From NCBI RefSeq assembly GCF_057098645.1, contig NZ_CM169472.1: 64,000 bases of DNA; one strand, given 5' to 3'. Positions within the stretch are counted from its first letter, which is position 1, and every line of letters begins with the position of its first letter. This document shows positions 1 through 64,000 of this stretch, one piece after another. A program made the position numbers and the translations under genes. Under the pieces are notes generated by a model. The model ran no database searches and was not told the origin of the DNA. It was given only the letters and a program-made list of their open reading frames with translations.

Positions 1-79
1 CCAGCTTTTCAGCCAGGTGTTCTGCTACATATTCGGCACCGCCGAGGGTGCTGCCGCTGATAAGAGTGATATCTGCCAT
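1..79 (-). CDS. mioC: FMN-binding flavodoxin-like protein MioC, N-terminal fragment (gene continues beyond the window start)
   Basis: Reverse complement of 1..79 translates MADITLISGSTLGGAEYVAEHLAEKL, recognised as the MioC N-terminus; asnC lies immediately downstream as expected. Confidence 0.7.
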   Translation of the reverse strand, partial: MADITLISGSTLGGAEYVAEHLAEKL

Positions 80-168
80 AAACCGCCACCTTTATTAAGA
101 GTGGCGTATTGTACGCTGTGAACGCGTTGGGATCTACCTGTGGAAAAGTATGGGATTAAAAAAGCCGA

Positions 169-627
169 TCAGGGCTTGATGGTACGCATGATCGGGTTCT
201 GCAGGACGATCAGTGTCTCGGTGGACTGAATTTCATCAATTGTTTGGATCTTGTTGATAAGTACATGCTGGAGAGCATCGATCGAACGGCACATCACTTT
301 TATAAAGATGCTGTAGTGGCCGGTGGTGTAGTACGCCTCGGTCACTTCATCGAGGCTTTCCAGCTTTGCCAGCGCGGAAGGATAGTCTTTGGCGCTCTTT
401 AATATAATGCCGATAAAGCAGCCTACGTCATAACCGAGCTGCTTCGGGCTGACATCAATACGCGCCCCGGTAATGATCCCCGCCTGCTTCATTTTCTCTA
501 CTCGAACGTGAATCGTCCCCGGACTGACGCCAAATTGTTTCGCCAGTTCGGCGTAAGCGGTGCGCGCATTGCCCATTAATGCTTCCAGGATGCCACGGTC
601 CAGATTGTCGATTAGATAATTTTCCAT
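169..627 (-). CDS. asnC: Lrp/AsnC-family transcriptional regulator AsnC
   Basis: 152-aa ORF, divergent from asnA; protein recognised. Confidence 0.93.
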   Translation of the reverse strand: MENYLIDNLDRGILEALMGNARTAYAELAKQFGVSPGTIHVRVEKMKQAGIITGARIDVSPKQLGYDVGCFIGIILKSAKDYPSALAKLESLDEVTEAYYTTGHYSIFIKVMCRSIDALQHVLINKIQTIDEIQSTETLIVLQNPIMRTIKP

Positions 628-778
628 AGGATTTTCTTATGCAGATTGATGATTCATTCTATTTTAGCCTTCTTTTTTAATGAATCAAAAGTGTGTGAGG
701 CTTTTTATTGAATGATTATTGCATGTGTATCGGTTTTTGTTGCTTAATCATAAGCAACAGGACGCAGGAGTATAAAAA

Positions 779-1771
779 ATGAAAACCGCTTACATTGCCA
801 AACAACGTCAAATTAGCTTCGTGAAATCTCACTTTTCTCGTCAACTGGAAGAACGTCTGGGGCTGATCGAAGTCCAGGCGCCGATTCTTAGCCGTGTGGG
901 GGATGGCACGCAGGATAACTTGTCGGGCTGTGAAAAAGCGGTGCAGGTAAAAGTGAAAGCTCTGCCTGATGCCCAGTTCGAAGTGGTTCATTCACTGGCG
1001 AAGTGGAAACGTCAGACCTTAGGGCAACACGACTTCAGCGCGGGCGAAGGGCTGTACACGCACATGAAAGCCCTTCGCCCCGATGAAGACCGTCTTTCTC
1101 CGTTGCACTCGGTCTATGTAGACCAGTGGGACTGGGAACGCGTAATGGGCGACGGTGAGCGTCAATTCTCGACTCTGAAAAGCACGGTAGAGGCGATCTG
1201 GGCGGGAATTAAAGCAACCGAAGCTGCGGTTAGCGAAGAGTTTGGCCTAGCACCGTTCCTGCCGGATCAGATCCACTTCGTACACAGCCAGGAGTTACTG
1301 TCTCGTTATCCGGATCTCGATGCCAAAGGGCGTGAGCGGGCGATTGCGAAAGATCTTGGCGCGGTATTCCTCGTCGGGATTGGCGGCAAGTTGAGTGATG
1401 GTCATCGTCACGACGTGCGCGCACCGGATTATGATGACTGGAGCACCCCGTCAGAGCTGGGCCATGCGGGCCTGAACGGCGATATTCTGGTGTGGAACCC
1501 GGTACTGGAAGATGCGTTTGAGCTTTCTTCCATGGGGATCCGCGTGGATGCCGACACGCTGAAGCATCAGCTGGCGCTGACCGGTGACGAAGATCGCCTG
1601 GAGCTGGAGTGGCATCAGGCGCTGCTGCGCGGTGAAATGCCGCAGACCATCGGCGGCGGTATCGGCCAGTCTCGTTTGACCATGCTGCTGCTGCAACTGC
1701 CGCATATCGGCCAGGTTCAGTGTGGAGTATGGCCAGCTGCTGTTCGCGAGAGCGTCCCTTCTCTGCTGTAA
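779..1771 (+). CDS. asnA: aspartate--ammonia ligase (asparagine synthetase A)
   Basis: 330-aa ORF, protein recognised; divergent partner of asnC. Confidence 0.95.
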
Positions 1772-1775
1772 TAAT

Positions 1776-3227
1776 TTATCGCCGCCAGCGTCTGAGCAGG
1801 CGGCTTCGCATCCCGGTATCAAAGCGCCAGATATGATCGAAAATGCGCATGATGCCGGGTTTGCCGTGTGCCGACATCGCCACGGCATGAAAGCGATGCT
1901 GATGTACCCGCTGCAGCTCTTTCACTTTACTCGTCACGTCGTCAGGCAACCGCTGGGCGATAAAATCAGAAATCACCACCGCATCGGCATCAAACCATTC
2001 CCTGCTTTGCAAGCGTTCCATAATGGCGCGAAAACAACTGGCAAGATCGGTGCCGCCACGAAACTGCTGGCTTAAAAAACGGATTGCTTGTTCGATGCCT
2101 TGTGGGCCTGAAAGCTCATAACGGACGATCTCGGTGGAAAATAGCATAATATAACAGCGCCGGTTTTCAGCGAGAGCAATGCGCATCAAAGCCAGGCAGA
2201 ACGCTTTCGCACACTGTTCATTAAAGCCGCCCATTGAGCCGGAAGTATCCACGCAGACAATAAACGGTCCGCGCGGCTGTTCGTCGTAATCTTTATGCAC
2301 CACCGGGCGTTCGATCACTTTTTCACGCCACGACTCACCGTGCAGGCGATAGGTGAGCAACTGTTTTTCCACCAGCCGACGGTAAAACTCATACTCCAGT
2401 TCCGTTATCCCTAGTGTCGCCAGTTCTGGCGGCAGAAGACGTAAAATATCATCGCTTTGTTGCAGACCATCAACCTGCTCAGGAACCGTCGCCGGTTCGC
2501 GCACCATGGTGCGGAAGGTTTCCATCTGCGCATCGTTACGCGGTATTGATTTGGCTTCCCGAGAACGCCCCAGCTGCTCTGCCAGGCGTTTCAGTTCCGG
2601 CTGTTCGTTAAGAAATTCACCGTATTTCACAATCAACTGATAGTCGCCACGTTTAAGCTGACTGGCGCTCATATCCCACAGACGACCAGCTGCGGTATTG
2701 TTATCTGCGAGAATCGGTTCAAGTTGTCCGCTCAGCGTCATGCGTTCCTGAACTTCACTCAACAGTTGTTCGCGTTCTTCTTCTAATAGCTGTTGATTTA
2801 ACGTCGTTGCTTGCACGATCAGACTTAAACGCCAGCGCTGGAGAAAAAGCGTGTGTAACGCTGAAGTGATCGTGCTGTTAGTATCAACCAACTGCCGGGC
2901 TTGTTCTGCCCATGGGGAATTCAGACGATGCAGTAAGTCCATGATCTGTGGTAGCTGCACAATAAACTGCGGCGTGGAGAGGAGCTGGCTTTGCTGATAG
3001 CACATCACCTCTTCGGTGAGTTCCGGCGGGACTCGGGCATCTTTCAGCCGACTGCGCAGCGCCTCACGCCAGCGGGGAACATCATCAGTGATTGCCGCCT
3101 TCAGTCGTGGGAATTTTTCAAAGAAGACCGCCAGCTGCGGTGAGGCCAGCAGCGCGATGATCATCTCTTCGATCAATCCCTCTTCGCTGACGGCCAGCAT
3201 CACATTAAGCGTATCCAGCGTTAGCAT
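1776..3227 (-). CDS. viaA: VWA-domain protein ViaA, partner of RavA
   Basis: 483-aa ORF immediately downstream of ravA with a 7-bp overlap. Confidence 0.9.
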
Positions 3228-4717
3228 TGTTGTGCCTGGCGAATCTGTGCGCCGACATCCTGTAGGCTGGCTTCAATGCGACCTAACCAGTCGCCAGGGA
3301 TAAACAGACATCTTTGCTGTTCGCTGAATAAAGCGTGTTGCTTGCGCCAGTCGCTTTCAAGCTCTTCCAGTTGTTGTTTTATTTCACCTGGCAGACCTTC
3401 AGCCGATGAACCGGGAAGTGCCAGCGTACTGCCTTGTAAACTTACATCGCGTACAACAAGATGTTGGGCGCTATCCACTTCCAGATTCAATTTCTGGGCA
3501 AAGCCGATACCGTTCAGTTTGCCGCGAATTTCACCACCTTTACTCAGCCACTGTTCCAGCGCGTTACGCTCAAAGGAGATATGAACCACTTCCATATCAT
3601 GCAATTTTAACGGTTTTTGCAGCAGCAGAGTCAGAGTGGAAGCAGTAACGTTAACAGGAAGTTGATACTGCTGACGACGGCTGAAAATGCCGCCCAGACG
3701 AATTACCGTTAAGGCTGTTTTATCGCTTTGTTGCTGCTGGAGTTGCAGGTGACGTTGCACAATCGCACCAAGGCGAGTCAACATCCCTTGCTGTTGCCAG
3801 GCGTGACCGGTCATCAATACATCAATTTGTTGTTGTATCAAATTCAGGCTTTGCGCGTCATACCACAGGCAATCTTTCAGCAAAATGAGATCTACCGGGG
3901 CAACAGCACTGCGACCGCTAAAAAAGGCGCTGGCCTGCAATAAGCGGATCGCTTTTTTCCAGCGACGATCCGAGACATAAGGCGCATCCGGTAATTTATC
4001 CAGTTGCTGGCGCAGCATAAAAATCAGCTCAAATACATGATCGGGCAGCGTAATTTCACCAATCTCTTTCTGCCAGCGTTCATATTCTTCATCTGTGACC
4101 TGCAAGGCATCAGGAACCGGATTGTCGTTTTCATCCTGTTGACTGGTCAGCATGGAGCGGAAATTCGCTTTATCCTGCACTTTATCTAACCACAGACGAA
4201 TCAGCATGCGGTCATATAACGCTTCCAGACTGCTGTCTGCTTCCGGCAGCTCGTTGGAGGCCGCCACCAGCAGGCGCATCGGGATTTTTTCTACGTGTGC
4301 ACCGTTGCGGAACTGGCGCTCGTTAATGGCGGTGAGCAAGGTATTAAGAATTGCCGGACCCGCTTTCCAGATCTCATCCAGAAAGACAATTTCTGCTTCC
4401 GGCAGGTAACCGCTGGTTAAACGTTCATAGCGCCCTTCATCTTTTAGCGCCTGAATAGAAAGGGGACCAAAAACTTCTTCCGGCGTGGAGAAGCGGGTCA
4501 TCAGATATTCAAACGCGCGGGCATTCTGAAAGGCGAATTTTAAGCGCCGGGCGATCAAACTTTTGGCAATACCTGGCGGGCCAAGGAGGAACACACTTTC
4601 ACCACTTAATGCCGCTAATAAACACAAGCGGATGGCGTGGCTACGTTCATAAAGCCCCTTTTCCAACGAACTGCTCAGGCGGGAAATTCTTTCCGCTAAT
4701 AAATGAGGGTGAGCCAT
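3221..4717 (-). CDS. ravA: MoxR-family AAA+ ATPase RavA
   Basis: Walker A motif GPPGIAKS; start placed at internal Met (MAHPHLL) to give 498 aa, the ORF track starts 8 codons earlier. Confidence 0.9.
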
Positions 4718-4939
4718 AATGAAGTGGCGTCCTTTCGTCAAAAGTTCTGCGTAAATTGCGAGTATAGACGTTTCTTGCTGGTGGCTAAAATAGTCTCAAA
4801 GGGGGGGTATTTTTCTTTGAGCCAGGTTAATGTGGCCGCATTTAGGAGTACGATTTTGCCGTTAATCGTGCATACTGTGCGCTTTTTTGTGGGCCAAGGG
4901 ACTAAGCACACATTTCATATTTCAACGAAAGACTAGTCT

Positions 4940-6808
4940 ATGAGCACTGATAATAAGCAATCATTGCCCGCGATTACCCTCGCGGCGATTGGAGTTGTCT
5001 ACGGCGATATTGGTACCAGCCCGTTATATACACTTCGTGAATGTTTGTCCGGCCAGTTTGGTTTTGGCGTTGAACGCGATGCCGTGTTTGGCTTTTTATC
5101 GCTGATCTTCTGGCTGCTAATCTTTGTGGTTTCCATTAAATATCTCACCTTCGTGATGCGGGCAGATAACGCTGGTGAAGGGGGGATCCTGACGTTGATG
5201 TCGCTTGCCGGGCGTAATACGTCGGCGCGAACCACATCAATGCTGGTGATTATGGGGCTAATCGGCGGCAGCTTTTTCTATGGTGAAGTCGTCATTACCC
5301 CCGCAATTTCGGTGATGTCAGCCATTGAAGGTCTGGAAATCGTCGCCCCGCAGCTGGATACCTGGATAGTTCCCCTCTCAATTATCGTTCTCACTTTATT
5401 ATTTATGATTCAAAAACATGGCACGGCTATGGTTGGTAAGCTGTTTGCGCCGATCATGCTGACCTGGTTTTTGATTCTGGCAGGACTGGGGTTACGTAGC
5501 ATTATTGCTAACCCGGAAGTGCTGCATGCGCTGAATCCGATGTGGGCGGTGCATTTCTTCCTTGAATACAAAACGGTTTCTTTTATTGCATTAGGGGCAG
5601 TGGTGCTGTCGATTACGGGGGTCGAGGCGCTGTATGCTGATATGGGACACTTTGGTAAGTTCCCTATTCGTCTGGCGTGGTTCACTGTCGTATTACCTTC
5701 CTTAACTCTTAATTACTTCGGCCAGGGAGCGCTGTTGTTAAAGAACCCGGAAGCGATTAAGAACCCGTTCTTCCTGTTGGCACCGGACTGGGCGCTGATC
5801 CCACTGCTGATCATCGCCGCACTGGCGACGGTAATTGCCTCGCAGGCGGTTATTTCTGGCGTCTTCTCATTGACGCGTCAGGCGGTACGTCTGGGGTATT
5901 TGTCGCCGATGCGCATTATTCACACCTCCGAAATGGAGTCAGGGCAAATCTATATTCCGTTTGTGAACTGGATGCTCTATGTCGCGGTCGTGATTGTGAT
6001 TGTCAGCTTTGAGCACTCCAGCAACCTGGCGGCGGCGTACGGGATTGCGGTGACCGGAACCATGGTGCTGACGTCTATTCTCTCGACTACCGTGGCACGT
6101 CAGAACTGGCACTGGAATAAGTATTTTGTTGCGCTGATCCTGATTGCTTTCCTTTGTGTCGATATTCCATTGTTCACCGCTAACCTCGATAAACTGCTCT
6201 CCGGCGGCTGGTTGCCATTGAGCCTCGGTACTGTGATGTTTATCGTGATGACCACCTGGAAGAGCGAGCGTTTCCGCTTGCTGCGGCGGATGCATGAACA
6301 TGGTAACTCTCTGGAAGCGATGATTGCTTCGCTGGAGAAATCACCGCCTGTTCGCGTGCCCGGGACCGCGGTGTATATGTCGCGTGCAATCAACGTCATT
6401 CCCTTTGCGCTGATGCATAACCTTAAACATAACAAGGTATTGCATGAGCGGGTGATTCTGTTAACTCTGCGCACCGAAGACGCGCCATATGTCCATAACG
6501 TCCGTCGGGTACAGATTGAACAACTGTCGCCCACTTTCTGGCGCGTGGTGGCAAGTTATGGTTGGCGAGAAACGCCAAACGTGGAAGAAGTTTTCCACCG
6601 CTGCGGTCTGGAAGGATTAAGTTGCCGGATGATGGAAACCTCCTTCTTTATGTCGCATGAGTCGTTGATCCTCGGCAAACGCCCGTGGTATTTGCGTCTG
6701 CGCGGCAAGCTGTACTTGCTGCTGCAACGTAATGCGCTGCGGGCACCGGATCAATTTGAAATCCCGCCAAACAGGGTTATCGAACTGGGTACTCAGGTCG
6801 AAATCTAA
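4940..6808 (+). CDS. kup: KUP-family potassium uptake transporter
   Basis: 622-aa highly hydrophobic ORF, protein recognised. Confidence 0.95.
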
Positions 6809-6810
6809 CG

Positions 6811-6850
6811 CCAGACGCCTCCTTTCTCCATAAGGGGGCGTTTTTGTTTT
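6811..6850 (+). terminator. putative intrinsic terminator after kup
   Basis: GC-rich imperfect inverted repeat (acgcctcc ... gggggcgt) followed by tttttgtttt, directly after the kup stop. Confidence 0.5.
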
Positions 6851-6945
6851 CATGGTTAATCACCATGTAAAACGTTTCGAGGTTGATCACATTTCCGTAA
6901 CGTCACGATGGTTTTCCCAACTCAGTCAGGATTAAACTGCGGGTC

Positions 6946-6961
6946 AGCGAAACGTTTCGCT
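6946..6961. promoter_or_regulatory. perfect palindrome AGCGAAACGTTTCGCT, candidate RbsR (LacI-family) operator
   Basis: 16-bp perfect palindrome 14 bp upstream of the rbsD start; matches my recollection of the rbs operator. Confidence 0.7.
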
Positions 6962-6974
6962 GATGGAGAAAAAA

Positions 6975-7394
6975 ATGAAAAAAGGCACCGTTCTTAATTC
7001 TGATATTTCATCGGTGATCTCCCGTCTGGGACATACCGATACGCTGGTGGTGTGTGATGCTGGTTTACCCATCCCCAAAAGTACAACGCGTATCGATATG
7101 GCATTAACCCAGGGTGTACCTTCTTTTATGCAGGTGCTGGGCGTCGTCACAAATGAAATGCAGGTCGAGGCTGCCATTATCGCGGAAGAGATCAAACAAC
7201 ATAATCCGCAACTCCACGAAACGTTGCTCACTCACCTTGAGCAGCTGCAAAAACACCAGGGAAATACCATTGAAATTCGTTACACCACGCATGAACAATT
7301 CAAACAACAAACCGCAGAAAGTCAGGCGGTAATTCGCAGCGGAGAATGTTCTCCGTATGCGAATATCATTCTCTGTGCTGGCGTGACGTTCTGA
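6975..7394 (+). CDS. rbsD: D-ribose pyranase
   Basis: Start at MKKGTVLNS (139 aa); the ORF track starts 4 codons upstream. Confidence 0.9.
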
Positions 7395-7401
7395 GGCCGT
7401 C

Positions 7402-8907
7402 ATGGAAGCATTACTTCAGCTTAAAGGCATCGATAAAGCCTTCCCGGGCGTAAAAGCCCTCTCGGGCGCTGCGTTAAATGTCTATCCGGGCCGCGTGATG
7501 GCGCTGGTGGGCGAAAACGGCGCGGGTAAATCCACCATGATGAAAGTGCTTACTGGTATCTATACTCGCGATGCCGGCACGCTTTTATGGCTGGGGAAAG
7601 AAACGACATTTACCGGGCCGAAATCTTCCCAGGAAGCCGGGATTGGGATTATCCATCAGGAACTGAACCTGATCCCGCAGTTAACCATTGCCGAAAACAT
7701 TTTCCTCGGTCGTGAGTTTGTTAATCGCTTTGGCAAAATTGACTGGAAAACCATGTATGCCGAAGCGGATAAATTGCTGGCTAAACTTAACCTGCGCTTT
7801 AAAAGCGACAAGCTGGTGGGCGATCTTTCCATCGGTGACCAGCAAATGGTTGAAATCGCCAAAGTGCTGAGCTTTGAGTCGAAAGTCATCATTATGGATG
7901 AACCGACCGATGCGCTGACCGATACCGAAACCGAATCCCTGTTCCGCGTCATCCGCGAGCTGAAATCGCAAGGCCGCGGTATTGTCTATATCTCCCACCG
8001 CATGAAAGAAATCTTCGAGATTTGCGATGACGTTACCGTTTTTCGTGATGGGCAATTTATTGCTGAGCGCGAAGTGGCATCACTGACCGAAGATTCGCTG
8101 ATTGAGATGATGGTGGGTCGCAAGCTGGAAGATCAATATCCGCACCTGGACAAAGCGCCGGGAGATATCCGCCTGAAAGTCGATAATCTCTGCGGACCTG
8201 GCGTTAACGATGTCTCTTTTACTTTACGCAAAGGCGAAATTCTTGGCGTCTCTGGTTTGATGGGCGCAGGTCGTACCGAACTGATGAAAGTACTCTACGG
8301 CGCACTACCGCGCACCAGCGGTTACGTCACCCTGGATGGGCATGAAGTCGTTACCCGTTCACCGCAGGATGGCCTGGCAAACGGCATTGTGTATATCTCC
8401 GAAGACCGTAAACGTGACGGTTTAGTGCTGGGCATGTCCGTAAAAGAGAATATGTCGCTGACCGCGCTGCGCTACTTCAGCCGCGCTGGCGGCAGTTTGA
8501 AGCATGCCGATGAACAGCAGGCAGTGAGTGATTTTATTCGCCTGTTCAATGTGAAAACGCCGTCGATGGAACAGGCAATTGGTCTGCTTTCCGGTGGCAA
8601 TCAGCAAAAAGTGGCGATTGCCCGCGGTCTGATGACACGGCCCAAAGTATTGATCCTTGATGAGCCTACCCGTGGCGTAGATGTCGGCGCGAAAAAAGAG
8701 ATCTATCAACTGATTAACCAGTTCAAAGCCGATGGCTTGAGCATCATTCTGGTGTCATCGGAGATGCCAGAAGTATTAGGCATGAGCGATCGCATCATCG
8801 TCATGCATGAAGGGCATCTCAGCGGGGAATTTACTCGTGAGCAGGCCACCCAGGAAGTGTTAATGGCTGCCGCTGTGGGCAAGCTTAATCGCGTGAATCA
8901 GGAGTAA
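7402..8907 (+). CDS. rbsA: ribose ABC transporter ATP-binding protein (two nucleotide-binding domains)
   Basis: 501 aa, Walker [10 protein letters not shown], two ABC signature regions. Confidence 0.95.
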
Positions 8908-8911
8908 AAAA

Positions 8912-9877
8912 ATGACAACCCAGACTGTCTCTGGTCGCCGTTATTTCACGAAAGCGTGGCTGATGGAGCAGAAATCGCTTATCGCTCTGCTGGTGCTGAT
9001 CGCGATTGTCTCGACGTTAAGCCCGAACTTTTTCACCATCAATAACTTATTCAATATTCTCCAGCAAACCTCAGTGAACGCCATTATGGCGGTCGGGATG
9101 ACGCTGGTGATCCTGACGTCGGGCATCGACTTGTCGGTAGGTTCTCTGTTGGCGCTAACCGGCGCAGTTGCTGCATCTATCGTCGGCATTGAAGTCAATG
9201 CGCTGGTGGCTGTCGCTGCCGCTCTCGCGTTAGGTGCCGCAATTGGTGCGGTAACCGGAGTGATTGTAGCGAAGGGTCGCGTCCAGGCGTTTATCGCTAC
9301 GCTGGTTATGATGCTTTTACTGCGCGGCGTGACCATGGTTTATACCAACGGTAGCCCAGTGAATACCGGCTTTACTGAGAACGCCGATCTGTTTGGCTGG
9401 TTTGGTATTGGTCGTCCGCTGGGCGTACCGACGCCAGTCTGGATCATGGGGATTGTCTTCCTCGCGGCCTGGTACATGCTGCATCACACGCGTCTGGGGC
9501 GTTACATCTACGCGCTGGGCGGCAACGAAGCGGCAACGCGTCTTTCTGGTATCAACGTCAATAAAATCAAAATCATCGTCTATTCTCTTTGTGGTCTGCT
9601 GGCATCGCTGGCCGGGATCATTGAAGTGGCGCGTCTCTCCTCCGCACAACCCACGGCGGGGACTGGCTATGAGCTGGATGCTATTGCTGCGGTGGTTCTG
9701 GGCGGTACGAGTCTGGCGGGCGGAAAAGGTCGCATTGTTGGGACGTTGATCGGCGCATTAATTCTTGGCTTCCTTAATAATGGATTGAATTTGTTAGGTG
9801 TTTCCTCCTATTACCAGATGATCGTCAAAGCGGTGGTGATTTTGCTGGCGGTGCTGGTAGACAACAAAAAGCAGTAA
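8912..9877 (+). CDS. rbsC: ribose ABC transporter permease
   Basis: 321-aa hydrophobic ORF in operon position. Confidence 0.95.
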   Translation: MTTQTVSGRRYFTKAWLMEQKSLIALLVLIAIVSTLSPNFFTINNLFNILQQTSVNAIMAVGMTLVILTSGIDLSVGSLLALTGAVAASIVGIEVNALVAVAAALALGAAIGAVTGVIVAKGRVQAFIATLVMMLLLRGVTMVYTNGSPVNTGFTENADLFGWFGIGRPLGVPTPVWIMGIVFLAAWYMLHHTRLGRYIYALGGNEAATRLSGINVNKIKIIVYSLCGLLASLAGIIEVARLSSAQPTAGTGYELDAIAAVVLGGTSLAGGKGRIVGTLIGALILGFLNNGLNLLGVSSYYQMIVKAVVILLAVLVDNKKQ

Positions 9878-9901
9878 TAACGACTACAGGACATCTTGAA
9901 T

Positions 9902-10792
9902 ATGAACATGAAAAAACTGGCTACCCTGGTTTCCGCTGTTGCGCTAAGCGCCACCGTCAGTGCGAATACGATGGCAAAAGACACCATCGCGCTGGTGGTC
10001 TCCATGCTTAACAACCCGTTCTTTGTATCGCTGAAAGATGGCGCGCAGAAAGAGGCGGATAAACTTGGCTATAACCTGGTGGTGCTGGACTCCCAGAACA
10101 ACCCGGCGAAAGAGCTGGCGAACGTGCAGGACTTAACCGTTCGCGGCACAAAAATTCTGCTGATTAACCCGACCGACTCCGACGCAGTGGGTAATGCTGT
10201 GAAGATGGCTAACCAGGCGAACATCCCGGTTATCACTCTTGACCGCCAGGCAACGAAAGGTGAAGTGGTGAGCCACATTGCATCTGATAACGTACTGGGC
10301 GGCAAAATCGCCGGTGATTACATCGCGAAGAAAGCGGGTGAAGGTGCCAAAGTTATCGAGCTGCAAGGCATTGCTGGTACATCCGCAGCCCGTGAACGTG
10401 GCGAAGGCTTCCAGCAGGCCGTTGCTGCTCACAAGTTTAATGTTCTTGCCAGCCAGCCAGCAGATTTTGATCGCACCAAAGGTTTGAACGTAATGCAGAA
10501 CCTGTTGACCGCTCATCCGGATGTTCAGGCTGTATTCGCGCAGAATGATGAAATGGCGCTGGGCGCGCTGCGCGCACTGCAAACTGCCGGTAAATCGGAT
10601 GTGATGGTCGTCGGATTTGACGGTACACCGGATGGCGAAAAAGCGGTTAATGATGGCAAACTAGCAGCGACTATCGCTCAGCTACCCGATCAGATTGGCG
10701 CGAAAGGCGTTGAAACCGCAGATAAAGTGCTGAAAGGCGAGAAAGTTCAGGCTAAGTATCCGGTTGATCTAAAACTGGTTGTTAAGCAGTAG
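9902..10792 (+). CDS. rbsB: periplasmic ribose-binding protein
   Basis: Start [17 protein letters not shown] (signal peptide), 296 aa. Confidence 0.93.
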
Positions 10793-10917
10793 TTTTAATC
10801 AGGTTGTATGACCTGATGGTGACATAAATACGTCATCGACAGATGAACGTGTAATATAAAGAAAAGCAGGGCACGCGCCACCCTAACCCGGTGGCGCATT
10901 TTATGGACATCCCGAAT

Positions 10918-11847
10918 ATGCAAAACGCAGGCAGCCTCGTTGTTCTTGGCAGCATTAATGCTGACCATATCCTTAATCTTCACTCTTTTCCTACTCCAGG
11001 CGAAACCGTAACCGGTAACCACTATCAAGTTGCATTTGGCGGCAAAGGCGCAAATCAGGCTGTGGCTGCTGGGCGTAGCGGTGCGAATATCGCGTTTATT
11101 GCCTGCACTGGCGATGACAGTATTGGCGAGAGTGTTCGCCAGCAGCTCGCCACTGATAACATCGATATTACTCCGGTCAGCGTGATCAAAGGCGAATCAA
11201 CAGGTGTGGCGCTGATTTTTGTTAATGGCGAAGGTGAGAATGTCATTGGTATTCATGCCGGCGCTAATGCTGCCCTTTCCCCGGTGCTGGTGGAAGCGCA
11301 ACGTGAGCGTATTGCCAACGCGTCAGCATTATTAATGCAGCTGGAATCACCACTCGAAAGTGTGATGGCAGCGGCGAAAATCGCCCATCAAAATAAGACT
11401 ATCGTTGCGCTTAACCCGGCTCCGGCTCGCGAACTTCCTGACGAACTGCTGGCGCTGGTGGACATTATTACGCCAAACGAAACGGAAGCAGAAAAGCTCA
11501 CCGGTATTCGTGTTGAAAATGATGAAGATGCAGCGAAGGCGGCGCAGGTACTGCATGAAAAAGGTATCCGTACTGTACTGATTACTTTAGGAAGTCGTGG
11601 TGTATGGGCTAGCGTGAATGGCGAAGGTCAGCGTGTTCCTGGATTCCGGGTGCAGGCTGTCGATACCATTGCAGCCGGAGATACCTTTAACGGCGCGTTA
11701 ATCACGGCGTTGCTGGAAGAAAAACCGTTGCCAGAGGCTATTCGTTTTGCTCATGCCGCCGCTGCGATTGCCGTAACGCGTAAAGGCGCACAACCTTCCG
11801 TACCGTGGCGTGAAGAGATCGACGCATTTTTAGACAGGCAGAGGTGA
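10918..11847 (+). CDS. rbsK: ribokinase
   Basis: Start at MQNAGSLVVLGS, 309 aa, PfkB-family motifs. Confidence 0.93.
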   Translation: MQNAGSLVVLGSINADHILNLHSFPTPGETVTGNHYQVAFGGKGANQAVAAGRSGANIAFIACTGDDSIGESVRQQLATDNIDITPVSVIKGESTGVALIFVNGEGENVIGIHAGANAALSPVLVEAQRERIANASALLMQLESPLESVMAAAKIAHQNKTIVALNPAPARELPDELLALVDIITPNETEAEKLTGIRVENDEDAAKAAQVLHEKGIRTVLITLGSRGVWASVNGEGQRVPGFRVQAVDTIAAGDTFNGALITALLEEKPLPEAIRFAHAAAAIAVTRKGAQPSVPWREEIDAFLDRQR

Positions 11848-11850
11848 CGC

Positions 11851-12843
11851 TTGGCTACAATGAAAGATGTTGCCCGCCTGGCGGGCGTTTCTACCTCAAC
11901 AGTTTCTCACGTTATCAATAAAGATCGCTTCGTCAGTGAAGCGATTACCGCCAAAGTTGAAGCGGCGATTAAAGAACTCAATTACGCGCCATCAGCTCTG
12001 GCGCGTAGCCTCAAACTCAATCAAACACATACCATTGGCATGTTGATCACTGCCAGTACTAATCCTTTCTATTCAGAACTGGTGCGCGGCGTTGAACGCA
12101 GCTGCTTCGAACGCGGTTATAGTCTTGTCCTTTGCAATACCGAAGGCGATGAACAGCGGATGAATCGCAATCTGGAAACGCTGATGCAAAAACGCGTTGA
12201 TGGCTTGCTGTTACTGTGCACCGAAACGCATCAGCCTTCGCGTGAAATCATGCAGCGTTATCCGACAGTGCCTACCGTGATGATGGACTGGGCTCCGTTC
12301 GATGGCGACAGCGATCTTATTCAGGATAACTCGTTGCTGGGCGGAGACTTAGCAACGCAATATCTGATCGATAAAGGTCATACCCGTATCGCCTGTATTA
12401 CCGGTCCGCTGGATAAAACTCCGGCGCGCCTGCGGTTGGAAGGTTATCGGGCGGCGATGAAACGTGCGGGTCTCAACATTCCTGATGGCTATGAAGTCAC
12501 TGGTGATTTTGAATTTAACGGCGGGTTTGACGCCATGCGCCAACTGTTATCACATCCGCTGCGTCCTCAGGCCGTCTTTACCGGAAATGACGCTATGGCT
12601 GTTGGCGTTTACCAGGCGTTATATCAGGCAGAGTTACAGGTTCCGCAGGATATCGCGGTGATTGGCTATGACGATATCGAACTGGCAAGCTTTATGACGC
12701 CACCATTAACCACTATCCATCAACCGAAAGATGAACTGGGGGAGCTGGCGATTGATGTACTTATCCATCGGATAACCCAGCCGACCCTTCAGCAACAACG
12801 ATTACAACTTACTCCGATTCTTATGGAACGCGGTTCGGCTTAG
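11851..12843 (+). CDS. rbsR: LacI-family ribose operon repressor
   Basis: 330 aa, N-terminal helix-turn-helix [23 protein letters not shown]. Confidence 0.95.
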
Positions 12844-14236
12844 ATTTACGCTGTCTTTTGATCAAATTATTACCATCGGTTGTTTTCAGAAGCATGAACA
12901 TTGCTGCTGAAGCAACAGTAATAATGCCCATCGTGATAAACGTATAGTGGAATTGTTCGACAGTCGTTGTGCCTTCCATCCCTTCATAAACGCGAAGGAC
13001 GGCCGCACTTACAGCAACGCCTAAACTGATAGACAGTTGCTGCGTGACCGCCAGAACACTGTTACCGCTGCTGGCGTTGTCATCGGTCAGATCGGCAAGT
13101 GTGATGGTATTCATCGCGGTAAACTGCGTCGACATAGCCATCCCTAATATAAACAACGGCAAGATCAGCATCCATATCGCCATTGCCGGTGATTGCAAAG
13201 AGAACTGAGCGATCATTAGCCCAATAATCACCGTGATCCCCACTAATGTATGGCGATAGCCCAGACGACGTAAGACTTGGGTAACCATCGATTTTGCAAT
13301 AATGGAACCTAACGCTGTCGGTGCCATCATACAGCCGGCAATAAACGCCTGATAACCAAATCCTACCTGTAACATCAATGGCATAAGGAACGGTACACAG
13401 CCGGTCCCCAGACGGGTTGCAATATTGCCTACGATACCGATCGAGAAAGTGCGGGTTTTAAATAAATCTAATGAAATTAATGGGTTTGGCGTGCGTCGTG
13501 CATGGAGAATATAGAGAAGCAGTAACCCGATGCTGGTGACAATTACCGTCAAGGCAATCCAGCTGGCGACAATCTTTTCCCCGAATAGCTCTATTCCGCT
13601 TGAGAAGAGAACAAGGCTGAGGCCAAACAGCAAAAAGCCAGTGATATCGAATCTGCGTCGTGCGGTGGTGAAATTGGGCATATGTTTGCGCGCGTAAAGA
13701 AGGCCCGCAATACCTATGGGGATATTGATTAAAAATATCCAGTGCCAGGTTGCCCAGGTGACCAGCACGCCGCCAAGAACGGGGCCTAAAATTGGCCCCA
13801 CCAGACCCGGCATGGCGACAAAATTCAATACTGGAAGAAGTTCATTACGAGGATAAGCGCGCAGTAAGGCCAGCCGAGCAACAGGCATCATCATTGCGCC
13901 GCCTATCCCCTGAATAACCCGGAAGACAACCAGCTGTGGTAGCGAGTTGGAAAGTGCGCAGGCCAGAGAACCCAACGTGAACAGACTCACGGCAAGGGTA
14001 AAAATGCGACGCGTACCGAAGCGATCGGCTAGCCATCCGCTTACCGGAATAAGCATCGCCACCGTCAGCGTATAACTGATGATGGCTGATTGCATCGCGA
14101 GAGGAGAACGATTAAGGCTATGAGCGATTGCGGGTAAGGCGGTATTCAGAATAGTGGCATCAAGTGCCTGCATGAAGAAGGCCATCGCCGCGATCCACGG
14201 CAAACCCGCCATACTGCGCTTCTTTTTATCGCTCAT
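12821..14236 (-). CDS. hsrA: MFS-family efflux transporter (HsrA/YieO)
   Basis: 471-aa multi-helix ORF; its 3' end overlaps the rbsR 3' end by 23 bp; true start may lie slightly upstream. Confidence 0.85.
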
Positions 14237-14258
14237 TCAATGTCCTGTTATCGGGTTA

Positions 14259-14951
14259 TCACTTATCAGGTGAGCGTAGCAGCGCCTGACAAGCTTTAAA
14301 TGCCGCGTCGCCATCGCTTTGGATAATCGCATCGACAATCGCCTGATGCAGATCCAGCTTTATCACTGTGTCGCTGGTAATTGACGTGAAGTAAGTGTGA
14401 TAAACCGAATGGAATAGCGAGGCGAATGAGGTCAAAAACGGATTGGCGCTCATTTCATAGATATGCTCATGCCAGGCCATATCGACTTCGATCCAGCGTT
14501 CACGGCGAAAGTTCTCTTTTAATGCCGCCATTTCGGCCATTAACGTATTGAGATGCGCTTTCTGTTCTGCGGTGCCAACCGTTGCTGCCAGTAGGCAGGC
14601 TTGCGGCTCCAGACAGATACGCATAACCAGAAAGTGATCGATGACCTGATGAAAGTTCTCTTCTGTCATCCACCAGGTAAGCAATTCCTGATCAAGAAAA
14701 TTCCAGTTCGATTGTGGCATTACCCGGGTACCAATTCGCGGTCGCGGTAAAACCATCCCTTTTGCCGTTAACGTTTTGACCGCTTCGCGTACCGCTGTAC
14801 GACTCACTCCAAATTGCTCGCCCAGCTCAATCTCACCGGGCAAAATGGTGCCGGGTTCATATTCACCTTTTAAGATCCGTTGCGCCAGCTTCTCAGCCAG
14901 AACATACGAAAGGTTTTTCTGTGCAGCTAACTGTTGTGCGCTTAAAGGCAT
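14259..14951 (-). CDS. yieP: GntR/FadR-family transcriptional regulator
   Basis: 230 aa with N-terminal GntR-type helix-turn-helix. Confidence 0.85.
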   Translation of the reverse strand: MPLSAQQLAAQKNLSYVLAEKLAQRILKGEYEPGTILPGEIELGEQFGVSRTAVREAVKTLTAKGMVLPRPRIGTRVMPQSNWNFLDQELLTWWMTEENFHQVIDHFLVMRICLEPQACLLAATVGTAEQKAHLNTLMAEMAALKENFRRERWIEVDMAWHEHIYEMSANPFLTSFASLFHSVYHTYFTSITSDTVIKLDLHQAIVDAIIQSDGDAAFKACQALLRSPDK

Positions 14952-15103
14952 TACTAATCTTCCTTTTTCTTTTTATTCCTCCTTAGTATGCCACCAGGAA
15001 GTGTGATTACGGTTGCAAAAACGGCAAATTGCTTGTTTTATGGCACATTAACGGGGGTTTTGCTGAAAAAATGCGCGGTCAGAAAATTATTTTAAATTTC
15101 CTC

Positions 15104-15250
15104 TTGTCAGGCCGGAATAACTCCCTATAATGCGCCACCACTGACACGGAACAACGGCAAACACGCCGCCGGGTCAGCGGGGTTCTCCTGAGAACTTCAG
15201 CAGAGAAAGCAAAAACAAATGCTTGACTCTGTAGCGGGAAAGCGTATTAT
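15104..15250 (+). promoter_or_regulatory. tandem rRNA promoters P1 and P2
   Basis: P1 -35 TTGTCA (15104-15109) and -10 TATAAT (15126-15131), with an A/T-rich UP-like tract upstream; P2 -35 TTGACT (15223-15228) and -10 TATTAT (15245-15250). Confidence 0.8.
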
Positions 15251-15288
15251 GCACACCCCGCGCCGCTGAGAAAAAGCGAAGCGGCACT

Positions 15289-15300
15289 GCTCTTTAACAA
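15289..15300 (+). promoter_or_regulatory. boxA antitermination element in the rRNA leader
   Basis: GCTCTTTAACAA, an exact match to the boxA consensus. Confidence 0.8.
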
Positions 15301-15431
15301 TTTATCAGACAATCTGTGTGGGCACTCGAAGATACGGATTCTTAACGTCGCAAGACGAAAAATGAATACCAAGTCTCAAGAGTGAACACGTAATTCATTA
15401 CGAAGTTTAATTCTTTGAGCATCAAACTTTT

Positions 15432-16973
<1,542 letters not shown>

Positions 16974-17058
16974 CCTTAAAGAAGCGTTCTTTGAAGTGCT
17001 CACACAGATTGTCTGATAGAAAGTGAAAAGCAAGGCGTCTTGCGAAGCAGACTGATAC

Positions 17059-17134
17059 GTCCCCTTCGTCTAGAGGCCCAGGACACCGCCCTTTCACGGC
17101 GGTAACAGGGGTTCGAATCCCCTAGGGGACGCCA
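17059..17134 (+). tRNA. gltU: tRNA-Glu (anticodon UUC) in the 16S-23S spacer
   Basis: GTCCCCTTCGTCTAGAGG ... GGGGACGCCA, anticodon loop reads TTC. Confidence 0.95.
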
Positions 17135-17327
17135 CTTGCTGGTTTGTGAGTGAAAGTCACCTGCCTTAATATCTCAAAACTCATCTTCGGGTGATGTTTG
17201 AGATATTTGCTCTTTAAAAATCTGGATCAAGCTGAAAATTGAAACACTGAACAACGAGAGTTGTTCGTGAGTCTCTCAAATTTTCGCAACACGATGATGA
17301 ATCGCAAGAAACATCTTCGGGTTGTGA

Positions 17328-20232
<2,905 letters not shown>

Positions 20233-20324
20233 ACAACGCCGAAGCTGTTTTGGCGGATGAGAGAAGATTTTTAGCCTGATACAGATTAAATCAGAACGCA
20301 GAAGCGGTCTGATAAAACGGAATT

Positions 20325-20444
20325 TGCCTGGCGGCCGTAGCGCGGTGGTCCCACCTGACCCCATGCCGAACTCAGAAGTGAAACGCCGTAGCGCCGATGG
20401 TAGTGTGGGGTCTCCCCATGCGAGAGTAGGGAACTGCCAGGCAT
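20325..20444 (+). rRNA. rrfC: 5S ribosomal RNA
   Basis: TGCCTGGCGGCCGTAGCGCGGTGG ... GGGAACTGCCAGGCAT; 120 nt. Confidence 0.97.
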
Positions 20445-20496
20445 CAAATTAAGCAGTAAGCCGGTCATAAAACCGGTGGTTGTAAAAGAATTCGGT

Positions 20497-20573
20497 GGAG
20501 CGGTAGTTCAGTCGGTTAGAATACCTGCCTGTCACGCAGGGGGTCGCGGGTTCGAGTCCCGTCCGTTCCGCCA
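20497..20573 (+). tRNA. aspT: tRNA-Asp (anticodon GUC)
   Basis: GGAGCGGTAGTTCAGTCGG ... CCGTTCCGCCA, anticodon GTC. Confidence 0.95.
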
Positions 20574-20581
20574 CCCTAATT

Positions 20582-20657
20582 AGGGGCGTAGTTCAATTGG
20601 TAGAGCACCGGTCTCCAAAACCGGGTGTTGGGAGTTCGAGTCTCTCCGCCCCTGCCA
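20582..20657 (+). tRNA. trpT: tRNA-Trp (anticodon CCA)
   Basis: AGGGGCGTAGTTCAATTGG ... CCCCTGCCA, anticodon CCA. Confidence 0.95.
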
Positions 20658-20658
20658 G

Positions 20659-20692
20659 AAATCATCCTTAGCGAAAGCTAAGGATTTTTTTT
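20659..20692 (+). terminator. intrinsic terminator at the end of the rRNA operon
   Basis: Hairpin tccttagc-gaaa-gctaagga followed by T8. Confidence 0.8.
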
Positions 20693-20752
20693 ATCTGAAA
20701 TAACCCTCTCTGAAGTAAATCCTTCTACCGGCATCCTTGCCAGCCATTCAGA

Positions 20753-21592
20753 TTAATACACTTCATCCAGCACGTTAATTTTCAACAGATCGCGAATCAA
20801 CGTATTTTTATCGCTATTTTGCAGCCATATGGCATAAAGCGGCCGTGAAAGTGTTGTGCTATCGACAACGGTATGCAGGCCGCCTTTTTTACGCGCCCAG
20901 CTGACGGGTAGCCAGGTGCAACCATTAAGCATCGCAATCTGTTGCTGTGCCAGTTCAGCAGAACTGGTTGTCAGAATGGGCACTTCGTCAGCACCGATCA
21001 AACCTGCCTCATGCTGTTGAAAATCTGGCCCCCACTCCAGTCGCAGATAGTTAAGATCTCCCTTTAGTTTAGAAGGGGCACTGGTATAAAGCGCTAAAGT
21101 GAAATACCCCAGCAACTGACTACTAAATTCGTCCATTTTGGGCGCTTCAGTGGTAATAAGAAGATCAAGCTGGCGTTCATGCAGCTGTTTTACCAGAGAC
21201 TGCCGTTGGGCAATTCGCGCTTCGAACTGTAAGCCTGTATGGGCATCCTGATTTTGATACAAACGTCCCAGCCACTGATTAAGCATACATTCCCACAATG
21301 AGGCGCTGGCACCGATAGAAAACTCGTTATGTCGTGAGGTATGCGCCACCTCCTTACGGGCGGCCTGCCAGGTGCTCATGAGCGTTTCTGCATAAGGCAG
21401 TAGTTTTTCACCGGCAGCGGTTAAACGGATATTGTTTCTGTGGCGGGTGAAAAGATTCACACCCAGTTGATTTTCCAGTTGTCTGATTCGAAAGCTCACG
21501 GCTGATTGGGTCAGATAGAGCGATTCAGCCGCTCGACCAAAGTGACGCGTTCGGCTAACTTCCAGGAAAGTTTTTAACAATTCCGTATCCAC
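20753..21592 (-). CDS. hdfR: LysR-family transcriptional regulator HdfR
   Basis: 279 aa, N-terminal LysR helix-turn-helix. Confidence 0.9.
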
Positions 21593-21710
21593 AGTGCTCT
21601 CCGCAAAATTATTTGTCGTTATGATTTAAATGTTTTGTTTTACACTCTGTCAAGCGTAACTAATACTCCGCGCCATAACTAGCTCGGTCAAAGAATTAGG
21701 AGCGTGCAGG

Positions 21711-22049
21711 ATGGCGGAAAGCTTTACGACGACTAATCGATATTTCGACAATAAACATTATCCACGTGGATTCTCTCGTCATGGTGATTTCACCATCAAA
21801 GAGGCACAACTGCTTGAGCGTCATGGTTATGCCTTCAATGAGTTGGATCTTGGCAAACGCGAGCCGGTTACCGAGGAAGAGAAACTCTTCGTAGCAGTAT
21901 GCCGTGGCGAACGTGAGCCAGTGACAGAAGCAGAACGCGTGTGGTCCAAGTATATGACGCGTATCAAGCGTCCAAAACGTTTTCACACCCTTTCCGGCGG
22001 TAAACCGCAGGTTGAAGGTGCTGAAGACTACACCGATTCTGACGATTAA
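21711..22049 (+). CDS. yifE: conserved protein YifE (UPF0438 family)
   Basis: 112-aa ORF divergent from hdfR; protein recognised. Confidence 0.85.
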
Positions 22050-22072
22050 TAAAAAGGGCGAAATGCCCTTTT

Positions 22073-23593
22073 TTATGTCAGTAGTTTTTGCAGATGGATG
22101 AGCAAACGGTCAATCGCACGATAGCTAACTGCCTCCTGCAAATGCTGACGTGTGATAATGTCAGACTGATCAATATCAGCAATGGTTCGTGCAACTTTCA
22201 ATAACCGCTGCCAGGCACGAATCGATAACCCCAGATGGATCAGTGTTCCTTCCAACCACATCGCATCTTCGCTCTCAAGTTTGCAGAATTGGCGTATTTC
22301 CGGACTATCCAGCCAGGCATTCAGTTTATTCTGCCGCTTAAATTGGCGCTCTCTGGCGGCCATTACGCGTTGTTTAACGGTGGTGCTGCTTTCTCCCGGC
22401 ACTACCGTTTTACTCAAAATGCCGGGGGGTGGTAATGGGATCTCCAGTGAGAGATCGAAGCGGTCGAGAAAGGGCCCCGAGAGCCGGTTGAGATAACGTA
22501 ATGTCTGTTCTGGCGTGCAGCGGTTATGGTTTCCCTGATAATGTCCGGTAGGGCTGGGATTCATCGCCGCGACAAGCTGGAAACGGGCTGGATAGGTTAT
22601 TTTTGCTCGTGTGCGTGAAAGATGGATCTGCCCGGATTCAATCGGCTCTCGCAAGGCATCCAGTGTACGCCGTTCAAATTCAGGTAGCTCATCAAGAAAA
22701 AGCACGCCGTTATGCGCCAGCGAAATTTCACCTGGCCCTGGAATTGCACCACCGCCCACCATCGCAGTTAACGACGCACTGTGATGCGGTGAGCGGAACG
22801 GGCGCTGCCGCCATTGTTTTTGTACTGATTCAGCATTTACCAGACTTAATATCGCAGCGCTCTCCAGTGCCTCTTCATTGCTTAAATCTGGCAAAAGACC
22901 ATTAATACGGCTGGCGAGCATTGTTTTACCTGTTCCCGGCGGCCCAATCAGTAAAAGGTTGTGCCCGCCAGCGGCGGTAATTTCCAGTCCTCGCTTTCCT
23001 TGTTCCTGACCGACAACATCACTGAGATCATGTTGTAGCGCCCGGGATACTGCATCAGTTGGTTTCGGGCGTTCGAGAGTGTGCTTACCTTCCAGAAACG
23101 CACAGACAGCTTGCAGATGATCGGCTATCAGGCATCCTTCACCGTTAATTAGCCCCACTTCATCTTCGTTATCTTTCGCGACGATAATTTTTCTGCCCGA
23201 CTTAATAGCTTCAGTTGCACTGGAGATTGCACCGGGAACGCCACGCAGAGCGCCTGTAAGCGCCAGTTCTCCGACTAATTCATATTCATCTAACTTATTG
23301 GCTGTAAGCTGTTCTGAGGCCGCCAGCAACGCAATGGCGATAGGTAAATCATATCGTCCCCCTTCTTTTGGCAGATCGGCTGGAGCCAGGTTGATGGTGA
23401 TTTTTTGGGCCGGATATTCATATCCGCTATTGATAATGGCGCTGCGCACGCGATCGCGGGCTTCTTTTACCGTTGTTTCTGGTAAGCCCACCATCGTTAA
23501 GCCGGGTAGACCTTTACTGATATGTACCTCAACAGTGATTGGGGGCGCATTTACTCCCAGGGCTGCGCGGGTATGAACAATTGACAGTGACAT
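22073..23593 (-). CDS. comM: Mg-chelatase-like AAA+ protein ComM/YifB
   Basis: Walker A GPPGTGKT; start placed at MSLSIVHT (506 aa), the ORF track starts 10 codons earlier. Confidence 0.88.
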   Translation of the reverse strand: MSLSIVHTRAALGVNAPPITVEVHISKGLPGLTMVGLPETTVKEARDRVRSAIINSGYEYPAQKITINLAPADLPKEGGRYDLPIAIALLAASEQLTANKLDEYELVGELALTGALRGVPGAISSATEAIKSGRKIIVAKDNEDEVGLINGEGCLIADHLQAVCAFLEGKHTLERPKPTDAVSRALQHDLSDVVGQEQGKRGLEITAAGGHNLLLIGPPGTGKTMLASRINGLLPDLSNEEALESAAILSLVNAESVQKQWRQRPFRSPHHSASLTAMVGGGAIPGPGEISLAHNGVLFLDELPEFERRTLDALREPIESGQIHLSRTRAKITYPARFQLVAAMNPSPTGHYQGNHNRCTPEQTLRYLNRLSGPFLDRFDLSLEIPLPPPGILSKTVVPGESSTTVKQRVMAARERQFKRQNKLNAWLDSPEIRQFCKLESEDAMWLEGTLIHLGLSIRAWQRLLKVARTIADIDQSDIITRQHLQEAVSYRAIDRLLIHLQKLLT

Positions 23594-23946
23594 AAGCCCT
23601 CCTTGAGTCACCATTATGTGCATAAGATATCGCTGCTGTAGCCCGCTAATTCGTGAATTTTAGTGGCTGATTCCTGTTTATTTGTGCAAGTGAAGTTGAG
23701 TTGTTCTGGCGGTGGAATGATGCTCGCAAAAATGCAGCGGACAAAGGATGAACTACGAGGAAGGGAACAACATTTATACTGAAATTGAATTTTTTTTCAC
23801 TCACTATTTTCTTTTTAAAAAACAACAATTTCTATTGAAATTATTAAAGCCATCATAAAAATCGGCCAAAAAATATCTTGTGCTATTCGCAAAATCTATG
23901 GTAACTCTTTAGGCATTCCTTCGAACAAGATGCAAGAAAAGACAAA

Positions 23947-24045
23947 ATGACAGCCCTTCTACGAGTGATTAGTCTGGTCGTGATTAGCGTGGTGGTGATT
24001 ATTATCCCACCGTGCGGGGCTGCACTTGGACGAGGAAAGGCTTAG
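23947..24045 (+). CDS. ilvL: ilv operon leader peptide
   Basis: 32-aa peptide MTALLRVISLVVISVVVIIIPPCGAALGRGKA, dense in Leu/Val/Ile codons. Confidence 0.95.
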   Translation: MTALLRVISLVVISVVVIIIPPCGAALGRGKA

Positions 24046-24067
24046 AGATCAAGCCTTAACGAACTAA

Positions 24068-24101
24068 GACCCCCGCACCGAAAGGTCCGGGGGTTTTTTT
24101 T
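24068..24101 (+). terminator. ilv attenuator (leader terminator)
   Basis: GC-rich hairpin (cccccgcacc-gaaa-ggtccggggg) followed by T8, directly after the ilvL stop. Confidence 0.85.
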
Positions 24102-24131
24102 GACCTTAAAAACATAACCGAGGAGCAGACA

Positions 24132-24182
24132 ATGAATAACAGCACAAAATTCTGTTTCTCAAGATTCAGGACGGGGAACTAA
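24132..24182 (+). CDS. ilvX: small protein IlvX (16 aa)
   Basis: [19 protein letters not shown] preceded by AGGAG Shine-Dalgarno, between the attenuator and ilvG. Confidence 0.6.
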
Positions 24183-24184
24183 CT

Positions 24185-25831
24185 ATGAATGGCGCACAGT
24201 GGGTGGTACATGCGTTGCGGGCACAGGGTGTGAACACCGTTTTCGGTTATCCGGGTGGCGCAATTATGCCGGTTTACGATGCATTGTATGACGGCGGCGT
24301 GGAGCACTTGCTGTGCCGACATGAGCAGGGTGCGGCAATGGCGGCTATCGGTTATGCCCGTGCTACCGGCAAAACTGGCGTATGTATCGCCACGTCTGGT
24401 CCGGGCGCAACCAACCTGATAACCGGGCTTGCGGACGCACTGTTAGATTCTATCCCTGTTGTTGCCATCACCGGTCAAGTGTCCGCACCGTTTATCGGCA
24501 CTGACGCATTTCAGGAAGTGGATGTCCTGGGATTGTCGTTAGCCTGTACTAAGCACAGCTTCCTGGTGCAGTCGCTGGAAGAGTTGCCGCGCATCATGGC
24601 TGAAGCATTCGACGTTGCCAGCTCAGGTCGTCCTGGTCCGGTTCTGGTCGATATCCCAAAAGATATCCAGTTAGCCAGCGGCGACCTGGAACCGTGGTTC
24701 ACCACCGTTGAAAACGAAGTGACTTTCCCATATGCCGAAGTTGAGCAAGCGCGCCAGATGCTGGCAAAAGCGCAAAAACCGATGCTGTACGTTGGTGGTG
24801 GCGTGGGTATGGCGCAGGCAGTTCCTGCTTTACGAGAATTTCTCGCTACCACAAAAATGCCTGCCACCTGCACGCTGAAAGGGCTGGGCGCAGTTGAAGC
24901 AGATTATCCGTACTATCTGGGCATGCTGGGAATGCATGGCACCAAAGCGGCGAACTTCGCGGTGCAGGAGTGCGACTTGCTGATCGCCGTGGGTGCACGT
25001 TTTGATGACCGGGTGACCGGCAAACTGAACACCTTCGCACCACACGCCAGTGTTATCCATATGGATATCGACCCGGCAGAAATGAACAAGCTGCGTCAGG
25101 CACATGTGGCATTACAAGGTGATTTAAATGCTCTGTTACCAGCATTACAGCAGCCGTTAAATATCAATGACTGGCAGCTACACTGCACGCAGCTGCGTGA
25201 TGAACATGCCTGGCGTTACGACCATCCCGGTGACGCTATCTACGCGCCGTTGTTGTTAAAACAACTGTCGGATCGTAAACCTGCGGATTGCGTCGTGACC
25301 ACAGATGTGGGGCAGCACCAGATGTGGGCTGCGCAGCACATCGCCCACACTCGCCCGGAAAATTTCATCACCTCCAGCGGCTTAGGTACCATGGGTTTTG
25401 GTTTACCGGCGGCGGTTGGCGCACAAGTCGCGCGACCGAACGATACCGTTGTCTGTATCTCCGGTGACGGCTCTTTCATGATGAATGTGCAAGAGCTGGG
25501 CACCGTAAAACGCAAGCAGTTACCGTTGAAAATCGTCTTACTCGATAACCAACGGTTAGGGATGGTTCGACAATGGCAGCAACTGTTTTTCCAGGAACGA
25601 TACAGCGAAACCACCCTTACCGATAACCCCGATTTCCTCAAGTTAGCCAGCGCCTTCGGCATCCCTGGCCAACACATCACCCGTAAAGACCAGGTTGAAG
25701 CGGCACTCGACACCATGCTGAACAGTAATGGGCCATACCTGCTTCATGTCTCAATCGACGAACTTGAGAACGTCTGGCCGCTGGTGCCGCCTGGTGCCAG
25801 TAATTCAGAAATGTTGGAGAAATTATCATGA
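24185..25831 (+). CDS. ilvG: acetolactate synthase II large subunit, intact reading frame
   Basis: Uninterrupted 548-aa ORF with thiamine-diphosphate enzyme motifs; K-12 carries a frameshift in this gene. Confidence 0.93.
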
Positions 25832-26091
25832 TGCAACATCAGGTCAATGTATCGGCTCGCTTCAATCCGGAAACCTTAGAACGTGTTTTACGCGTGGTGC
25901 GTCATCGTGGTTTCCACGTCTGCTCAATGAATATGGCCGCCGCCAGCGATGCACAAAATATAAATATCGAATTGACCGTTGCCAGCCCACGGTCGGTCGA
26001 CTTACTGTTTAGTCAGTTAAATAAACTGGTGGACGTCGCACACGTTGCCATCTGCCAGAGCACAACCACATCACAACAAATCCGCGCCTGA
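25828..26091 (+). CDS. ilvM: acetolactate synthase II small subunit
   Basis: 87 aa; start overlaps the ilvG stop by 4 bp (ATGA). Confidence 0.93.
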
Positions 26092-26110
26092 GCGCAAAAG
26101 GAATATAAAA

Positions 26111-27040
26111 ATGACCACGAAGAAAGCTGATTACATTTGGTTCAATGGGGAGATGGTTCGCTGGGAAGACGCGAAGGTGCATGTGATGTCGCACGCGCTG
26201 CACTATGGCACCTCGGTTTTTGAAGGCATCCGTTGCTACGACTCGCACAAAGGACCGGTTGTATTCCGCCATCGTGAGCATATGCAGCGTCTGCATGACT
26301 CCGCCAAAATCTATCGCTTCCCGGTTTCGCAGAGCATTGATGAGCTGATGGAAGCTTGTCGTGACGTGATCCGCAAAAACAATCTCACCAGCGCCTATAT
26401 CCGTCCGCTGATCTTCGTCGGTGATGTTGGTATGGGCGTTAACCCGTCAGCGGGATACTCAACCGATGTGATTATCGCCGCTTTCCCGTGGGGAGCGTAT
26501 CTGGGCGCAGAAGCGCTGGAGCAGGGGATCGATGCGATGGTTTCCTCCTGGAACCGTGCAGCACCAAACACCATCCCAACCGCGGCGAAAGCCGGTGGTA
26601 ACTATCTCTCTTCCCTGCTGGTGGGTAGTGAAGCGCGCCGCCACGGTTATCAGGAAGGTATCGCGCTGGATGTGAATGGCTACATCTCTGAAGGTGCAGG
26701 CGAAAACCTGTTTGAAGTGAAAGACGGCGTGCTGTTCACCCCACCGTTCACCTCCTCAGCGCTGCCGGGTATTACCCGTGATGCCATCATCAAACTGGCG
26801 AAAGAGCTGGGAATTGAAGTGCGTGAGCAGGTGCTGTCGCGCGAATCACTGTACCTGGCGGATGAAGTGTTTATGTCTGGGACAGCGGCAGAAATCACGC
26901 CAGTGCGCAGCGTAGACGGTATTCAGGTTGGCGAAGGCCGTTGTGGTCCGGTCACCAAACGCATCCAGCAAGCCTTCTTCGGCCTCTTCACCGGCGAAAC
27001 CGAAGATAAATGGGGCTGGTTAGATCAAGTTAATCAATAA
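26111..27040 (+). CDS. ilvE: branched-chain amino acid aminotransferase
   Basis: Start at MTTKKADYIWFNGEM, 309 aa. Confidence 0.95.
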   Translation: MTTKKADYIWFNGEMVRWEDAKVHVMSHALHYGTSVFEGIRCYDSHKGPVVFRHREHMQRLHDSAKIYRFPVSQSIDELMEACRDVIRKNNLTSAYIRPLIFVGDVGMGVNPSAGYSTDVIIAAFPWGAYLGAEALEQGIDAMVSSWNRAAPNTIPTAAKAGGNYLSSLLVGSEARRHGYQEGIALDVNGYISEGAGENLFEVKDGVLFTPPFTSSALPGITRDAIIKLAKELGIEVREQVLSRESLYLADEVFMSGTAAEITPVRSVDGIQVGEGRCGPVTKRIQQAFFGLFTGETEDKWGWLDQVNQ

Positions 27041-27104
27041 ATACAAAAAATGGGACGGCACGCACCGTCCCATTTACGAGACAGACACTGGGAGTAAATA
27101 AAGT

Positions 27105-28955
27105 ATGCCTAAGTACCGTTCCGCCACCACCACTCATGGTCGTAATATGGCGGGTGCTCGTGCGCTGTGGCGCGCCACCGGAATGACCGACGCCGATTTC
27201 GGTAAGCCGATTATCGCGGTTGTGAACTCGTTCACCCAATTTGTACCGGGTCACGTCCATCTGCGCGATCTCGGTAAACTGGTCGCCGAACAAATTGAAG
27301 CGGCTGGTGGTGTTGCCAAAGAGTTCAACACCATTGCGGTGGATGATGGGATTGCCATGGGACACGGGGGGATGCTTTATTCACTGCCATCTCGCGAACT
27401 GATCGCTGATTCCGTTGAGTATATGGTCAACGCCCACTGCGCCGACGCCATGGTCTGCATCTCTAACTGTGACAAAATCACCCCGGGGATGCTGATGGCC
27501 TCTCTGCGTCTGAATATTCCGGTGATCTTTGTTTCCGGCGGCCCGATGGAGGCCGGGAAAACCAAACTGTCCGATCAGATCATCAAGCTCGATCTGGTTG
27601 ATGCGATGATCCAGGGGGCAGACCCGAAAGTTTCTGACTCCCAGAGCGATCAGGTTGAACGTTCCGCATGCCCAACCTGCGGTTCCTGCTCCGGGATGTT
27701 TACCGCTAACTCAATGAACTGCCTGACCGAAGCGCTGGGTCTGTCGCAGCCGGGCAACGGCTCGCTGCTGGCAACCCACTCTGACCGTAAGCAGCTGTTC
27801 CTCAATGCTGGTAAACGCATTGTTGAATTGACCAAACGTTACTACGAGCAAAACGACGAAAGTGCACTGCCCCGCAATATTGCTAGCAAAGCGGCGTTTG
27901 AAAATGCCATGACGCTGGATATCGCGATGGGTGGATCGACTAACACCGTTCTTCACCTGCTGGCGGCGGCGCAGGAAGCGGAAATCGACTTCACCATGAG
28001 TGATATCGACAAACTTTCGCGTAAAGTCCCGCAGTTATGCAAAGTTGCGCCGAGCACCCAAAAATACCATATGGAAGATGTTCACCGTGCTGGTGGTGTT
28101 ATCGGTATTCTCGGCGAACTGGATCGCGCTAACTTACTGAATCGCGATGTGAAAAACGTACTTGGCCTGACGTTGCCGCAAACGCTGGAACAATACGACG
28201 TTATGCTGACCCAGGATGACGCGGTAAAAAATATGTTCCGCGCAGGCCCTGCAGGCATTCGTACCACACAGGCATTCTCGCAGGATTGCCGCTGGGATAC
28301 GCTGGACGACGATCGCGCAAATGGCTGTATTCGCTCGCTGGAACACGCCTACAGCAAAGACGGTGGCCTGGCGGTGCTCTACGGAAATTTCGCGGAAAAC
28401 GGCTGCATCGTTAAAACCGCGGGCGTCGATGACAGCATCCTCAAATTCACCGGCCCGGCGAAAGTATACGAAAGCCAGGACGATGCGGTAGAAGCGATTC
28501 TCGGCGGTAAAGTTGTCGCGGGCGATGTGGTTGTTATCCGCTACGAAGGCCCGAAAGGCGGTCCGGGGATGCAGGAAATGCTCTACCCAACCAGTTTCCT
28601 GAAATCAATGGGTCTCGGTAAAGCCTGTGCGCTGATCACCGACGGTCGTTTCTCCGGCGGTACCTCTGGTCTTTCCATCGGTCACGTTTCACCGGAAGCG
28701 GCAAGCGGCGGCAGCATTGGCCTGATTGAAGACGGCGACCTGATCGCCATCGACATTCCGAACCGTGGCATTCAGTTACAGGTAAGCGATGCCGAACTGG
28801 CGGCGCGTCGTGAAGCGCAGGAAGCTCGGGGTGACAAAGCCTGGACGCCGAAAAATCGTGAACGTCAGGTCTCCTTTGCCCTGCGTGCTTATGCCAGCCT
28901 GGCAACCAGCGCCGACAAAGGCGCGGTGCGCGATAAATCGAAACTGGGGGGTTAA
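27105..28955 (+). CDS. ilvD: dihydroxy-acid dehydratase
   Basis: 616 aa, protein recognised. Confidence 0.96.
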
Positions 28956-28957
28956 TA

Positions 28958-30502
28958 ATGGCTGACTCACAACCCCTGTCCGGTGCCCCGGAAGGTGCCG
29001 AATATTTAAGAGCGGTGCTACGCGCACCGGTCTACGAGGCGGCGCAGGTTACGCCGCTACAAAAAATGGAAAAGCTCTCGTCTCGTCTTGATAACGTGAT
29101 TCTGGTGAAACGCGAAGATCGCCAGCCAGTGCACAGCTTTAAGCTGCGCGGCGCATACGCCATGATGGCGGGCCTGACGGAAGAACAAAAAGCGCACGGC
29201 GTGATCACTGCTTCTGCGGGTAACCACGCGCAGGGCGTCGCGTTTTCTTCTGCGCGGTTAGGCGTGAAGGCCCTGATCGTTATGCCAACCGCCACCGCCG
29301 ACATCAAAGTCGACGCGGTGCGCGGCTTCGGCGGCGAAGTGCTGCTCCACGGCGCGAACTTTGATGAAGCGAAAGCCAAAGCGATCGAACTGTCACAGCA
29401 GCAGGGCTTCACCTGGGTGCCGCCGTTCGACCATCCGATGGTGATTGCCGGGCAAGGCACGCTGGCGCTGGAACTGCTCCAGCAGGATGCTCATCTCGAC
29501 CGCGTATTTGTGCCAGTCGGCGGCGGCGGTCTGGCTGCTGGCGTGTCGGTGCTGATCAAACAACTGATGCCGCAAATCAAAGTGATCGCCGTAGAAGCGG
29601 AAGACTCCGCCTGCCTGAAAGCAGCGCTGGATGCGGGTCATCCGGTTGATCTGCCACGCGTGGGACTGTTCGCCGAAGGTGTCGCGGTAAAACGCATCGG
29701 CGACGAAACCTTCCGTTTATGCCAGGAGTATCTCGACGACATCATCACCGTCGATAGTGATGCGATCTGTGCGGCGATGAAGGATTTATTCGAAGATGTG
29801 CGCGCAGTGGCGGAACCCTCTGGCGCGTTGGCGCTGGCGGGAATGAAAAAATATATCGCTCAGCACAACATTCGCGGCGAACGCCTGGCGCATATTCTTT
29901 CCGGTGCTAACGTGAACTTTCACGGCTTGCGCTACGTCTCGGAACGCTGCGAACTGGGCGAACAGCGTGAAGCGTTGCTGGCGGTCACCATCCCGGAAGA
30001 AAAAGGCAGCTTCCTCAAATTCTGCCAGCTGCTTGGCGGGCGCTCGGTCACCGAGTTCAACTACCGTTTTGCCGATGCCAAAAACGCCTGCATCTTTGTC
30101 GGCGTGCGCCTGAGCCGCGGCCTCGAAGAGCGCAAAGAAATTTTAAAGATGCTCAACGACGGCGGCTACAGCGTGGTTGATCTCTCCGACGACGAAATGG
30201 CGAAGTTGCATGTGCGCTATATGGTCGGCGGGCGTCCGTCACATCCGTTGCAGGAACGCCTCTACAGCTTCGAATTCCCGGAATCACCGGGCGCGCTGCT
30301 GCGCTTCCTCAACACGCTGGGTACGCACTGGAACATTTCTTTATTCCACTATCGCAGCCATGGCACCGACTACGGGCGCGTACTGGCGGCGTTCGAACTT
30401 GGCGACCATGAACCGGATTTCGAAACCCGGCTGAATGAACTGGGCTACGATTGCCACGACGAAACCAATAATCCGGCGTTCAGGTTCTTTTTGGCGGGTT
30501 AA
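28958..30502 (+). CDS. ilvA: biosynthetic threonine deaminase
   Basis: 514 aa, protein recognised. Confidence 0.96.
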   Translation: MADSQPLSGAPEGAEYLRAVLRAPVYEAAQVTPLQKMEKLSSRLDNVILVKREDRQPVHSFKLRGAYAMMAGLTEEQKAHGVITASAGNHAQGVAFSSARLGVKALIVMPTATADIKVDAVRGFGGEVLLHGANFDEAKAKAIELSQQQGFTWVPPFDHPMVIAGQGTLALELLQQDAHLDRVFVPVGGGGLAAGVSVLIKQLMPQIKVIAVEAEDSACLKAALDAGHPVDLPRVGLFAEGVAVKRIGDETFRLCQEYLDDIITVDSDAICAAMKDLFEDVRAVAEPSGALALAGMKKYIAQHNIRGERLAHILSGANVNFHGLRYVSERCELGEQREALLAVTIPEEKGSFLKFCQLLGGRSVTEFNYRFADAKNACIFVGVRLSRGLEERKEILKMLNDGGYSVVDLSDDEMAKLHVRYMVGGRPSHPLQERLYSFEFPESPGALLRFLNTLGTHWNISLFHYRSHGTDYGRVLAAFELGDHEPDFETRLNELGYDCHDETNNPAFRFFLAG

Positions 30503-31392
30503 TGGTTCGGCAAAATCTTCCAGAACGCCTCAATCAGCGGCTCATGCAGCCGCTTTTTCTGCGCACAAACGCCCAGTTCAAACGGCGTTTTTTCATCGCT
30601 GCGCTCTAAAATCATCACGCGGTTACGCACCGGTTCGGGGCTGTTTTCCAGCACTACTTCCGGCAACAGCGCCACGCCACAGCCGAGCGCCACCATCGAT
30701 ACCATCGCTTCATGCCCGCCAACCGTGGCGTAAATCATCGGGTTACTGATTTTGTTACGCCGAAACCACAGTTCAATGCGGCGGCGTACCGGCCCCTGAT
30801 CGGCCATGATAAACGGCACCGTTGACCAGTCCGGCTTCTCTACCGACACCTGATTACGCACCGGGCAGGGCAGCGCGGGCGCAATCAGCACTACTGCCAG
30901 ATTCTCCAGCATCGAAAACGCCACTGCGCCGGGCAAGGTTTCCGGTTTACCCGCAATCGCCAGATCCGCTTCACCAGTGACCACCTTTTCCATCGCATCT
31001 GCCGCATCACCAGTAGTAAGTTTAATCTCCACCGACGGGTGTTCCGCGCGGAAGCGATCCAGAATCGGCGGCAGATGGCTGTAGGCAGCGGTCACCGAGC
31101 AGAAGATATGTAATTCGCCAGAGAGCGACGGCCCTTGCTGATCGATGGTGTGGCGCAGCTGCTGATACTGCAACAGCGTTTGCTGGGCGAAAACGCGCAG
31201 CTCTTCGCCCGCTTCCGTCAGCGTTACCGTGCGGTTATCGCGCACAAATAGCGGCTGACCAAGATCTTCTTCCAGGCGCTGAATCTGCCGTGAGAGCGTG
31301 GACGGGCTAACGTGCATCGCCCGCGCGCTGCGGCCAAAATGGCGGCTTTCCGCCAGATGCAGGAAGGTTTTCAGATCGCGTAAATCCAATGG
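30499..31392 (-). CDS. ilvY: LysR-family activator of ilvC
   Basis: Start placed at a TTG codon ([11 protein letters not shown]) to give the expected 297 aa; the ORF track starts at an upstream ATG that would run into the ilvC promoter. Confidence 0.85.
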
Positions 31393-31405
31393 CGCAGCCC
31401 TCAAT

Positions 31406-31437
31406 GTTGACGTTGCAGAAATTGCAATGTGACGTTG
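31406..31437. promoter_or_regulatory. candidate IlvY operator in the ilvY-ilvC divergent region
   Basis: Dyad TTGCAGAAATTGCAA (31413-31427) flanked by direct repeats TGACGTTG at 31406 and 31430. Confidence 0.55.
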
Positions 31438-31538
31438 TGAATATATCAATTTCCGCAATAAATTTCCTGTCATATAGTGAATTCAATCTCGCAAACGCGA
31501 ACCGAACAATAAGAAGCACAACATCACGAGGAATCACC

Positions 31539-33014
31539 ATGGCTAACTACTTCAATACACTGAATCTGCGCCAGCAGCTGGCACAGCTGGGCAAATGTCG
31601 CTTTATGGGGCGCGATGAATTCGCCGATGGCGCGAGCTACCTTCAGGGTAAAAAAGTGGTCATCGTCGGCTGTGGCGCACAGGGTCTGAACCAGGGTCTG
31701 AACATGCGTGATTCTGGTCTCGATATCTCCTACGCTCTGCGTAAAGAAGCGATTGCCGAGAAGCGCGCGTCCTGGCGTAAAGCAACCGAAAATGGTTTTA
31801 AAGTGGGTACTTACGAAGAACTGATCCCACAGGCGGATCTGGTGGTTAACCTGACGCCGGACAAGCAGCACTCTGATGTAGTGCGCACCGTACAGCCACT
31901 GATGAAAGACGGCGCGGCGCTGGGTTACTCGCACGGTTTCAACATCGTCGAAGTGGGCGAGCAGATCCGTAAAGATATCACCGTAGTCATGGTTGCGCCG
32001 AAATGCCCTGGCACCGAAGTGCGTGAAGAGTACAAACGTGGATTCGGCGTACCGACGCTGATTGCCGTTCACCCGGAAAACGATCCGAAAGGCGAAGGTA
32101 TGGCGATCGCTAAAGCATGGGCGGCAGCAACCGGTGGTCACCGTGCGGGCGTGCTGGAATCGTCCTTCGTTGCGGAAGTGAAATCTGACCTGATGGGCGA
32201 GCAAACCATTCTGTGCGGTATGTTGCAGGCTGGCTCGCTGCTGTGCTTCGACAAGCTGGTGGAAGAAGGCACCGACCCGGCATATGCAGAAAAACTGATT
32301 CAGTTCGGCTGGGAAACCATCACCGAAGCGCTGAAACAGGGCGGCATCACCCTGATGATGGACCGTCTCTCTAACCCGGCGAAACTGCGTGCTTACGCGC
32401 TGTCAGAACAGCTGAAAGAGATCATGGCGCCGCTGTTCCAGAAACATATGGACGACATCATCTCCGGCGAATTCTCCTCCGGTATGATGGCGGACTGGGC
32501 CAACGATGATAAGAAACTGCTGACCTGGCGTGAAGAGACCGGCAAAACCGCGTTTGAAACCGCGCCGCAGTATGAAGGCAAAATCGGCGAGCAGGAGTAC
32601 TTCGATAAAGGCGTACTGATGATCGCGATGGTGAAAGCGGGCGTTGAGCTGGCATTTGAAACCATGGTTGATTCCGGCATCATCGAAGAATCTGCTTACT
32701 ATGAATCACTGCACGAACTGCCGCTGATTGCCAACACCATCGCCCGTAAGCGTCTGTACGAAATGAACGTGGTTATCTCTGATACCGCCGAGTACGGTAA
32801 CTATCTGTTCTCTTACGCTTGTGTGCCGTTGCTGAAACCGTTTATGGCAGAGCTGCAACCGGGCGACCTGGGTAAAGCTATTCCGGAAGGTGCGGTAGAT
32901 AACGCGCAACTGCGTGATGTGAACGAAGCGATTCGCAGCCATGCAATTGAGCAGGTAGGTAAGAAACTGCGCGGCTATATGACAGATATGAAACGCATTG
33001 CTGTTGCGGGTTAA
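31539..33014 (+). CDS. ilvC: ketol-acid reductoisomerase
   Basis: Start at [14 protein letters not shown], 491 aa. Confidence 0.96.
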
Positions 33015-33030
33015 TAGCGATTCAGAGTTC

Positions 33031-33055
33031 AAGGCCTTCTCCCGGAGAAGGCCTT
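33031..33055. terminator. bidirectional intrinsic terminator between convergent ilvC and ppiC
   Basis: Perfect hairpin aaggccttctcc-cgg-agaaggcctt with T-rich flanks on both strands. Confidence 0.75.
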
Positions 33056-33059
33056 ACTG

Positions 33060-33365
<306 letters not shown>

Positions 33366-33539
33366 TCAGGCGGCGATTTTAGCATGATCCGCAGATGCTA
33401 ACGTAATTGTCAGTCAGGGAGGGGCTGGTACATATATGGCAAAAGCCCGGAAAATCCGGGCTTCGCAGGTCCCTCAAGGGGAGAAAACTTAGGGCCTCTA
33501 TGGGCTACAAAGTCATTATCGGGGATGGTGATTTTATTG

Positions 33540-33989
33540 TCAATTTATGAGCGATATGGCATTGATTGACTTGATGACCGCCCTCTGTATGTCTGCAACC
33601 AACTCATGTGGCAAACATTGATTAAGATACCCTCTGTAAGTTCTTGCTCTGTTTAATCTGTTTCGACTGACTTGTTGTACCAGGTCGGCTTTGGCCCAAC
33701 GAATCTGCTGATCAAAGAATTGCAGGTCATTGATAATATTACTGGCTATTTCAACATGCATTCCACGATTTAACTTGTCATGGTCGCGAGTGGTTGATAA
33801 TGGAACGACGATACATGCGTTGCCATTAATTTTTCCGTTGAGCACGACAACTAACCTGTTTTTTATCATTTCAGGAGGAATGCGGCCATCGTAATACGTG
33901 GTGCTGAACGGTCCATTTTGGCTAACAGGATAGTTACCAAAGTTGCATTCCAGTATTTCACCAACCTTAGGGCTGAAATTAATCGCCAC
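33540..33989 (-). CDS. yifN: PemK/MazF-like toxin-fold protein (yifN-like), 149 aa
   Basis: Start proposed at a GTG preceded by the strong Shine-Dalgarno AAGGAGAG; N-terminal GEILECNFG, then RLVVVLNG and IVVPLSTT, resemble the PemK/MazF fold; the longer 212-aa track ORF reads into the IS2 end. Confidence 0.6.
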
Positions 33990-34134
33990 GAGTAAACCTC
34001 TCCTTAGTAAACTCTGAAAAAGTAATAACACAACGTTACGACCTAGACTGGCCCCCTGAATCTCCAGACAACCAGTATCACTTAAATAAGTGATAGTCTT
34101 AATACTAGTTTTTAGACTAGTCATTGGAGAACAG

Positions 34135-34500
34135 ATGATTGATGTCTTAGGGCCGGAGAAACGCAGACGGCGTACCACACAGGAAAAGATCGCAATTGTT
34201 CAGCAGAGCTTTGAACCGGGGATGACGGTCTCCCTCGTTGCCCGGCAACATGGTGTAGCAGCCAGCCAGTTATTTCTCTGGCGTAAGCAATACCAGGAAG
34301 GAAGTCTTACTGCTGTGGCCGCCGGAGAACAGGTTGTTCCTGCCTCTGAACTTGCTGCCGCCATGAAGCAGATTAAAGAACTCCAGCGCCTGCTCGGCAA
34401 GAAAACGATGGAAAATGAACTCCTCAAAGAAGCCGTTGAATATGGACGGGCAAAAAAGTGGATAGCGCACGCGCCCTTATTGCCCGGGGATGGGGAGTAA
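34135..34500 (+). CDS. insC: IS2 OrfA (InsC), transposition regulator
   Basis: 121 aa starting [14 protein letters not shown]; helix-turn-helix protein. Confidence 0.93.
34452..34458 (+). other. A6G slippery heptamer, programmed -1 frameshift site joining insC to insD
   Basis: AAAAAAG near the end of insC; the insD frame is -1 relative to insC and overlaps it. Confidence 0.75.
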
Positions 34501-35363
34501 GCTTAGTCAGCCGTTGTCTCCGGGTGTCGCGTGCGCAGTTGCACGTCATTCTCAGACGAACCGATGACTGGATGGATGGCCGCCGCAGTCGTCACACTGA
34601 TGATACGGATGTGCTTCTCCGTATACACCATGTTATCGGAGAGCTGCCCACGTATGGTTATCGTCGGGTATGGGCGCTGCTTCGCAGACAGGCAGAACTT
34701 GATGGTATGCCTGCGATCAATGCCAAACGTGTTTACCGGATCATGCGCCAGAATGCGCTGTTGCTTGAGCGAAAACCTGCTGTACCGCCATCGAAACGGG
34801 CACATACAGGCAGAGTGGCCGTGAAAGAAAGCAATCAGCGATGGTGCTCTGACGGGTTCGAGTTCTGCTGTGATAACGGAGAGAGACTGCGTGTCACGTT
34901 CGCGCTGGACTGCTGTGATCGTGAGGCACTGCACTGGGCGGTGACTACCGGCGGCTTCAACAGTGAAACAGTACAGGACGTCATGCTGGGAGCGGTGGAA
35001 CGCCGCTTCGGCAACGATCTTCCGTCGTCTCCAGTGGAGTGGCTGACGGATAATGGTTCATGCTACCGGGCTAATGAAACACGCCAGTTCGCCCGGATGT
35101 TGGGACTTGAACCGAAGAACACGGCGGTGCGGAGTCCGGAGAGTAACGGAATAGCAGAGAGCTTCGTGAAAACGATAAAGCGTGACTACATCAGTATCAT
35201 GCCCAAACCAGACGGGTTAACGGCAGCAAAGAACCTTGCAGAGGCGTTCGAGCATTATAACGAATGGCATCCGCATAGTGCGCTGGGTTATCGCTCGCCA
35301 CGGGAATATCTGCGGCAGCGGGCTTGTAATGGGTTAAGTGATAACAGATGTCTGGAAATATAG
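34458..35363 (+). CDS. insD: IS2 OrfB (InsD), DDE transposase catalytic part
   Basis: 301-aa ORF in the -1 frame, recognised as IS3-family integrase; probably expressed as an OrfAB fusion. Confidence 0.9.
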
Positions 35364-35541
35364 GGGCAAATCCACGACCCGATATTTTCTAAGTCTAATG
35401 GATTCACGATGAACTCCGATTTCGGTCTTCTCTCTCTGATTTAAACATCCGCAGCCAACCGGTTAGCGGCTTACACGCGGTCACATTCAAATGCGATTCT
35501 GCTACAATCCTCCCCCCGTTCGAAGATTGAGCAATACACCT

Positions 35542-37563
35542 ATGCGTCTAAACCCCGGCCAACAACAAGCTGTCGAATTCGTTACCGGCCCCTGCCTGGT
35601 GCTGGCGGGCGCGGGTTCCGGTAAAACTCGCGTGATCACCAATAAAATCGCCCATCTGATCCGCGGTTGCGGTTATCAGGCGCGACATATCGCGGCGGTG
35701 ACCTTTACCAATAAGGCGGCGCGCGAGATGAAAGAGCGTGTAGGGCAGACGCTGGGGCGCAAAGAGGCGCGTGGGCTGATGATCTCCACTTTCCATACGT
35801 TGGGGCTGGATATCATCAAACGCGAGTATGCGGCGCTTGGGATGAAAGCGAACTTCTCGTTGTTTGACGATACCGATCAGCTTGCTTTGCTTAAAGAGTT
35901 GACCGAGGGGCTGATTGAAGATGACAAAGTTCTCCTGCAACAACTGATTTCGACCATCTCTAACTGGAAGAACGATCTCAAAACTCCGGCGCAGGCGGCG
36001 GCAGAGGCAAAGGGCGAGCGGGATCGTATTTTTGCCCATTGTTATGGGCTGTATGATGCACACCTGAAAGCCTGTAACGTTCTCGACTTCGATGACCTGA
36101 TTTTATTGCCGACGTTGCTGCTGCAACGCAATGAAGAAGTACGCGAACGCTGGCAGAACAAAATTCGCTACCTGCTGGTGGATGAGTATCAGGACACCAA
36201 CACCAGCCAGTATGAACTGGTGAAACTGCTGGTGGGCAGCCGCGCGCGCTTTACCGTGGTGGGTGACGATGACCAGTCGATCTACTCCTGGCGCGGTGCA
36301 CGTCCGCAAAACCTGGTGCTGCTGAGTCAGGATTTTCCGGCGCTGAAGGTGATTAAGCTTGAGCAGAACTATCGCTCTTCCGGGCGTATTCTGAAAGCGG
36401 CGAACATCCTGATCGCCAATAACCCGCACGTCTTTGAAAAGCGTCTGTTCTCCGAACTGGGTTACGGCACAGAGCTAAAAGTTTTAAGCGCGAATAACGA
36501 GGAACATGAAGCCGAGCGCGTTACTGGCGAGCTGATCGCCCATCACTTCGTCAATAAAACGCAGTACAAAGATTACGCCATTCTTTATCGCGGCAACCAT
36601 CAGTCGCGGGTATTTGAAAAATTCCTGATGCAAAACCGCATCCCGTACAAAATATCCGGTGGTACGTCGTTTTTCTCTCGTCCTGAAATCAAGGACTTGC
36701 TGGCTTATCTGCGCGTGCTGACTAACCCGGACGATGACAGCGCATTTCTGCGTATCGTTAACACGCCGAAGCGAGAGATTGGCCCGGCGACGCTGAAAAA
36801 GTTGGGTGAATGGGCGATGACGCGCAATAAAAGCATGTTTACCGCCAGCTTTGATATGGGCCTGAGTCAGACGCTTAGCGGACGTGGTTATGAAGCATTG
36901 ACCCGCTTCACTCACTGGTTGGCAGAAATCCAGCGTCTGGCGGAGCGGGAGCCGATTGCCGCGGTGCGTGATCTGATCCATGGCATGGATTATGAATCCT
37001 GGCTGTACGAAACATCGCCCAGCCCGAAAGCCGCCGAAATGCGCATGAAGAACGTCAACCAACTGTTTAGCTGGATGACGGAGATGCTGGAAGGCAGTGA
37101 ACTGGATGAGCCGATGACGCTCACCCAGGTGGTGACGCGCTTTACTTTGCGCGACATGATGGAGCGTGGTGAGAGTGAAGAAGAGCTGGATCAGGTGCAA
37201 CTGATGACTCTCCACGCGTCAAAAGGACTGGAGTTTCCTTATGTCTACATGGTCGGTATGGAAGAAGGGTTTTTGCCGCACCAGAGCAGTATCGATGAAG
37301 ATAATATCGATGAGGAGCGGCGGCTGGCCTATGTCGGCATTACCCGCGCCCAGAAGGAATTGACCTTTACGCTGTGTAAAGAACGCCGTCAGTACGGCGA
37401 ACTGGTGCGCCCGGAGCCGAGCCGCTTTTTGCTGGAGCTGCCGCAGGATGATCTGATTTGGGAACAGGAGCGCAAAGTGGTCAGCGCCGAAGAACGGATG
37501 CAGAAAGGGCAAAGCCATCTGGCGAATCTGAAAGCGATGATGGCGGCAAAACGAGGGAAATAA
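35542..37563 (+). CDS. rep: ATP-dependent DNA helicase Rep
   Basis: Start at [13 protein letters not shown] (673 aa); Walker A GAGSGKT; UvrD/Rep superfamily 1 motifs. Confidence 0.96.
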
Positions 37564-37609
37564 TCAAGGCCGGAAAAGATGCGTCAGCATCGCATCCGGC
37601 ACTTACTCA

Positions 37610-39094
37610 TTAATGCACTTCCAGCGGCCAGTGGACATAGCTCTGCCACTGGCTTTCCTGAGCAATAATCTCTTTACCCAGCGGATGTTGGGTTAGCCAA
37701 CCTTGCGGAAGCGTCAAGGTCAACAGTTCATGGTTAGCCTGTAATGTCATCTCTGGCACGAGATCGTCACGGCGACGGCTGGCAAAAATGATGGCCAGGC
37801 GTAGTAAACGGCAGAGTTGTTCTGCGACGCGCGGCGGTACGGCATTTTGCTGATGCAGCGATGAGAGATCGATCGGATTAGTCTGGTTGAGCAGTAGTGT
37901 CGCCAGCAATTTTTTCTGTGCGGGGGTAAAACCGGGAAGATCCAGATTACGCACCAGATAAGCAGCGTGTTGCGGCGCTTGTTTGAAGTCAACGCTCAGG
38001 CCGATTTCATGAAGCTGACAGGCGCTGATGAGCAAATCGCGGCTTATTGCTTCAAGATGCCATTCGTTTTCCACCTGATCGAAGAAGTTAGCCGCAACTT
38101 TGGCTACGCGCTGTGCCTGATCAATATCGATCATAAAGCGGCGTTGAATATTACGCAGCGTACGGCTGCGAATATCCTGCTCGACGGCCAGATGCAACAT
38201 GCCGTAGACCAGGCCTTCACGCAGCGCACCGCCCGCCAGGGTCATACACTGAATATTCAGTTCGGTAAAAATGGCGATCAGGATCGCCAGACCACTCGGG
38301 AACACTAACGCACGTTCCAGCGTCAGCCCGTCAATCTCTAGCTCTTCCAGCCGACCGCAATGAATGGCGCGTTGTTTCAGTTGCTGCAACTTTTCCAGGG
38401 TAATGCGTTCATCCATCCCCTGTGCCATCATGATTTCCTGTAACGCCTGCACGGTGCCGGAAGCACCAACGCACACTTTCCAGCCGTGATACCGTAATTC
38501 ATCGGCAACCGGACGTAACACTTCGCGTGCCGCTTTTTCTGCAGCATCAAAATTTTCCTGCCCCAGATTACGATCGGCAAAATAGCGTTCCAGCCAGGTG
38601 ACGCAGCCCATCGACAGGCTGAACAACGAGGTGGTTTGTGCACCCGTGCCGGTTACCAGTTCAGTACTGGCTCCGCCTATATCCACCACCAGGCGCTGAT
38701 CGGCACCACCAGTGGTGTGAGCAACGCCCTGATAAATCAGACGTGCTTCCTCTTCACCGCTGATCACCTGTACCGGACAACCGAGAATTTCCTGCGCTTT
38801 GGCAATAAAATCACCCGCATTGACGGCAAGGCGTAACGTCGCCGTAGCGACAACGCGAATTTGCGAGGGAGGAATATCTTGCAGACGTTCAGCAAACAGG
38901 CGCAGACATTGCCAACCGCGCTCCATTGCTTCATTGGAGAGGGCATTTTCGCTATTCAGGCCAGCAGCCAGACGCACTTTGCGTTTTATTCGCGTCAGCG
39001 TCTGGATGCTTCCAGCCACCTCGCGCACAACCAGCATATGAAAACTATTCGAACCGAGATCAATGGCTGCATACAGCGACGAGGTGGAACCCAT
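37610..39094 (-). CDS. gpp: guanosine pentaphosphate phosphohydrolase (Ppx/GppA family)
   Basis: Start at [19 protein letters not shown], 494 aa. Confidence 0.93.
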
Positions 39095-39227
39095 ACTCTT
39101 CATCCTTCAATCTGTCTCTGTGTTGGCTGCATTCTTTCACCTGAATCACTTACTACAGTAAGTGATTCAGGATTCATTCTCTTGCCATCTTGATACAGTT
39201 TGAATGATTTTGAGTATGACATTTTAT

Positions 39228-40493
39228 TTAACCTGAACGACGACGATTACGCGGAGCGCCAGTACGACGCGGACCATTGCCTGTACGTGGGCGCGTGAGG
39301 CGCAGCGGTTTTGGCAGATCGGTCATCAATGTGTCCGGATTGTATTTGCTTACCGGAATTGAGTGACCAATATAGGTTTCAATAGCAGGCAAATTCAATG
39401 CATACTCTTCACACGCCAGGCTGATAGAGTGACCGCTTGCGCCTGCGCGACCTGTACGACCAATACGGTGAACGTAATCTTCACAGTCATCGGGTAAATC
39501 GTAGTTAAAGACGTGCGTCACTGCCGGAATATGCAAACCACGCGCGGCAACGTCGGTGGCAACCAGAATATCCAGATCGCCACGGGTAAATTCATCAAGA
39601 ATACGCAGACGTTTTTTCTGCGCGACATCGCCTGTCAACAAACCGACACGATGACCATCTGCCGCCAGGTGGCCCCAGATCTCTTCACAACGGTGTTTGG
39701 TATTGGCGAAAATAATCGCTCTGTCTGGCCACTCTTCTTCGATCAGCGTTTGCAGCAAACGCATTTTTTCTTCGTTAGAAGGGTAGAAAAGCTCTTCTTT
39801 AATACGGTGGCCCGTTTTCTGTTCCGGTTCCACTTCAATATATTCGGCATTGTTCATCTGCTCGAACGCCAGTTCACGTACCCGGTACGAAAGCGTGGCG
39901 GAGAACAGCATGTTGAGGCGCTGGTTTGCAGGCGGCATACGGCGGAACAGCCAGCGGATATCTTTAATAAAGCCCAGATCGTACATGCGATCGGCTTCGT
40001 CCAGTACCACTACCTGAATGGCACCGAGGTTAATGTGGTTCTGCTTGGCGTAGTCAATTAAACGACCCGTGGTGCCAATCAGAATGTCAACGCCGCTTTC
40101 CAGCACTTTCAGCTGTTTGTCGTAACCATCACCACCGTAAGCCAGACCCAGCTTCAGGCCGGTAGCTTCCGCCAGCGGTTCCGCATCGGCATGGATCTGC
40201 ACGGCAAGTTCACGCGTCGGTGCCATAATTAAGGCACGCGGCTGATTCACCTTGCGATCGGCAATCGCAGGATGAGAGAGAAGATAATGAAACGTTGACG
40301 TAAGAAACGCCATCGTTTTCCCGGTACCGGTTTGCGCCTGCCCGGCTACGTCACGACCCGCCAGCGTCAGCGGAAGGGCCAGTGCCTGAATGGGCGTACA
40401 GTTATGAAACCCTTTTTTTTCAAGGGCTTCTACAACCTTCGGATGCAGGGCGAAGTCGGAAAACTTCTGTTCTGTTAAATGTGTTTTGCTCAT
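39228..40493 (-). CDS. rhlB: DEAD-box RNA helicase RhlB
   Basis: 421 aa; DEAD box (VVLDEADRM), Walker A-like AQTGTGKT, Arg-rich C-terminus. Confidence 0.95.
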
Positions 40494-40623
40494 AGTGTGG
40501 TAGAATATCAGCTTACTATTGCTTTACGAAAGCGTATCCGGTGAAATAAAGTCAACCTTTAGTTGGTTAATGTTACACCAACAACGAAACCAACACGCCA
40601 GGCTTATTCCTGTGGAGTTATAT

Positions 40624-40953
40624 ATGAGCGATAAAATTATTCACCTGACTGACGACAGTTTTGACACGGATGTACTCAAAGCGGACGGGGCGATCCTCGT
40701 CGATTTCTGGGCAGAGTGGTGCGGTCCGTGCAAAATGATCGCCCCGATTCTGGATGAAATCGCTGACGAATATCAGGGCAAACTGACCGTTGCAAAACTG
40801 AACATCGATCAAAACCCTGGCACTGCGCCGAAATATGGCATCCGTGGTATCCCGACTCTGCTGCTGTTCAAAAACGGTGAAGTGGCGGCAACCAAAGTGG
40901 GCGCACTGTCTAAAGGTCAGTTGAAAGAGTTCCTCGACGCTAACCTGGCGTAA
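40624..40953 (+). CDS. trxA: thioredoxin 1
   Basis: Start at [13 protein letters not shown], 109 aa, active site WCGPC. Confidence 0.97.
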
Positions 40954-41093
40954 GGGAATTTCATGTTCGGGTGCCCCGTCGCTAAAAACTGGACGCCCGG
41001 CGTGAGTCATGCTAACTTAGTGTTGACTTCGTATTAAACATACCTTATTAAGTTTGAATCTTGTAATTTCCAACGCTTCCCATTTTATCTTAA

Positions 41094-41195
41094 ATGCGAA
41101 GTGAACAGATTTCTGGCTCGTCGCTCAATCCGTCTTGTCGTTTCAGTTCTGCGTACTCTCCTGTGACCAGGCAGCGAAAAGACATGAGTCGATGA
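41094..41195 (+). CDS. rhoL: rho operon leader peptide
   Basis: 33-aa ORF MRSEQISGSSLNPSCRFSSAYSPVTRQRKDMSR in the rho leader. Confidence 0.75.
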   Translation: MRSEQISGSSLNPSCRFSSAYSPVTRQRKDMSR

Positions 41196-41279
41196 CCGTA
41201 AACAGGCATGGATGATCCTGCCATACCATTCACAACATTAAGTTCGAGATTTACCCCAAGTTTAAGAACTCACACCACT

Positions 41280-42539
41280 ATGAATCTTACCGAATTAAAG
41301 AATACGCCGGTTTCTGAGCTGATCACTCTCGGCGAAAATATGGGGCTGGAAAACCTGGCTCGTATGCGTAAGCAGGACATTATTTTTGCCATCCTGAAGC
41401 AGCACGCAAAGAGTGGCGAAGATATCTTTGGTGATGGCGTACTGGAGATATTGCAGGATGGATTTGGTTTCCTCCGTTCCGCAGACAGCTCCTACCTCGC
41501 CGGTCCTGATGACATCTACGTTTCCCCTAGCCAAATCCGCCGTTTCAACCTCCGCACTGGTGATACCATCTCTGGTAAGATTCGCCCGCCGAAAGAAGGT
41601 GAACGCTATTTTGCGCTGCTGAAAGTTAACGAAGTTAACTTCGACAAACCTGAAAACGCCCGCAACAAAATCCTCTTTGAGAACTTAACCCCGCTGCACG
41701 CAAACTCTCGTCTGCGTATGGAACGTGGTAACGGTTCTACTGAAGATTTAACTGCTCGCGTACTGGATCTGGCATCACCTATCGGTCGTGGTCAGCGTGG
41801 TCTGATTGTGGCACCGCCGAAAGCCGGTAAAACCATGCTGCTGCAGAACATTGCTCAGAGCATTGCTTACAACCACCCGGATTGTGTGCTGATGGTTCTG
41901 CTGATCGACGAACGTCCGGAAGAAGTAACCGAGATGCAGCGTCTGGTAAAAGGTGAAGTTGTTGCTTCTACCTTTGACGAACCCGCATCTCGCCACGTTC
42001 AGGTTGCGGAAATGGTGATCGAGAAGGCGAAACGCCTGGTTGAGCACAAGAAAGACGTTATCATTCTGCTCGACTCCATCACTCGTCTGGCGCGCGCTTA
42101 CAACACCGTTGTTCCGGCGTCAGGTAAAGTGTTGACCGGTGGTGTGGATGCCAACGCCCTGCATCGTCCGAAACGCTTCTTCGGTGCGGCGCGTAACGTG
42201 GAAGAGGGCGGCAGCCTGACCATTATCGCGACGGCGCTTATCGATACCGGTTCTAAAATGGACGAAGTTATTTACGAAGAGTTTAAAGGTACAGGCAACA
42301 TGGAACTGCACCTCTCTCGTAAGATCGCTGAAAAACGCGTCTTCCCGGCTATCGACTACAACCGTTCCGGTACCCGTAAAGAAGAGCTGCTCACGACTCA
42401 GGAAGAACTGCAGAAAATGTGGATCCTGCGCAAAATCATTCACCCGATGGGCGAAATCGATGCAATGGAATTCCTCATTAATAAACTGGCAATGACCAAG
42501 ACCAATGACGATTTCTTCGAAATGATGAAACGCTCATAA
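41280..42539 (+). CDS. rho: transcription termination factor Rho
   Basis: Start at [14 protein letters not shown], 419 aa, Walker A PPKAGKT. Confidence 0.97.
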
Positions 42540-42554
42540 ATTTGTCTTATGCCA

Positions 42555-42590
42555 AAAACGCCACGTGTTTACGTGGCGTTTTGCTTTTAT
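42555..42590 (+). terminator. intrinsic terminator after rho
   Basis: Hairpin aaacgccacgt-gttt-acgtggcgttt followed by a T-rich run. Confidence 0.8.
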
Positions 42591-42778
42591 ATCTGTAATC
42601 TTAATGCCGCGCTGGCGATGTTAGGAAAATTCCTGGAATTTGCTGGCATGTTATGCAATTTGCATATCAAATGGTTAATTTTTGCACAGGGCTGGTGGAT
42701 TCGGAACGGACTTTCCCTTCTGAATAAAGGTCTTCGAGGTTATACTTCTGCTAATAATTTTCTCTGAGAGCATGCATT

Positions 42779-43882
42779 GTGAATTTACTGACAGTGAGTA
42801 CTGATCTCATCAGTATTTTTTTATTCACGACACTGTTTCTGTTTTTTGCCCGTAAGGTGGCAAAAAAAGTCGGTTTAGTGGATAAACCAAACTTCCGCAA
42901 ACGTCACCAGGGATTGATACCTCTCGTTGGGGGGATTTCGGTTTACGCAGGGATTTGCTTCACGTTCGGAATTGTCGATTACTATATTCCGCATGCATCT
43001 CTCTATCTCGCTTGTGCCGGTGTGCTTGTTTTCATTGGCGCGCTGGATGACCGTTTTGATATCAGCGTAAAAATCCGTGCCACCATACAGGCCGCTGTTG
43101 GCATTGTTATGATGGTGTTCGGCAAACTTTATCTCAGTAGCCTGGGTTATATCTTTGGCTCCTGGGAGATGGTGCTCGGACCGTTTGGTTACTTCCTGAC
43201 GCTATTTGCCGTCTGGGCGGCCATTAATGCGTTCAACATGGTTGATGGCATTGATGGCTTGCTGGGCGGGTTGTCCTGCGTCTCGTTTGCAGCAATCGGT
43301 ATGATTTTGTGGTTCGACGGGCAAACCAGCCTCGCAATCTGGTGCTTTGCGATGATCGCCGCCATCCTGCCATACATCATGCTTAACCTTGGTATCCTGG
43401 GTCGCCGCTACAAAGTCTTTATGGGTGATGCGGGCAGTACGCTGATTGGTTTTACCGTGATCTGGATCCTGCTCGAAACGACCCAGGGCAAAACCCATCC
43501 CATCAGCCCGGTTACCGCTTTGTGGATAATCGCCATTCCGCTAATGGATATGGTGGCGATTATGTACCGTCGCCTGCGTAAAGGCATGAGCCCATTCTCT
43601 CCTGACCGTCAGCATATTCACCATTTGATCATGCGTGCCGGGTTTACTTCCCGCCAGGCGTTTGTGCTGATTACCCTTGCCGCAGCACTGCTCGCTTCCA
43701 TTGGCGTGCTGGCAGAATATTCTCATTTTGTCCCGGAGTGGGTCATGCTGGTGCTCTTTTTGCTAGCATTCTTCCTCTATGGATATTGCATTAAGCGTGC
43801 CTGGAAAGTTGCTCGCTTTATTAAGCGCGTAAAACGCAGACTGCGTAGAAATCGTGGTGGCAGCCCCAATTTAACCAAATAA
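42779..43882 (+). CDS. wecA: UDP-GlcNAc:undecaprenyl-phosphate GlcNAc-1-phosphate transferase
   Basis: 367-aa polytopic membrane protein with GTG start; first gene of the common-antigen cluster. Confidence 0.93.
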   Translation: MNLLTVSTDLISIFLFTTLFLFFARKVAKKVGLVDKPNFRKRHQGLIPLVGGISVYAGICFTFGIVDYYIPHASLYLACAGVLVFIGALDDRFDISVKIRATIQAAVGIVMMVFGKLYLSSLGYIFGSWEMVLGPFGYFLTLFAVWAAINAFNMVDGIDGLLGGLSCVSFAAIGMILWFDGQTSLAIWCFAMIAAILPYIMLNLGILGRRYKVFMGDAGSTLIGFTVIWILLETTQGKTHPISPVTALWIIAIPLMDMVAIMYRRLRKGMSPFSPDRQHIHHLIMRAGFTSRQAFVLITLAAALLASIGVLAEYSHFVPEWVMLVLFLLAFFLYGYCIKRAWKVARFIKRVKRRLRRNRGGSPNLTK

Positions 43883-43893
43883 ATGAGGATGTG

Positions 43894-44940
43894 ATGACAC
43901 AACCAATGCCTGGGAAACCGGCCGAAGACGCTGAAAATGAACTGGATATTCGTGGGTTGTTTCGTACCTTGTGGGCTGGGAAGCTATGGATTATTGGCAT
44001 GGGGCTGGCGTTTGCGTTAATCGCGCTGGCGTATACGTTTTTTGCTCGTCAGGAGTGGAGCTCGACGGCGATTACCGATCGTCCAACGGTGAATATGCTG
44101 GGGGGATATTACTCGCAGCAGCAATTTTTGCGTAACCTGGATGTCCGTTCAAACATGGCTTCTGCCGACCAACCATCGGTCATGGACGAAGCCTATAAAG
44201 AGTTTGTTATGCAACTGGCCTCGTGGGATACCCGCAGAGAGTTCTGGCTGCAAACCGACTATTACAAGCAGCGGATGGTGGGCAACAGCAAAGCCGATGC
44301 GGCGTTGCTGGATGAAATGATTAACAACATCCAGTTTATCCCCGGAGACTTTACCCGCGCGGTCAATGACAGCGTGAAGCTTATTGCCGAAACCGCGCCT
44401 GACGCTAATAACCTGTTACGTCAGTATGTTGCTTTTGCCAGCCAGCGTGCAGCCAGCCATCTGAATGATGAGCTGAAAGGCGCATGGGCGGCACGCACCA
44501 TCCAGATGAAAGCTCAGGTGAAGCGTCAGGAAGAGGTGGCGAAAGCCATCTACGACCGCCGGATGAACAGCATTGAGCAGGCGCTGAAAATTGCTGAGCA
44601 GCATAATATTTCGCGCAGTGCGACAGATGTGCCTGCCGAGGAATTACCTGATTCAGAAATGTTCCTGCTTGGGCGTCCAATGCTCCAGGCTCGACTGGAA
44701 AATTTACAGGCCGTCGGTCCGGCCTTTGATCTCGACTATGATCAGAATCGGGCCATGTTAAACACCCTGAATGTTGGTCCAACCCTGGATCCGCGTTTTC
44801 AGACCTATCGCTATTTGCGTACGCCGGAAGAACCGGTAAAACGCGATAGCCCACGTCGTGCCTTCCTGATGATTATGTGGGGCATTGTCGGGGGGCTGAT
44901 CGGGGCTGGTGTCGCATTAACCCGCCGTTGCTCGAAATAG
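43894..44940 (+). CDS. wzzE: common-antigen chain-length regulator
   Basis: 348 aa from the second Met (MTQPMPGK); transmembrane segments at both ends. Confidence 0.9.
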
Positions 44941-44995
44941 CAACACTGCTGCGGTGAGCGCAAAGGTGCTCGCCGCTTATTCGAAGAGAATCGAT

Positions 44996-46126
44996 GTGAA
45001 AGTACTGACTGTATTTGGTACGCGCCCGGAAGCCATCAAGATGGCTCCGTTGGTGCATGCGTTGGCAAAAGATCCTTTTTTTGAGGCTAAAGTTTGCGTC
45101 ACTGCGCAGCATCGGGAGATGCTCGATCAGGTGCTGAAACTCTTTTCCATTGTACCTGACTACGATCTCAACATAATGCAGCCAGGACAGGGCCTGACAG
45201 AGATAACCTGTCGGATTCTGGAAGGGCTAAAACCTATTCTTGCCGAGTTCAAACCAGACGTCGTGCTGGTTCACGGCGATACGACGACGACGCTGGCAAC
45301 CAGCCTGGCGGCGTTTTATCAGCGTATTCCTGTTGGTCACGTTGAGGCTGGTTTACGCACGGGCGATCTCTATTCGCCGTGGCCGGAAGAGGCTAACCGT
45401 ACATTGACCGGGCATCTGGCGATGTATCATTTCTCCCCAACCGAAACTTCCCGGCAAAACTTGCTGCGTGAAAACGTTGCGGATAGCCGAATCTTCATTA
45501 CCGGTAATACAGTCATTGATGCACTGTTATGGGTGCGTGACCAGGTGATGAGCAGCGACACGCTGCGTTCAGAACTGGCGGCAAATTACCCGTTTATCGA
45601 CCCCGATAAAAAGATAATTCTGGTGACCGGTCATAGGCGTGAGAGTTTCGGTCGTGGCTTTGAAGAAATCTGCCACGCGCTGGCAGACATCGCCACCACG
45701 CACCAGGACATCCAGATTGTCTATCCGGTGCATCTCAACCCGAACGTCAGAGAGCCGGTCAATCGCATTCTGGGGCATGTGAAAAATGTCATTCTGATCG
45801 ATCCCCAGGAGTATTTACCGTTTGTCTGGCTGATGAACCACGCCTGGCTGATTTTGACCGACTCAGGCGGCATTCAGGAAGAAGCGCCTTCGCTGGGGAA
45901 ACCGGTGCTGGTGATGCGCGATACCACTGAGCGTCCGGAAGCGGTGACGGCGGGTACGGTGCGTCTGGTAGGCACGGATAAGCAGCGAATTGTCGAGGAA
46001 GTGACGCGTCTTTTAAAAGACGAAAACGAATATCAAACTATGAGCCGCGCCCATAACCCGTATGGTGATGGTCAGGCATGCTCTCGCATTCTGGAAGCGT
46101 TAAAAAATAATCGGATATCACTATGA
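44996..46126 (+). CDS. wecB: UDP-N-acetylglucosamine 2-epimerase
   Basis: GTG start at [18 protein letters not shown] (376 aa); the ORF track starts 14 codons earlier. Confidence 0.9.
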
Positions 46127-47385
46127 GTTTTGCGACCATTTCTGTTATCGGACTGGGTTACATCGGGCTGCCTACAGCAGCAGCGTTTGCCTCACGGCAA
46201 AAACAGGTGATTGGTGTCGATATCAACCAACACGCGGTTGATACCATCAATCGTGGCGAAATCCATATCGTCGAGCCTGATTTGGCGAGCGTAGTAAAAA
46301 CTGCCGTAGAAGGCGGTTTTTTACGAGCGAGCACGACGCCAGTTGAAGCGGATGCCTGGCTGATTGCTGTACCCACGCCGTTTAAAGGCGATCATGAGCC
46401 AGATATGACCTACGTTGAATCGGCTGCTCGCTCCATTGCGCCAGTGCTGAAAAAAGGCGCGCTGGTGATCCTTGAATCCACCTCGCCGGTGGGGTCAACC
46501 GAGAAGATGGCAGAATGGTTAGCAGAGATGCGTCCGGATCTCACTTTCCCACAGCAGGTGGGCGAGCAGGCGGACGTCAACATTGCTTACTGCCCGGAAC
46601 GCGTGTTACCGGGCCAGGTTATGGTCGAGCTGATTAAAAACGATCGCGTGATTGGTGGTATGACGCCGGTTTGTTCGGCCCGCGCCAGCGAACTGTACAA
46701 AATTTTCCTCGAAGGTGAGTGTGTCGTCACTAACTCGCGGACGGCGGAAATGTGTAAGCTCACCGAAAACAGCTTCCGCGATGTGAATATCGCTTTTGCT
46801 AATGAATTGTCGCTGATTTGTGCCGATCAGGGGATTAACGTCTGGGAACTGATTCGCCTGGCGAATCGTCACCCTCGCGTTAATATTCTTCAGCCCGGCC
46901 CTGGCGTGGGCGGTCACTGCATTGCTGTTGATCCGTGGTTTATCGTGGCACAGAACCCCCAGCAGGCGCGGCTTATCCGTACCGCGCGCGAAGTGAACGA
47001 TCACAAACCGTTCTGGGTTATCGATCAGGTGAAAGCGGCGGTGGCTGATTGCCTGGCGGCTACCGATAAACGCGCCAGTGAACTGAAAATCGCCTGCTTT
47101 GGTCTGGCGTTTAAACCGAATATTGATGACCTGCGCGAAAGCCCGGCGATGGAAATCGCTGAACTGATCGCCCAGTGGCATAGCGGCGAAACTCTGGTTG
47201 TTGAGCCTAACATCCACCAGTTGCCGAAAAAACTGACCGGGCTTTGTACTCTGGCGCAGCTTGACGAGGCGCTGGCAACGGCAGACGTGCTGGTGATGCT
47301 GGTCGATCATAGTCAGTTCAAAGTTATCAATGGCGACAATGTCCATCAGCAGTATGTCGTCGATGCCAAAGGAGTCTGGCGCTGA
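46123..47385 (+). CDS. wecC: UDP-N-acetyl-D-mannosamine dehydrogenase
   Basis: 420 aa, N-terminal Rossmann GxGxxG ([10 protein letters not shown]); 4-bp overlap with wecB. Confidence 0.95.
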
Positions 47386-48452
47386 TGAGAAAAATTCTGA
47401 TAACAGGTGGTGCCGGGTTTATTGGCTCGGCGCTGGTGCGTTATATCATCAACGAAACGAGCGACGCGGTGGTAGTGGTCGATAAGCTGACCTACGCCGG
47501 AAACCTGATGTCGCTGGCACCGGTCGCGCAAAGCGAGCGCTTTTCCTTTGAGAAAGTTGATATCTGCGATCGGGCAGAACTGGCGCGCGTATTCACTGAG
47601 CATCAGCCAGACTGTGTCATGCATCTGGCAGCCGAAAGCCATGTTGACCGTTCTATTGACGGCCCGGCAGCGTTTATTGAAACCAACATTGTCGGGACTT
47701 ATACATTGCTTGAAGCGGCGCGGGCTTACTGGAATGCGCTGACGGAAGATAAAAAATCAGCGTTCCGTTTTCATCATATCTCCACTGACGAAGTATATGG
47801 TGACCTGCACTCGACGGATGATTTCTTCACTGAAACCACGCCGTATGCGCCGAGCAGCCCTTATTCCGCGTCAAAAGCCAGCAGCGACCATCTGGTGCGC
47901 GCCTGGCTGCGAACCTATGGTATGCCAACGCTTATCACCAACTGCTCGAATAACTACGGTCCTTACCACTTTCCGGAAAAACTGATCCCGCTGATGATCC
48001 TCAACGCGCTGGCGGGTAAATCGCTGCCGGTATATGGCAACGGGCAGCAAATCCGTGACTGGCTGTATGTGGAAGATCACGCCCGCGCGCTGTATTGCGT
48101 GGCGACCACCGGGAAAGTCGGTGAAACCTATAATATTGGTGGTCACAACGAGCGTAAGAATCTCGATGTTGTGGAAACCATTTGCGAGCTGCTGGAAGAA
48201 CTGGCTCCGAACAAGCCGCACGGCGTGGCGCACTATCGTGACCTGATCACCTTTGTCGCTGACCGTCCGGGGCATGATCTGCGTTATGCCATTGATGCTT
48301 CGAAAATTGCCCGTGAACTTGGCTGGCTGCCGCAGGAAACCTTTGAAAGTGGAATGCGTAAAACGGTTCAGTGGTATCTGGCTAATGAAAGCTGGTGGAA
48401 GCAGGTGCAGGACGGCAGCTATCAGGGCGAGCGTTTAGGTCTGAAAGGCTAA
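47385..48452 (+). CDS. rffG: dTDP-glucose 4,6-dehydratase
   Basis: 355 aa, [11 protein letters not shown]-binding motif; 1-bp overlap with wecC. Confidence 0.95.
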
Positions 48453-48470
48453 TTTTCAGCGGAGGCAAAC

Positions 48471-49352
48471 ATGAAAGGTATTATCCTGGCGGGCGGTTCC
48501 GGCACCCGATTGCATCCGATTACGCGCGGCGTATCGAAGCAACTGTTGCCGATTTACGATAAACCAATGATTTACTATCCGCTGTCGGTGCTGATGCTGG
48601 CCGGTATCCGCGAAATTCTCATCATCACTACGCCGGAAGATAAAGGTTATTTCCAGCGCCTGCTGGGCGATGGTAGTGAGTTCGGTATCCAGCTGGAATA
48701 TGCCGAACAGCCCAGCCCGGACGGTCTGGCGCAGGCCTTTATCATCGGTGAAACCTTCCTTAATGGTGAACCTTCTTGTCTGGTGCTGGGCGATAACATC
48801 TTCTTCGGTCAGGGCTTCAGTCCGAAGCTGCGTCATGTTGCGGCGCGCACGGAAGGGGCGACGGTTTTTGGCTATCAGGTGATGGACCCGGAACGCTTTG
48901 GCGTGGTGGAGTTTGACGACAATTTCCGCGCTATCTCGCTGGAAGAAAAGCCAAAACAGCCGAAGTCAAACTGGGCGGTGACCGGGCTTTATTTCTACGA
49001 CAGTAAAGTCGTGGAGTACGCAAAGCAGGTGAAGCCGTCGGAGCGTGGTGAACTGGAGATTACCTCCATCAACCAGATGTACCTCGAGGCGGGCAACCTG
49101 ACCGTTGAACTGCTCGGGCGCGGATTTGCCTGGCTGGACACTGGCACTCACGACAGCCTGATTGAAGCCAGCACCTTTGTACAGACGGTGGAAAAACGAC
49201 AGGGCTTTAAGATTGCCTGCCTGGAAGAGATCGCCTGGCGTAACGGCTGGCTCGATGACGAGGGTGTGAAGCGTGCTGCCAGTTCATTAGCGAAAACTGG
49301 CTACGGCCAATATCTGCTGGAGTTACTTCGTGCCCGTCCGCGCCAGTATTGA
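48471..49352 (+). CDS. rffH: glucose-1-phosphate thymidylyltransferase
   Basis: 293 aa, GGSGTRL motif. Confidence 0.95.
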
Positions 49353-50004
49353 GCCACTAACCTGGGAAAACGCCTTCTTTGGTGTTAACAGCGCCATCGT
49401 GCGCATTACGTCTGAAGCACCGCTCCTGACGCCAGACGCGTTAGCGCCGTGGTCACGGGTGCAGGCCAAAATTGCGGCATCAAATACGGGTGAACTGGAT
49501 GCCCTGCAACAGCTGGGATTCTCCCTGGTAGAAGGTGAAGTTGATTTGGCGCTACCCGTGAACAATGCCAGTGATAGCGGTGCTGTAGTGGCACAAGAGA
49601 CCGATATTCCCGCATTACGTCAGTTAGCCAGCGCCGCATTTGCGCAAAGCCGTTTTCGTGCGCCGTGGTATGCGCCTGACGCCAGCAGTCGCTTTTATGC
49701 ACAGTGGATTGAAAATGCCGTGCGCGGCACCTTTGATCATCAATGTCTGATTTTACGTGCGGCGTCCGGCGATATTCGCGGCTATGTCTCTTTACGGGAA
49801 CTCAATGCGACAGATGCGCGAATTGGCCTGCTGGCTGGACGCGGTGCAGGTGCTGAGCTGATGCAAACGGCGCTAAACTGGGCGTATGCTCGCGGTAAAA
49901 CAACTTTGCGGGTGGCGACCCAAATGGGCAACACCGCCGCGCTTAAACGATACATACAAAGTGGTGCGAATGTAGAAAGCACCGCGTACTGGTTATACAG
50001 GTGA
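49330..50004 (+). CDS. wecD: dTDP-fucosamine acetyltransferase (GNAT family)
   Basis: 224-aa ORF overlapping the rffH 3' end by 23 bp; start position uncertain, a shorter product from an internal start is possible. Confidence 0.8.
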
Positions 50005-50008
50005 TCAC

Positions 50009-51139
50009 ATGATTCCATTTAACGCACCGCCGGTGGTGGGAACCGAACTCGACTATATGCAGTCGGCAATGGGTAGCGGCAAACTGTGTGGCGATGGCGG
50101 TTTTACCCGTCGCTGCCAGCAGTGGCTGGAGCAACGTTTTGGCAGCGCCAAAGTGTTACTGACGCCGTCCTGCACCGCTTCGCTGGAGATGGCGGCGCTG
50201 CTGCTCGATATCCAGCCTGGCGATGAAGTGATCATGCCGAGCTACACCTTTGTCTCCACCGCCAATGCCTTTGTGCTGCGTGGCGCAAAAATCGTTTTTG
50301 TGGATGTTCGCCCGGACACCATGAACATCGACGAAACGCTGATTGAAGCGGCGATCACCGACAAAACGCGCGTTATCGTGCCGGTCCATTACGCGGGTGT
50401 GGCCTGCGAAATGGACACCATTATGGCGTTGGCAAAAAAGCATAATTTGTTTGTGGTAGAAGATGCCGCTCAGGGCGTGATGTCCACTTACAAAGGGCGT
50501 GCACTGGGAACCATTGGTCATATTGGCTGCTTTAGCTTCCATGAAACCAAAAACTACACGGCGGGTGGTGAAGGCGGCGCGACGCTGATTAACGATAAAG
50601 CGTTAATCGAACGAGCCGAGATCATCCGTGAAAAGGGCACTAACCGCAGCCAGTTCTTCCGTGGTCAGGTCGATAAATATACCTGGCGCGATATTGGCTC
50701 CAGCTATTTGATGTCCGATCTGCAAGCTGCGTACCTGTGGGCGCAACTGGAAGCAGCGGATCGTATCAACCAGCAACGTCTGGCGCTGTGGCAAAACTAC
50801 TACGATGCGTTAGCACCTCTGGCGAAAGCCGGGCGTATCGAGCTGCCGTCGATTCCCGATGGCTGCGTGCAGAACGCGCATATGTTCTACATTAAACTGC
50901 GGGATATTGATGACCGGAGCGCGTTGATTAACTTTCTGAAAGAAGCGGAAATTATGGCGGTGTTCCATTACATTCCGCTGCACGGTTGCCCTGCGGGGGA
51001 ACGCTTTGGTGAGTTCCACGGTGAAGATCGCTACACCACCAAAGAGAGCGAGCGCCTGCTGCGCCTGCCGCTGTTCTACAACCTGTCGCCCGTCAATCAG
51101 CGTACGGTAATTGCGACTTTGTTGAACTACTTCTCCTGA
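50009..51139 (+). CDS. wecE: dTDP-4-keto-6-deoxyglucose aminotransferase
   Basis: 376 aa, DegT/DnrJ-type PLP enzyme. Confidence 0.95.
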   Translation: MIPFNAPPVVGTELDYMQSAMGSGKLCGDGGFTRRCQQWLEQRFGSAKVLLTPSCTASLEMAALLLDIQPGDEVIMPSYTFVSTANAFVLRGAKIVFVDVRPDTMNIDETLIEAAITDKTRVIVPVHYAGVACEMDTIMALAKKHNLFVVEDAAQGVMSTYKGRALGTIGHIGCFSFHETKNYTAGGEGGATLINDKALIERAEIIREKGTNRSQFFRGQVDKYTWRDIGSSYLMSDLQAAYLWAQLEAADRINQQRLALWQNYYDALAPLAKAGRIELPSIPDGCVQNAHMFYIKLRDIDDRSALINFLKEAEIMAVFHYIPLHGCPAGERFGEFHGEDRYTTKESERLLRLPLFYNLSPVNQRTVIATLLNYFS

Positions 51140-51140
51140 T

Positions 51141-52391
51141 ATGTCGTTGGCGAAAGCGTCCTTGTGGACGGCGGCCAGTACACTGGTCAAGATTGGGGCC
51201 GGGTTACTGGTCGGTAAGTTGCTGGCGGTGTCATTTGGTCCTGCGGGGCTTGGGCTGGCGGCAAATTTCCGCCAGTTGATTACCGTGCTCGGCGTGCTTG
51301 CCGGGGCTGGCATCTTTAACGGTGTAACCAAATACGTTGCCCAGTACCATGATAATCCGCAACAGCTGCGCCGCGTGGTCGGCACTTCATCAGCGATGGT
51401 ACTTGGTTTCTCTACGCTGATGGCGCTGGTTTTTGTGCTGGCAGCAGCGCCAATCAGCCAGGGATTGTTTGGTAATACCGACTATCAGGGGCTGGTACGT
51501 TTAGTGGCGTTGGTGCAAATGGGGATTGCCTGGGGCAACCTGTTACTGGCGTTGATGAAAGGCTTTCGCGATGCCGCAGGTAATGCGTTATCTCTGATTG
51601 TTGGCAGCTTGATTGGCGTTCTTGCGTACTACGTCAGTTACCGTTTGGGCGGTTATGAAGGGGCGTTGCTGGGTCTGGCGCTGATTCCCGCGCTGGTGGT
51701 AATTCCTGCCGCCATCATGTTGATCAAACGTGGTGTCATCCCGTTAAGCTATCTGAAACCCAGCTGGGATAACGGTCTGGCAGGGCAGTTGAGCAAATTT
51801 ACGCTCATGGCGTTGATTACGTCGGTGACCTTGCCTGTTGCTTACATCATGATGCGTAAACTGCTGGCGGCGCAGTATAGCTGGGATGAAGTGGGGATCT
51901 GGCAAGGGGTGAGCAGTATTTCCGATGCCTACCTGCAATTTATTACGGCATCGTTCAGCGTATATTTACTGCCCACGTTGTCGCGGCTAACGGAAAAGCG
52001 CGATATCACCCGGGAAGTGGTTAAATCGCTGAAATTCGTCTTACCGGCAGTGGCGGCGGCGAGTTTTACCGTCTGGTTGCTGCGTGATTTTGCTATCTGG
52101 CTGCTGTTGTCGAATAAATTTACCGCTATGCGCGATCTCTTTGCCTGGCAGTTGGTGGGTGATGTGTTAAAAGTGGGCGCTTATGTCTTTGGTTATCTGG
52201 TGATCGCCAAAGCTTCACTGCGGTTTTATATTCTGGCGGAAGTCAGCCAGTTCACTTTATTGATGGTATTTGCCCACTGGCTAATCCCTGCGCATGGTGC
52301 ACTGGGCGCGGCGCAGGCCTATATGGCAACCTATATCGTCTATTTTTCTCTTTGTTGTGGCGTGTTTTTACTCTGGCGTAGGCGGGCATGA
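51141..52391 (+). CDS. wzxE: common-antigen lipid III flippase
   Basis: 416-aa polytopic membrane protein. Confidence 0.93.
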
Positions 52392-53467
52392 CTGTACTGA
52401 TTCACGTACTGGGATCGGATATCCCTCACCATAACCGAACCGTTTTGCGGTTTTTCAATGACGCGCTGGCCGCGACGAGCGAGCACGCGCGCGAGTTTAT
52501 GGTTGTTGGCAAGGACGACGGCTTAAGTGATAGCTGTCCGGCGCTTTCTGTGCAATTTTTCCCTGGGAAAAAATCGCTGGCGGAAGCGGTCATCGCGAAA
52601 GCAAAAGCTAACCGTCAGCAGCGTTTTTTCTTCCACGGTCAGTTCAATCCCACACTGTGGCTGGCTTTGCTGAGTGGTGGCATTAAGTCCCGCCAGTTTT
52701 TCTGGCATATCTGGGGGGCAGATCTGTATGAGCTTTCCAGTGGCTTGAGATATAAGCTTTTTTACCCGCTACGTCGCCTGGCGCAAAAGCGAGTCGGCTG
52801 TGTATTTGCCACCCGCGGTGATTTGAGCTTTTTTGCCAAAACGCATCCAAAGGTGCGGGGCGAACTGCTGTACTTCCCGACGCGGATGGATCCTTCTCTC
52901 AATACGATGGCGAACGATCGGCAACGTGAAGGGAAAATGACCATTCTGGTGGGGAACTCCGGCGACCGCAGCAATGAGCATATTGCTGCCTTGCGCGCCG
53001 TTCATCAGCAATTTGGCGATACGGTAAAAGTGGTGGTGCCGATGGGATATCCGCCTAATAACGAAGCGTACATCGAGGAAGTTCGTCAGGCGGGGCTGGA
53101 GTTATTCAGCGAAGAAAATCTGCAAGTTCTGAGCGAAAAACTGGAATTTGACGCCTATCTGACGCTACTTCGTCAGTGCGATCTCGGTTACTTTATTTTT
53201 GCCCGCCAGCAGGGCATCGGCACGCTGTGCTTGTTGATTCAGGCGGGCATTCCTTGTGTGCTTAACCGGGAAAATCCGTTCTGGCAGGATATGACGGAAC
53301 AGCATTTGCCGGTGCTGTTTACTACCGACGATCTCAACGAGGATATTGTGCGTGAAGCGCAGCGCCAGTTGGCGTCGGTGGATAAAAACACCATTGCCTT
53401 CTTTAGCCCGAACTATCTGCAAGGCTGGCAGCGGGCGCTGGCTATTGCCGCCGGGGAGGTTGCATGA
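52388..53467 (+). CDS. wecF: TDP-Fuc4NAc:lipid II Fuc4NAc transferase
   Basis: 359 aa; 4-bp overlap with wzxE. Confidence 0.93.
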
Positions 53468-54816
53468 GTCTGCTGCAATTCAGTGGCCTGTTTGTTGTCT
53501 GGCTGCTCTGCACGCTGTTTATTGCCACGCTGACCTGGTTTGAGTTTCGCCGTGTGCGCTTTAACTTCAATGTCTTCTTTTCATTGCTGTTTTTGCTCAC
53601 CTTTTTCTTCGGCTTCCCGCTGACCAGCGTGCTGGTATTTCGCTTTGATGTTGGTGTCGCGCCGCCAGAAATCTTGTTGCAGGCGTTGCTTTCTGCGGGC
53701 TGCTTCTACGCGGTTTACTATGTCACCTACAAAACCCGCCTACGCAAACGCGTTGCTGATGTACCGCGCCGTCCGCTGTTTACCATGAACCGCGTGGAGA
53801 CCAATCTTACGTGGGTGATCCTGATGGGTATCGCGCTGGTAAGCGTCGGCATCTTCTTCATGCACAACGGCTTTTTGCTGTTCCGGCTTAACTCCTACAG
53901 TCAGATCTTTTCCAGTGAAGTCTCCGGCGTGGCGTTAAAACGCTTCTTTTACTTTTTCATCCCGGCGATGCTGGTGGTCTACTTTCTGCGCCAGGACAGC
54001 AAAGCGTGGCTGTTTTTCCTCGTCAGCACGGTCGCCTTTGGCCTGCTGACTTACATGATTGTCGGCGGTACTCGCGCCAATATCATCATCGCATTCGCTA
54101 TCTTCCTGTTTATCGGCATTATTCGCGGCTGGATTTCACTGTGGATGCTGGCGGCGGCGGGCGTGCTGGGGATTGTTGGCATGTTCTGGCTGGCGCTAAA
54201 ACGCTACGGAATGAACGTGAGCGGCGATGAGGCGTTCTATACATTTCTCTATCTCACTCGCGACACCTTCTCGCCGTGGGAGAATCTGGCGTTGCTGTTG
54301 CAGAACTACGACAACATCGACTTCCAGGGACTGGCGCCAATTGTCCGCGATTTCTATGTCTTTATCCCTTCCTGGCTGTGGCCGGGGCGCCCGAGTCTGG
54401 TGCTGAACTCCGCCAACTACTTTACCTGGGAAGTGCTGAATAACCACTCCGGTCTGGCGATCTCGCCTACGCTTATTGGTTCACTGGTTGTTATGGGCGG
54501 CGTGCTGTTTATTCCTCTGGGGGCGATTGTGGTTGGTCTGATCATCAAATGGTTCGACTGGCTGTATGAGCTGGGCAACCGCGAAACTAATCGCTATAAG
54601 GCTGCGATATTGCACAGTTTCTGCTTCGGGGCAATCTTCAATATGATCGTGCTGGCGCGTGAAGGGCTGGATTCGTTTGTCTCACGCGTAGTCTTTTTTA
54701 TCGTGGTCTTCGGCGCATGTCTGATGATCGCAAAACTGTTGTACTGGCTTTTTGAAAGCGCCGGACTCATTCATAAACGTACAAAATCATCGCTCCGGAC
54801 GCAGGTTGAAGGATAA
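53464..54816 (+). CDS. wzyE: common-antigen polymerase
   Basis: 450-aa polytopic membrane protein; 4-bp overlap with wecF. Confidence 0.93.
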
Positions 54817-54818
54817 CA

Positions 54819-55559
54819 ATGAATAACAACACCACGGCACCGACCTATACGCTGCGTGGCTTACAGTTGATTGGTTGGCGTGATATGCAGCACGCCCTCG
54901 ATTATCTGTTTGCTGACGGGCAGCTTAAGCAGGGAACGCTGGTTGCCATTAATGCTGAAAAAATGCTGACCATTGAAGATAACGCCGAGGTCAGGGAGTT
55001 AATTAACGCTGCCGAATTTAAATATGCGGATGGCATCAGCGTTGTACGTTCAGTACGTAAAAAGTACCCGCAGGCGCAGGTTTCCCGCGTTGCCGGTGCC
55101 GATCTCTGGGAAGAGCTGATGGCGCGCGCAGGCAAAGAAGGGACGCCAGTATTTCTTGTGGGCGGTAAACCTGAAGTGCTGGCGCAAACTGAAGCTAAAC
55201 TGCGCAACCAATGGAATGTGAATATCGTTGGCAGTCAGGATGGTTATTTTAAACCCGAGCAGCGTCAGGCGCTGTTTGAACGCATTCATGCCAGCGGAGC
55301 GCAAATCGTCACCGTTGCGATGGGATCGCCAAAGCAGGAGATCTTCATGCGCGACTGCCGTCTGGTGCATCCAGATGCGCTGTATATGGGCGTTGGCGGG
55401 ACTTACGATGTTTTCACCGGTCACGTAAAACGCGCACCGAAAATCTGGCAAACGCTGGGACTGGAGTGGCTCTACCGCCTGCTTTCGCAGCCGAGCCGCA
55501 TTAAGCGTCAGCTTCGTTTGCTGCGTTATTTACGCTGGCACTACACCGGCAACCTCTGA
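54819..55559 (+). CDS. wecG: UDP-ManNAcA transferase
   Basis: 246 aa, last gene of the cluster. Confidence 0.93.
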
Positions 55560-55576
55560 TTTTCCTCTCTTTGTAA

Positions 55577-55616
55577 AGCGACGGAGTGGTCACTTCGTCG
55601 CCTGTCTGCTTTTTTA
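55577..55616 (+). terminator. putative intrinsic terminator after the common-antigen cluster
   Basis: Inverted repeat gcgacg ... cgtcgc followed by ctgcttttttatt. Confidence 0.6.
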
Positions 55617-55749
55617 TTACACAAAGCATTCAAATTTTTAATGCTTTATTTGCCATTTCTCCTGAATTACGAAAACATTCGCAACACTCGATGTACCCAT
55701 AACGATAACCGGTAACACCGGAAAGCATGCAAACACAACACGAGGATTT

Positions 55750-57135
55750 ATGGCAGATAACAAACCAGAGCTACAGCGTGGGCTGGAAGCTCGACATATC
55801 GAACTCATCGCCCTGGGGGGCACCATTGGCGTCGGCCTGTTTATGGGGGCCGCCAGTACCCTGAAATGGGCCGGGCCATCCGTATTGTTGGCCTATATCA
55901 TCGCCGGGCTGTTCGTCTTTTTCATCATGCGTTCAATGGGCGAAATGTTGTTCCTCGAACCGGTTACCGGTTCGTTCGCAGTTTATGCGCATCGTTATAT
56001 GAGCCCGTTCTTTGGCTATCTCACCGCCTGGTCTTACTGGTTTATGTGGATGGCGGTGGGGATCTCTGAAATCACCGCCATTGGCGTTTATGTCCAGTTC
56101 TGGTTCCCGGAGATGGCGCAGTGGATACCCGCATTGATCGCAGTGGCGCTGGTGGCGTTGGCGAATCTGGCGGCGGTGCGGTTGTACGGCGAAATCGAGT
56201 TCTGGTTCGCGATGATCAAAGTCACCACGATTATCGTGATGATTGTCATTGGCCTGGGCGTGATTTTCTTTGGCTTTGGCAATGGCGGGCAGTCGATTGG
56301 TTTTAGCAATCTCACAGAGCATGGCGGTTTCTTTGCGGGTGGCTGGAAAGGGTTCCTGACCGCACTGTGTATTGTGGTGGCGTCCTACCAGGGCGTGGAG
56401 CTGATTGGCATTACTGCCGGTGAAGCGAAGAATCCGCAGGTGACGCTGCGCAGTGCCGTAGGCAAGGTGCTGTGGCGGATCCTGATTTTCTACGTAGGCG
56501 CGATTTTCGTTATCGTCACCATCTTCCCGTGGAATGAAATAGGCAGCAACGGCAGCCCGTTCGTACTGACTTTTGCCAAAATCGGTATTACCGCAGCAGC
56601 GGGCATTATCAACTTTGTGGTGCTGACGGCTGCGCTCTCTGGCTGTAACAGCGGCATGTACAGTTGCGGACGTATGCTCTACGCACTGGCGAAAAACCGT
56701 CAGTTACCGGCGGCGATGGCGAAAGTTTCCCGTCACGGCGTACCAGTTGCGGGTGTGGCAGTATCTATTGCTATTCTGCTAATTGGCTCATGCCTGAACT
56801 ACATCATTCCCAATCCGCAGCGTGTGTTTGTCTACGTCTACAGTGCCAGCGTGCTTCCGGGGATGGTGCCATGGTTTGTGATATTGATAAGCCAGCTGCG
56901 TTTTCGGCGTGCACATAAAGCGGCGATTGCCAGCCATCCGTTCCGCTCAATCCTGTTCCCGTGGGCCAACTACGTAACGATGGCATTCCTGATTTGCGTT
57001 TTGATCGGCATGTACTTTAATGAAGATACGCGTATGTCGCTGTTTGTTGGCATCATCTTTATGCTGGCGGTGACGGCGATTTATAAAGTTTTTGGCCTTA
57101 ATCGCCACGGGAAAGCGCATAAACTGGAGGAATAA
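55750..57135 (+). CDS. yifK: APC-family amino acid permease
   Basis: 461-aa 12-helix transporter. Confidence 0.9.
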
Positions 57136-57237
57136 GCAGCAAAACGCACAAACCGTAACCAAATGCGCAATTTATTTAAAAAGGGACTAGACAGAGGGGT
57201 GGGAAGTCCGTATTATCCACCCCCGCAACGGCGCTAA

Positions 57238-57314
<77 letters not shown>

Positions 57315-57372
57315 TTTAGTCCCGGCGCTTGAGCTGCGGTGGTAGTAATACCGCGTAACAAGATTTGTAGTG

Positions 57373-57448
57373 GTGGCTATAGCTCAGTTGGTAGAGCCCT
57401 GGATTGTGATTCCAGTTGTCGTGGGTTCGAATCCCATTAGCCACCCCA
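57373..57448 (+). tRNA. hisR: tRNA-His (anticodon GUG)
   Basis: GGTGGCTATAGCTCAGTTGG ... TAGCCACCCCA, anticodon GTG. Confidence 0.95.
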
Positions 57449-57469
57449 TTATTAGAAGTTGTGACAATG

Positions 57470-57555
57470 CGAAGGTGGCGGAATTGGTAGACGCGCTAGC
57501 TTCAGGTGTTAGTGTCCTTACGGACGTGGGGGTTCAAGTCCCCCCCCTCGCACCA
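57470..57555 (+). tRNA. leuT: tRNA-Leu (anticodon CAG)
   Basis: GCGAAGGTGGCGGAATTGGTAGACGC ... CTCGCACCA with long variable arm, anticodon CAG. Confidence 0.93.
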
Positions 57556-57596
57556 CGACTTTAAAGAATTGAACTAAAAATTCAAAAAGCAGTATT

Positions 57597-57674
57597 TCGG
57601 CGAGTAGCGCAGCTTGGTAGCGCAACTGGTTTGGGACCAGTGGGTCGGAGGTTCGAATCCTCTCTCGCCGACCA
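57597..57674 (+). tRNA. proM: tRNA-Pro (anticodon UGG)
   Basis: CGGCGAGTAGCGCAGCTTGG ... CTCGCCGACCA, anticodon TGG. Confidence 0.93.
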
Positions 57675-57675
57675 A

Positions 57676-57710
57676 TTTTGAACCCCGCTTCGGCGGGGTT
57701 TTTTGTTTTC
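57676..57710 (+). terminator. intrinsic terminator after the tRNA cluster
   Basis: Hairpin ccccgc-ttcg-gcgggg followed by ttttttgtttt. Confidence 0.8.
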
Positions 57711-57820
57711 TGTGCATTTCGTCACCCTCCCTTCGCAATAAACGCCCGTAATAACTCATTGCCCCACGGTATGATTTCGCCCTTAACGTATTGAAGGATG
57801 ACTTCAGGCAAGGAGCGACC

Positions 57821-59056
57821 ATGCTGCAACAGGTTCCAACGCGTGCTTTTCATGTGATGGCGAAACCGAGCGGTTCCGATTGTAATCTGAACTGTGACTA
57901 CTGTTTTTATCTCGAAAAACAATCCCTTTACCGCGAAAAGCCAGTCACGCATATGGACGATGACACGCTGGAAGCGTATGTCCGTCACTATATCGCTGCC
58001 AGCGAAACCCAAAACGAAGTGGCTTTTACCTGGCAGGGCGGCGAACCAACGTTACTCGGGCTGGATTTTTACCGCCGTGCCGTGGCTCTACAGGCGAAAT
58101 ATGGTGCTGGCAGGAAGATAAGTAACAGCTTCCAGACTAACGGCGTACTGCTCGATGATGAATGGTGTGCATTTCTGGCAGAAAATCATTTTCTTGTTGG
58201 GTTATCGCTGGATGGTCCGGCTGAGATCCACAATCAATATCGCGTGACCAAAGGTGGCAGACCAACGCATAAGCTGGTGATGCGTGCCCTGACGCTGCTG
58301 CAAAAACATCATGTCGACTATAACGTGCTGGTCTGCGTCAACCGCACCAGCGCGCAGCAACCGTTGCAGGTTTATGATTTTTTGTGCGATGCGGGAGTGG
58401 AATTCATCCAGTTTATTCCGGTGGTCGAGCGCCTGGCTGATGAAACAGCTGCCCGCGATGGACTGAAACTACATGCGCCTGGTGATATTCAGGGGGAACT
58501 GACGGAATGGTCGGTGCGCCCCGATGAATTTGGTGAATTTCTGGTGGCGATATTCGACCACTGGATCAAACGCGACGTCGGCAAGATTTTCGTGATGAAT
58601 ATCGAATGGGCGTTTGCCAATTTTGTCGGTGCGCCGGGTGCGGTTTGCCATCATCAGCCAACCTGTGGGCGCTCGGTGATTGTTGAGCACAACGGCGACG
58701 TTTACGCCTGCGATCACTATGTTTATCCGCAATATCGGTTGGGGAATATGCACCAGCAAACAATTGCAGAAATGGTAGATTCTCCGCAGCAGCAGGCTTT
58801 TGGTGAAGATAAATTTAAGCAGTTACCGGCGCAGTGTCGCAGTTGCAACGTGTTAAAAGCGTGCTGGGGAGGCTGCCCGAAACACCGCTTCATGCTCAAT
58901 GCCAGCGGTAAACCGGGGCTGAATTATTTGTGTGCCGGGTATCAGCGTTATTTCCGCCATCTACCGCCATATCTTAAAGCAATGGCTGATTTGCTGGCGC
59001 ACGGTCGCCCGGCCAGTGACATTATGCAGGCACATTTGCTGGTGGTGAGTAAGTAG
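57821..59056 (+). CDS. aslB: anaerobic sulfatase-maturating enzyme homologue (radical SAM)
   Basis: Start at MLQQVPTRAFHVMAKPSG (411 aa); CNLNCDYC radical-SAM cysteine triad and C-terminal Cys clusters. Confidence 0.9.
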   Translation: MLQQVPTRAFHVMAKPSGSDCNLNCDYCFYLEKQSLYREKPVTHMDDDTLEAYVRHYIAASETQNEVAFTWQGGEPTLLGLDFYRRAVALQAKYGAGRKISNSFQTNGVLLDDEWCAFLAENHFLVGLSLDGPAEIHNQYRVTKGGRPTHKLVMRALTLLQKHHVDYNVLVCVNRTSAQQPLQVYDFLCDAGVEFIQFIPVVERLADETAARDGLKLHAPGDIQGELTEWSVRPDEFGEFLVAIFDHWIKRDVGKIFVMNIEWAFANFVGAPGAVCHHQPTCGRSVIVEHNGDVYACDHYVYPQYRLGNMHQQTIAEMVDSPQQQAFGEDKFKQLPAQCRSCNVLKACWGGCPKHRFMLNASGKPGLNYLCAGYQRYFRHLPPYLKAMADLLAHGRPASDIMQAHLLVVSK

Positions 59057-59078
59057 AAATCGGCGGCCGCCTGCGGTT

Positions 59079-59190
59079 GATTGCCGGATGCGATGCTGAC
59101 CGCATCTTATCCGGCCTACAGAACGCTACAATTTATTGAATTTGCAAGGCTTGTAGGCCGGATAAGGCGTTCACGCCGCATCCGGCAAGG
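59079..59190. repeat. pair of inverted REP (repetitive extragenic palindromic) elements
   Basis: TGCCGGATGCGATGCTGACCGCATCTTATCCGGCCTACA and, in opposite orientation, TTGTAGGCCGGATAAGGCGTTCACGCCGCATCCGGCAA, between convergent aslB and aslA. Confidence 0.85.
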
Positions 59191-59222
59191 TCAGTGTGGC
59201 CCGATGTAGCGATATCGCCGGC

Positions 59223-60878
59223 TTAATCAGATTTAATCTGCGCGCGTGGTGGATATTTTTTCAGGATCTCCATATACGCGTGCATTTCGGTCTGTAGCGG
59301 TACACCCATCGGAATATGGCGCACGCCGATAGAGTCGCTCTCCTGCGGATCGGTGTACAGGTTAAACACCGACGATCCGGCTGTTTGCATTACTGTGCCG
59401 GTGAATCCACCCTGATATCCGCTCTGGGTATAAGCGTAAGGTTGCTGAATCAGGACGTGATACTTGAATTCATCCATACGCACAGCAGCGAGTTTACCGT
59501 TGAGGAAGTAGTGCTCGGCCTTACGGTTAGACTGACCATTTGTTCCCAGGAAGAAAGATGTCTGGTCCACACCATCGATAAAGGTGGTTTTCGGCACTAA
59601 ATTCGCCACTTTCGCGCCAGGATGCCCTGCCAGATCCAGCGCGGTAGGGAAGAGATCTGCCAGATCGACAATACCGTCAGATTTACGCGGTTGGATCATC
59701 CCTTTCCAGTACACGAAAGTCGGAACGCGAACGCCGCCTTCCCAGGTCGAACCTTTCGCACCACGGAACGGTGTGCGTCCGTGCGGCGGTACTTCGGCTT
59801 CCGGTCCGTTATCGGAGGTAAAGACAATCAGCGTGTTATCAAGCTGACCGTTTTTTTCCAGTGCTTTATACAGATTAGCGAACACATCGTTCATTTCCAC
59901 CATGCAGTCGCCATACGAGGTGCGTGCCGGAGAGCTACCCGCATATTTGGCGTTCGGGTAGTTATCGAAGTGACAGCCGCGAGTGCCGTAATAGAGGAAG
60001 AAAGGCTTATCACTCTTCGCCATCTTGTCGAGGAACTTAACGCCATATTCCATCCAGCGTTGATCCAGATCTTCCATATATTTCGGCGTAATGTCGGCAA
60101 TGGCCTGTTGTTCGCCGCCGCGCACCGCATGAACGTCATCTTTGCTAAATGGTAATTGCTTGATGTATTCAGAACGGTCCGGACTCAGGGCCACTTCCGG
60201 GTTTACGTGAACGTCGCGCCATTCGGTGTACATATCAGACACCGAGTTAAAGCCACGGAAATCATCAAAGCCAACGTTCTGCGGCTGCGACTCTTTGTTT
60301 TCCCCCATATGCCATTTCCCGATGGCCTGAGTGACGTAGCCCTGATCGTGCAGCAACTGCGGCAGCGTGGTTAACCCTTGCAGCCCGCCCGGTTGCCCAT
60401 ACATTGGCGGCATCAGAATGCCGTGGTGGATGGAGTATTGTCCGGTGAGAATAGTGGCGCGGGTTGGGGAAGAGCTTGGTTGAGAATACGCCGAAGTTAA
60501 AATCAGCCCCTGGCTGGCAACGGCGTCGATATCTGGTGTATGGTTACCCACTGCCACGCCGCCACCGTTAAAACCGACGTCCATCCAGCCCACATCGTCC
60601 AGCAAGAAAACAACCACATTCGGTTTCTTACCGGTTTTTTTCTCAAGTTCTGCCAGCTTCTGCTGGGTTTCTTTATCCTGCGCCGGATGCTGCATTACTG
60701 GCATCATGTTGTCGGCAATAGTGGTCGCCGGTTTAACCAGATACTGGTTTGGGTGATCGTATCCGGCAAAGCCTTTGCGTGCGGTGGCAGTTGACGGGGT
60801 ATCTGCTGCGCTGGCCATGAGAGGAAGAGCGGCGGCGACAGCAACAACAAGACGTTTGGGTGAAAACGAAAATTCCAT
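59223..60878 (-). CDS. aslA: arylsulfatase-like protein
   Basis: 551 aa with signal peptide and sulfatase signature S-S-P-T-R in [15 protein letters not shown]. Confidence 0.92.
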
Positions 60879-61302
60879 GCAAAATGCTCCGGTTTCATGT
60901 CATCAAAATGATGACGTAATTAAGCATTGATAATTGAGATCCCTCTCCCTGACAGGATGATTACATAAATAATAGTGATAAAAATAAATTATTTATTTAT
61001 CCAAGAAATGAATTTAAAAATCAGGAGAGCGTTTTCAATCCTACCTCTGGCACAGTTGATATGTAAGGCAGGTTTATTATATCGCGTTGATTATTGATGC
61101 TGTTTTTAGTTTTAACGGCAATTAATATATGTGTTATTAATTGAATGAATTTTATCATTCATAATAAGTATGTGTAGAATCAAGCTCAGGGTAAATATTC
61201 ACTCAGAAAGTTATTACTCAGGAAGCCAAGAGGATTACAGAATTATCTCATAACAAGTGTTAAGGGATGTTATTTCCCGATTCTCTGTGGCATAATAAAC
61301 GA

Positions 61303-61510
61303 GTAGATGCTCATTCCATCTCTTATGTTCGCCTTAGTGCCTCATAAACTCCGGAATGACGCAGAGCCGTTTACGGTGCTTATCGTCCACTGACAGATGT
61401 CGCTTATGCCTCATCAGACACCATGGACACAACGTTGAGTGAAGCACCCACTTGTTGTCATACAGACCTGTTTTAACGCCTGCTCCGTAATAAGAGCAGG
61501 CGTTTTTTTA
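61303..61510 (+). ncRNA. glmZ: small regulatory RNA GlmZ
   Basis: Sequence from GTAGATGCTCATTCCATCTC to the terminator hairpin GCCTGCTCCGTAATAAGAGCAGGCGTTTTTTT matches GlmZ as I recall it; no ORF; a -10-like CATAAT lies just upstream. Confidence 0.9.
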
Positions 61511-61556
61511 TGTGTCAGGAAGGCCCCGGAGGTGCTTGCCTCCGGGTGAGAAGGAA

Positions 61557-62753
61557 CTACTGTGGTGGGTTGTTCTGCAACGTTAACATCAAACCGTCGC
61601 GACGCATCGCTGCAGCTTCTTCCGGCTTGTGCAGTCTGTCCAGCGCGTCGGCAAGCCATGCGTAATCGTAGGCGTCCGGACGTTGTTTCAGCGCTGCGCG
61701 GAAGGCGAGCGATGCTTCCTGCCATTCTCCGTGCTTCATCAGTGACTGGCCCAGTGTGCTCCACAACAGCGGGCGATCGCCGACGTTTTTGATTTGCTGG
61801 CGCAGCACTTTTTCCAGCTGTTCCGGATTGTTTGTTTTCAGTCGAGGAATCGGCAGCAGTAGGCGATCGTCGTACTGGCGTTTCAGGCCATCGATGATAA
61901 TTTGCTGGGCAGTATCATGATCGTCACATTCAATAAGATGTTCCGCCATTGCCACCTGCAACGCTACCTGATGACGCGTTTTCCGGCTTTGGTTTTTCCA
62001 CCAGTTACGCAAACCTTCGCTACCGTTATCGGCACGCGCCTGATCCATCAGGCCAATCCATGCCTGTTGTTCCAGCATTGCACGATGTTCTTCATCACCA
62101 ACATGGGCTTTCGCCATTGATGGGATAATATCCAGCAGCGAACTCCATGCTCCTGTGCGGATATACGCCTGTTCCGCCAGACGTAATACTTCCGGATGGC
62201 GTGGCGTAACTTCCAGCAGCTTATCCACGCCGTGGCGTGCAGCATGGTTTTCATTACGGGCCAGTTGCAGACGTACACGGGTGATTTCTACCGGAATGGT
62301 GTCATTGCCGGCCAGCTCCGCTGCGCGTTCCAGATGTTGGTTGGCGCGCGCTTCATCACCACGTTGTTGCGCGGCTTCGGCAGCCAGTAGATAGTTCACC
62401 ACCGGTTGTTCAGCGTGATCGGCATTTTTCGCCATCAGCTTTTCAACTTGCTGATAATCGCCTTCCGCCAGTTTCAGCAGCGCCTGTTCGGTCTGCTTAC
62501 GTGCACGGCGACGCTTACGCCCGACAAACCACCCACGGGTGTGCGCGCCAGTGCGGAAGATCCGCCGCAGTAGCCACTCAATGGCAAACAGCACTACCAT
62601 CGCCAGAATCAATATGATCGCCAGGCCCGTGACGCTGGTTTCGATATTGTAGTTGTCGGTCTGGATCAGCACATAACCCTGATGATCGGCAATCATCGGG
62701 CCAACCACGATCCCCGCAATCAGCAACACAAAGAGCAATAACACTTTTAGCAT
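61557..62753 (-). CDS. hemY: HemY protein (TPR-containing inner-membrane protein)
   Basis: 398 aa with N-terminal transmembrane segments. Confidence 0.92.
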   Translation of the reverse strand: MLKVLLLFVLLIAGIVVGPMIADHQGYVLIQTDNYNIETSVTGLAIILILAMVVLFAIEWLLRRIFRTGAHTRGWFVGRKRRRARKQTEQALLKLAEGDYQQVEKLMAKNADHAEQPVVNYLLAAEAAQQRGDEARANQHLERAAELAGNDTIPVEITRVRLQLARNENHAARHGVDKLLEVTPRHPEVLRLAEQAYIRTGAWSSLLDIIPSMAKAHVGDEEHRAMLEQQAWIGLMDQARADNGSEGLRNWWKNQSRKTRHQVALQVAMAEHLIECDDHDTAQQIIIDGLKRQYDDRLLLPIPRLKTNNPEQLEKVLRQQIKNVGDRPLLWSTLGQSLMKHGEWQEASLAFRAALKQRPDAYDYAWLADALDRLHKPEEAAAMRRDGLMLTLQNNPPQ

Positions 62754-62755
62754 GG

Positions 62756-63943
62756 TTATTCTCCTTGCGGCGCGGCTGCCGGAGTATCAGCTTGCGGTGC
62801 AGGTGCAGGTGCAGGTTTGGCTTCCGTTGCCCCCGCTGCCGGTTGTGCCAGCAGGTTACGCACGCGAGTCTGCATCAGTTTTTCTAGCATCGTCTGGCTT
62901 TGCAGTGTTTCCGGGAGATCCATCGAAATACTTTGCTGACTTAACTGGTCCACCTCGTCGAGGAATGCTTTGGTCGTTGCATCTTCAGTATCGTAATAAG
63001 CACGAACCCAGGTGGAGACATTCTCCAGTGCCTGGCGGTAAGTCTCTTCCTGATGACGCGGCACAGCTTGTGCGGCGACCAGCAGACGGGAACGAATATT
63101 TTCGCGCAGATAGATATCCTGATTTGGCGCTAACAGCGGTACGGCGGTGTCATCACGACGGCGAATCGTAATGAAGTTGTCCATAAAGTTCTGCCAGCTT
63201 TTTTGCAGATTGATACGCCATTCGCTGATGGAACTGGAAAGCTCTTCACCGTCGGAATCCATCGGCGAACCATCGCTGTCATTATCGGCCAGACGCAGGT
63301 TATCTACCTGATTTGAAAGCTGATTAAGCTTAAGGATGATGCCGTCATAATCCACCTGCGATACTGCAGAAAGGCTGGCGATATCATCGGTAATTGCCCG
63401 ACGAACGGTAATCAGACTTGGGTCATTCATATCCGCCAGGCTGGCGTCTGCACTTTTCAGCAACGCTGCAGCGGTCGTGACGTCCTGATCGCTCCACAGC
63501 TTCCGTCCGGCGAGTTTCACCAGAAAATCGGCCTGAGCCAGCAGCCAGGTTTTAGCATCGCTGCCGGAAATGGTGGCGACCTTTTGTTGGACTTCATCCA
63601 ACTGTTTTGCCAGCGTTTCTTGCTGACGATTCGCCTGTTCAAGCTGTGCAGCTTGTTGCTTGATAATGCCTTCCAGCTCGGCTTTTTGGCTCTCCTGGGC
63701 TTTTTGCAGCGCCGTGAGTTGGCTTGCCAGGGCATCGCTGGTGGCAGTCTGACTGACGGCCTGTTGTTTACCCCAGCCATACAACCCGACGCCTGCTGCC
63801 AGAGCAATGGCGATAGCCACCGCACTGAGAATCAGAGCGGTACTGTTCTTACTCTTCTTTTCTGCAACGACAGGTTGTGGCGTGGTGTCCACGGCCTCCC
63901 TGGTATCTTCAACCACGGCGGAGGTTTTTTCTTGTTCCGTCAT
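62756..63943 (-). CDS. hemX: HemX protein (membrane-anchored, coiled-coil, Pro/Ala-rich tail)
   Basis: 395-aa ORF; start overlaps the upstream stop codon (TAATG). Confidence 0.9.
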
Positions 63944-64000
63944 TATGGCTTCCTGTTATGAGAGTTATTATAATGCCCGTAATAGCGCATCGTTGTCAGC
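63943..64000 (-). CDS. hemD: uroporphyrinogen-III synthase, C-terminal fragment (gene starts beyond the window end)
   Basis: Open frame on the minus strand ending in a TAA that overlaps the hemX ATG; assigned from the expected hemCDXY order, the 19 visible codons are not diagnostic. Confidence 0.5.

What the first reader, a model, noticed from the sequence alone, without database searches (positions are those of the whole stretch)
42779..55559. Complete, tightly packed common-antigen cluster with overlapping gene junctions
All twelve genes from wecA to wecG are present and intact. Several junctions overlap (wecB/wecC by 4 bp, wecC/rffG by 1 bp, wzxE/wecF by 4 bp, wecF/wzyE by 4 bp), which implies translational coupling. 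The wecD start is ambiguous: the long frame overlaps rffH by 23 bp. Nothing here is novel, but it confirms this part of the window is core and not accessory.
Basis: partly seen in the sequence, partly recalled or inferred. Interest (0 to 1): 0.1.

Follow-up and report, generated by a model that had tools for sequence, protein, structure and literature searches.

The report
Standard E. coli common-antigen gene cluster
This stretch is the ordinary, fully intact twelve-gene operon that makes enterobacterial common antigen, present in virtually every E. coli; it holds nothing new except a small, evolutionarily conserved RNA hairpin between its second and third genes that nobody seems to have discussed.

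Summary
Window 42779-55559 (+) is the wec/rff enterobacterial common antigen operon. It is 100% identical to E. coli O145:H28 genomes and 98.9% identical to K-12, with the same twelve gene lengths, no internal stops, and junctions of +11, +55, -4, -1, +18, -23, +4, +1, -4, -4 and +2 nt. All twelve products reach their NCBIfam cut-offs. The cluster is single-copy in 5424 of 5426 complete E. coli genomes, so it is core.

Two points of interpretation need adjusting. First, the wecD start is not really ambiguous. GTG 49330 is supported by the crystal structure, a full-length family model, N-terminal conservation, the best Shine-Dalgarno match, and a start codon at the same position in eight genera. 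Two of those genera lack rffH altogether. Second, translational coupling is plausible at the -4 to +4 junctions, which are conserved in eight genera and include three downstream genes without a Shine-Dalgarno sequence. It is untested, and it is unlikely at the -23 overlap.

One extra finding: the only sizeable internal gap (wzzE-wecB) holds a hairpin at 44951-44976. It covaries across 42 Enterobacteriaceae sequences and sits 7 nt upstream of a published K-12 RNA 3' end. Its function is unknown.

The parts
42555..42592 (+). rho intrinsic terminator (12-bp GC-rich stem plus T-run). It marks the upstream boundary of the wec transcription unit.
   Evidence: terminator scan. A K-12 Term-seq 3' end is listed at the same sequence.
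42593..42778 (+). wecA promoter/leader region. The literature places four transcription start sites, a PdeL repressor site and an NsrR site here in K-12.
   Evidence: The 239-nt rho-wecA spacer differs from K-12 at 4 positions. PMC8669472 and PMC12212991. The sites themselves were not mapped here.
42779..43882 (+). wecA (rfe): UDP-GlcNAc:undecaprenyl-phosphate GlcNAc-1-phosphate transferase, 367 aa, GTG start
   Evidence: TIGR02380, 575 bits against a cut-off of 326; protein identical to K-12
43894..44940 (+). wzzE: ECA chain-length co-polymerase, 348 aa
   Evidence: (NF008645, 694 bits against a cut-off of 332)
44951..44976 (+). Conserved intercistronic RNA hairpin: 11-bp stem GCGGUGAGCGC / GUGCUCGCCGC with loop AAAG. 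It starts 10 nt after the wzzE stop codon.
   Evidence: spacer -24.2 kcal/mol, z -3.3; covariation in 8 and in 42 sequences; single copy; no Rfam family; K-12 RNA 3' end 7 nt downstream
44983..45006 (+). Block GAAGAGAATCGATGTGAAAGTACT holding the wecB ribosome-binding region and GTG start. It is invariant except for one T/C position in eight independently sampled genera. It includes a small invariant UCGA/UCGA stem.
44996..46126 (+). wecB (rffE): UDP-GlcNAc 2-epimerase, 376 aa, GTG start
   Evidence: (TIGR00236 aligns residues 1-372 to model 1-365 of 366)
46123..47385 (+). wecC (rffD): UDP-ManNAc dehydrogenase, 420 aa. Its start overlaps the wecB stop (ATGA) and it has no Shine-Dalgarno match.
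47385..48452 (+). rffG: dTDP-glucose 4,6-dehydratase (ECA-type paralogue of rfbB), 355 aa. Its start overlaps the wecC stop (TGATG).
   Evidence: (NF007582, 829 bits against a cut-off of 698)
48471..49352 (+). rffH: glucose-1-phosphate thymidylyltransferase (ECA-type paralogue of rfbA; PGAP labels it rfbA), 293 aa
   Evidence: (TIGR01207, 534 bits; below the cut-off of the RfbA-specific NF012024)
49330..50004 (+). wecD (rffC): dTDP-fucosamine acetyltransferase, 224 aa, GTG start lying 23 nt inside rffH
50009..51139 (+). wecE (rffA): dTDP-4-keto-6-deoxyglucose transaminase, 376 aa
51141..52391 (+). wzxE: lipid III(ECA) flippase, 416 aa. It starts 1 nt after the wecE stop and has no Shine-Dalgarno match.
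52388..53467 (+). wecF (rffT): Fuc4NAc transferase, 359 aa. Its start overlaps the wzxE stop (ATGA).
53464..54816 (+). wzyE: ECA polymerase, 450 aa. Its start overlaps the wecF stop (ATGA) and it has a strong GGAGG.
54819..55559 (+). wecG (rffM): ManNAcA transferase, 246 aa
55578..55601 (+). 10-bp hairpin 18 nt after the wecG stop. A U6 run begins only 9 nt after the stem. It is a possible weak 3' boundary element.
   Evidence: the 85-nt region folded, which also includes a second small stem: -20.3 kcal/mol, z -3.0. The strict terminator scan did not call it. No K-12 Term-seq 3' end is listed there.

Best explanation
The region is the canonical wec/rff operon of Escherichia coli (here the O145:H28 allele). 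It makes the trisaccharide repeat of enterobacterial common antigen (GlcNAc-ManNAcA-Fuc4NAc) on undecaprenyl phosphate.

The pathway below is established knowledge, summarised in PMC7439462. WecA starts lipid I. WecB and WecC make UDP-ManNAcA, and WecG adds it to give lipid II. RffH, RffG, WecE and WecD make dTDP-Fuc4NAc, and WecF adds it to give lipid III. WzxE flips the unit across the inner membrane, WzyE polymerises it, and WzzE sets chain length.

The twelve genes are transcribed as one unit from promoters in the rho-wecA spacer. PdeL represses those promoters and an NsrR site lies there (PMC8669472).

Shown here: the identity, order, intactness and core status of the genes, and a junction geometry that is the same in eight Enterobacteriaceae genera.

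Inferred: the seven junctions of -4 to +4 nt favour translational coupling. This applies most to wecC, wecE and wzxE, which have no Shine-Dalgarno match and probably depend on ribosomes arriving from the upstream gene.

wecD starts at GTG 49330 inside rffH and uses its own GGAG, so the 23-nt overlap is a dual-coding stretch rather than a coupling device.

The single real gap, between wzzE and wecB, carries a structurally conserved sense-strand RNA hairpin. It most likely defines or protects a 3' end of the wecA-wzzE part of the transcript. This last step is hypothesis.
For: - Identity: 100% to O145:H28 genomes, with annotation of all twelve genes. Gene lengths and junctions are the same as K-12.
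- Family matches: all twelve proteins score above their curated NCBIfam cut-offs, eight over their full length and four over all but a few terminal residues.
- Core status: 5424 of 5426 genomes, one copy each.
- Junctions: -4 at wecB/wecC, wzxE/wecF and wecF/wzyE and +1 at wecE/wzxE in all eight genera. -23 at rffH/wecD in all six genera that have rffH.
- Shine-Dalgarno energies: none for wzxE, -3.3 for wecC and -3.8 for wecE, against a background of -2.7 +/- 2.1 kcal/mol.
- wecD start, structural evidence: the PDB 2FS5/2FT0 chain covers residues 2-224. The N-terminal domain is described as residues 3-69 (PMC4964394). NF008212 aligns residues 1-224 to model 1-231 of 232.
- wecD start, conservation: A5, L10, W12, E13, F16, F17, S21, A22 and R25 are invariant in 14 homologues. 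The alternative start residues V24 and V44 are not invariant.
- wecD start, comparative: a GTG (TTG in Superficieibacter) sits at the homologous codon in eight genera. These include Yokenella and Superficieibacter, which lack rffG/rffH and where the start overlaps the wecC stop.
- wecD start, ribosome binding: GGAGU scores -5.9 kcal/mol 6 nt upstream, against -2.8 and -2.2 for the alternative starts.
- Operon and regulators: PMC8669472, PMC12212991.
- Hairpin.
Against: - Nothing contradicts the identification.
- Coupling is untested for this operon, and no paper found here addresses it.
- rffG, rffH and wzyE have strong Shine-Dalgarno sequences and could initiate independently.
- Direct evidence for the WecD N-terminus (a peptide or an initiation-complex footprint) was not found. 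The INRI-seq table of alternative starts lists only a weak out-of-frame peak at -13 for wecD and says nothing about the annotated start.
- Across the hairpin, K-12 RNA coverage drops only about 26% (176 to 130), and the intrinsic-terminator score is 2.88, under the authors' threshold of 3.0. Any effect on expression may therefore be small.
Confidence: 0.95

Rival explanations
1. The short overlaps are a passive by-product of genome compaction. Start and stop codons drift into the common NTGA or TGATG arrangement, and each gene is translated independently. There is no functional coupling.
For: -4 and -1 are the commonest spacings of co-directional gene pairs in all prokaryotes (PMC12548453), so finding them here is not special. 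rffG (-8.2), wzyE (-11.6) and wecF (-6.2 kcal/mol) have usable Shine-Dalgarno sequences. No experiment on this operon was found.
Against: The spacings are identical in eight genera, although the sampled rffH/wecD junction region is only 88% identical across three of them. wecC, wecE and wzxE have no Shine-Dalgarno match above background, yet they encode required enzymes. Measured coupling is most efficient at exactly these spacings.
Confidence: 0.25
2. wecD really begins at an internal GTG, either codon 24 (window 49399, 201 aa) or codon 44 (window 49459, 181 aa). In that case there is no overlap with rffH.
For: The older family model TIGR02382 (191 positions) begins at residue 44, which is a GTG codon. 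The K-12 protein record is at version 2, so it has been revised at least once. The catalytic GNAT domain is residues 70-218.
Against: Residues 3-69 form an ordered domain in the crystal structure. Residues 5-25 are as conserved as the rest of the protein, while V24 and V44 vary (L or A at position 24, L at position 44). A start codon is kept at codon 1 in eight genera, with a GTG-to-TTG switch and a different upstream gene in two of them. Shine-Dalgarno support exists only for codon 1. No alternative initiation peak at +69 or +129 is listed by INRI-seq or, in the same table, by Meydan et al..
Confidence: 0.03
3. The wzzE-wecB hairpin is a weak intrinsic terminator (attenuator). It lowers transcription of the ten downstream genes relative to wecA-wzzE. 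Under this reading it is not a processing or stability element.
For: It has a GC-rich 11-bp stem followed in E. coli by UUAUUCG. The K-12 RNA 3' end lies exactly 7 nt after the stem in two growth conditions. There is no significant Rho dependence (Rho score 1.37). Coverage drops about 26% across the site.
Against: The intrinsic-terminator score is 2.88, under the authors' threshold of 3.0. The tail is not U-rich in other genera (CAAUCCG, CUAAUCG, CCAAUCG) although the stem is conserved. The authors assign 3' ends of this kind to RNA processing.
Confidence: 0.3

Closest known systems
E. coli K-12 MG1655 wec/rff operon (b3784-b3794 plus b4481; rfe-wzzE-rffEDGHCA-wzxE-rffT-wzyE-rffM)
   Same: Same twelve genes, order, strand, gene lengths, start codons, every junction spacing and flanking genes (rho upstream, thrP/yifK and argX-hisR-leuT-proM downstream). 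98.9% nucleotide identity. Six proteins are identical.
   Different: 16 amino-acid substitutions (WecB 3, RffG 2, WecE 1, WecF 6, WzyE 3, WecG 1). One base in the wzzE-wecB hairpin turns a G-C pair into G-U (window 44967). The exact window sequence of this 60-nt stretch is shared by 38 genomes, including all five O145 records listed.
wec clusters of Salmonella, Klebsiella, Citrobacter, Trabulsiella and Kluyvera
   Same: Twelve genes in the same order between rho and the amino-acid permease. The -23 rffH/wecD overlap and the -4 overlaps are identical. The wecD start is GTG. A hairpin sits in the wzzE-wecB spacer.
   Different: WecD is 74-81% identical at protein level. The wecC/rffG junction is -4 instead of -1 in three genera. 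The wzyE/wecG junction varies from -1 to +11. The hairpin sequence differs but its pairing is kept.
Ten-gene wec clusters (Yokenella regensburgei, Superficieibacter electus)
   Same: Same genes and spacings for the ten shared genes. The WecD N-terminus is homologous.
   Different: rffG and rffH are absent. wecD follows wecC directly with a -4 overlap (GTGA or TTGA). dTDP-glucose and its 4-keto derivative must then come from genes elsewhere (inference).
Intercistronic stem-loops that set differential expression within operons by selective RNA processing and stabilisation or by partial termination. Examples: the Clostridium cip-cel and ABC-transporter operons (PMC4423207, PMC9045158; only the titles and opening lines of their abstracts were seen) and, from my own knowledge, E. 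coli malEFG and pap.
   Same: A stable hairpin in a spacer between co-transcribed genes, with an RNA 3' end just downstream of it. The upstream gene (wzzE) encodes an oligomeric protein that is plausibly needed in excess (this last point is inference).
   Different: No measurement here of segment half-lives or protein ratios. The coverage drop in K-12 is small. It is not a REP element, being single-copy. It is confined to Enterobacteriaceae, since five more distant loci show no comparable stem.

Membership tests
Enterobacterial common antigen (wec/rff) gene cluster | Twelve genes wecA-wzzE-wecB-wecC-rffG-rffH-wecD-wecE-wzxE-wecF-wzyE-wecG, co-oriented and contiguous | tested here: met
Enterobacterial common antigen (wec/rff) gene cluster | Each product matches its specific curated family model above the cut-off, over all or nearly all of its length | tested here: met
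   All twelve score above their curated cut-offs. Eight align over their full length. WecA (residues 8-351 of 367), WecB (1-372 of 376), RffH (2-286 of 293) and WecG (8-246 of 246) lack only a few terminal residues. For rffH the model reached is the general rmlA equivalog TIGR01207.
Enterobacterial common antigen (wec/rff) gene cluster | Chromosomal position between rho and yifK/thrP plus the argX-hisR-leuT-proM tRNA genes | tested here: met
Enterobacterial common antigen (wec/rff) gene cluster | Open reading frames intact (reference length, no internal stop) | tested here: met
Enterobacterial common antigen (wec/rff) gene cluster | The cell actually makes ECA (phosphoglyceride-linked, LPS-linked and cyclic forms) | not testable with these tools
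   Needs immunoblot or mass spectrometry on the strain.
Translationally coupled gene pairs | Stop-start spacing in the efficient range (-4 to +3 nt) | tested here: met
   Six of eleven junctions (-4, -1, +1, -4, -4, +2), plus one at +4. The range comes from PMC12548453. It is not met for rffH/wecD (-23), wzzE/wecB (+55), rffG/rffH (+18) or wecA/wzzE (+11).
Translationally coupled gene pairs | Translation of the downstream gene depends on translation of the upstream gene | not testable with these tools
   Needs reporter fusions with premature stop codons.
Full-length (224-aa) WecD/RffC dTDP-fucosamine acetyltransferase | [quoted passage not shown] | tested here: met
   (NF008212, residues 1-224)
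Full-length (224-aa) WecD/RffC dTDP-fucosamine acetyltransferase | Start codon with a ribosome-binding site at codon 1, conserved across genera | tested here: met
Full-length (224-aa) WecD/RffC dTDP-fucosamine acetyltransferase | Observed N-terminus of the native protein | not tested
   Nothing on the annotated start was found in the supplements that could be searched.
Intrinsic (Rho-independent) terminator (considered for the wzzE-wecB hairpin) | GC-rich stem-loop | tested here: met
Intrinsic (Rho-independent) terminator (considered for the wzzE-wecB hairpin) | U-rich tract immediately 3' of the stem | tested here: not met
   The tail is UUAUUCG in E. coli and is not U-rich in most other genera. 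The scan did not call it. The published score is 2.88, below 3.0.
REP/BIME dispersed palindromes (considered for the hairpin) | Many copies per genome | tested here: not met
   Median of one place per E. coli genome.
Any described RNA family (Rfam 15) | Covariance-model match | tested here: not met
   The only match inside the cluster at E <= 1 is a chance-level trypanosomatid snoRNA hit within wzzE. Nothing matches at the hairpin.
RfaH/ops-controlled polysaccharide operon | ops element GGCGGTAG in the leader on the sense strand | tested here: not met
   No + strand match in the window.

The most novel reading that the evidence does not exclude
The hairpin in the wzzE-wecB spacer (window 44951-44976) may be an undescribed cis-acting RNA element of the wec operon, maintained by selection across Enterobacteriaceae. 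It would create or protect the 3' end of a wecA-wzzE transcript segment, or insulate the weak, sequence-invariant wecB initiation region. Either way it would uncouple the amounts of WecA and WzzE from those of the ten downstream enzymes. Selection on the structure is well supported here. The regulatory consequence is not.
Probability: 0.45. Interest if true: 0.3.

Novelty: already known. Interest (0 to 1): 0.12.

Why it matters
As a finding it matters only as a landmark. It shows that this part of the window is conserved core chromosome, with a functional-looking ECA pathway in an O145:H28 strain.

The work adds two small things. First, it gives a clear, multi-source answer to the wecD start question: the long GTG frame is right and the 23-nt overlap with rffH is real. 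Second, it points to a conserved RNA hairpin between wzzE and wecB that coincides with a mapped RNA 3' end in K-12. The papers seen here do not discuss it. The hairpin could bear on how the stoichiometry of the ECA machinery is set, and it should be kept intact when wzzE or wecB deletions are designed.

Tried and rejected
- RBS-sequestering structure at the rffH/wecD overlap (RNA-unfolding coupling): the 100-nt fold is no better than shuffles (z +1.04). Rejected.
- ops/JUMPStart element upstream of wecA: none on the + strand.
- Known RNA families inside the cluster: the only match is a chance-level snoRNA hit within wzzE.
- Long antisense ORFs (246 aa at 46606-47346, 191 aa at 50810-51385): no Pfam match. 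Treated as chance shadow frames.
- Extra synonymous constraint in the 23-nt overlap: only a modest signal, 3 of 6 invariant codons against 31 of 226 elsewhere in rffH (Fisher p = 0.04).
- Direct start-site data for wecD: the Meydan et al. preprint has no supplements held. The TRAINSPOTTER supplements have no entry. INRI-seq lists only alternative sites.
- Papers not held: the WecD structure paper PMC1540030 and the identifier I recalled for the Li et al. synthesis-rate paper.
- Hairpin outside Enterobacteriaceae: five loci with WzzE 38-54% identical keep rho-wecA-wzzE-wecB-wecC synteny and the GTG wecB start, but show no comparable stem. The element therefore looks family-level.
- Term-seq 3' end inside wecA (+30): it lies in a hairpin loop rather than after the U-run, so I did not treat it as a terminator.
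- Not done: I did not identify the one E. coli genome without the cluster or the one with partial coverage.

Full report
**What is there**

The + strand of window 42779-55559 carries twelve back-to-back open reading frames. A 13.3-kb query covering them is 100% identical to several E. coli O145:H28 chromosomes. It is found at >=80% coverage in 5424 of 5426 complete E. coli genomes, with a median of one place per genome.

The RefSeq annotation of the identical record and of K-12 MG1655 names the genes wecA, wzzE, wecB, wecC, rffG, rffH (labelled rfbA by PGAP), rffC/wecD, rffA/wecE, wzxE, rffT/wecF, wzyE and wecG/rffM. They lie between rho and thrP(yifK)/argX-hisR-leuT-proM.

All twelve products score above the curated NCBIfam cut-offs for exactly these functions. 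Eight align over their full length, and WecA, WecB, RffH and WecG lack only a few terminal residues.

**Checking the stated details**

Gene by gene against K-12, every length and start codon is the same and there is no internal stop. Nucleotide identity is 98.9%. Only 16 of 4230 residues differ, and six proteins are identical.

The junctions are +11, +55, -4, -1, +18, -23, +4, +1, -4, -4 and +2 nt. Only 91 of 12,781 nt are non-coding.

**The wecD start**

The long frame begins at GTG 49330, the first possible canonical start after an in-frame TAG at 49288. Several independent lines support it.

- The crystallised protein (PDB 2FS5/2FT0) covers residues 2-224. A GNAT review describes residues 3-69 as an ordered N-terminal partial-GNAT domain (PMC4964394). 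A protein starting at codon 24 or 44 would truncate that domain.
- NCBIfam NF008212 aligns residues 1-224 to model positions 1-231 of 232. Only the older TIGR02382 model starts at residue 44, which happens to be a GTG codon.
- In 14 homologues of 73-90% identity, residues A5, L10, W12, E13, F16, F17, S21, A22 and R25 are invariant. V24 and V44, the alternative starts, are not.
- At the DNA level, a start codon sits at the homologous codon in all eight genera examined. It is GTG in seven and TTG in Superficieibacter. In Yokenella and Superficieibacter, rffG and rffH are absent and the wecD start instead overlaps the wecC stop as GTGA or TTGA. The start position is therefore kept whatever gene lies upstream.
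- GGAGU lies 6 nt upstream (-5.9 kcal/mol against the anti-Shine-Dalgarno sequence). The two internal GTGs score at background, -2.8 and -2.2, where the background is -2.7 +/- 2.1.
- The INRI-seq table of alternative initiation sites lists nothing at +69 or +129 for wecD, either in that study or in its column for Meydan et al..

The 23-nt overlap is identical in length in all six genera that have rffH. It is 22/23 invariant among E. coli, Salmonella and Klebsiella. Extra synonymous constraint is only modest (p = 0.04). I could not find a direct N-terminal peptide or initiation footprint for the annotated start.

**Translational coupling**

A 2025 review states three relevant points (PMC12548453). 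The -4 (NTGA) and -1 spacings are the commonest in prokaryotes. Coupling is most efficient between -4 and +3 nt. No coupling was seen at -25 nt.

Seven of the eleven junctions here fall between -4 and +4. The -4 overlaps at wecB/wecC, wzxE/wecF and wecF/wzyE, and the +1 spacing at wecE/wzxE, are identical in all eight genera.

Three downstream genes (wecC, wecE, wzxE) have no Shine-Dalgarno match above background. They are the best candidates for dependence on ribosomes arriving from upstream. In contrast, rffG, rffH and wzyE have strong Shine-Dalgarno sequences.

The -23 junction is the one least likely to be coupled by re-initiation, and the RNA around it shows no RBS-sequestering structure (z +1.04). 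Coupling is thus a reasonable inference for part of the operon, but nothing found here tests it.

**How the cluster works**

The pathway is established knowledge (PMC7439462).

- WecA makes lipid I.
- WecB and WecC supply UDP-ManNAcA, which WecG transfers.
- RffH, RffG, WecE and WecD make dTDP-Fuc4NAc, which WecF transfers.
- WzxE flips the unit, WzyE polymerises it, and WzzE controls chain length.

The wecA promoter region drives the 12-gene operon. It has four mapped transcription start sites, binds the repressor PdeL and carries an NsrR site (PMC8669472; PMC12212991). In the window this is the 239-nt rho-wecA spacer. It begins with the strong rho terminator at 42555-42582 and differs from K-12 at four positions. 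There is no ops element.

**An unreported feature: the wzzE-wecB hairpin**

The 55-nt wzzE-wecB spacer is the one real gap in the cluster. It folds into an 11-bp hairpin at 44951-44976, and the spacer folds at -24.2 kcal/mol (z -3.3).

The same position holds a hairpin of different sequence in all eight genera obtained independently through WecD. On that alignment, 8 of 11 pairs change on both sides, 90% of cells are paired against 29-57% in slid controls, and RNAalifold predicts the same helix.

A scan of one genome per species with the conserved wecB start block gave 73 Enterobacteriaceae loci. On 42 distinct sequences, all 11 pairs show double-sided changes, and all five measures exceed every one of 500 shuffles. 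Pairing in the helix is 89.8%; in the slid controls the whole structure pairs at only 20-56%.

Frequent G-U pairs point to the sense-strand RNA. The element is single-copy in E. coli, so it is not a REP element. It matches no Rfam family.

The supplementary Term-seq tables of Adams et al. 2021 list an RNA 3' end at K-12 3970120 in two conditions (PMC7815308). That position equals window 44983. It is 7 nt after the stem and 13 nt before the wecB GTG. The Rho score is 1.37 (not significant) and the intrinsic-terminator score is 2.88, below the authors' threshold of 3.0. RNA coverage drops from 176 to 130 across the site. The main text does not discuss the site.

The tail after the stem is not U-rich in most genera. 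In five more distant Enterobacterales loci (WzzE 38-54% identical) no comparable stem is evident.

My reading is that selection on the structure is well supported. A role in forming or protecting a 3' end of the wecA-wzzE segment, or a weak attenuator role, is a hypothesis. Any effect may be small.

The O145:H28 allele carries G-U where K-12 has G-C at one pair (window 44967). The exact window sequence of this 60-nt stretch is shared by 38 genomes, including all five O145 records listed.

**Verdict**

The finding is correct and ordinary. The cluster is the known ECA operon, intact and core. The wecD start should be regarded as settled in favour of the long frame, subject to a direct N-terminal observation. 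The coupling claim should be limited to the -4 to +4 junctions and marked as inferred. The conserved hairpin is the only item that might repay further work.

Noticed in passing
window 44951-44976 (hairpin) and 44983-45006 (conserved wecB start block): A structurally conserved, covarying sense-strand RNA hairpin lies in the wzzE-wecB spacer. It is followed by a 24-nt block that varies at only one position in the eight independently sampled genera. A published K-12 Term-seq 3' end maps 7 nt after the stem. The hairpin is not in Rfam and is not a repeat element, and the papers seen here do not discuss it.
   Followed up: yes
L005 6742-8675 (Yokenella regensburgei), L009 6742-8675 (Superficieibacter electus), L085 3541-5793 (genome record OZ024666.1): Some Enterobacterales have a ten-gene wec cluster without rffG/rffH, in which wecD follows wecC directly (a -4 overlap in L005 and L009). 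The 3.46-Mb genome behind L085 also has only an 84-aa wecB fragment, which suggests decay of the pathway there.
   Followed up: partly
window 42800-42822 (inside wecA codons 8-15): A hairpin ACUGAU-CUC-AUCAGU followed by a U7 run looks like a terminator inside the first 45 nt of wecA. K-12 Term-seq lists an 'internal' 3' end at +30 (window 42808), which is in the loop rather than after the U-run. Yokenella shows a compensatory U-A to A-U change that also alters two amino acids.
   Followed up: partly
window 55578-55601 and 55560-55749: A 10-bp hairpin lies 18 nt after the wecG stop, but its U6 run starts only 9 nt after the stem. In the K-12 Term-seq rows quoted, 3970120 is followed directly by 3980881 (LB 0.4) or 3982585 (second condition), so no 3' end is listed at this hairpin. 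Position 3980881 is in the thrP Shine-Dalgarno region. The 3' boundary of the operon is therefore not sharply defined.
   Followed up: partly
window 46606-47346 (-) and 50810-51385 (-): Long antisense ORFs of 246 and 191 aa lie inside wecC and across the wecE/wzxE junction. Neither has a Pfam match. They are most likely chance shadow frames in GC-rich coding sequence.
   Followed up: yes
window 49330-50004 versus the rest of 42779-55559: wecD is 100% identical to K-12 at the nucleotide level (0 of 675 differences). Neighbouring genes differ by 0.7%, and identity falls from 99.7% (wecA) to 97.5% (wecF, wzyE). This looks like a recombination mosaic. Only 83 genomes share the whole cluster at >=99% identity.
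   Followed up: no
window 48471-49352: PGAP labels rffH as 'rfbA'. The protein reaches the general rmlA model but falls below the cut-off of the RfbA-specific model NF012024 (445 against 588 bits). rffG, in contrast, reaches the RffG-type model. This is a naming quirk, not a biological difference.
   Followed up: partly
window 49330-50004: The crystallised WecD (PDB 2FS5/2FT0) differs from this protein and from K-12 at two residues. The PDB has V where this protein has A79, and G where it has S119. The structure therefore came from another E. coli allele.
   Followed up: no
window ~43880-44000 (wecA/wzzE junction and wzzE 5' end): Two literature items. A genomic SELEX study places an RpoN-holoenzyme binding site at the rfe/wzzE junction (PMC8743547). 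An Hfq genomic SELEX study reports an antisense RNA opposite the wzzE 5' end and 11 Hfq aptamers within the operon (PMC2887942). Neither was examined in the sequence.
   Followed up: no
K-12 coordinates 3972512, 3978580, 3969107 (window about 47375, 53443, 43970): The INRI-seq table of alternative initiation sites lists in-vitro peaks at an in-frame CTG 9 nt upstream of rffG, an ATT 20 nt upstream of wzyE, and an out-of-frame GTG at +77 in wzzE. Their significance is unknown.
   Followed up: no
window 40554-40653: There is an Rfam match to the TrxA 5' UTR thermometer (78.8 bits, above the gathering score) upstream of trxA. It lies outside the finding.
   Followed up: no

What the first reader, a model, noticed from the sequence alone, without database searches (positions are those of the whole stretch)
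59060..59215. Inverted REP pair between convergent aslB and aslA
Two REP units in opposite orientation separated by about 30 bp form a mosaic element. Such elements can stabilise upstream mRNA, bind gyrase or IHF, and act as recombination and IS-target hotspots. A partial REP-like palindrome also follows rep at 37571-37605.
Basis: partly seen in the sequence, partly recalled or inferred. Interest (0 to 1): 0.15.

Follow-up and report, generated by a model that had tools for sequence, protein, structure and literature searches.

The report
Known REP pair, flipped between strains
The finding is an ordinary, well-known E. coli repeat: two REP hairpins around an IHF-type linker (a BIME-1), between the converging genes aslB and aslA. 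The one less ordinary point is that this 108-bp cassette sits in opposite orientations, is half-deleted, or marks a gene deletion in different strains.

Summary
Window 59081-59188 holds two inverted REP units 33 nt apart, in the 166-bp gap between convergent aslB and aslA.

- **Right unit:** a perfect y-type REP, 34/34 to the published consensus.
- **Left unit:** a 38-nt z1-like variant.
- **Linker:** carries the conserved L motif, whose invariant bases coincide with the IHF consensus.

This makes it a BIME-1 (IHF type), not the gyrase-binding BIME-2 type. The palindrome after rep (37566-37604) is a solo REP that lacks GTAG.

New here:
- The core is the reverse complement of the K-12 copy (101/109 against 87/114 forward).
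- Strains 6EVA and LHM10-1 have flanks identical to the window but a flipped core (98/102), so this is an inversion in place.
- E. albertii and E. whittamii share the window's orientation. Relatives outside Escherichia have only a terminator hairpin at this site.

Rough counts among 5426 complete E. coli genomes:

| Allele | Genomes |
|---|---|
| K-12 orientation | 2210 |
| Window orientation | 49 |
| One chimeric REP left after a short-repeat deletion | about 1400 |
| aslA deletion ending in the right REP | 1729 |

This is a known kind of element and low in interest. The flip polymorphism is a modest extra.

The parts
57821..59056 (+). aslB (anaerobic sulfatase maturase) CDS, with its TAG stop at 59054-59056. 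It is the left convergent neighbour. The left REP starts 25 nt after the stop.
   Evidence: RefSeq annotation of 100% identical strain 95-3192; ORF list.
59062..59071 (.). GGCGGCCGCC, the collapsed remnant of a hairpin. In other strains the full hairpin reads AAAAGCGGCCATTTTGTGGCCGC and looks like a minus-strand intrinsic terminator.
   Evidence: Allele comparison. A terminator-like site is called in the long allele and in Kluyvera, but none in the window's intergenic gap.
59081..59188 (.). The whole BIME-1 core, which is the unit that is inverted between strains. It is bounded by perfect 12-bp inverted arms, TTGCCGGATGCG (59081-59092) and CGCATCCGGCAA (59177-59188).
   Evidence: Inverted repeats I1 and I2. 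Reverse complement of the K-12 core, 101/109 against 87/114 forward. Flipped in 6EVA with identical flanks.
59082..59119 (-). Left REP unit, 38 nt. It is z1-like in length and inner stem but has y-type CCGGAT/ATCCGG feet. On the + strand it reads as an iREP ending in CTAC; its GTAG is on the - strand.
   Evidence: 31-33 of 38-39 identical to canonical z1 units of other BIME-1 copies, 32/38 to y. Alignment A2. Fold -21.4/-21.9 kcal/mol.
59120..59152 (.). L-type linker between CTAC and GTAG.
   Evidence: Aligns with the linkers of BIME-1 copies at dtpD-phrB, yaaX-yaaA, nadR-ettA and fetB-cnoX. The invariant columns are CAA..TATTGAA.
59129..59141 (-). IHF-type core ATTCAATAAATTG. It matches 8 of the 9 specified positions of the consensus WATCAANNNNTTR.
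   Evidence: TTCAATAWATTG occurs once in the 64 kb, against 0.03 expected. The invariant linker columns in A2 coincide with the specified consensus positions. The IHF consensus itself is from general knowledge.
59153..59187 (+). Right REP unit, y type, with its 5' GTAG on the + strand. It ends 35 nt before the aslA stop.
   Evidence: Exact 34/34 match to the published consensus. 36/36 BLAST match, E = 4e-16. Fold -21.8/-21.3 kcal/mol.
59223..60878 (-). aslA (arylsulfatase) CDS, the right convergent neighbour. In the deletion allele found in 1729 genomes, positions equivalent to about 59156-60740 are deleted.
37566..37604 (-). Solo REP hairpin between convergent rep and gpp. It has the same z1-variant loop but CAAG in place of GTAG. 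It lies 3 nt after the rep stop and 6 nt before the gpp stop.

Best explanation
This is a BIME-1 (also called a RIP/RIB element). It is a single doublet of inverted REP units, one y and one z1-like, around an L linker that carries an IHF-type site.

**Origin.** It entered the aslB-aslA gap in an ancestor of Escherichia, next to the original terminator hairpin.

**How it most likely works (inferred).**
- On DNA it is an IHF-binding, cruciform-prone quasi-palindrome.
- On RNA, transcripts entering from either gene fold into REP hairpins, or into one roughly 50-bp hairpin. That would block 3' exonucleases and impede read-through into the converging gene. This may matter more in the window's allele, which has lost the neighbouring intrinsic terminator.

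**Plasticity (shown).** The inverted and direct micro-repeats make it a local hotspot. The 108-bp core has inverted in place at least once and probably twice. Slippage between 6-7-bp repeats has reduced it to one chimeric hairpin in about a quarter of genomes. A 1.6-kb aslA deletion ends in its right unit in about a third.

So much loss argues that any local function is dispensable.
For: **Family identity**
- The y unit matches the published consensus exactly.
- The architecture and linker align with four other BIME-1 copies. The invariant linker bases fall on the IHF consensus positions.
- The L core is unique in the window.
- The BIME-1 definition (z1 + y, single copy, L linker, IHF site) comes from PMC3333891.

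**Structure**
- RNA folds at -88.4 and -81.8 kcal/mol, z = -5.7 and -6.1.
- Single-stranded DNA folds at -36.6 kcal/mol, z = -7.8.

**Inversion**
- Window core against K-12: 101/109 as reverse complement, 87/114 forward, with an identical left flank.
- 6EVA and LHM10-1: flanks 27/27 and 36/37 identical to the window, core 98/102 as reverse complement and 82/107 forward.
- The locus-specific z1 variant is shared by both orientations, which excludes independent insertions.

**Polarity**
- E. albertii, E. whittamii and three other Escherichia lineages have the window's orientation.
- Kluyvera, Citrobacter, Pseudocitrobacter and Superficieibacter have no REP here, only a terminator hairpin.

**Census**

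**Recurrent flipping**
- Two linker variants (the 6-nt ATCG type and the 5-nt CCT type) each occur in both orientations.
Against: - No binding, transcript-end or half-life data were available for this locus. The IHF ChIP paper holds no supplementary text. The IHF and RNA roles are therefore inferred from the family.
- The left unit is not a canonical z1. It has y-like feet and compensatory changes in the inner stem, so the BIME-1 label is by architecture.
- The census counts rest on BLAST coverage thresholds and subtraction, not on extracted sequences.
- The case for two or more flips could instead reflect gene conversion from other BIME-1 copies.
- Two other BIME-1 loci showed no obvious flipped class, so flipping is not shown to be general.
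Confidence: 0.9

Rival explanations
1. It is a BIME-2-type, gyrase-binding element that absorbs the positive supercoils built up between converging transcription units.
For: It contains a y-type REP, the unit gyrase cleaves preferentially (PMC6379681). It also lies between convergent genes, where positive supercoils build up.
Against: - There is no z2 unit, no short S linker and no tandem repetition.
- The linker is the long L type with the IHF core.
- Published gyrase enrichment is for BIME-2.
Confidence: 0.07
2. It is simply a purpose-evolved bidirectional Rho-independent terminator for aslB and aslA, not a member of a repeat family.
For: It contains G+C-rich hairpins in the 3' region of both genes. 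Relatives outside Escherichia have a terminator at this position.
Against: - There is no T/U run after either stem, and no terminator-like site is called in the gap.
- The sequence is the genome-wide REP consensus.
- The ancestral terminator is a separate hairpin to the left of the element.
Confidence: 0.03
3. It is a programmed invertible switch. A recombinase would flip the cassette between its inverted repeats to regulate the neighbouring genes by phase variation.
For: Both orientations exist in nature with identical flanks, and perfect 12-bp inverted repeats bound the segment.
Against: - No promoter-like site lies in or near the cassette.
- The cassette is nearly symmetric, so a flip changes little.
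- Orientation is fixed within lineages: all 28 O145-type genomes share one orientation. That is not the mixed state expected of fast switching.
- No invertase is evident next to it.
Confidence: 0.03
4. The two orientations arose from independent insertions of different BIME-1 copies into the same site, or from excision and re-insertion by the REP-associated transposase TnpA(REP), not from inversion in place.
For: - TnpA(REP) cleaves and rejoins BIME strands in vitro, and an excision/integration model has been proposed (PMC3333891).
- The GGCC|TAC cleavage motif is present on both strands (read from the sequence).
- Single-unit alleles exist that could serve as 'empty' sites.
Against: - Both orientations carry the same locus-specific z1 variant, which the other BIME-1 copies examined lack.
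- The flanks are identical to the base, with no footprint or duplication.
- Outgroups already have the full element, so single-unit alleles are derived.
Confidence: 0.08
5. The region encodes a small RNA of the naRNA4 or ES036 kind.
For: Sub-threshold Rfam matches:
- naRNA4 at 40.4 and 33.5 bits, against a gathering score of 59.5.
- ES036 at 29.3 bits, against 37.6, on the linker's minus strand.
Against: - All matches are below the gathering scores.
- Each REP unit matches only half of the naRNA4 model, which is itself built from a REP cluster.
- There is no promoter-like site.
Confidence: 0.05

Closest known systems
BIME-1, also called RIP/RIB (repetitive IHF-binding palindromic) elements of E. 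coli
   Same: - Two inverted REP units, tail to tail, with CTAC and GTAG facing the linker.
- One canonical y unit.
- A long L linker with the conserved TTCAATAnnTTG IHF-type core.
- A single copy, extragenic, at the 3' ends of transcription units (PMC3333891).
   Different: - The second unit is a variant z1. It has CCGGAT/ATCCGG feet instead of CCTGAT/ATCAGG and a GATGC/GCATC inner stem instead of GACGC/GCGTC.
- This extends the perfect outer inverted repeat from 4 to 12 bp.
- The cassette is orientation-dimorphic among strains.
REPINs (REP doublets forming hairpins, the proposed mobile unit of RAYT/TnpA(REP) transposases)
   Same: An inverted REP doublet that folds into one long hairpin on either strand. 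It has a GTAG-bearing REP and a CC|TAC iREP site on each strand.
   Different: - Whether the host genome carries the transposase gene was not tested.
- This copy has stayed at one locus since before E. coli and E. albertii split, so it is not recently mobile.
- The outer TGCC|TGAT cleavage motif is absent; the sequence reads TGCCGGAT.
BIME-2 (gyrase-binding tandem y/z2 arrays)
   Same: It contains a y REP and is extragenic.
   Different: No z2 unit, no S/s/l/r linkers and no tandem amplification.
The K-12 MG1655 aslB-aslA intergenic BIME (same locus)
   Same: The same element at the same site, with an identical left flank.
   Different: - The core is in the opposite orientation (101/109 as reverse complement).
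- K-12 also has an 8-9-bp deletion in the right flank and GGCTGG for GGCCGG in the z1 unit.

Membership tests
REP (repetitive extragenic palindrome) of E. coli | Match to the REP consensus, including the GTAG/CTAC tetranucleotide | tested here: met
   The right unit matches the published consensus 34/34. The left unit carries CTAC and matches 32/38 to y. Both are found by a systematic scan of the 64 kb.
REP (repetitive extragenic palindrome) of E. coli | Imperfect palindrome that folds into a stem-loop with an internal mismatch | tested here: met
   Each unit folds at about -21 to -22 kcal/mol, with z = -3.4 to -5.4, and has an internal loop.
REP (repetitive extragenic palindrome) of E. coli | Extragenic and highly repeated in the genome | tested here: met
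   It lies in the 166-bp gap between two CDS. The median is 38-40 matching places per genome, and this figure is capped by the tool.
BIME-1 / RIP | One y and one z1 REP in inverse orientation | tested here: inconclusive
   The y unit is exact. The other unit has z1 length (38 nt) and stem layout but y-type feet. It is 31-33 of 38-39 identical to canonical z1 and 32/38 to y.
BIME-1 / RIP | Long L linker with a conserved IHF-binding motif | tested here: met
   The 33-nt linker aligns with four other BIME-1 linkers. The invariant columns equal the IHF consensus positions, and the core is unique in the window.
BIME-1 / RIP | Single copy, not tandemly amplified | tested here: met
   The gap holds one doublet only. 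No allele seen in other strains has more than two units.
BIME-1 / RIP | Actual IHF binding | not testable with these tools
   No ChIP tables were accessible.
BIME-2 | z2 unit, short S linker, tandem repetition | tested here: not met
   No z2-length unit. The linker is L type and the element is a single copy.
TnpA(REP)/RAYT substrate (REPIN-like) | A REP with a 5' GTAG and a bulged stem, plus a CC|T cleavage site in the iREP | tested here: met
   Read from the sequence against the motifs in PMC3333891:
- GTAG at 59153-59156 (+ strand), and on the - strand at 59119-59116.
- GGCC|TACA present on both strands.
- The outer TGCC|TGAT site is absent.
TnpA(REP)/RAYT substrate (REPIN-like) | A cognate transposase gene in the same genome | not tested
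   The gene is not in the window. Published prevalence is 74 of 110 E. coli/Shigella genomes.
naRNA4 (Rfam RF02564) | Score at or above the family's gathering threshold | tested here: not met
   Best score 40.4 bits against 59.5. Only half of the model is matched.
Rho-independent terminator | A G+C-rich stem followed by a T run | tested here: not met
   No terminator-like site is called in 59057-59222 on either strand.

The most novel reading that the evidence does not exclude
The aslB-aslA BIME-1 is a recurrently flipping cassette. Its variant z1 unit has y-type feet, which create perfect 12-bp outer inverted repeats. These allow the whole 108-bp doublet, linker and loops included, to invert in place more than once in Escherichia. 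The route could be template switching or hairpin processing at the quasi-palindrome, or TnpA(REP). Each flip reverses the polarity of the IHF site and swaps which REP type faces each gene. If the same occurs at other REP doublets, it would be an overlooked class of very small inversion polymorphism.
Probability: 0.3. Interest if true: 0.4.

Novelty: already known. Interest (0 to 1): 0.2.

Why it matters
As an element it adds nothing new. REP/BIME repeats have been catalogued in E. coli for decades, and this locus carries one in K-12 too.

The population picture is a compact natural example of how a REP doublet destabilises its neighbourhood:
- one clean inversion in place, probably recurrent;
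- two independent micro-repeat deletions;
- one gene-sized deletion that removes most of aslA in about a third of sequenced strains. From memory, aslA is a gene implicated in invasion by K1 strains.

The orientation flip also lowers apparent identity in alignments. It produced the 81% 'identity' seen, so it can be mistaken for divergence.

Tried and rejected
- **Fuzzy-regex consensus scan:** timed out. I replaced it with exact motif counts plus blastn-short.
- **RefSeq K-12 record:** lists no repeat_region features for this 28-kb stretch, so database REP numbering could not be used.
- **IHF ChIP-seq paper (PMC3333857):** does not mention REP elements and holds no supplementary text.
- **Papers not held:** Bachellier 1997 (PMC1207841) and Boccard & Prentki 1993 (PMC413762). 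I therefore cannot say whether BIME-1 flips were described there. Full-text searches found no open paper that describes them. One search was wasted on 'bimetallic' matches.
- **Introgression from a cryptic Escherichia lineage:** considered because MOD1-EC7003 has an almost identical gap. Rejected because aslB identity to it (95.1%) is no higher than to K-12 (95.9%).
- **Flipping at other BIME-1 loci:** tested at yaaX-yaaA and dtpD-phrB. Only presence/absence and partial-deletion classes appeared in the sampled rows.
- **42-aa ORF at 59081-59209:** a mechanical ORF inside the repeat, not pursued.

Full report
**What is there**

The window is E. coli. Positions 58700-59600 are 100% identical to strain 95-3192, and the gap is identical to 26 genomes that include every O145 strain listed, with 2 more at 99.2%. 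RefSeq annotation of the identical genome places aslB at 57821-59056 (+) and aslA at 59223-60878 (-).

The 166-bp gap contains, in order:
- a short GC palindrome at 59062-59071;
- a 38-nt REP unit at 59082-59119, which ends in CTAC on the + strand;
- a 33-nt linker at 59120-59152;
- a 35-nt REP unit at 59153-59187, which starts with GTAG.

The units pair as perfect inverted repeats: 15 nt for the inner arms and 12 nt for the outer arms.

**Is it real, and is it REP?**

The reverse complement of the right unit contains the published consensus GCCGGATGCGGCGTGAACGCCTTATCCGGCCTAC exactly (PMC12306157). A systematic scan of the 64 kb finds only three REP units: these two, and one at 37567-37601.

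Fold energies are far beyond shuffled controls:
- single units, z = -3.4 to -5.4;
- the whole element as RNA, -88.4 and -81.8 kcal/mol, z = -5.7 and -6.1;
- the whole element as single-stranded DNA, -36.6 kcal/mol, z = -7.8.

**Which kind of BIME?**

PMC3333891 defines BIME-1 as one z1 and one y unit, in a single copy, separated by a well-conserved long linker L that often carries an IHF site. BIME-2 is y plus z2 in tandem arrays.

I fetched four other BIME-1 copies (dtpD-phrB, yaaX-yaaA, nadR-ettA, fetB-cnoX) and aligned them with this locus. The architecture is the same. The invariant linker columns, CAA..TATTGAA, read on the other strand as TTCAATA..TTG. These are exactly the specified positions of the IHF consensus WATCAANNNNTTR, and 8 of 9 match here at 59129-59141. 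That core occurs once in the window, against 0.03 expected.

The left unit is not a textbook z1. It has z1 length and stem layout but y-type CCGGAT/ATCCGG feet and a compensated GATGC/GCATC inner stem. It is 31-33 of 38-39 identical to z1 and 32/38 to y. One consequence is a perfect 12-bp outer inverted repeat, against 4 bp in canonical copies.

**The unexpected part: orientation**

The K-12 gap aligned poorly through the core. A direct test shows that the window core 59081-59188 is the reverse complement of the K-12 core: 101/109 identical, against 87/114 forward. The 24-nt left flank is identical. K-12 has y on the left and z1 on the right; the window has the opposite.

The cleanest case is strains 6EVA and LHM10-1. 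Their flanks match the window 27/27 and 36/37, but their core is flipped: 98/102 as reverse complement and 82/107 forward.

Both orientations carry the same locus-specific z1 variant. This is therefore an inversion in place, with breakpoints inside the outer arms, and not two separate insertions.

**Polarity and age**

A scan of one genome per species gave these results:
- **Window orientation:** E. albertii, E. whittamii, Escherichia sp. MOD1-EC7003, and two lineages filed as E. coli species representatives (E69, SCPM-O-B-8794).
- **K-12 orientation:** Escherichia sp. E1V33.
- **No REP at all:** Kluyvera, Citrobacter, Pseudocitrobacter and Superficieibacter. They have only a G+C hairpin terminator between the two stop codons.

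So the BIME entered in an Escherichia ancestor. The window's orientation is probably ancestral, and the common K-12 orientation is derived.

Two linker variants next to the y unit (6-nt ATCG type and 5-nt CCT type) each occur in both orientations. Ordinary parallel recombination cannot move a linker end to the other side, so this four-gamete pattern implies at least two flips, or conversion from other copies. I rate two or more flips at about 0.6.

**Census**

These counts are approximate. They come from BLAST coverage classes in 5426 complete genomes.

| Allele | Genomes | Basis |
|---|---|---|
| K-12 orientation with K-12-type flank | 2210 | |
| Window orientation, full element | 49 (28 O145-type, 21 RMDEC465-type) | |
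| 6EVA type (flipped core, window-type flank) | 9 | |
| Window-type right flank in total | 640, implying about 582 single-unit alleles | |
| Intact aslB-aslA junction in total | 3662, implying about 812 further single-unit alleles | |
| aslA-deletion junction | 1729 | |

The single-unit alleles are explained base for base by deletion between short direct repeats in the two units:
- GCCGGAT, a 74-bp deletion (ETEC1748, strain 2900);
- GATGCG, a 77-bp deletion (JSWP006, ST131).

The aslA deletion removes about 1.59 kb. Its proximal end lies within the first dozen bases of the right REP.

The 'recombination hotspot' statement is thus directly supported. The frequency of loss argues that whatever the element does locally is dispensable.

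**Mechanism**

Shown:
- the sequence family;
- the hairpin potential on both strands;
- the conserved IHF-type core;
- the inversion;
- the deletions.

Inferred from family knowledge:
- IHF binding at the linker;
- protection of the aslB and aslA 3' ends by REP stems;
- attenuation of convergent read-through.

To the left of the BIME, many strains keep a hairpin, AAAAGCGGCCATTTTGTGGCCGC, that is called as a minus-strand terminator. The window and K-12 have a collapsed version (59062-59071), and no terminator-like site is called in the gap. In this allele the REP stems are therefore the only strong 3' structures.

How the flip happens is not shown. Template switching or hairpin processing at the quasi-palindrome seems likeliest, given breakpoints in 12-bp arms. 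TnpA(REP) is possible, since the GTAG and CC|TAC motifs are present on both strands (motifs).

Two other BIME-1 loci showed no obvious flipped class.

**Other checks**

- **Rfam:** gives only sub-threshold matches, naRNA4 on the REP units and ES036 on the linker. They reflect REP kinship, not membership.
- **The element after rep (37566-37604):** a solo REP, identical in K-12. It carries the same z1-variant loop but CAAG instead of GTAG, and it is squeezed into the 46-nt gap between rep and gpp.

**Verdict**

This is a correctly identified, already known kind of element, and of low interest as such. The in-place flip and the allelic series are a tidy, modestly interesting addition. I could not find the flip described in the accessible literature, but the key 1997 polymorphism paper was not available.

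Noticed in passing
window 59156-60740 (equivalent positions); L005 3400-3530: A 1.59-kb deletion removes most of aslA in 1729 of 5426 complete E. coli genomes. Its proximal end lies within the first ~12 nt (GTAG..GGATA) of the right REP unit. The junction reads ...CAGCGTTCTGTGG|ATACTGGTTTGG.
   Followed up: partly
window 59057-59080: The window and K-12 carry a collapsed GGCGGCCGCC where many strains have AAAAGCGGCCATTTTGTGGCCGC, a hairpin followed by a T run on the minus strand. That hairpin would terminate aslA transcripts after the BIME. Long and short forms occur with both BIME orientations, and relatives outside Escherichia have a strong terminator here.
   Followed up: partly
window 37566-37604: The solo REP between rep and gpp starts 3 nt after the rep stop and ends 6 nt before the gpp stop. 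From memory, this is close enough for the reported REP-dependent ribosome stalling at stop codons (within about 15 nt). It lacks GTAG, so it is probably not a transposase substrate, and it is identical in K-12.
   Followed up: partly
window 59112-59152, minus strand: A sub-threshold Rfam match to the sRNA family ES036 (29.3 bits against a gathering score of 37.6) covers the L linker. This suggests the family was defined on a transcript from another BIME-1 linker.
   Followed up: no
window 57821-59056 and 59223-60122: aslB and the 3' part of aslA are unusually diverged within E. coli. Window against K-12 is 95.9% and 97.1% nucleotide identity, and against other strains it falls to 93.6%. That is comparable to the distance to other Escherichia species at this locus.
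   Followed up: partly
window 59081-59209, + strand: A 42-codon TTG-initiated ORF lies entirely inside the BIME. In some RefSeq genomes 'hypothetical protein' or 'yahH' features are annotated over REP matches, which are likely annotation artefacts of the repeat.
   Followed up: no
L017 3737-3880 ('E. coli' SCPM-O-B-8794): This lineage keeps both REP units in the window's orientation. Its linker, however, is a different 21-nt sequence without the IHF-type core, so the linker can be replaced while the REP pair persists.
   Followed up: no

Follow-up and report, generated by a model that had tools for sequence, protein, structure and literature searches.

The aslA–glmZ intergenic region

Within the window analysed here, i.e. 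a 64 kb stretch of contig NZ_CM169472.1 (RefSeq assembly GCF_057098645.1), the gene encoding the arylsulfatase AslA (551 aa; 59223–60878, minus strand) was taken from the list of open reading frames and from the RefSeq annotation of the corresponding locus in O145 strain RM9872 and in K-12, while the small RNA gene glmZ (61303–61509, plus strand) was identified by a match to Rfam RF00083 (218 bits, E = 1e-57). Since the aslA coding sequence extends to 60878 and the GlmZ match begins at 61303, the interval 60879–61302 represents the complete intergenic region of 424 bp. The glmZ gene ends in an intrinsic terminator at 61475–61504 and is followed by hemY on the minus strand. Some E. coli strains harbour an extra gene for a 196-aa hypothetical protein between glmZ and hemY (equivalent to about 61510–61556), which is absent here and in K-12.

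The interval is 100% identical to that of O145 strain RM9872 and 97.6% identical to the K-12 spacer, which spans positions 3986008–3986431 of that genome. Of 5426 complete E. coli genomes, 5423 contain it, almost always at full length. No annotated feature lies in the spacer in O145, in DH10B or in the curated MG1655 record. Engineered cassettes have been inserted in it, i.e. it is routinely used as a neutral integration site, and a clinical isolate carries an IS2 copy there (see below); the toleration of these insertions implies that nothing in the interval is essential in the laboratory.

The initial annotation had singled out the interval as the longest low-GC stretch of the window, flanked by GC-rich coding DNA, and both statements were borne out by measurement. 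Its GC content is 31.6%, compared with 52.0% for the window, and the flanks have 53–56% GC, the GC content of the aslA coding DNA itself being ordinary. Only 0.1% of all 424-bp windows show a GC content this low, and every one of them overlaps 60879–61302. The top-scoring maximal AT-rich segment of the 64 kb is 60893–61275 (383 bp, 29.8% GC, score 98), ahead of a runner-up at 23766–23948 (183 bp, 26.8% GC, score 60.5); a third AT-rich segment, with 31.4% GC, is located at 611–836. The two AT-rich strings quoted in the initial annotation could be located at 60980–61002 and 61137–61168. In its essentials the region is already known, and it is an ordinary AT-rich divergent regulatory spacer. Our additions, i.e. 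the assignment of the aslA promoter and a conserved palindrome in the predicted aslA leader, are modest and of an ordinary kind.

The glmZ promoter

The glmZ promoter occupies the right-hand edge of the interval (61267–61302, plus strand) and is defined both by conservation and by mutations in K-12 (PMC3045617). It consists of a -35 element ATGTTA (61267–61272), an 18-bp spacer and the extended -10 element TGgCATAAT (61288–61296), with the transcription start at 61303. The -10 hexamer CATAAT (61291–61296) has the A at -11 and the T at -7 expected of such a promoter and precedes the GlmZ start by a distance within the usual 6–8 nt, and the TG of the extended element (61288–61289) is invariant in all ten Escherichia lineages compared, as well as in five other genera. 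The whole promoter sequence was returned as invariant in 10/10 Escherichia lineages by a scan for conserved promoters, and identity to K-12 is unbroken from -67 to +1. In K-12, only the region from -40 to +1 is required for glmZ promoter activity; the DNA upstream of -40 is dispensable, while a deletion to -20 abolishes activity (PMC3045617). The same work showed that the promoter is sigma-70 dependent and is killed by mutations of the -35 and -10 elements, that it is independent of rpoN/sigma-54 and of glrR, and that GlrR leaves a fragment from -424 to +32 unbound (PMC3045617). The right-hand 40–70 bp or so of the interval are therefore the constitutive sigma-70 extended -10 promoter of GlmZ, and the rest of the spacer is addressed in that study only as dispensable for glmZ and unbound by GlrR.

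The initial annotation had proposed a search for both sigma-54 and sigma-70 elements upstream of 61303. The sigma-70 element was found, i.e. the extended -10 promoter identical to that of K-12, and a sigma-54 element is absent: the sequence TGGCAC-N5-TTGCW has 5/11 mismatches at -24/-12 of glmZ, with 3–4 mismatches for the best match anywhere in the interval. The GlrR site TGTC-N10-GACA had no match in the interval with up to one mismatch.

In strain PSS-16, an IS1A-associated deletion has removed the 5' part of aslA and the spacer except for its last 50 bp (equivalent to about 60100–61252 of the window). The retention of these 50 bp is consistent with the sufficiency of the sequence downstream of -40 for glmZ transcription.

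Conservation in Escherichia and a predicted aslA promoter

The spacer was aligned for ten lineages, i.e. O145, K-12, three other E. coli strains, E. albertii, E. whittamii and three further species-level lineages. Between Escherichia species, spacer identity to O145 is 73–81%, compared with 59–72% at the four-fold degenerate sites of aslA. Across six lineages, 60% of the columns are invariant, and stretches that vary freely are interspersed with invariant runs of up to 15 nt. A spacer that is more conserved than four-fold sites and contains long invariant runs points to selection on more than base composition. No closer relatives were found among E. coli genomes with divergent spacers, and the copies recovered by a metagenome scan were all coli-, albertii- or clade-like.

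A scan for promoter-like sites kept in 10/10 Escherichia lineages yielded only two, namely the glmZ promoter on the plus strand and a site on the minus strand, here termed P1 (61038–61067), with a -35 element CTTACA (61067–61062), an 18-bp spacer and a -10 element TAGGAT (61043–61038). The invariant runs ATATGTAAG and TTTCAATCCTACC correspond to its hexamers, and nowhere in the centre of the spacer does the sequence vary more than between the two. The motif (C/T)TTACA-N18-TAnnAT is also found on the aslA strand, 101–159 nt before the ATG, wherever aslA adjoins glmZ in other genera, namely in Pseudocitrobacter (two representatives), Kluyvera (five), MGYG-HGUT-00110 and Superficieibacter, with spacer sequences unrelated to one another. 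It thus occurs in 9/9 representatives and in around 1% of dinucleotide-shuffled sequences, a contrast that is overstated, though very large, given that the motif was defined after the data had been seen. This is a classic promoter footprint, and on the grounds of conservation alone we predict P1, around 160 bp upstream of the ATG, to be the aslA core promoter. Transcription would then start at about 61030–61033, with a predicted leader of around 153 nt. The statement of the initial annotation that the interval must hold divergent aslA and glmZ promoters holds for glmZ by experiment in K-12 (PMC3045617), and the cross-genus footprint speaks for a promoter on the aslA strand.

P1 is weak, with 4/6 matches in each hexamer and an 18-bp spacer, which fits the poor expression of aslA. 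The arylsulfatase AslA of E. coli has been reported as an invasion factor of K1 strains. In the K-12 Term-seq list of Adams et al. (2021), an RNA 3' end on the minus strand maps to 3984899, around 1108 nt into the aslA ORF (equivalent to about 59770), an indication of some transcription of aslA in K-12, with transcripts that end or are processed internally.

Three further elements lie upstream of P1. The conserved block TTGATTATTGATGCTGTTTTTA (61087–61108), which is kept in Escherichia and could also be aligned in Pseudocitrobacter faecalis, would lie at about -57 to -77 relative to the start predicted for aslA and is a candidate activator or UP-type site. A second promoter-like element on the minus strand, with the extended -10 sequence TGAGATAAT (61250–61242), is present in 9/10 Escherichia lineages and stands back to back with the glmZ promoter, in the conserved region from -41 to -67 of glmZ; it is overlapped by another aslA promoter prediction, TTAACA-18-TGTAAT (PMC3946193), which we located at 61263–61234. 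This site may represent a distal or divergent start. The third element is the palindrome TGAATGA-N6-TCATTCA (61142–61161), which overlaps a minus-strand extended -10-like sequence found by the promoter scan, TGATAAAAT (61157–61149); it occurs in some E. coli lineages only and is not conserved in B2 strains or in other Escherichia species.

Other candidates were rejected. Resemblances, noticed by eye, to the consensus sequences of NarL, EvgA, IHF and FNR sites and of ARG boxes amounted to half-sites or had the wrong spacing. An apparently covarying hairpin at 61044–61061 had weak pair counts (81.5% paired; for covariation, 9/500 shuffles; equally good in a slid control) and proved to be the free 18-bp spacer of P1.

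Among E. coli strains, a patch of five substitutions at 61068–61076, just upstream of the predicted -35 element of aslA, changes GGCAGGTTTATT to GGCGGTGATGTT in three aligned strains (702/18, uk_P46212 and CS18F) and has the appearance of a templated or conversion event, not of separate point mutations. Furthermore, the direct repeats ACTCAGAAAG and ACTCAGGAAG, 15 bp apart, are located at 61201–61225; a 15-bp deletion in strain 702/18, probably due to slippage, drops one unit of this repeat.

The predicted aslA leader

Inside the predicted leader lies a nested, imperfect inverted repeat of 107 bp (60933–61039), detected by a repeat finder, with the outer arms ATTGAGATCCCTCTCCCTGA and TCAGGAGAGCGTTTTCAAT (60933–60952 and 61021–61039) and the inner arms TACATAAATAAT and ATTATTTATTTA (60962–60973 and 60988–60999). 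The long hairpin is the minimum free energy fold in 10/10 Escherichia lineages, and its middle stem has three sequences in three clades, with complementarity kept in each. Over the 30 pairs of the alignment, 98.7% of the cells are paired, compared with 40–49% in slid controls. Two pairs show compensatory change, which was matched by 1/500 shuffles; 21 of the 30 pairs never vary, and because most pairs are invariant the evidence for pairing is suggestive, not proof. The fold z-score of the element is -2.7 for the plus strand (60928–61045) and -1.4 for the minus strand, while those of the leader are modest (-1.2 to -1.6; whole leader, -1.6). One-sided changes, including G·U pairs, amount to around five pair-preserving and three pair-breaking events and favour neither strand.

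The repeat is absent from the spacer of Pseudocitrobacter, which is otherwise homologous by nhmmer (E = 4e-10). Membership in a MITE-, ERIC- or REP-type repeat family was considered and rejected: a 118-bp query comprising the palindrome matched a median of one place per genome and a maximum of two, the latter where an IS splits the copy. In the clinical isolate 648, IS2 has inserted in the apex of the inverted repeat (equivalent to about 60989), which in this isolate therefore tolerates disruption.

Closer to the gene, the ribosome-binding region of aslA, GGAGCAUU (60883–60890, minus strand), contains the Shine–Dalgarno (SD) sequence GGAG (60890–60887), 8 nt before the AUG, and is recognized from sequence and conservation. 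It belongs to the run 60882–60896 that is invariant in six Escherichia lineages, and CTCC is the sole aslA-proximal motif common across genera. The palindrome GTCATCA-AAA-TGATGAC (60899–60915) lies 20–37 nt upstream of the AUG, and in the predicted fold it is enclosed by a 7-bp helix, AAUGCUU (60928–60922) with GAGCAUU, that would cover the SD sequence. In the palindrome, 89.8% of the cells are paired and one compensatory pair occurs in E. albertii, which is not significant (70/500 shuffles); Pseudocitrobacter has a hairpin of different sequence at the same position.

It is tempting to speculate that the 107-nt repeat and the helix masking the ribosome-binding site form a so far undescribed cis-regulatory leader of aslA, acting either as a gate on translation or mRNA stability or as a paired DNA element for bridging by H-NS or another regulator. 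If true, such a leader would account for the laboratory silence of aslA in spite of its conservation, but we regard this suggestion as rather unlikely. Similarly, the inverted repeat might act as DNA only, e.g. as a pair of operators around 88 bp apart for a looping regulator, as a cruciform-prone sequence or as a downstream element for H-NS. The near-invariance of both arms, with the 21 unvarying pairs, fits recognition by a protein as well as it fits pairing; the arms flank the downstream side of the promoter, as H-NS downstream elements do, and the outermost ATTGA/TCAAT pairs lie upstream of the predicted start and could therefore not form in the leader RNA. However, the retained complementarity of a middle stem that differs in three clades is less easily reconciled with a role as DNA, the fold of the single-stranded DNA is unexceptional (z = -0.9), and no motif of a known factor was recognized, so that we consider this role doubtful.

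No credible hidden gene or small RNA

The plus-strand fold mentioned above, together with its preservation in ten lineages and its two compensatory pairs, could also be taken as a sign of a separate small RNA with the 107-nt hairpin at its core, and the presence of a 40-aa plus-strand ORF and of a 10-codon upstream ORF as a sign of an unannotated small protein. The initial annotation had seen no credible ORF in the interval, and the conservation of ORFs on both strands agrees with it, as no ORF has start, stop and reading frame all preserved from lineage to lineage. The 40-aa plus-strand ORF and a 45-aa minus-strand ORF are broken in several lineages, and the only persisting ORFs, of 10–13 codons, either lack an SD sequence or vary non-conservatively; among them, the 10-codon upstream ORF is kept in most lineages and lost in one, with non-conservative changes of the peptide. 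A 64-aa ORF on the minus strand (60704–60898) has its AUG inside the hairpin near the SD sequence and runs across the aslA start in a different frame. This AUG is lost in lineage E69, and the ORF is unlikely to be a gene.

As for RNA, a scan with Rfam 15 at E-values up to 1 gave no match within 60879–61302 and only GlmZ at 61303–61509, apart from a snoRNA match inside glmZ at a permissive threshold, which we regard as chance. The interval contains no intrinsic terminator, and the K-12 Term-seq list shows no 3' end in the spacer, the consecutive ends being 3984899 in aslA and 3986582 in glmZ. Moreover, no conserved plus-strand promoter was found upstream of 60933, and, as stated, the one-sided substitutions of the hairpin favour neither strand. 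We therefore consider an unannotated product of the interval highly improbable.

The AT-rich block accompanies aslA in other genera

According to the aslA loci fetched from other genomes, the adjacency of aslA and glmZ is also found in Pseudocitrobacter, in five Kluyvera species, in Superficieibacter and in an Enterobacteriaceae genome. In the five other genera with this adjacency, the spacer measures 303–496 bp and has a GC content of 30–36%, and is essentially unalignable with that of E. coli except for the aslA SD sequence and the extended -10 element of glmZ. In Salmonella enterica subsp. arizonae and Citrobacter sp. wls619, aslA is located downstream of maeB and not beside glmZ, and is nevertheless preceded by 450–610 bp of DNA with 17–40% GC (locus positions around 2390–3000). 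Upstream of aslA, Citrobacter sp. wls619 has the sequence GAGGTAGTATTGAAA, which is near-identical to GAGGTAGGATTGAAA, the -10/start region of E. coli, but here the spacer to a TTTACA measures 15 bp. Since AT-rich DNA accompanies aslA across genera, also where glmZ is not adjacent, the sequence comparison indicates that the AT-rich block is a property of the aslA upstream region and is not shared, glmZ using only the last 40–70 bp or so.

In every genus with aslA beside glmZ, the small RNA gene is preceded by a sigma-70 promoter with an extended -10 element of the TGTGnCATAAT type, and sigma-54 and GlrR elements are absent. The ‘group III’ architecture of glmZ promoters thus extends beyond Escherichia and Klebsiella. 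With regard to the origin of the block, it might represent the edge of an acquired aslBA cassette, the insertion of which displaced the ancestral upstream region of glmZ with its GlrR, IHF and sigma-54 sites and left the sigma-70 promoter behind. None of the ten lineages with aslA beside glmZ (10/10) has a sigma-54 promoter or an array of TGTC-N10-GACA sites, whereas Salmonella and Citrobacter, where aslA stands beside maeB in S. arizonae and one Citrobacter, are reported to retain control of glmZ by sigma-54 and GlrR (PMC3045617). The loss of this control where aslA adjoins glmZ, and its retention where aslA is elsewhere, suggests displacement by the arrival of aslBA. The conservation within Escherichia, which ends at about -67 of glmZ, agrees with a boundary at this site, although the ordinary GC content of the aslA coding DNA does not speak for an acquisition. 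We put this scenario forward tentatively, as possible rather than probable; it concerns origin and is compatible with the function proposed below. The association between aslA adjacency and the loss of sigma-54/GlrR control of glmZ represents a small evolutionary lead.

H-NS and the proposed function of the block

The initial annotation had called the composition of the interval typical of curved, H-NS-bound promoter DNA. Binding by H-NS finds support in the literature: in genomic SELEX in vitro, the K-12 aslA–glmZ spacer was among the divergent spacers binding the RpoD holoenzyme and was marked for H-NS SELEX sites (Shimada et al., PMC3946193). The 383-bp tract with 29.8% GC has the composition of an H-NS target. 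No exact copy of the high-affinity H-NS motif occurs in the interval; six matches with two mismatches were found, which is around the number expected from the AT content. In the accessible literature, we found no report of H-NS occupancy in vivo or of derepression of aslA in an hns mutant. The attribute ‘curved’ found no support: in a wedge model, which is crude and indicative only, the interval ranks at around the 70th percentile of the window for mean curvature and has an unremarkable end-to-end ratio, with a single local peak at about 60883. The interval contains 21 A/T tracts, all of them short.

Considering these data together, we think it likely that, with the glmZ promoter at the right edge, the remaining 360 bp or so constitute the regulatory region of aslA and a target of H-NS. 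According to this proposal, aslA would be driven by the weak, sigma-70-type promoter P1 (CTTACA-18-TAGGAT), embedded in around 380 bp of DNA with 70% A+T that extends both upstream and downstream. The AT-rich stretch upstream of P1 would measure around 200 bp and include a single conserved block (about -57 to -77), and downstream would follow the leader of around 153 nt and 75% A+U, with the long inverted repeat and a hairpin able to pair with the ribosome-binding site. The extreme AT content on both sides of P1 means that H-NS can coat the region or bridge across it, and we infer that H-NS filaments or bridges keep aslA silent in the laboratory until a counter-silencer or activator acts. Meanwhile, the glmZ core promoter at the edge of the block would fire constitutively, and the leader structures might add post-transcriptional control of aslA.

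A simpler reading would be that the AT-richness has no function, i.e. that the spacer is relaxed, mutation-biased non-coding DNA in which only the short core promoters matter. Between genera it is indeed unalignable apart from the promoters and the SD sequence, a k-mer search found nothing in common beyond low-complexity words such as ATAAATAA, insertions and deletions are tolerated, and the upstream DNA is dispensable for glmZ. On the other hand, both length and composition are kept in every genus, also at the second genomic location; within Escherichia, the spacer is better conserved than four-fold sites and contains long runs without variation away from the core promoters; and no segment of the 64 kb is as extreme in AT-richness as this one, which H-NS and RNA polymerase select in SELEX. 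A functionless block thus appears quite unlikely, and we favour regulation of aslA by H-NS. As by-products, the analysis provides a well-supported position for the aslA promoter and assigns the AT-rich block to aslA and not to glmZ, while the conserved leader palindrome offers a lead on why the arylsulfatase of E. coli is cryptic.

Comparison with known regulatory regions

The right-hand edge of the interval corresponds to the K-12 glmZ promoter described by Göpel et al. (2011; PMC3045617): it is the same locus, with the same extended -10 element, a -35 element with 3/6 matches, 18-bp spacing and +1 at the start of the Rfam GlmZ match, and only the strain differs (O145). The small RNA is also homologous to those transcribed from the sigma-54/GlrR/IHF-dependent glmY/glmZ promoters of Yersinia and Salmonella, and the -10 region is in the same place; unlike in these promoters, the spacer here lacks both GG-N10-GC and TGTC-N10-GACA.

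The predicted aslA leader shows no sequence or Rfam relationship with described families of leaders that mask the ribosome-binding site, and its fold z-scores are weak. Nevertheless, it resembles such leader hairpins and 5'-terminal stabilizing stem-loops in that it would start with a long stem-loop and that the SD sequence GGAG is paired with AAUGCUU in the minimum free energy fold.

The regulatory regions of proU and bgl are AT-rich and silenced by H-NS, with elements flanking a weak promoter. Unlike in this type, the crude wedge model gives no support for curvature at aslA, and an exact high-affinity H-NS motif is absent. The likeness consists in the A+T content of around 70% over some 380 bp, spanning the predicted aslA promoter and leader, in the binding of H-NS in SELEX, and in a weak promoter, the hexamers of which deviate from the consensus and are 18 bp apart, in front of a gene that is cryptic and poorly expressed.

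What the first reader, a model, noticed from the sequence alone, without database searches (positions are those of the whole stretch)
61303..61510. GlmZ small RNA between aslA and hemY
A roughly 208-nt non-coding stretch that no ORF explains, ending in a strong intrinsic terminator, matches the GlmZ sRNA, which activates glmS translation and is handled by RapZ and RNase E. It is a known element, but it is the main regulatory RNA in the window and is invisible to ORF-based annotation.
Basis: partly seen in the sequence, partly recalled or inferred. Interest (0 to 1): 0.3.

Follow-up and report, generated by a model that had tools for sequence, protein, structure and literature searches.

The report
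GlmZ small RNA gene, confirmed

Summary
The finding is correct and ordinary. Window 61303-61509 (+) matches Rfam RF00083 GlmZ_SraJ end to end (218.4 bits, threshold 60, E 3.4e-56). It is 100% identical to glmZ (b4456) of E. coli K-12, and so is the 75 nt upstream that holds the promoter. It lies between aslA (59223-60878, -) and hemY (61557-62753, -) and ends in an 11-bp terminator hairpin followed by seven T. At least 99% identical copies occur in 5424 of 5426 complete E. coli genomes.

An alignment of 31 species supports the three-stem-loop fold: 99.5% of cells are paired, and 18 of 45 pairs show compensatory changes against 6.9 in shuffles. The 26-nt single-stranded region pairs with the glmS leader (-41 to -21) of the closest genome and covers the strand that masks the ribosome-binding site.

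The promoter is the sigma-70-only Escherichia type. The sigma-54 -24/-12 core seen in 102 of 117 other Enterobacterales loci is absent.

RapZ/RNase E cleavage, Hfq binding and GlmY decoy control are carried over from K-12 experiments by sequence identity. They were not tested here.

Novelty: already known. Interest: low.

The parts
61267..61272 (+). Candidate -35 hexamer (ATGTTA, 3 of 6 matches to TTGACA, 18-nt spacer) of the glmZ sigma-70 promoter. The assignment is tentative.
   Evidence: Sequence read. PMC3045617 reports a -35 motif with three consensus bases whose mutation strongly reduces expression, and that sequence upstream of -40 is dispensable. The region is identical to K-12. The simple promoter scan did not flag it.
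61288..61296 (+). Extended -10 element: TG at 61288-61289, then CATAAT at 61291-61296, ending at -7 relative to the start at 61303.
   Evidence: It is identical to K-12, where mutating the -10 motif abolished expression (PMC3045617). No sigma-54 GG/GC core sits at -24/-12.
61303..61509 (+). glmZ, the full-length 207-nt primary transcript.
   Evidence: Rfam RF00083 at 218.4 bits, E 3.4e-56, model positions 1-214. 100% identical to K-12. At least 99% identical in 5424 of 5426 complete E. coli genomes. The minimum-free-energy fold is -60.8 kcal/mol, z-score -3.33.
61308..61363 (+). Stem-loop 1 (GlmZ nt 6-61). In K-12 this is one of the two stem-loops bound by RapZ.
   Evidence: Minimum-free-energy fold and RNAalifold helices 1-3. 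The pair at columns 13/70 switches from U-A to C-G in 8 of 31 species. The RapZ contact comes from the cryoEM study PMC9841335.
61375..61448 (+). Stem-loop 2, the central stem-loop (GlmZ nt 73-146). In K-12 it is the module recognised by RapZ and RNase E that decides cleavage.
   Evidence: Rfam and alifold helices 4-6. Six of the seven basal pairs show compensatory changes. The function comes from PMC4737144 and PMC9841335.
61449..61474 (+). The 26-nt single-stranded region (GlmZ nt 147-172). It holds the glmS pairing site (61451-61472) and the RNase E cleavage positions, which would map to about 61453-61457 by GlmZ numbering (mapped at nt 151-158 on artificial substrates; processed GlmZ was earlier reported as 155 nt).
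   Evidence: The duplex with glmS -41..-21 is -19.2 kcal/mol, reached by 21 of 1000 shuffles. The length and role of this region come from PMC4737144.
61475..61509 (+). Stem-loop 3, the intrinsic terminator (stem 61475-61504), followed by a T-run (61503-61509). In K-12 the 3' oligo-U is also an Hfq contact.
   Evidence: Terminator scan. Alifold helix 9 has 7 of 9 pairs with compensatory changes. The Hfq role comes from PMC4737144.

Best explanation
This is glmZ, the gene for the trans-acting small RNA GlmZ (formerly SraJ/RyiA), in an E. coli chromosome closest to O145:H28 strains.

Shown here:
- A 207-nt unit with its own start, a three-stem-loop fold and an intrinsic terminator, lying convergent to hemY.
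- A single-stranded region (nt 147-172) whose nt 149-170 are complementary in two blocks to the glmS leader at -41 to -21. That is the strand which otherwise pairs with and masks the glmS ribosome-binding site.
- A promoter region of the Escherichia sigma-70-only type.

Inferred from K-12 experiments, because the RNA and its promoter are base-for-base identical:
- With Hfq, full-length GlmZ pairs with the glmS leader, frees the ribosome-binding site and raises synthesis of GlcN6P synthase.
- When GlcN6P is plentiful, the adaptor RapZ binds stem-loops 1 and 2 and presents the single-stranded region to RNase E. RNase E cuts within the pairing site and leaves an inactive species of about 151-155 nt.
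- When GlcN6P is scarce, the homologous decoy RNA GlmY sequesters RapZ and full-length GlmZ accumulates.
- In EHEC O157:H7, GlmY/GlmZ additionally affect LEE4/LEE5 and espFu. That may apply in this O145:H28-like background but was not examined.
For: - Rfam RF00083, full length, 218.4 bits against a threshold of 60.
- 100% identity to K-12 from -75 to +207. K-12 annotates the locus as ncRNA glmZ, b4456.
- At least 99% identical in 5424 of 5426 complete E. coli genomes, while most genomes match the surrounding 12 kb at only 95-99%.
- Terminator: 11 pairs followed by a T-run.
- Fold z-score -3.33.
- On 31 Enterobacterales orthologues, 45 consensus pairs are 99.5% paired. Eighteen pairs show compensatory changes against 6.9 +/- 1.2 in shuffles (0 of 500 shuffles reach 18) and 1-4 in slid controls.
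- The single-stranded region pairs with the glmS leader of the closest genome at -19.2 kcal/mol, over -41..-21. The leader alone folds so that UUGACCGA (-35..-28) pairs with the UCGG..UCAA segment just upstream of the AUG.
- hemY lies convergent downstream in 103 of 109 orthologous loci that have enough sequence.
- The promoter class matches the experimentally defined E. coli type (PMC3045617).
- Mechanism literature: PMC4737144, PMC9841335, PMC3903284.
Against: Nothing contradicts it, but there are limits.
- No expression data exist for this strain.
- glmS, rapZ, rne, hfq and glmY lie outside the window. Only the glmS leader was fetched, and from the closest genome, RM12761, which is not identical to the window strain.
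- The pairing energy of the single-stranded region is only moderately unusual: 21 of 1000 shuffles do as well.
- The simple sigma-70 scan did not flag the promoter, because its -35 is weak.
- The alignment was retrieved with a pattern that forces GlmZ nt 3-12 and 129-140 to be invariant, so those columns carry no information.
Confidence: 0.97

Rival explanations
1. It is the paralogous decoy RNA GlmY rather than GlmZ. It would bind RapZ but not pair with glmS.
For: GlmY and GlmZ are homologous, share the Rfam clan CL00011 and have the same three-stem-loop layout. A lower-scoring overlapping match from the same clan was suppressed.
Against: Within the clan the best-scoring family is GlmZ_SraJ, at 218.4 bits and full length. 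The single-stranded region is 26 nt long and complementary to glmS; GlmY has a 12-nt region with no such complementarity (PMC4737144). The gene sits next to hemY, the conserved glmZ context (PMC3045617). The sequence is identical to K-12 glmZ.
Confidence: 0.01
2. The stretch is not an independent gene. It would be a 3' or 5' untranslated region, a small protein-coding ORF, or antisense spill-over from hemY or aslA transcription.
For: Mechanical ORFs of 36, 37 and 116 aa overlap it. hemY has no canonical intrinsic terminator of its own before the glmZ terminator, so convergent transcripts may overlap its 3' end.
Against: Substitutions across 31 species are compensatory in the stems, and indels of assorted lengths fall in the loops. 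That is the pattern of a structured RNA, not of codons. The orthologues all begin with the same GTAGATGCTCAT immediately downstream of a positioned sigma-54 or sigma-70 promoter and end in a terminator. The promoter was defined by deletion and point mutation in K-12 on identical sequence (PMC3045617).
Confidence: 0.01
3. The gene is intact but regulated differently from K-12 in this lineage, because of the 10 substitutions in the upstream aslA-glmZ spacer or because of extra EHEC targets.
For: There are ten differences from K-12 between 60979 and 61227 and one at 61514. In EHEC O157:H7, GlmY/GlmZ also act on LEE4/LEE5 and espFu (PMC3903284). The window is closest to O145:H28 strains.
Against: All differences lie upstream of -75. 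In K-12, sequence upstream of -40 is dispensable for promoter activity (PMC3045617). The RNA itself is unchanged. This is an addition to the main explanation rather than an alternative to it.
Confidence: 0.15

Closest known systems
GlmZ (SraJ/RyiA) of E. coli K-12, gene b4456; Rfam RF00083 GlmZ_SraJ
   Same: All 207 nt are identical, as are the 75 nt upstream. The flanking genes aslA and hemY, the terminator and the glmS pairing site are the same.
   Different: Nothing differs in the RNA. Ten substitutions lie further upstream in the spacer and one lies 5 nt past the terminator. The K-12 RefSeq feature covers only 172 nt and stops before the terminator hairpin, whereas the Rfam match and the terminator give 207 nt.
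GlmY (Tke1/SroF), Rfam clan CL00011
   Same: A homologous three-stem-loop RNA that RapZ also binds (PMC4737144).
   Different: GlmY has a short 12-nt single-stranded region with no complementarity to glmS. RNase E/RapZ does not cleave it, and it acts as a decoy. The element here has the 26-nt glmS-complementary region.
glmZ of Yersinia, Salmonella and most other Enterobacterales
   Same: An orthologous RNA with the same fold and a convergent hemY downstream.
   Different: Those genes carry a sigma-54 promoter (TGGCAC-N5-TGCA starting at -27). In Yersinia and Salmonella it was shown to depend on GlrR/QseF (PMC3045617). It occurs with an overlapping -10-like element in 43 of 117 loci and without one in 59. 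The window belongs to the 15 of 117 with no sigma-54 core, the class shown to be sigma-70-only and constitutive in E. coli (PMC3045617).

Membership tests
GlmZ_SraJ (RF00083) | Covariance-model score at or above the curated gathering score, over the full model. | tested here: met
   218.4 bits against 60, model positions 1-214 of 214, E 3.4e-56. It is the best match among the clan CL00011 families.
GlmZ_SraJ (RF00083) | Three stem-loops: SL1, the long central SL2, and an SL3 terminator with a 3' oligo-U. | tested here: met
   Minimum-free-energy fold and RNAalifold on 31 species. 99.5% of cells are paired and 18 pairs show compensatory change, with 0 of 500 shuffles reaching that. Terminator confirmed.
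GlmZ_SraJ (RF00083) | A single-stranded region between SL2 and SL3 that is complementary to the glmS 5' leader (the anti-SD strand). | tested here: met
   GlmZ nt 149-170 pair with glmS -41..-21 at -19.2 kcal/mol; 21 of 1000 shuffles do as well. The leader was taken from the closest genome, RM12761. It is identical to K-12 from the AUG back to about -145; two substitutions lie further upstream. glmS itself lies outside the window.
GlmZ_SraJ (RF00083) | Genomic context: convergent with the hemCDXY cluster. | tested here: met
   hemY lies at 61557-62753 (-) and hemX at 62756-63943 (-). The same arrangement holds in 103 of 109 orthologous loci with enough downstream sequence.
GlmZ_SraJ (RF00083) | Its own promoter. 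In Escherichia this is a single constitutive sigma-70 promoter without sigma-54 or GlrR elements. | tested here: met
   The sequence from -75 to +1 is identical to K-12. An extended -10, TGgCATAAT, is present. No GG/GC core sits at -24/-12. Promoter activity itself is known only from K-12 experiments (PMC3045617).
GlmZ_SraJ (RF00083) | RapZ-dependent cleavage by RNase E in the single-stranded region, giving an inactive species of about 151-155 nt. | not testable with these tools
   Carried over by 100% RNA identity to the K-12 molecule used in PMC4737144 and PMC9841335. I did not check that rapZ and rne are present in this strain.
GlmZ_SraJ (RF00083) | Hfq-dependent activation of glmS translation; a discrete transcript in vivo. 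| not testable with these tools
   This needs a Northern blot or RNA-seq and a glmS reporter in this strain. In K-12 the Hfq contacts are the oligo-U tail and the single-stranded region (PMC4737144), and both are present unchanged.
GlmY_tke1 (clan CL00011) | A short (about 12-nt) single-stranded region with no complementarity to glmS. | tested here: not met
   The single-stranded region here is 26 nt and pairs with glmS. The GlmY criterion comes from PMC4737144.

The most novel reading that the evidence does not exclude
hemY is followed only by a hairpin without a U-run (61524-61546), and the next hairpin on its strand is the reverse side of the glmZ terminator. hemCDXY transcripts may therefore end in, or read through, the 3' part of glmZ in antisense. 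That would couple transcription of the haem operon to GlmZ termination or stability. Nothing here tests this.
Probability: 0.05. Interest if true: 0.3.

Novelty: already known. Interest (0 to 1): 0.07.

Why it matters
GlmZ is a textbook case of RNA-based feedback control. It activates glmS and so controls the supply of the cell-envelope precursor. Its adaptor-guided cleavage by RNase E has been solved structurally, and in EHEC it also affects attachment genes. Confirming it here adds no new biology. The practical point is about annotation: automatic RefSeq annotation leaves the gene unmarked in the records checked, so scans that rely on ORFs or on standard annotation will keep reporting this spacer as empty.

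Tried and rejected
1. RNAduplex of the whole 207-nt RNA against the glmS leader was uninformative. It gave -53.8 kcal/mol against a shuffle mean of -55.2, and 585 of 1000 shuffles did as well, because unrestricted interior loops dominate. I restricted the test to the single-stranded region.

2. Projecting the Rfam consensus structure onto the E. coli sequence gave non-canonical pairs in stem-loop 1, for example C14-A53 and U22-U40. The Rfam register there disagrees with the minimum-free-energy fold and with RNAalifold. I used the RNAalifold structure for the covariation test.

3. The simple sigma-70 scan did not flag the glmZ promoter, which has a weak -35. The promoter assignment rests on identity to the experimentally mapped K-12 promoter.

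4. From collinearity with RM12761 I guessed that oriC lay near the start of the window. This was rejected: there are no DnaA boxes, 13-mers or GATC cluster in the first 2 kb.

5. Longest-ORF counts in the orthologues (25-62 aa) were uninformative.

6. A SNORA68 match on the minus strand (21.5 bits against a threshold of 43, E 0.19) is chance.

Full report
**Observation.** The window was read at 60900-61900 and scanned against all Rfam families. Family RF00083 (GlmZ_SraJ) matches 61303-61509 on the + strand over the whole model (positions 1-214). The score is 218.4 bits against a gathering score of 60, with E 3.4e-56. A permissive rescan of 60800-61700 found nothing else except a chance-level SNORA68 match (21.5 bits, E 0.19).

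Only short mechanical ORFs overlap the stretch: 37 aa and 116 aa on the - strand and 36 aa on the + strand. The flanking long ORFs are 59223-60878 (-, 551 aa) and 61557-62753 (-, 398 aa). In K-12 and in O145:H28 strain RM12761 these are annotated as aslA and hemY.

The terminator has a stem at 61475-61504 with 11 pairs (7 G-C), an 8-nt loop and a T-run. It is the only terminator-like site on either strand in 60800-61700. The 207-nt RNA folds at -60.8 kcal/mol, against -46.9 +/- 4.2 for dinucleotide shuffles (z -3.33).

**Identity with the known gene.** Aligning the whole aslA-hemY spacer with K-12 MG1655 shows no difference from -75 to +207 relative to the glmZ start. Ten substitutions lie further upstream (60979-61227) and one lies at 61514. 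K-12 annotates the locus as ncRNA glmZ, b4456, 'small regulatory RNA GlmZ'. That feature is only 172 nt long and stops just before the terminator hairpin.

The 207 nt are at least 99% identical in 5424 of 5426 complete E. coli genomes. Most genomes match the surrounding 12 kb at only 95-99%. The window is closest to O145:H28 strains such as RM12761 and RM13516, though it is not identical to RM12761.

None of the 15 sampled RefSeq records has a feature under the match, and the RM12761 annotation has nothing between aslA and hemY.

**Structure, tested independently of Rfam.** One scan of the species-representative genome collection used a pattern built from two conserved GlmZ blocks. I aligned 31 orthologues from different genera with the window.

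RNAalifold predicts stem-loop 1, the long central stem-loop 2, a small 3-bp hairpin inside the single-stranded region, and the terminator, 45 pairs in all. On this structure:
- 99.5% of cells form standard pairs.
- 18 pairs carry changes on both sides, against 6.9 +/- 1.2 in column shuffles (0 of 500 shuffles reach 18).
- Sliding the 3' partners by 1-3 columns leaves only 1-4 such pairs and 30-45% pairing.

There is a caveat. The retrieval pattern forces GlmZ nt 3-12 and 129-140 to be invariant, so those columns say nothing. The covarying pairs lie elsewhere: the base of stem-loop 2, the terminator, and the inner part of stem-loop 1.

The Rfam consensus structure disagrees in register with this structure and with the minimum-free-energy fold in stem-loop 1. 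That is a flaw in the family's structure annotation, not in the match.

**Target complementarity.** glmS is not in the window. I took its leader from RM12761. It is identical to K-12 from the start codon back to about -145. The 26-nt single-stranded region (GlmZ nt 147-172, window 61449-61474) pairs through nt 149-170 with glmS -41 to -21 in two blocks, CAGGU with ACCUG and GACAAC with GUUGUC. The energy is -19.2 kcal/mol, and 21 of 1000 shuffles of the region do as well.

Folded alone, the leader pairs UUGACCGA (-35 to -28) with the UCGG..UCAA segment just upstream of the AUG. GlmZ therefore binds the strand that otherwise masks the ribosome-binding site. This is the published anti-antisense activation mechanism (abstracts of PMC4737144 and PMC4152352; PMC3903284).

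**Context and promoter.** hemY lies convergent downstream of glmZ in 103 of 109 orthologous loci with enough sequence. aslA lies upstream in only 6. This matches the published statement that glmZ clusters with hemCDXY while the upstream side varies (PMC3045617).

Anchoring all loci at the shared start GTAGATGC gives three promoter classes:

| Class | Loci (of 117) |
|---|---|
| Sigma-54 core (TGGCAC-N5-TGCA from -27) with no -10-like element | 59 |
| Sigma-54 core with an overlapping -10-like element | 43 |
| No sigma-54 core, -10-like element present | 15 |

The third class includes every Escherichia locus and all six loci with aslA upstream; the window itself shows the same pattern. These are the three groups of PMC3045617. 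That paper showed by reporter fusions, EMSA, deletions and point mutations that E. coli glmZ is driven by a single constitutive sigma-70 promoter, independent of GlrR and sigma-54, and needs nothing upstream of -40.

In the window the -10 element is TG-g-CATAAT (61288-61296). The best three-match -35 candidate is ATGTTA (61267-61272). The -35 assignment is tentative, and the simple scan did not flag the promoter.

**Mechanism, and what is shown versus inferred.** The gene, its fold, its terminator, its promoter class and its complementarity to glmS are shown here. The following are inferred from K-12 work on an identical RNA:
- Hfq binds the oligo-U tail and the single-stranded region and favours pairing (PMC4737144).
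- The RapZ tetramer binds stem-loops 1 and 2, and stem-loop 2 is the decisive module for cleavage (PMC4737144; PMC9841335).
- RNase E cuts within the single-stranded region (PMC4737144; PMC9841335). The positions were mapped at nt 151-158 on artificial substrates carrying the GlmZ SL1/SL2 module, mostly at 152/153 and 153/154, and processed GlmZ was earlier reported as 155 nt (PMC4737144). Cleavage removes the seed.
- GlmY sequesters RapZ when GlcN6P is low (abstracts).

In EHEC O157:H7, GlmY/GlmZ also destabilise LEE transcripts and promote EspFu translation (PMC3903284). Because the window resembles O145:H28, this may apply here, but I did not examine it.

**Rivals.** GlmY is excluded by the clan-best Rfam assignment, the 26-nt glmS-complementary region, the hemY context and identity to K-12 glmZ. 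A coding or UTR reading is excluded by the RNA-type substitution pattern, the shared 5' end behind a positioned promoter and the terminator. A lineage-specific change in regulation is possible only through substitutions upstream of -75, which K-12 deletion analysis suggests are irrelevant.

**Verdict.** The finding is a correct identification of a known element. Novelty: already known. Interest: low.

Noticed in passing
window 61524-61546: A G+C-rich hairpin (CCCCGGAGG-N6-CCTCCGGG, -18.9 kcal/mol as part of the + strand fold) sits between the glmZ terminator and the hemY stop codon. On the - strand it follows hemY by about 10 nt and has no U-run. The next - strand hairpin is the reverse side of the glmZ terminator, followed only by UUAAAAC. 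hemY therefore has no canonical intrinsic terminator in 60800-61700, and its transcripts may overlap the glmZ 3' end.
   Followed up: partly
window 61262-61302; loci L004-L123: Promoter turnover at glmZ. Of 117 orthologous loci, 102 keep a sigma-54 GG/GC core at -24/-12 and 15 have lost it, and all 15 have a -10-like element. All six loci with aslA immediately upstream (Escherichia, Superficieibacter electus, Kluyvera genomosp. 1, Pseudocitrobacter) are among the 15. This is consistent with the three groups in PMC3045617. I did not look in the paper for the link with aslA adjacency.
   Followed up: partly
window 61303-61509; L001 2933-3104; L124 8880-9557: RefSeq automatic annotation shows no feature for glmZ in any of the 15 sampled records or in RM12761. 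The curated K-12 feature is 172 nt and ends before the terminator hairpin, whereas the Rfam match and the terminator give 207 nt.
   Followed up: yes
alignment A3 columns 1-80 (GlmZ nt 13-53): In stem-loop 1 the Rfam RF00083 consensus structure is out of register with the minimum-free-energy fold and the RNAalifold consensus. Projected onto E. coli it gives non-canonical pairs such as C14-A53, C20-U43 and U22-U40 (compared).
   Followed up: partly
alignment A3 columns 184-189 (L006, L017, L021, L032, L035, L039, L060): In Photorhabdus, Xenorhabdus, Providencia, Arsenophonus, Morganella, Proteus and Moellerella the single-stranded region lacks the UGUU of the UGUUGUC block and instead has a longer GAUUGUA tail after AGACCUG. 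The glmS pairing may be arranged differently in that group.
   Followed up: no
alignment A3 columns 33-47 (L013, L069; also L026): The two Yersinia GlmZ orthologues carry an insertion of about 15 nt in the apical loop of stem-loop 1. Budvicia has a shorter insertion at the same place.
   Followed up: no
window 62756-63943 (hemX): hemX varies in length: 395 aa here, 393 aa in K-12 and 407 aa in RM12761, a difference of 36 nt from the window. A GGTGCA hexamer repeat (3.5 copies) lies at 62796-62816. I did not locate the indel.
   Followed up: partly
window 23876-24165: There is a full-length Rfam match to Rev39_5p_UTR (158.8 bits against a threshold of 88). It contains a strong hairpin followed by a U-run (CCCCCGCACCGAAAGGUCCGGGGGUUUUUU), which looks like a leader/attenuator. 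I did not check the downstream gene.
   Followed up: no
window 15432-20657 and 57238-57674: A complete rRNA operon is present, with tRNA-Glu in the spacer, a StyR-44 match (17212-17320) just before the 23S gene, and tRNA-Asp and tRNA-Trp after the 5S gene. Separately there is a tRNA cluster Arg(CCG)-His-Leu(CAG)-Pro(UGG). A TrxA 5' UTR thermometer match lies at 40554-40653.
   Followed up: no
E. coli genome collection: Two of 5426 complete E. coli genomes give no glmZ match. One genome has a second copy, and that copy lies on a plasmid record.
   Followed up: no

Follow-up and report, generated by a model that had tools for sequence, protein, structure and literature searches.

The use of CVN014 in MLVA has largely been displaced by typing by whole-genome sequencing. 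This locus reportedly entered the literature with the generic E. coli MLVA scheme of Lindstedt et al. in 2007, a scheme that Lobersli et al. are said to have extended in 2012. Its primers and its sizing formula, (PS-111)/6, are published (PMC8143711, Table 1), and CVN014, which has a 6-bp unit, has been described as the “most polymorphic locus”, with nine alleles, a range of 4-15, a Nei diversity of 0.83, and no null alleles (PMC3519732). In addition, ST131 isolates go from 2 to 11 and vary widely at CVN014 alone, while ST10/ST167 isolates are given as “1” at this locus (PMC3407997). Allele numbers in some of the papers that used capillary sizing may sit one off the count of pure units used here, in which the K-12 type has 2.

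Related systems occur in other genes and species. STTR5, located in yohM of Salmonella Typhimurium, is also an in-gene hexanucleotide that gains and loses whole units, mostly in single-unit steps, and that varies within clones (PMC5183578). The MLVA locus V5 of Yersinia enterocolitica is built from the unit GGTGCA. Phase-variable contingency loci likewise depend on slippage in a tandem array, but there the changes frameshift genes, whereas the unit of CVN014 is a multiple of three and produces no on/off switching.

The array considered here lies in hemX, within a window of 64 kb (the whole stretch of DNA that was analyzed) that matches STEC O145:H28 genomes at 100% (RM9872, RM13514, RM12581, and others). 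It is a perfect hexanucleotide repeat of 3.5 copies at 62796-62816, on the minus strand with respect to its coding sense, seen both on reading the sequence and with Tandem Repeats Finder (period 6, 100% matches); the plus strand of this interval is GGTGCA GGTGCA GGTGCA GGT. The part that varies in CVN014 is the pure (CCTGCA)3 at 62798-62815 on the minus strand, which encodes Pro-Ala three times as HemX residues 377-382. The surrounding minus-strand codons, AAA CCT GCA CCT GCA CCT GCA CCG CAA, specify K-PA-PA-PA-P-Q at residues 376-384, and period 6 runs past the pure units by one nucleotide into the AAA codon and by two into the CCG codon. A sequence-only reading of the window had announced a Pro-Ala repeat, KPAPAPAPQ, near the HemX C-terminus, which these codons of the 395-aa ORF bear out. 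It had also placed a GCAGGT tandem at 62794-62816; the repeat itself stands, and its start was set two nucleotides too far to the left, as the “gc” at 62794-62795 breaks the period.

Within the 64 kb window, no other perfect repeat with a period of 5-12 reaches three copies, and a period-6 run of 18 nt or more appeared in none of 300 dinucleotide-preserving shuffles of the window. Because it is perfect, unique in the window, and unmatched by the shuffles, the array is real and not a product of chance. Moreover, the codons are the same in all units, which indicates recent duplication rather than selection for the Pro-Ala peptide.

The hemX array is CVN014, a connection made by mapping primers and not through the gene name. 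A literature search for hemX or uroporphyrinogen in relation to VNTR or MLVA returned nothing by name, with an unrelated Salmonella SNP as the only result. The CVN014 forward primer, TCCCCGCAATCAGCAAMACAAAGA, matches the plus strand without any mismatch at 62711-62734, a site within hemY at its 5' end, and the reverse primer, GCAGCRGGGACAACGGAAGC, matches the minus strand at 62820-62839 with one internal mismatch. The two primers converge around the array, and each has one site in the window where 0 are expected by chance. The resulting in-silico amplicon is 129 bp; subtracting three units of 6 bp leaves 111 (129 - 3x6 = 111), the constant of the published formula, which in turn returns (129-111)/6 = 3 units. 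As the primers bracket the array, and both the offset of 111 and the unit of 6 fit, the two loci are one and the same, with nothing essential to distinguish them apart from the single reverse-primer mismatch in O145:H28. Candidate sequences for the PulseNet O157:H7 primers (VNTR-3, -9, -17, -19, -25, -36, and -37) had no site near the repeat, in a mapping in which the CVN014 primers were found as positive controls. The array was already known, and its recognition in this window adds little to existing knowledge of a locus that has served E. coli strain typing since 2007.

The mismatch under the reverse primer is an A>G change specific to the O145:H28 lineage, GGGGGCAAC as opposed to the published GGGGACAAC, which replaces Thr with Ala in HemX; it is probably without effect on the PCR.

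Regarding the genes that surround the array, hemX (62756-63943, minus strand, 395 aa) and hemY (61557-62753, minus strand, 398 aa) were both assigned from their ORFs and Pfam, and hemY begins 2 nt past the hemX stop codon. The hemX ORF matches the Pfam family HemX (PF04375) with E=9e-108 over residues 130-363, and since this domain stops at residue 363, the array falls in the Pro/Ala-rich tail formed by residues 364-395. The final hemX codons, CAA GGA GAA TAA, contain a Shine-Dalgarno-like GGAG at 62761-62764 on the minus strand, which from its position would act as the ribosome-binding site of hemY. In all 11 sequenced loci the GGAG motif is the same and the hemY ATG lies constantly 44 nt past the last pure CCTGCA unit, and the hemY CDS is untouched by the repeat number. 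The terminal HemX residues, ..APQGE, are conserved, and because their codons include the GGAG upstream of hemY, translational coupling may be what constrains them.

Toward the other end of the protein, residues ∼36-57 are hydrophobic and, judging by the sequence, probably make up one transmembrane segment, the only one. The RefSeq product name of HemX is “uroporphyrinogen-III C-methyltransferase”; Pfam returned no methyltransferase domain for this protein, PF04375 being the only match, and the name looks like a legacy misnomer. One preprint presents HemX as distantly homologous to Mic60 and without the mitofilin domain (10.1101/2022.06.14.496148). As to variation in the neighboring gene, in NZ_CP044293.1 (strain P276M) hemX has a neighbor whose annotation reads only “HemY N-terminal domain-containing protein”, and just a partial match was obtained; these two features suggest that hemY may be disrupted in that strain.

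The length of the array was followed in a collection restricted to E. coli and consisting of 5,426 complete genomes. A query of 221 nt centered on the repeat found the locus in 5,425 of them, with no match in the remaining one, and matched at 99% or more in only 34 genomes; one of the 5,429 matching places was plasmid-borne. In an evenly spaced sample drawn from the ranking of this query, the matched spans ran in 6-bp steps from 215 bp, through 221 and 227, to 305 bp. The 11 loci that were fetched contain 2, 3, 3, 4, 8, 9, 9, 12, 13, 17, and 20 units, with 2 in a K-12-type laboratory strain, 8 in a Nissle derivative, and 12 in O157:H7 Z1723. All 11 arrays are made of pure CCTGCA, with hemX in frame and free of in-frame stops, and the unit numbers derived from the spans proved right wherever they were checked against the sequence (2, 3, 4, 8, 9, 12, 13, 17, and 20).

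A second, independent systematic sample, obtained with the K-12 allele as the query, gave 59 usable rows. The commonest alleles in it had 5 units (13 rows), 2 units (10), and 6 units (9), followed by 10 units (5) and 8 units (4); 4, 7, 9, and 11 units were present in three rows each, 3 and 17 units in two rows each, and 12 and 14 units in one row each. Pooling both samples (98 rows) brings the number of alleles to at least 14 and puts the Nei diversity at ∼0.89, in keeping with the published 0.83; the allele frequencies are rough because the samples are systematic and non-random, and outbreak clones and laboratory strains are over-represented. Alleles of fewer than 2 units were absent from the 98 rows of the two systematic samples, and the lower bound of 2 units refers to these samples alone. 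The description of CVN014 as a highly polymorphic locus without null alleles is matched by its occurrence in 5,425 of 5,426 genomes, with units numbering from 2 to 20 and at least 14 alleles among the 98 rows.

The sequence-only reading had proposed a length polymorphism between strains, with six-base changes that keep the frame, and had suggested counting the units over many genomes, with an identical number in all strains as the contrary outcome. The counts differ among the complete E. coli genomes, from 2 to 20 units in 6-bp steps, and the frame is kept in all 11 sequenced alleles, so that a hypervariable site was correctly predicted from the letters of one genome. An origin of these differences in assembly artefacts was considered and dismissed: only complete genomes were used, the differences are multiples of 6 bp, and the count is 3 units in each of 17 independent O145 assemblies. 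Published data from fragment sizing, which are independent of assembly, also counter it (PMC3519732, PMC3407997).

Variation of the array is also observed inside single lineages. Among the genomes with the distinctive O145:H28 flank, 17 have 3 units, three have 4 units (RM11626-C1, RM12522-C8, and 95-3192), and three have 9 units (RM12761, RM13516, and Z1323HEC0399), while the flanks of the genomes with 3, 4, and 9 units are only 0-2 nt apart over ∼500 bp. O157:H7 genomes, in turn, have 5, 6, 12, or 17 units. The array evolves faster than its flanks, as slippage would predict, and it displays the properties of a VNTR, namely pure head-to-tail copies, alleles that differ by whole units, and unchanged flanks.

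The hemX gene of the window is, in addition, a mosaic when compared with both O157:H7 and K-12. Against these two references, the mismatches per 200 nt number 13-15 in 64000-63601, 0-1 in 63600-63201, 10-15 in 63200-62801, and 0-3 through hemY, and the two divergent blocks, 62801-63200 and 63601-64000, are ∼6-7% away from K-12 and O157:H7. The 5' block reaches the edge of the window at 64000, and its extent is measured to that point; the 3' block stops at the CCTGCA array, with near-identical hemY beyond. At full length and 99% identity or more, the hemX allele of the window is found in only about 23 of 5,425 genomes. Since divergence from E. albertii is greater throughout (∼10%), its type strain did not serve as the donor. 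The mosaic is a case of ordinary E. coli recombination mosaicism, and its boundary at the array hints that the array may be a recombination junction.

Another divergent segment of the window lies at 59065-59254, between aslA and aslB and downstream of aslA, with 26 mismatches per 200 nt relative to K-12 and O157:H7. Inside it, 59081-59188 (108 nt) can additionally be aligned to the reference in the opposite orientation, and for this reason it looks inverted-repeat or REP-like.

Outside E. coli, a scan for (CCTGCA)5 in one genome per species gave at least 120 loci, and among the matches listed only those of Escherichia albertii and Citrobacter sp. FP75, both with 6 units, are in hemX. The HemX tail of Citrobacter (proteins P0010/P0038/P0064 and P0065/P0055/P0061) is also rich in Pro, Ala, and Thr, with short PA or PAA runs of varying length. 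In one series, tails with APAPAAPQ, APAPAAPAAPQ, and APAPAAPAAPAAPQ belong to proteins of 394, 397, and 400 aa, respectively, and in a second series (AP)3-5 corresponds to 395, 397, and 399 aa. From these sequences, the HemX tail seems to be prone to repeats in more than one genus. No PA array was present in HemX of Salmonella among the proteins listed, and STTR5 differs from CVN014 on this account as well as in its gene and species.

Some CCTGCA arrays are unrelated to hemX. Escherichia albertii NBRC 107761 has a second one, of 12 units, outside this gene (L018:689-760), and a 6-unit array in Yersinia aldovae encodes the C-terminal (PA)6 of an unrelated ORF (L012:989-1024), in a locus where no HemX homologue was found. 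Given this different ORF and the lack of a HemX homologue at the locus, no claim is made that V5 of Yersinia enterocolitica is hemX.

Taken at its most probable, and we hold this with high confidence, the hemX repeat constitutes a coding microsatellite (VNTR), CVN014, which is driven by slippage and is near-neutral in a tolerant HemX tail. The head-to-tail CCTGCA units would misalign during replication, by slipped-strand mispairing, and whole units would be gained or lost, each event adding or removing one Pro-Ala dipeptide with the frame intact. Such changes in length would be tolerated because the array is placed in a low-complexity tail, past the HemX domain and upstream of a hemY ribosome-binding site that does not change. 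The repeat numbers might instead differ mainly through the import of whole hemX alleles by homologous recombination, and hemX is here clearly a recombination mosaic with one breakpoint at the array. However, genomes with near-identical flanks (0-2 differences per ∼500 bp) are 1 or 6 units apart, the differences always consist of whole units of pure array, and single clones (ST131, for example) differ widely at CVN014 only (PMC3407997), all of which makes import very unlikely as the main source. As the instability of tandem repeats in coding regions is a hallmark of phase-variable contingency loci, an on/off control of hemX or hemY was weighed too and rejected, for the alleles exhibit no shift in frame or in the spacing between the array and the hemY start. 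With a unit that is a multiple of three, the array cannot act as a switch of hemX; the frame is never lost, in-frame stops are absent from the 11 alleles, and the start context of hemY is constant (44 nt, GGAG), so that the probability left to this explanation is negligible.

A role for the length of the Pro-Ala tract itself, either by serving the HemX tail as a rigid spacer or through an effect on the mRNA upstream of hemY, with a number of units tuned by selection, would account for several of the observations. The locus is nearly universal (5,425 of 5,426 genomes), no allele in the samples goes below 2 units, the commonest ones are mid-range, with 5-6 units, and the same array recurs in E. 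albertii and Citrobacter sp. FP75, with a Pro/Ala-rich tail in the related genera examined. Nonetheless, we consider this role improbable, as a 10-fold spread in unit number (from 2 to 20) occurs among healthy isolates and inside single serotypes, a PA array is absent from the Salmonella HemX proteins listed, and all alleles share the ribosome-binding site of hemY at one and the same distance from the array; the peak at 5-6 units, for its part, may be mere over-sampling of clones. In a broader form, there is a small chance that the length of the tract sets the reach or flexibility of the HemX tail, or the coupling to hemY, within bounds imposed by selection, or that the array is a preferred junction for recombination.

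The preferred reading, slippage in a tolerant tail, leaves room for a limited requirement: the lack of alleles with fewer than 2 units, together with the array in E. albertii and Citrobacter, is compatible with some constraint for a Pro-Ala tract. For the biology of E. coli, slippage of this kind would mean that length variants accumulate at CVN014 as near-neutral variation, even inside single clones, and the STEC O145:H28 lineage, in which allele 3 predominates and alleles 4 and 9 occur as variants, may be seen as one such case.
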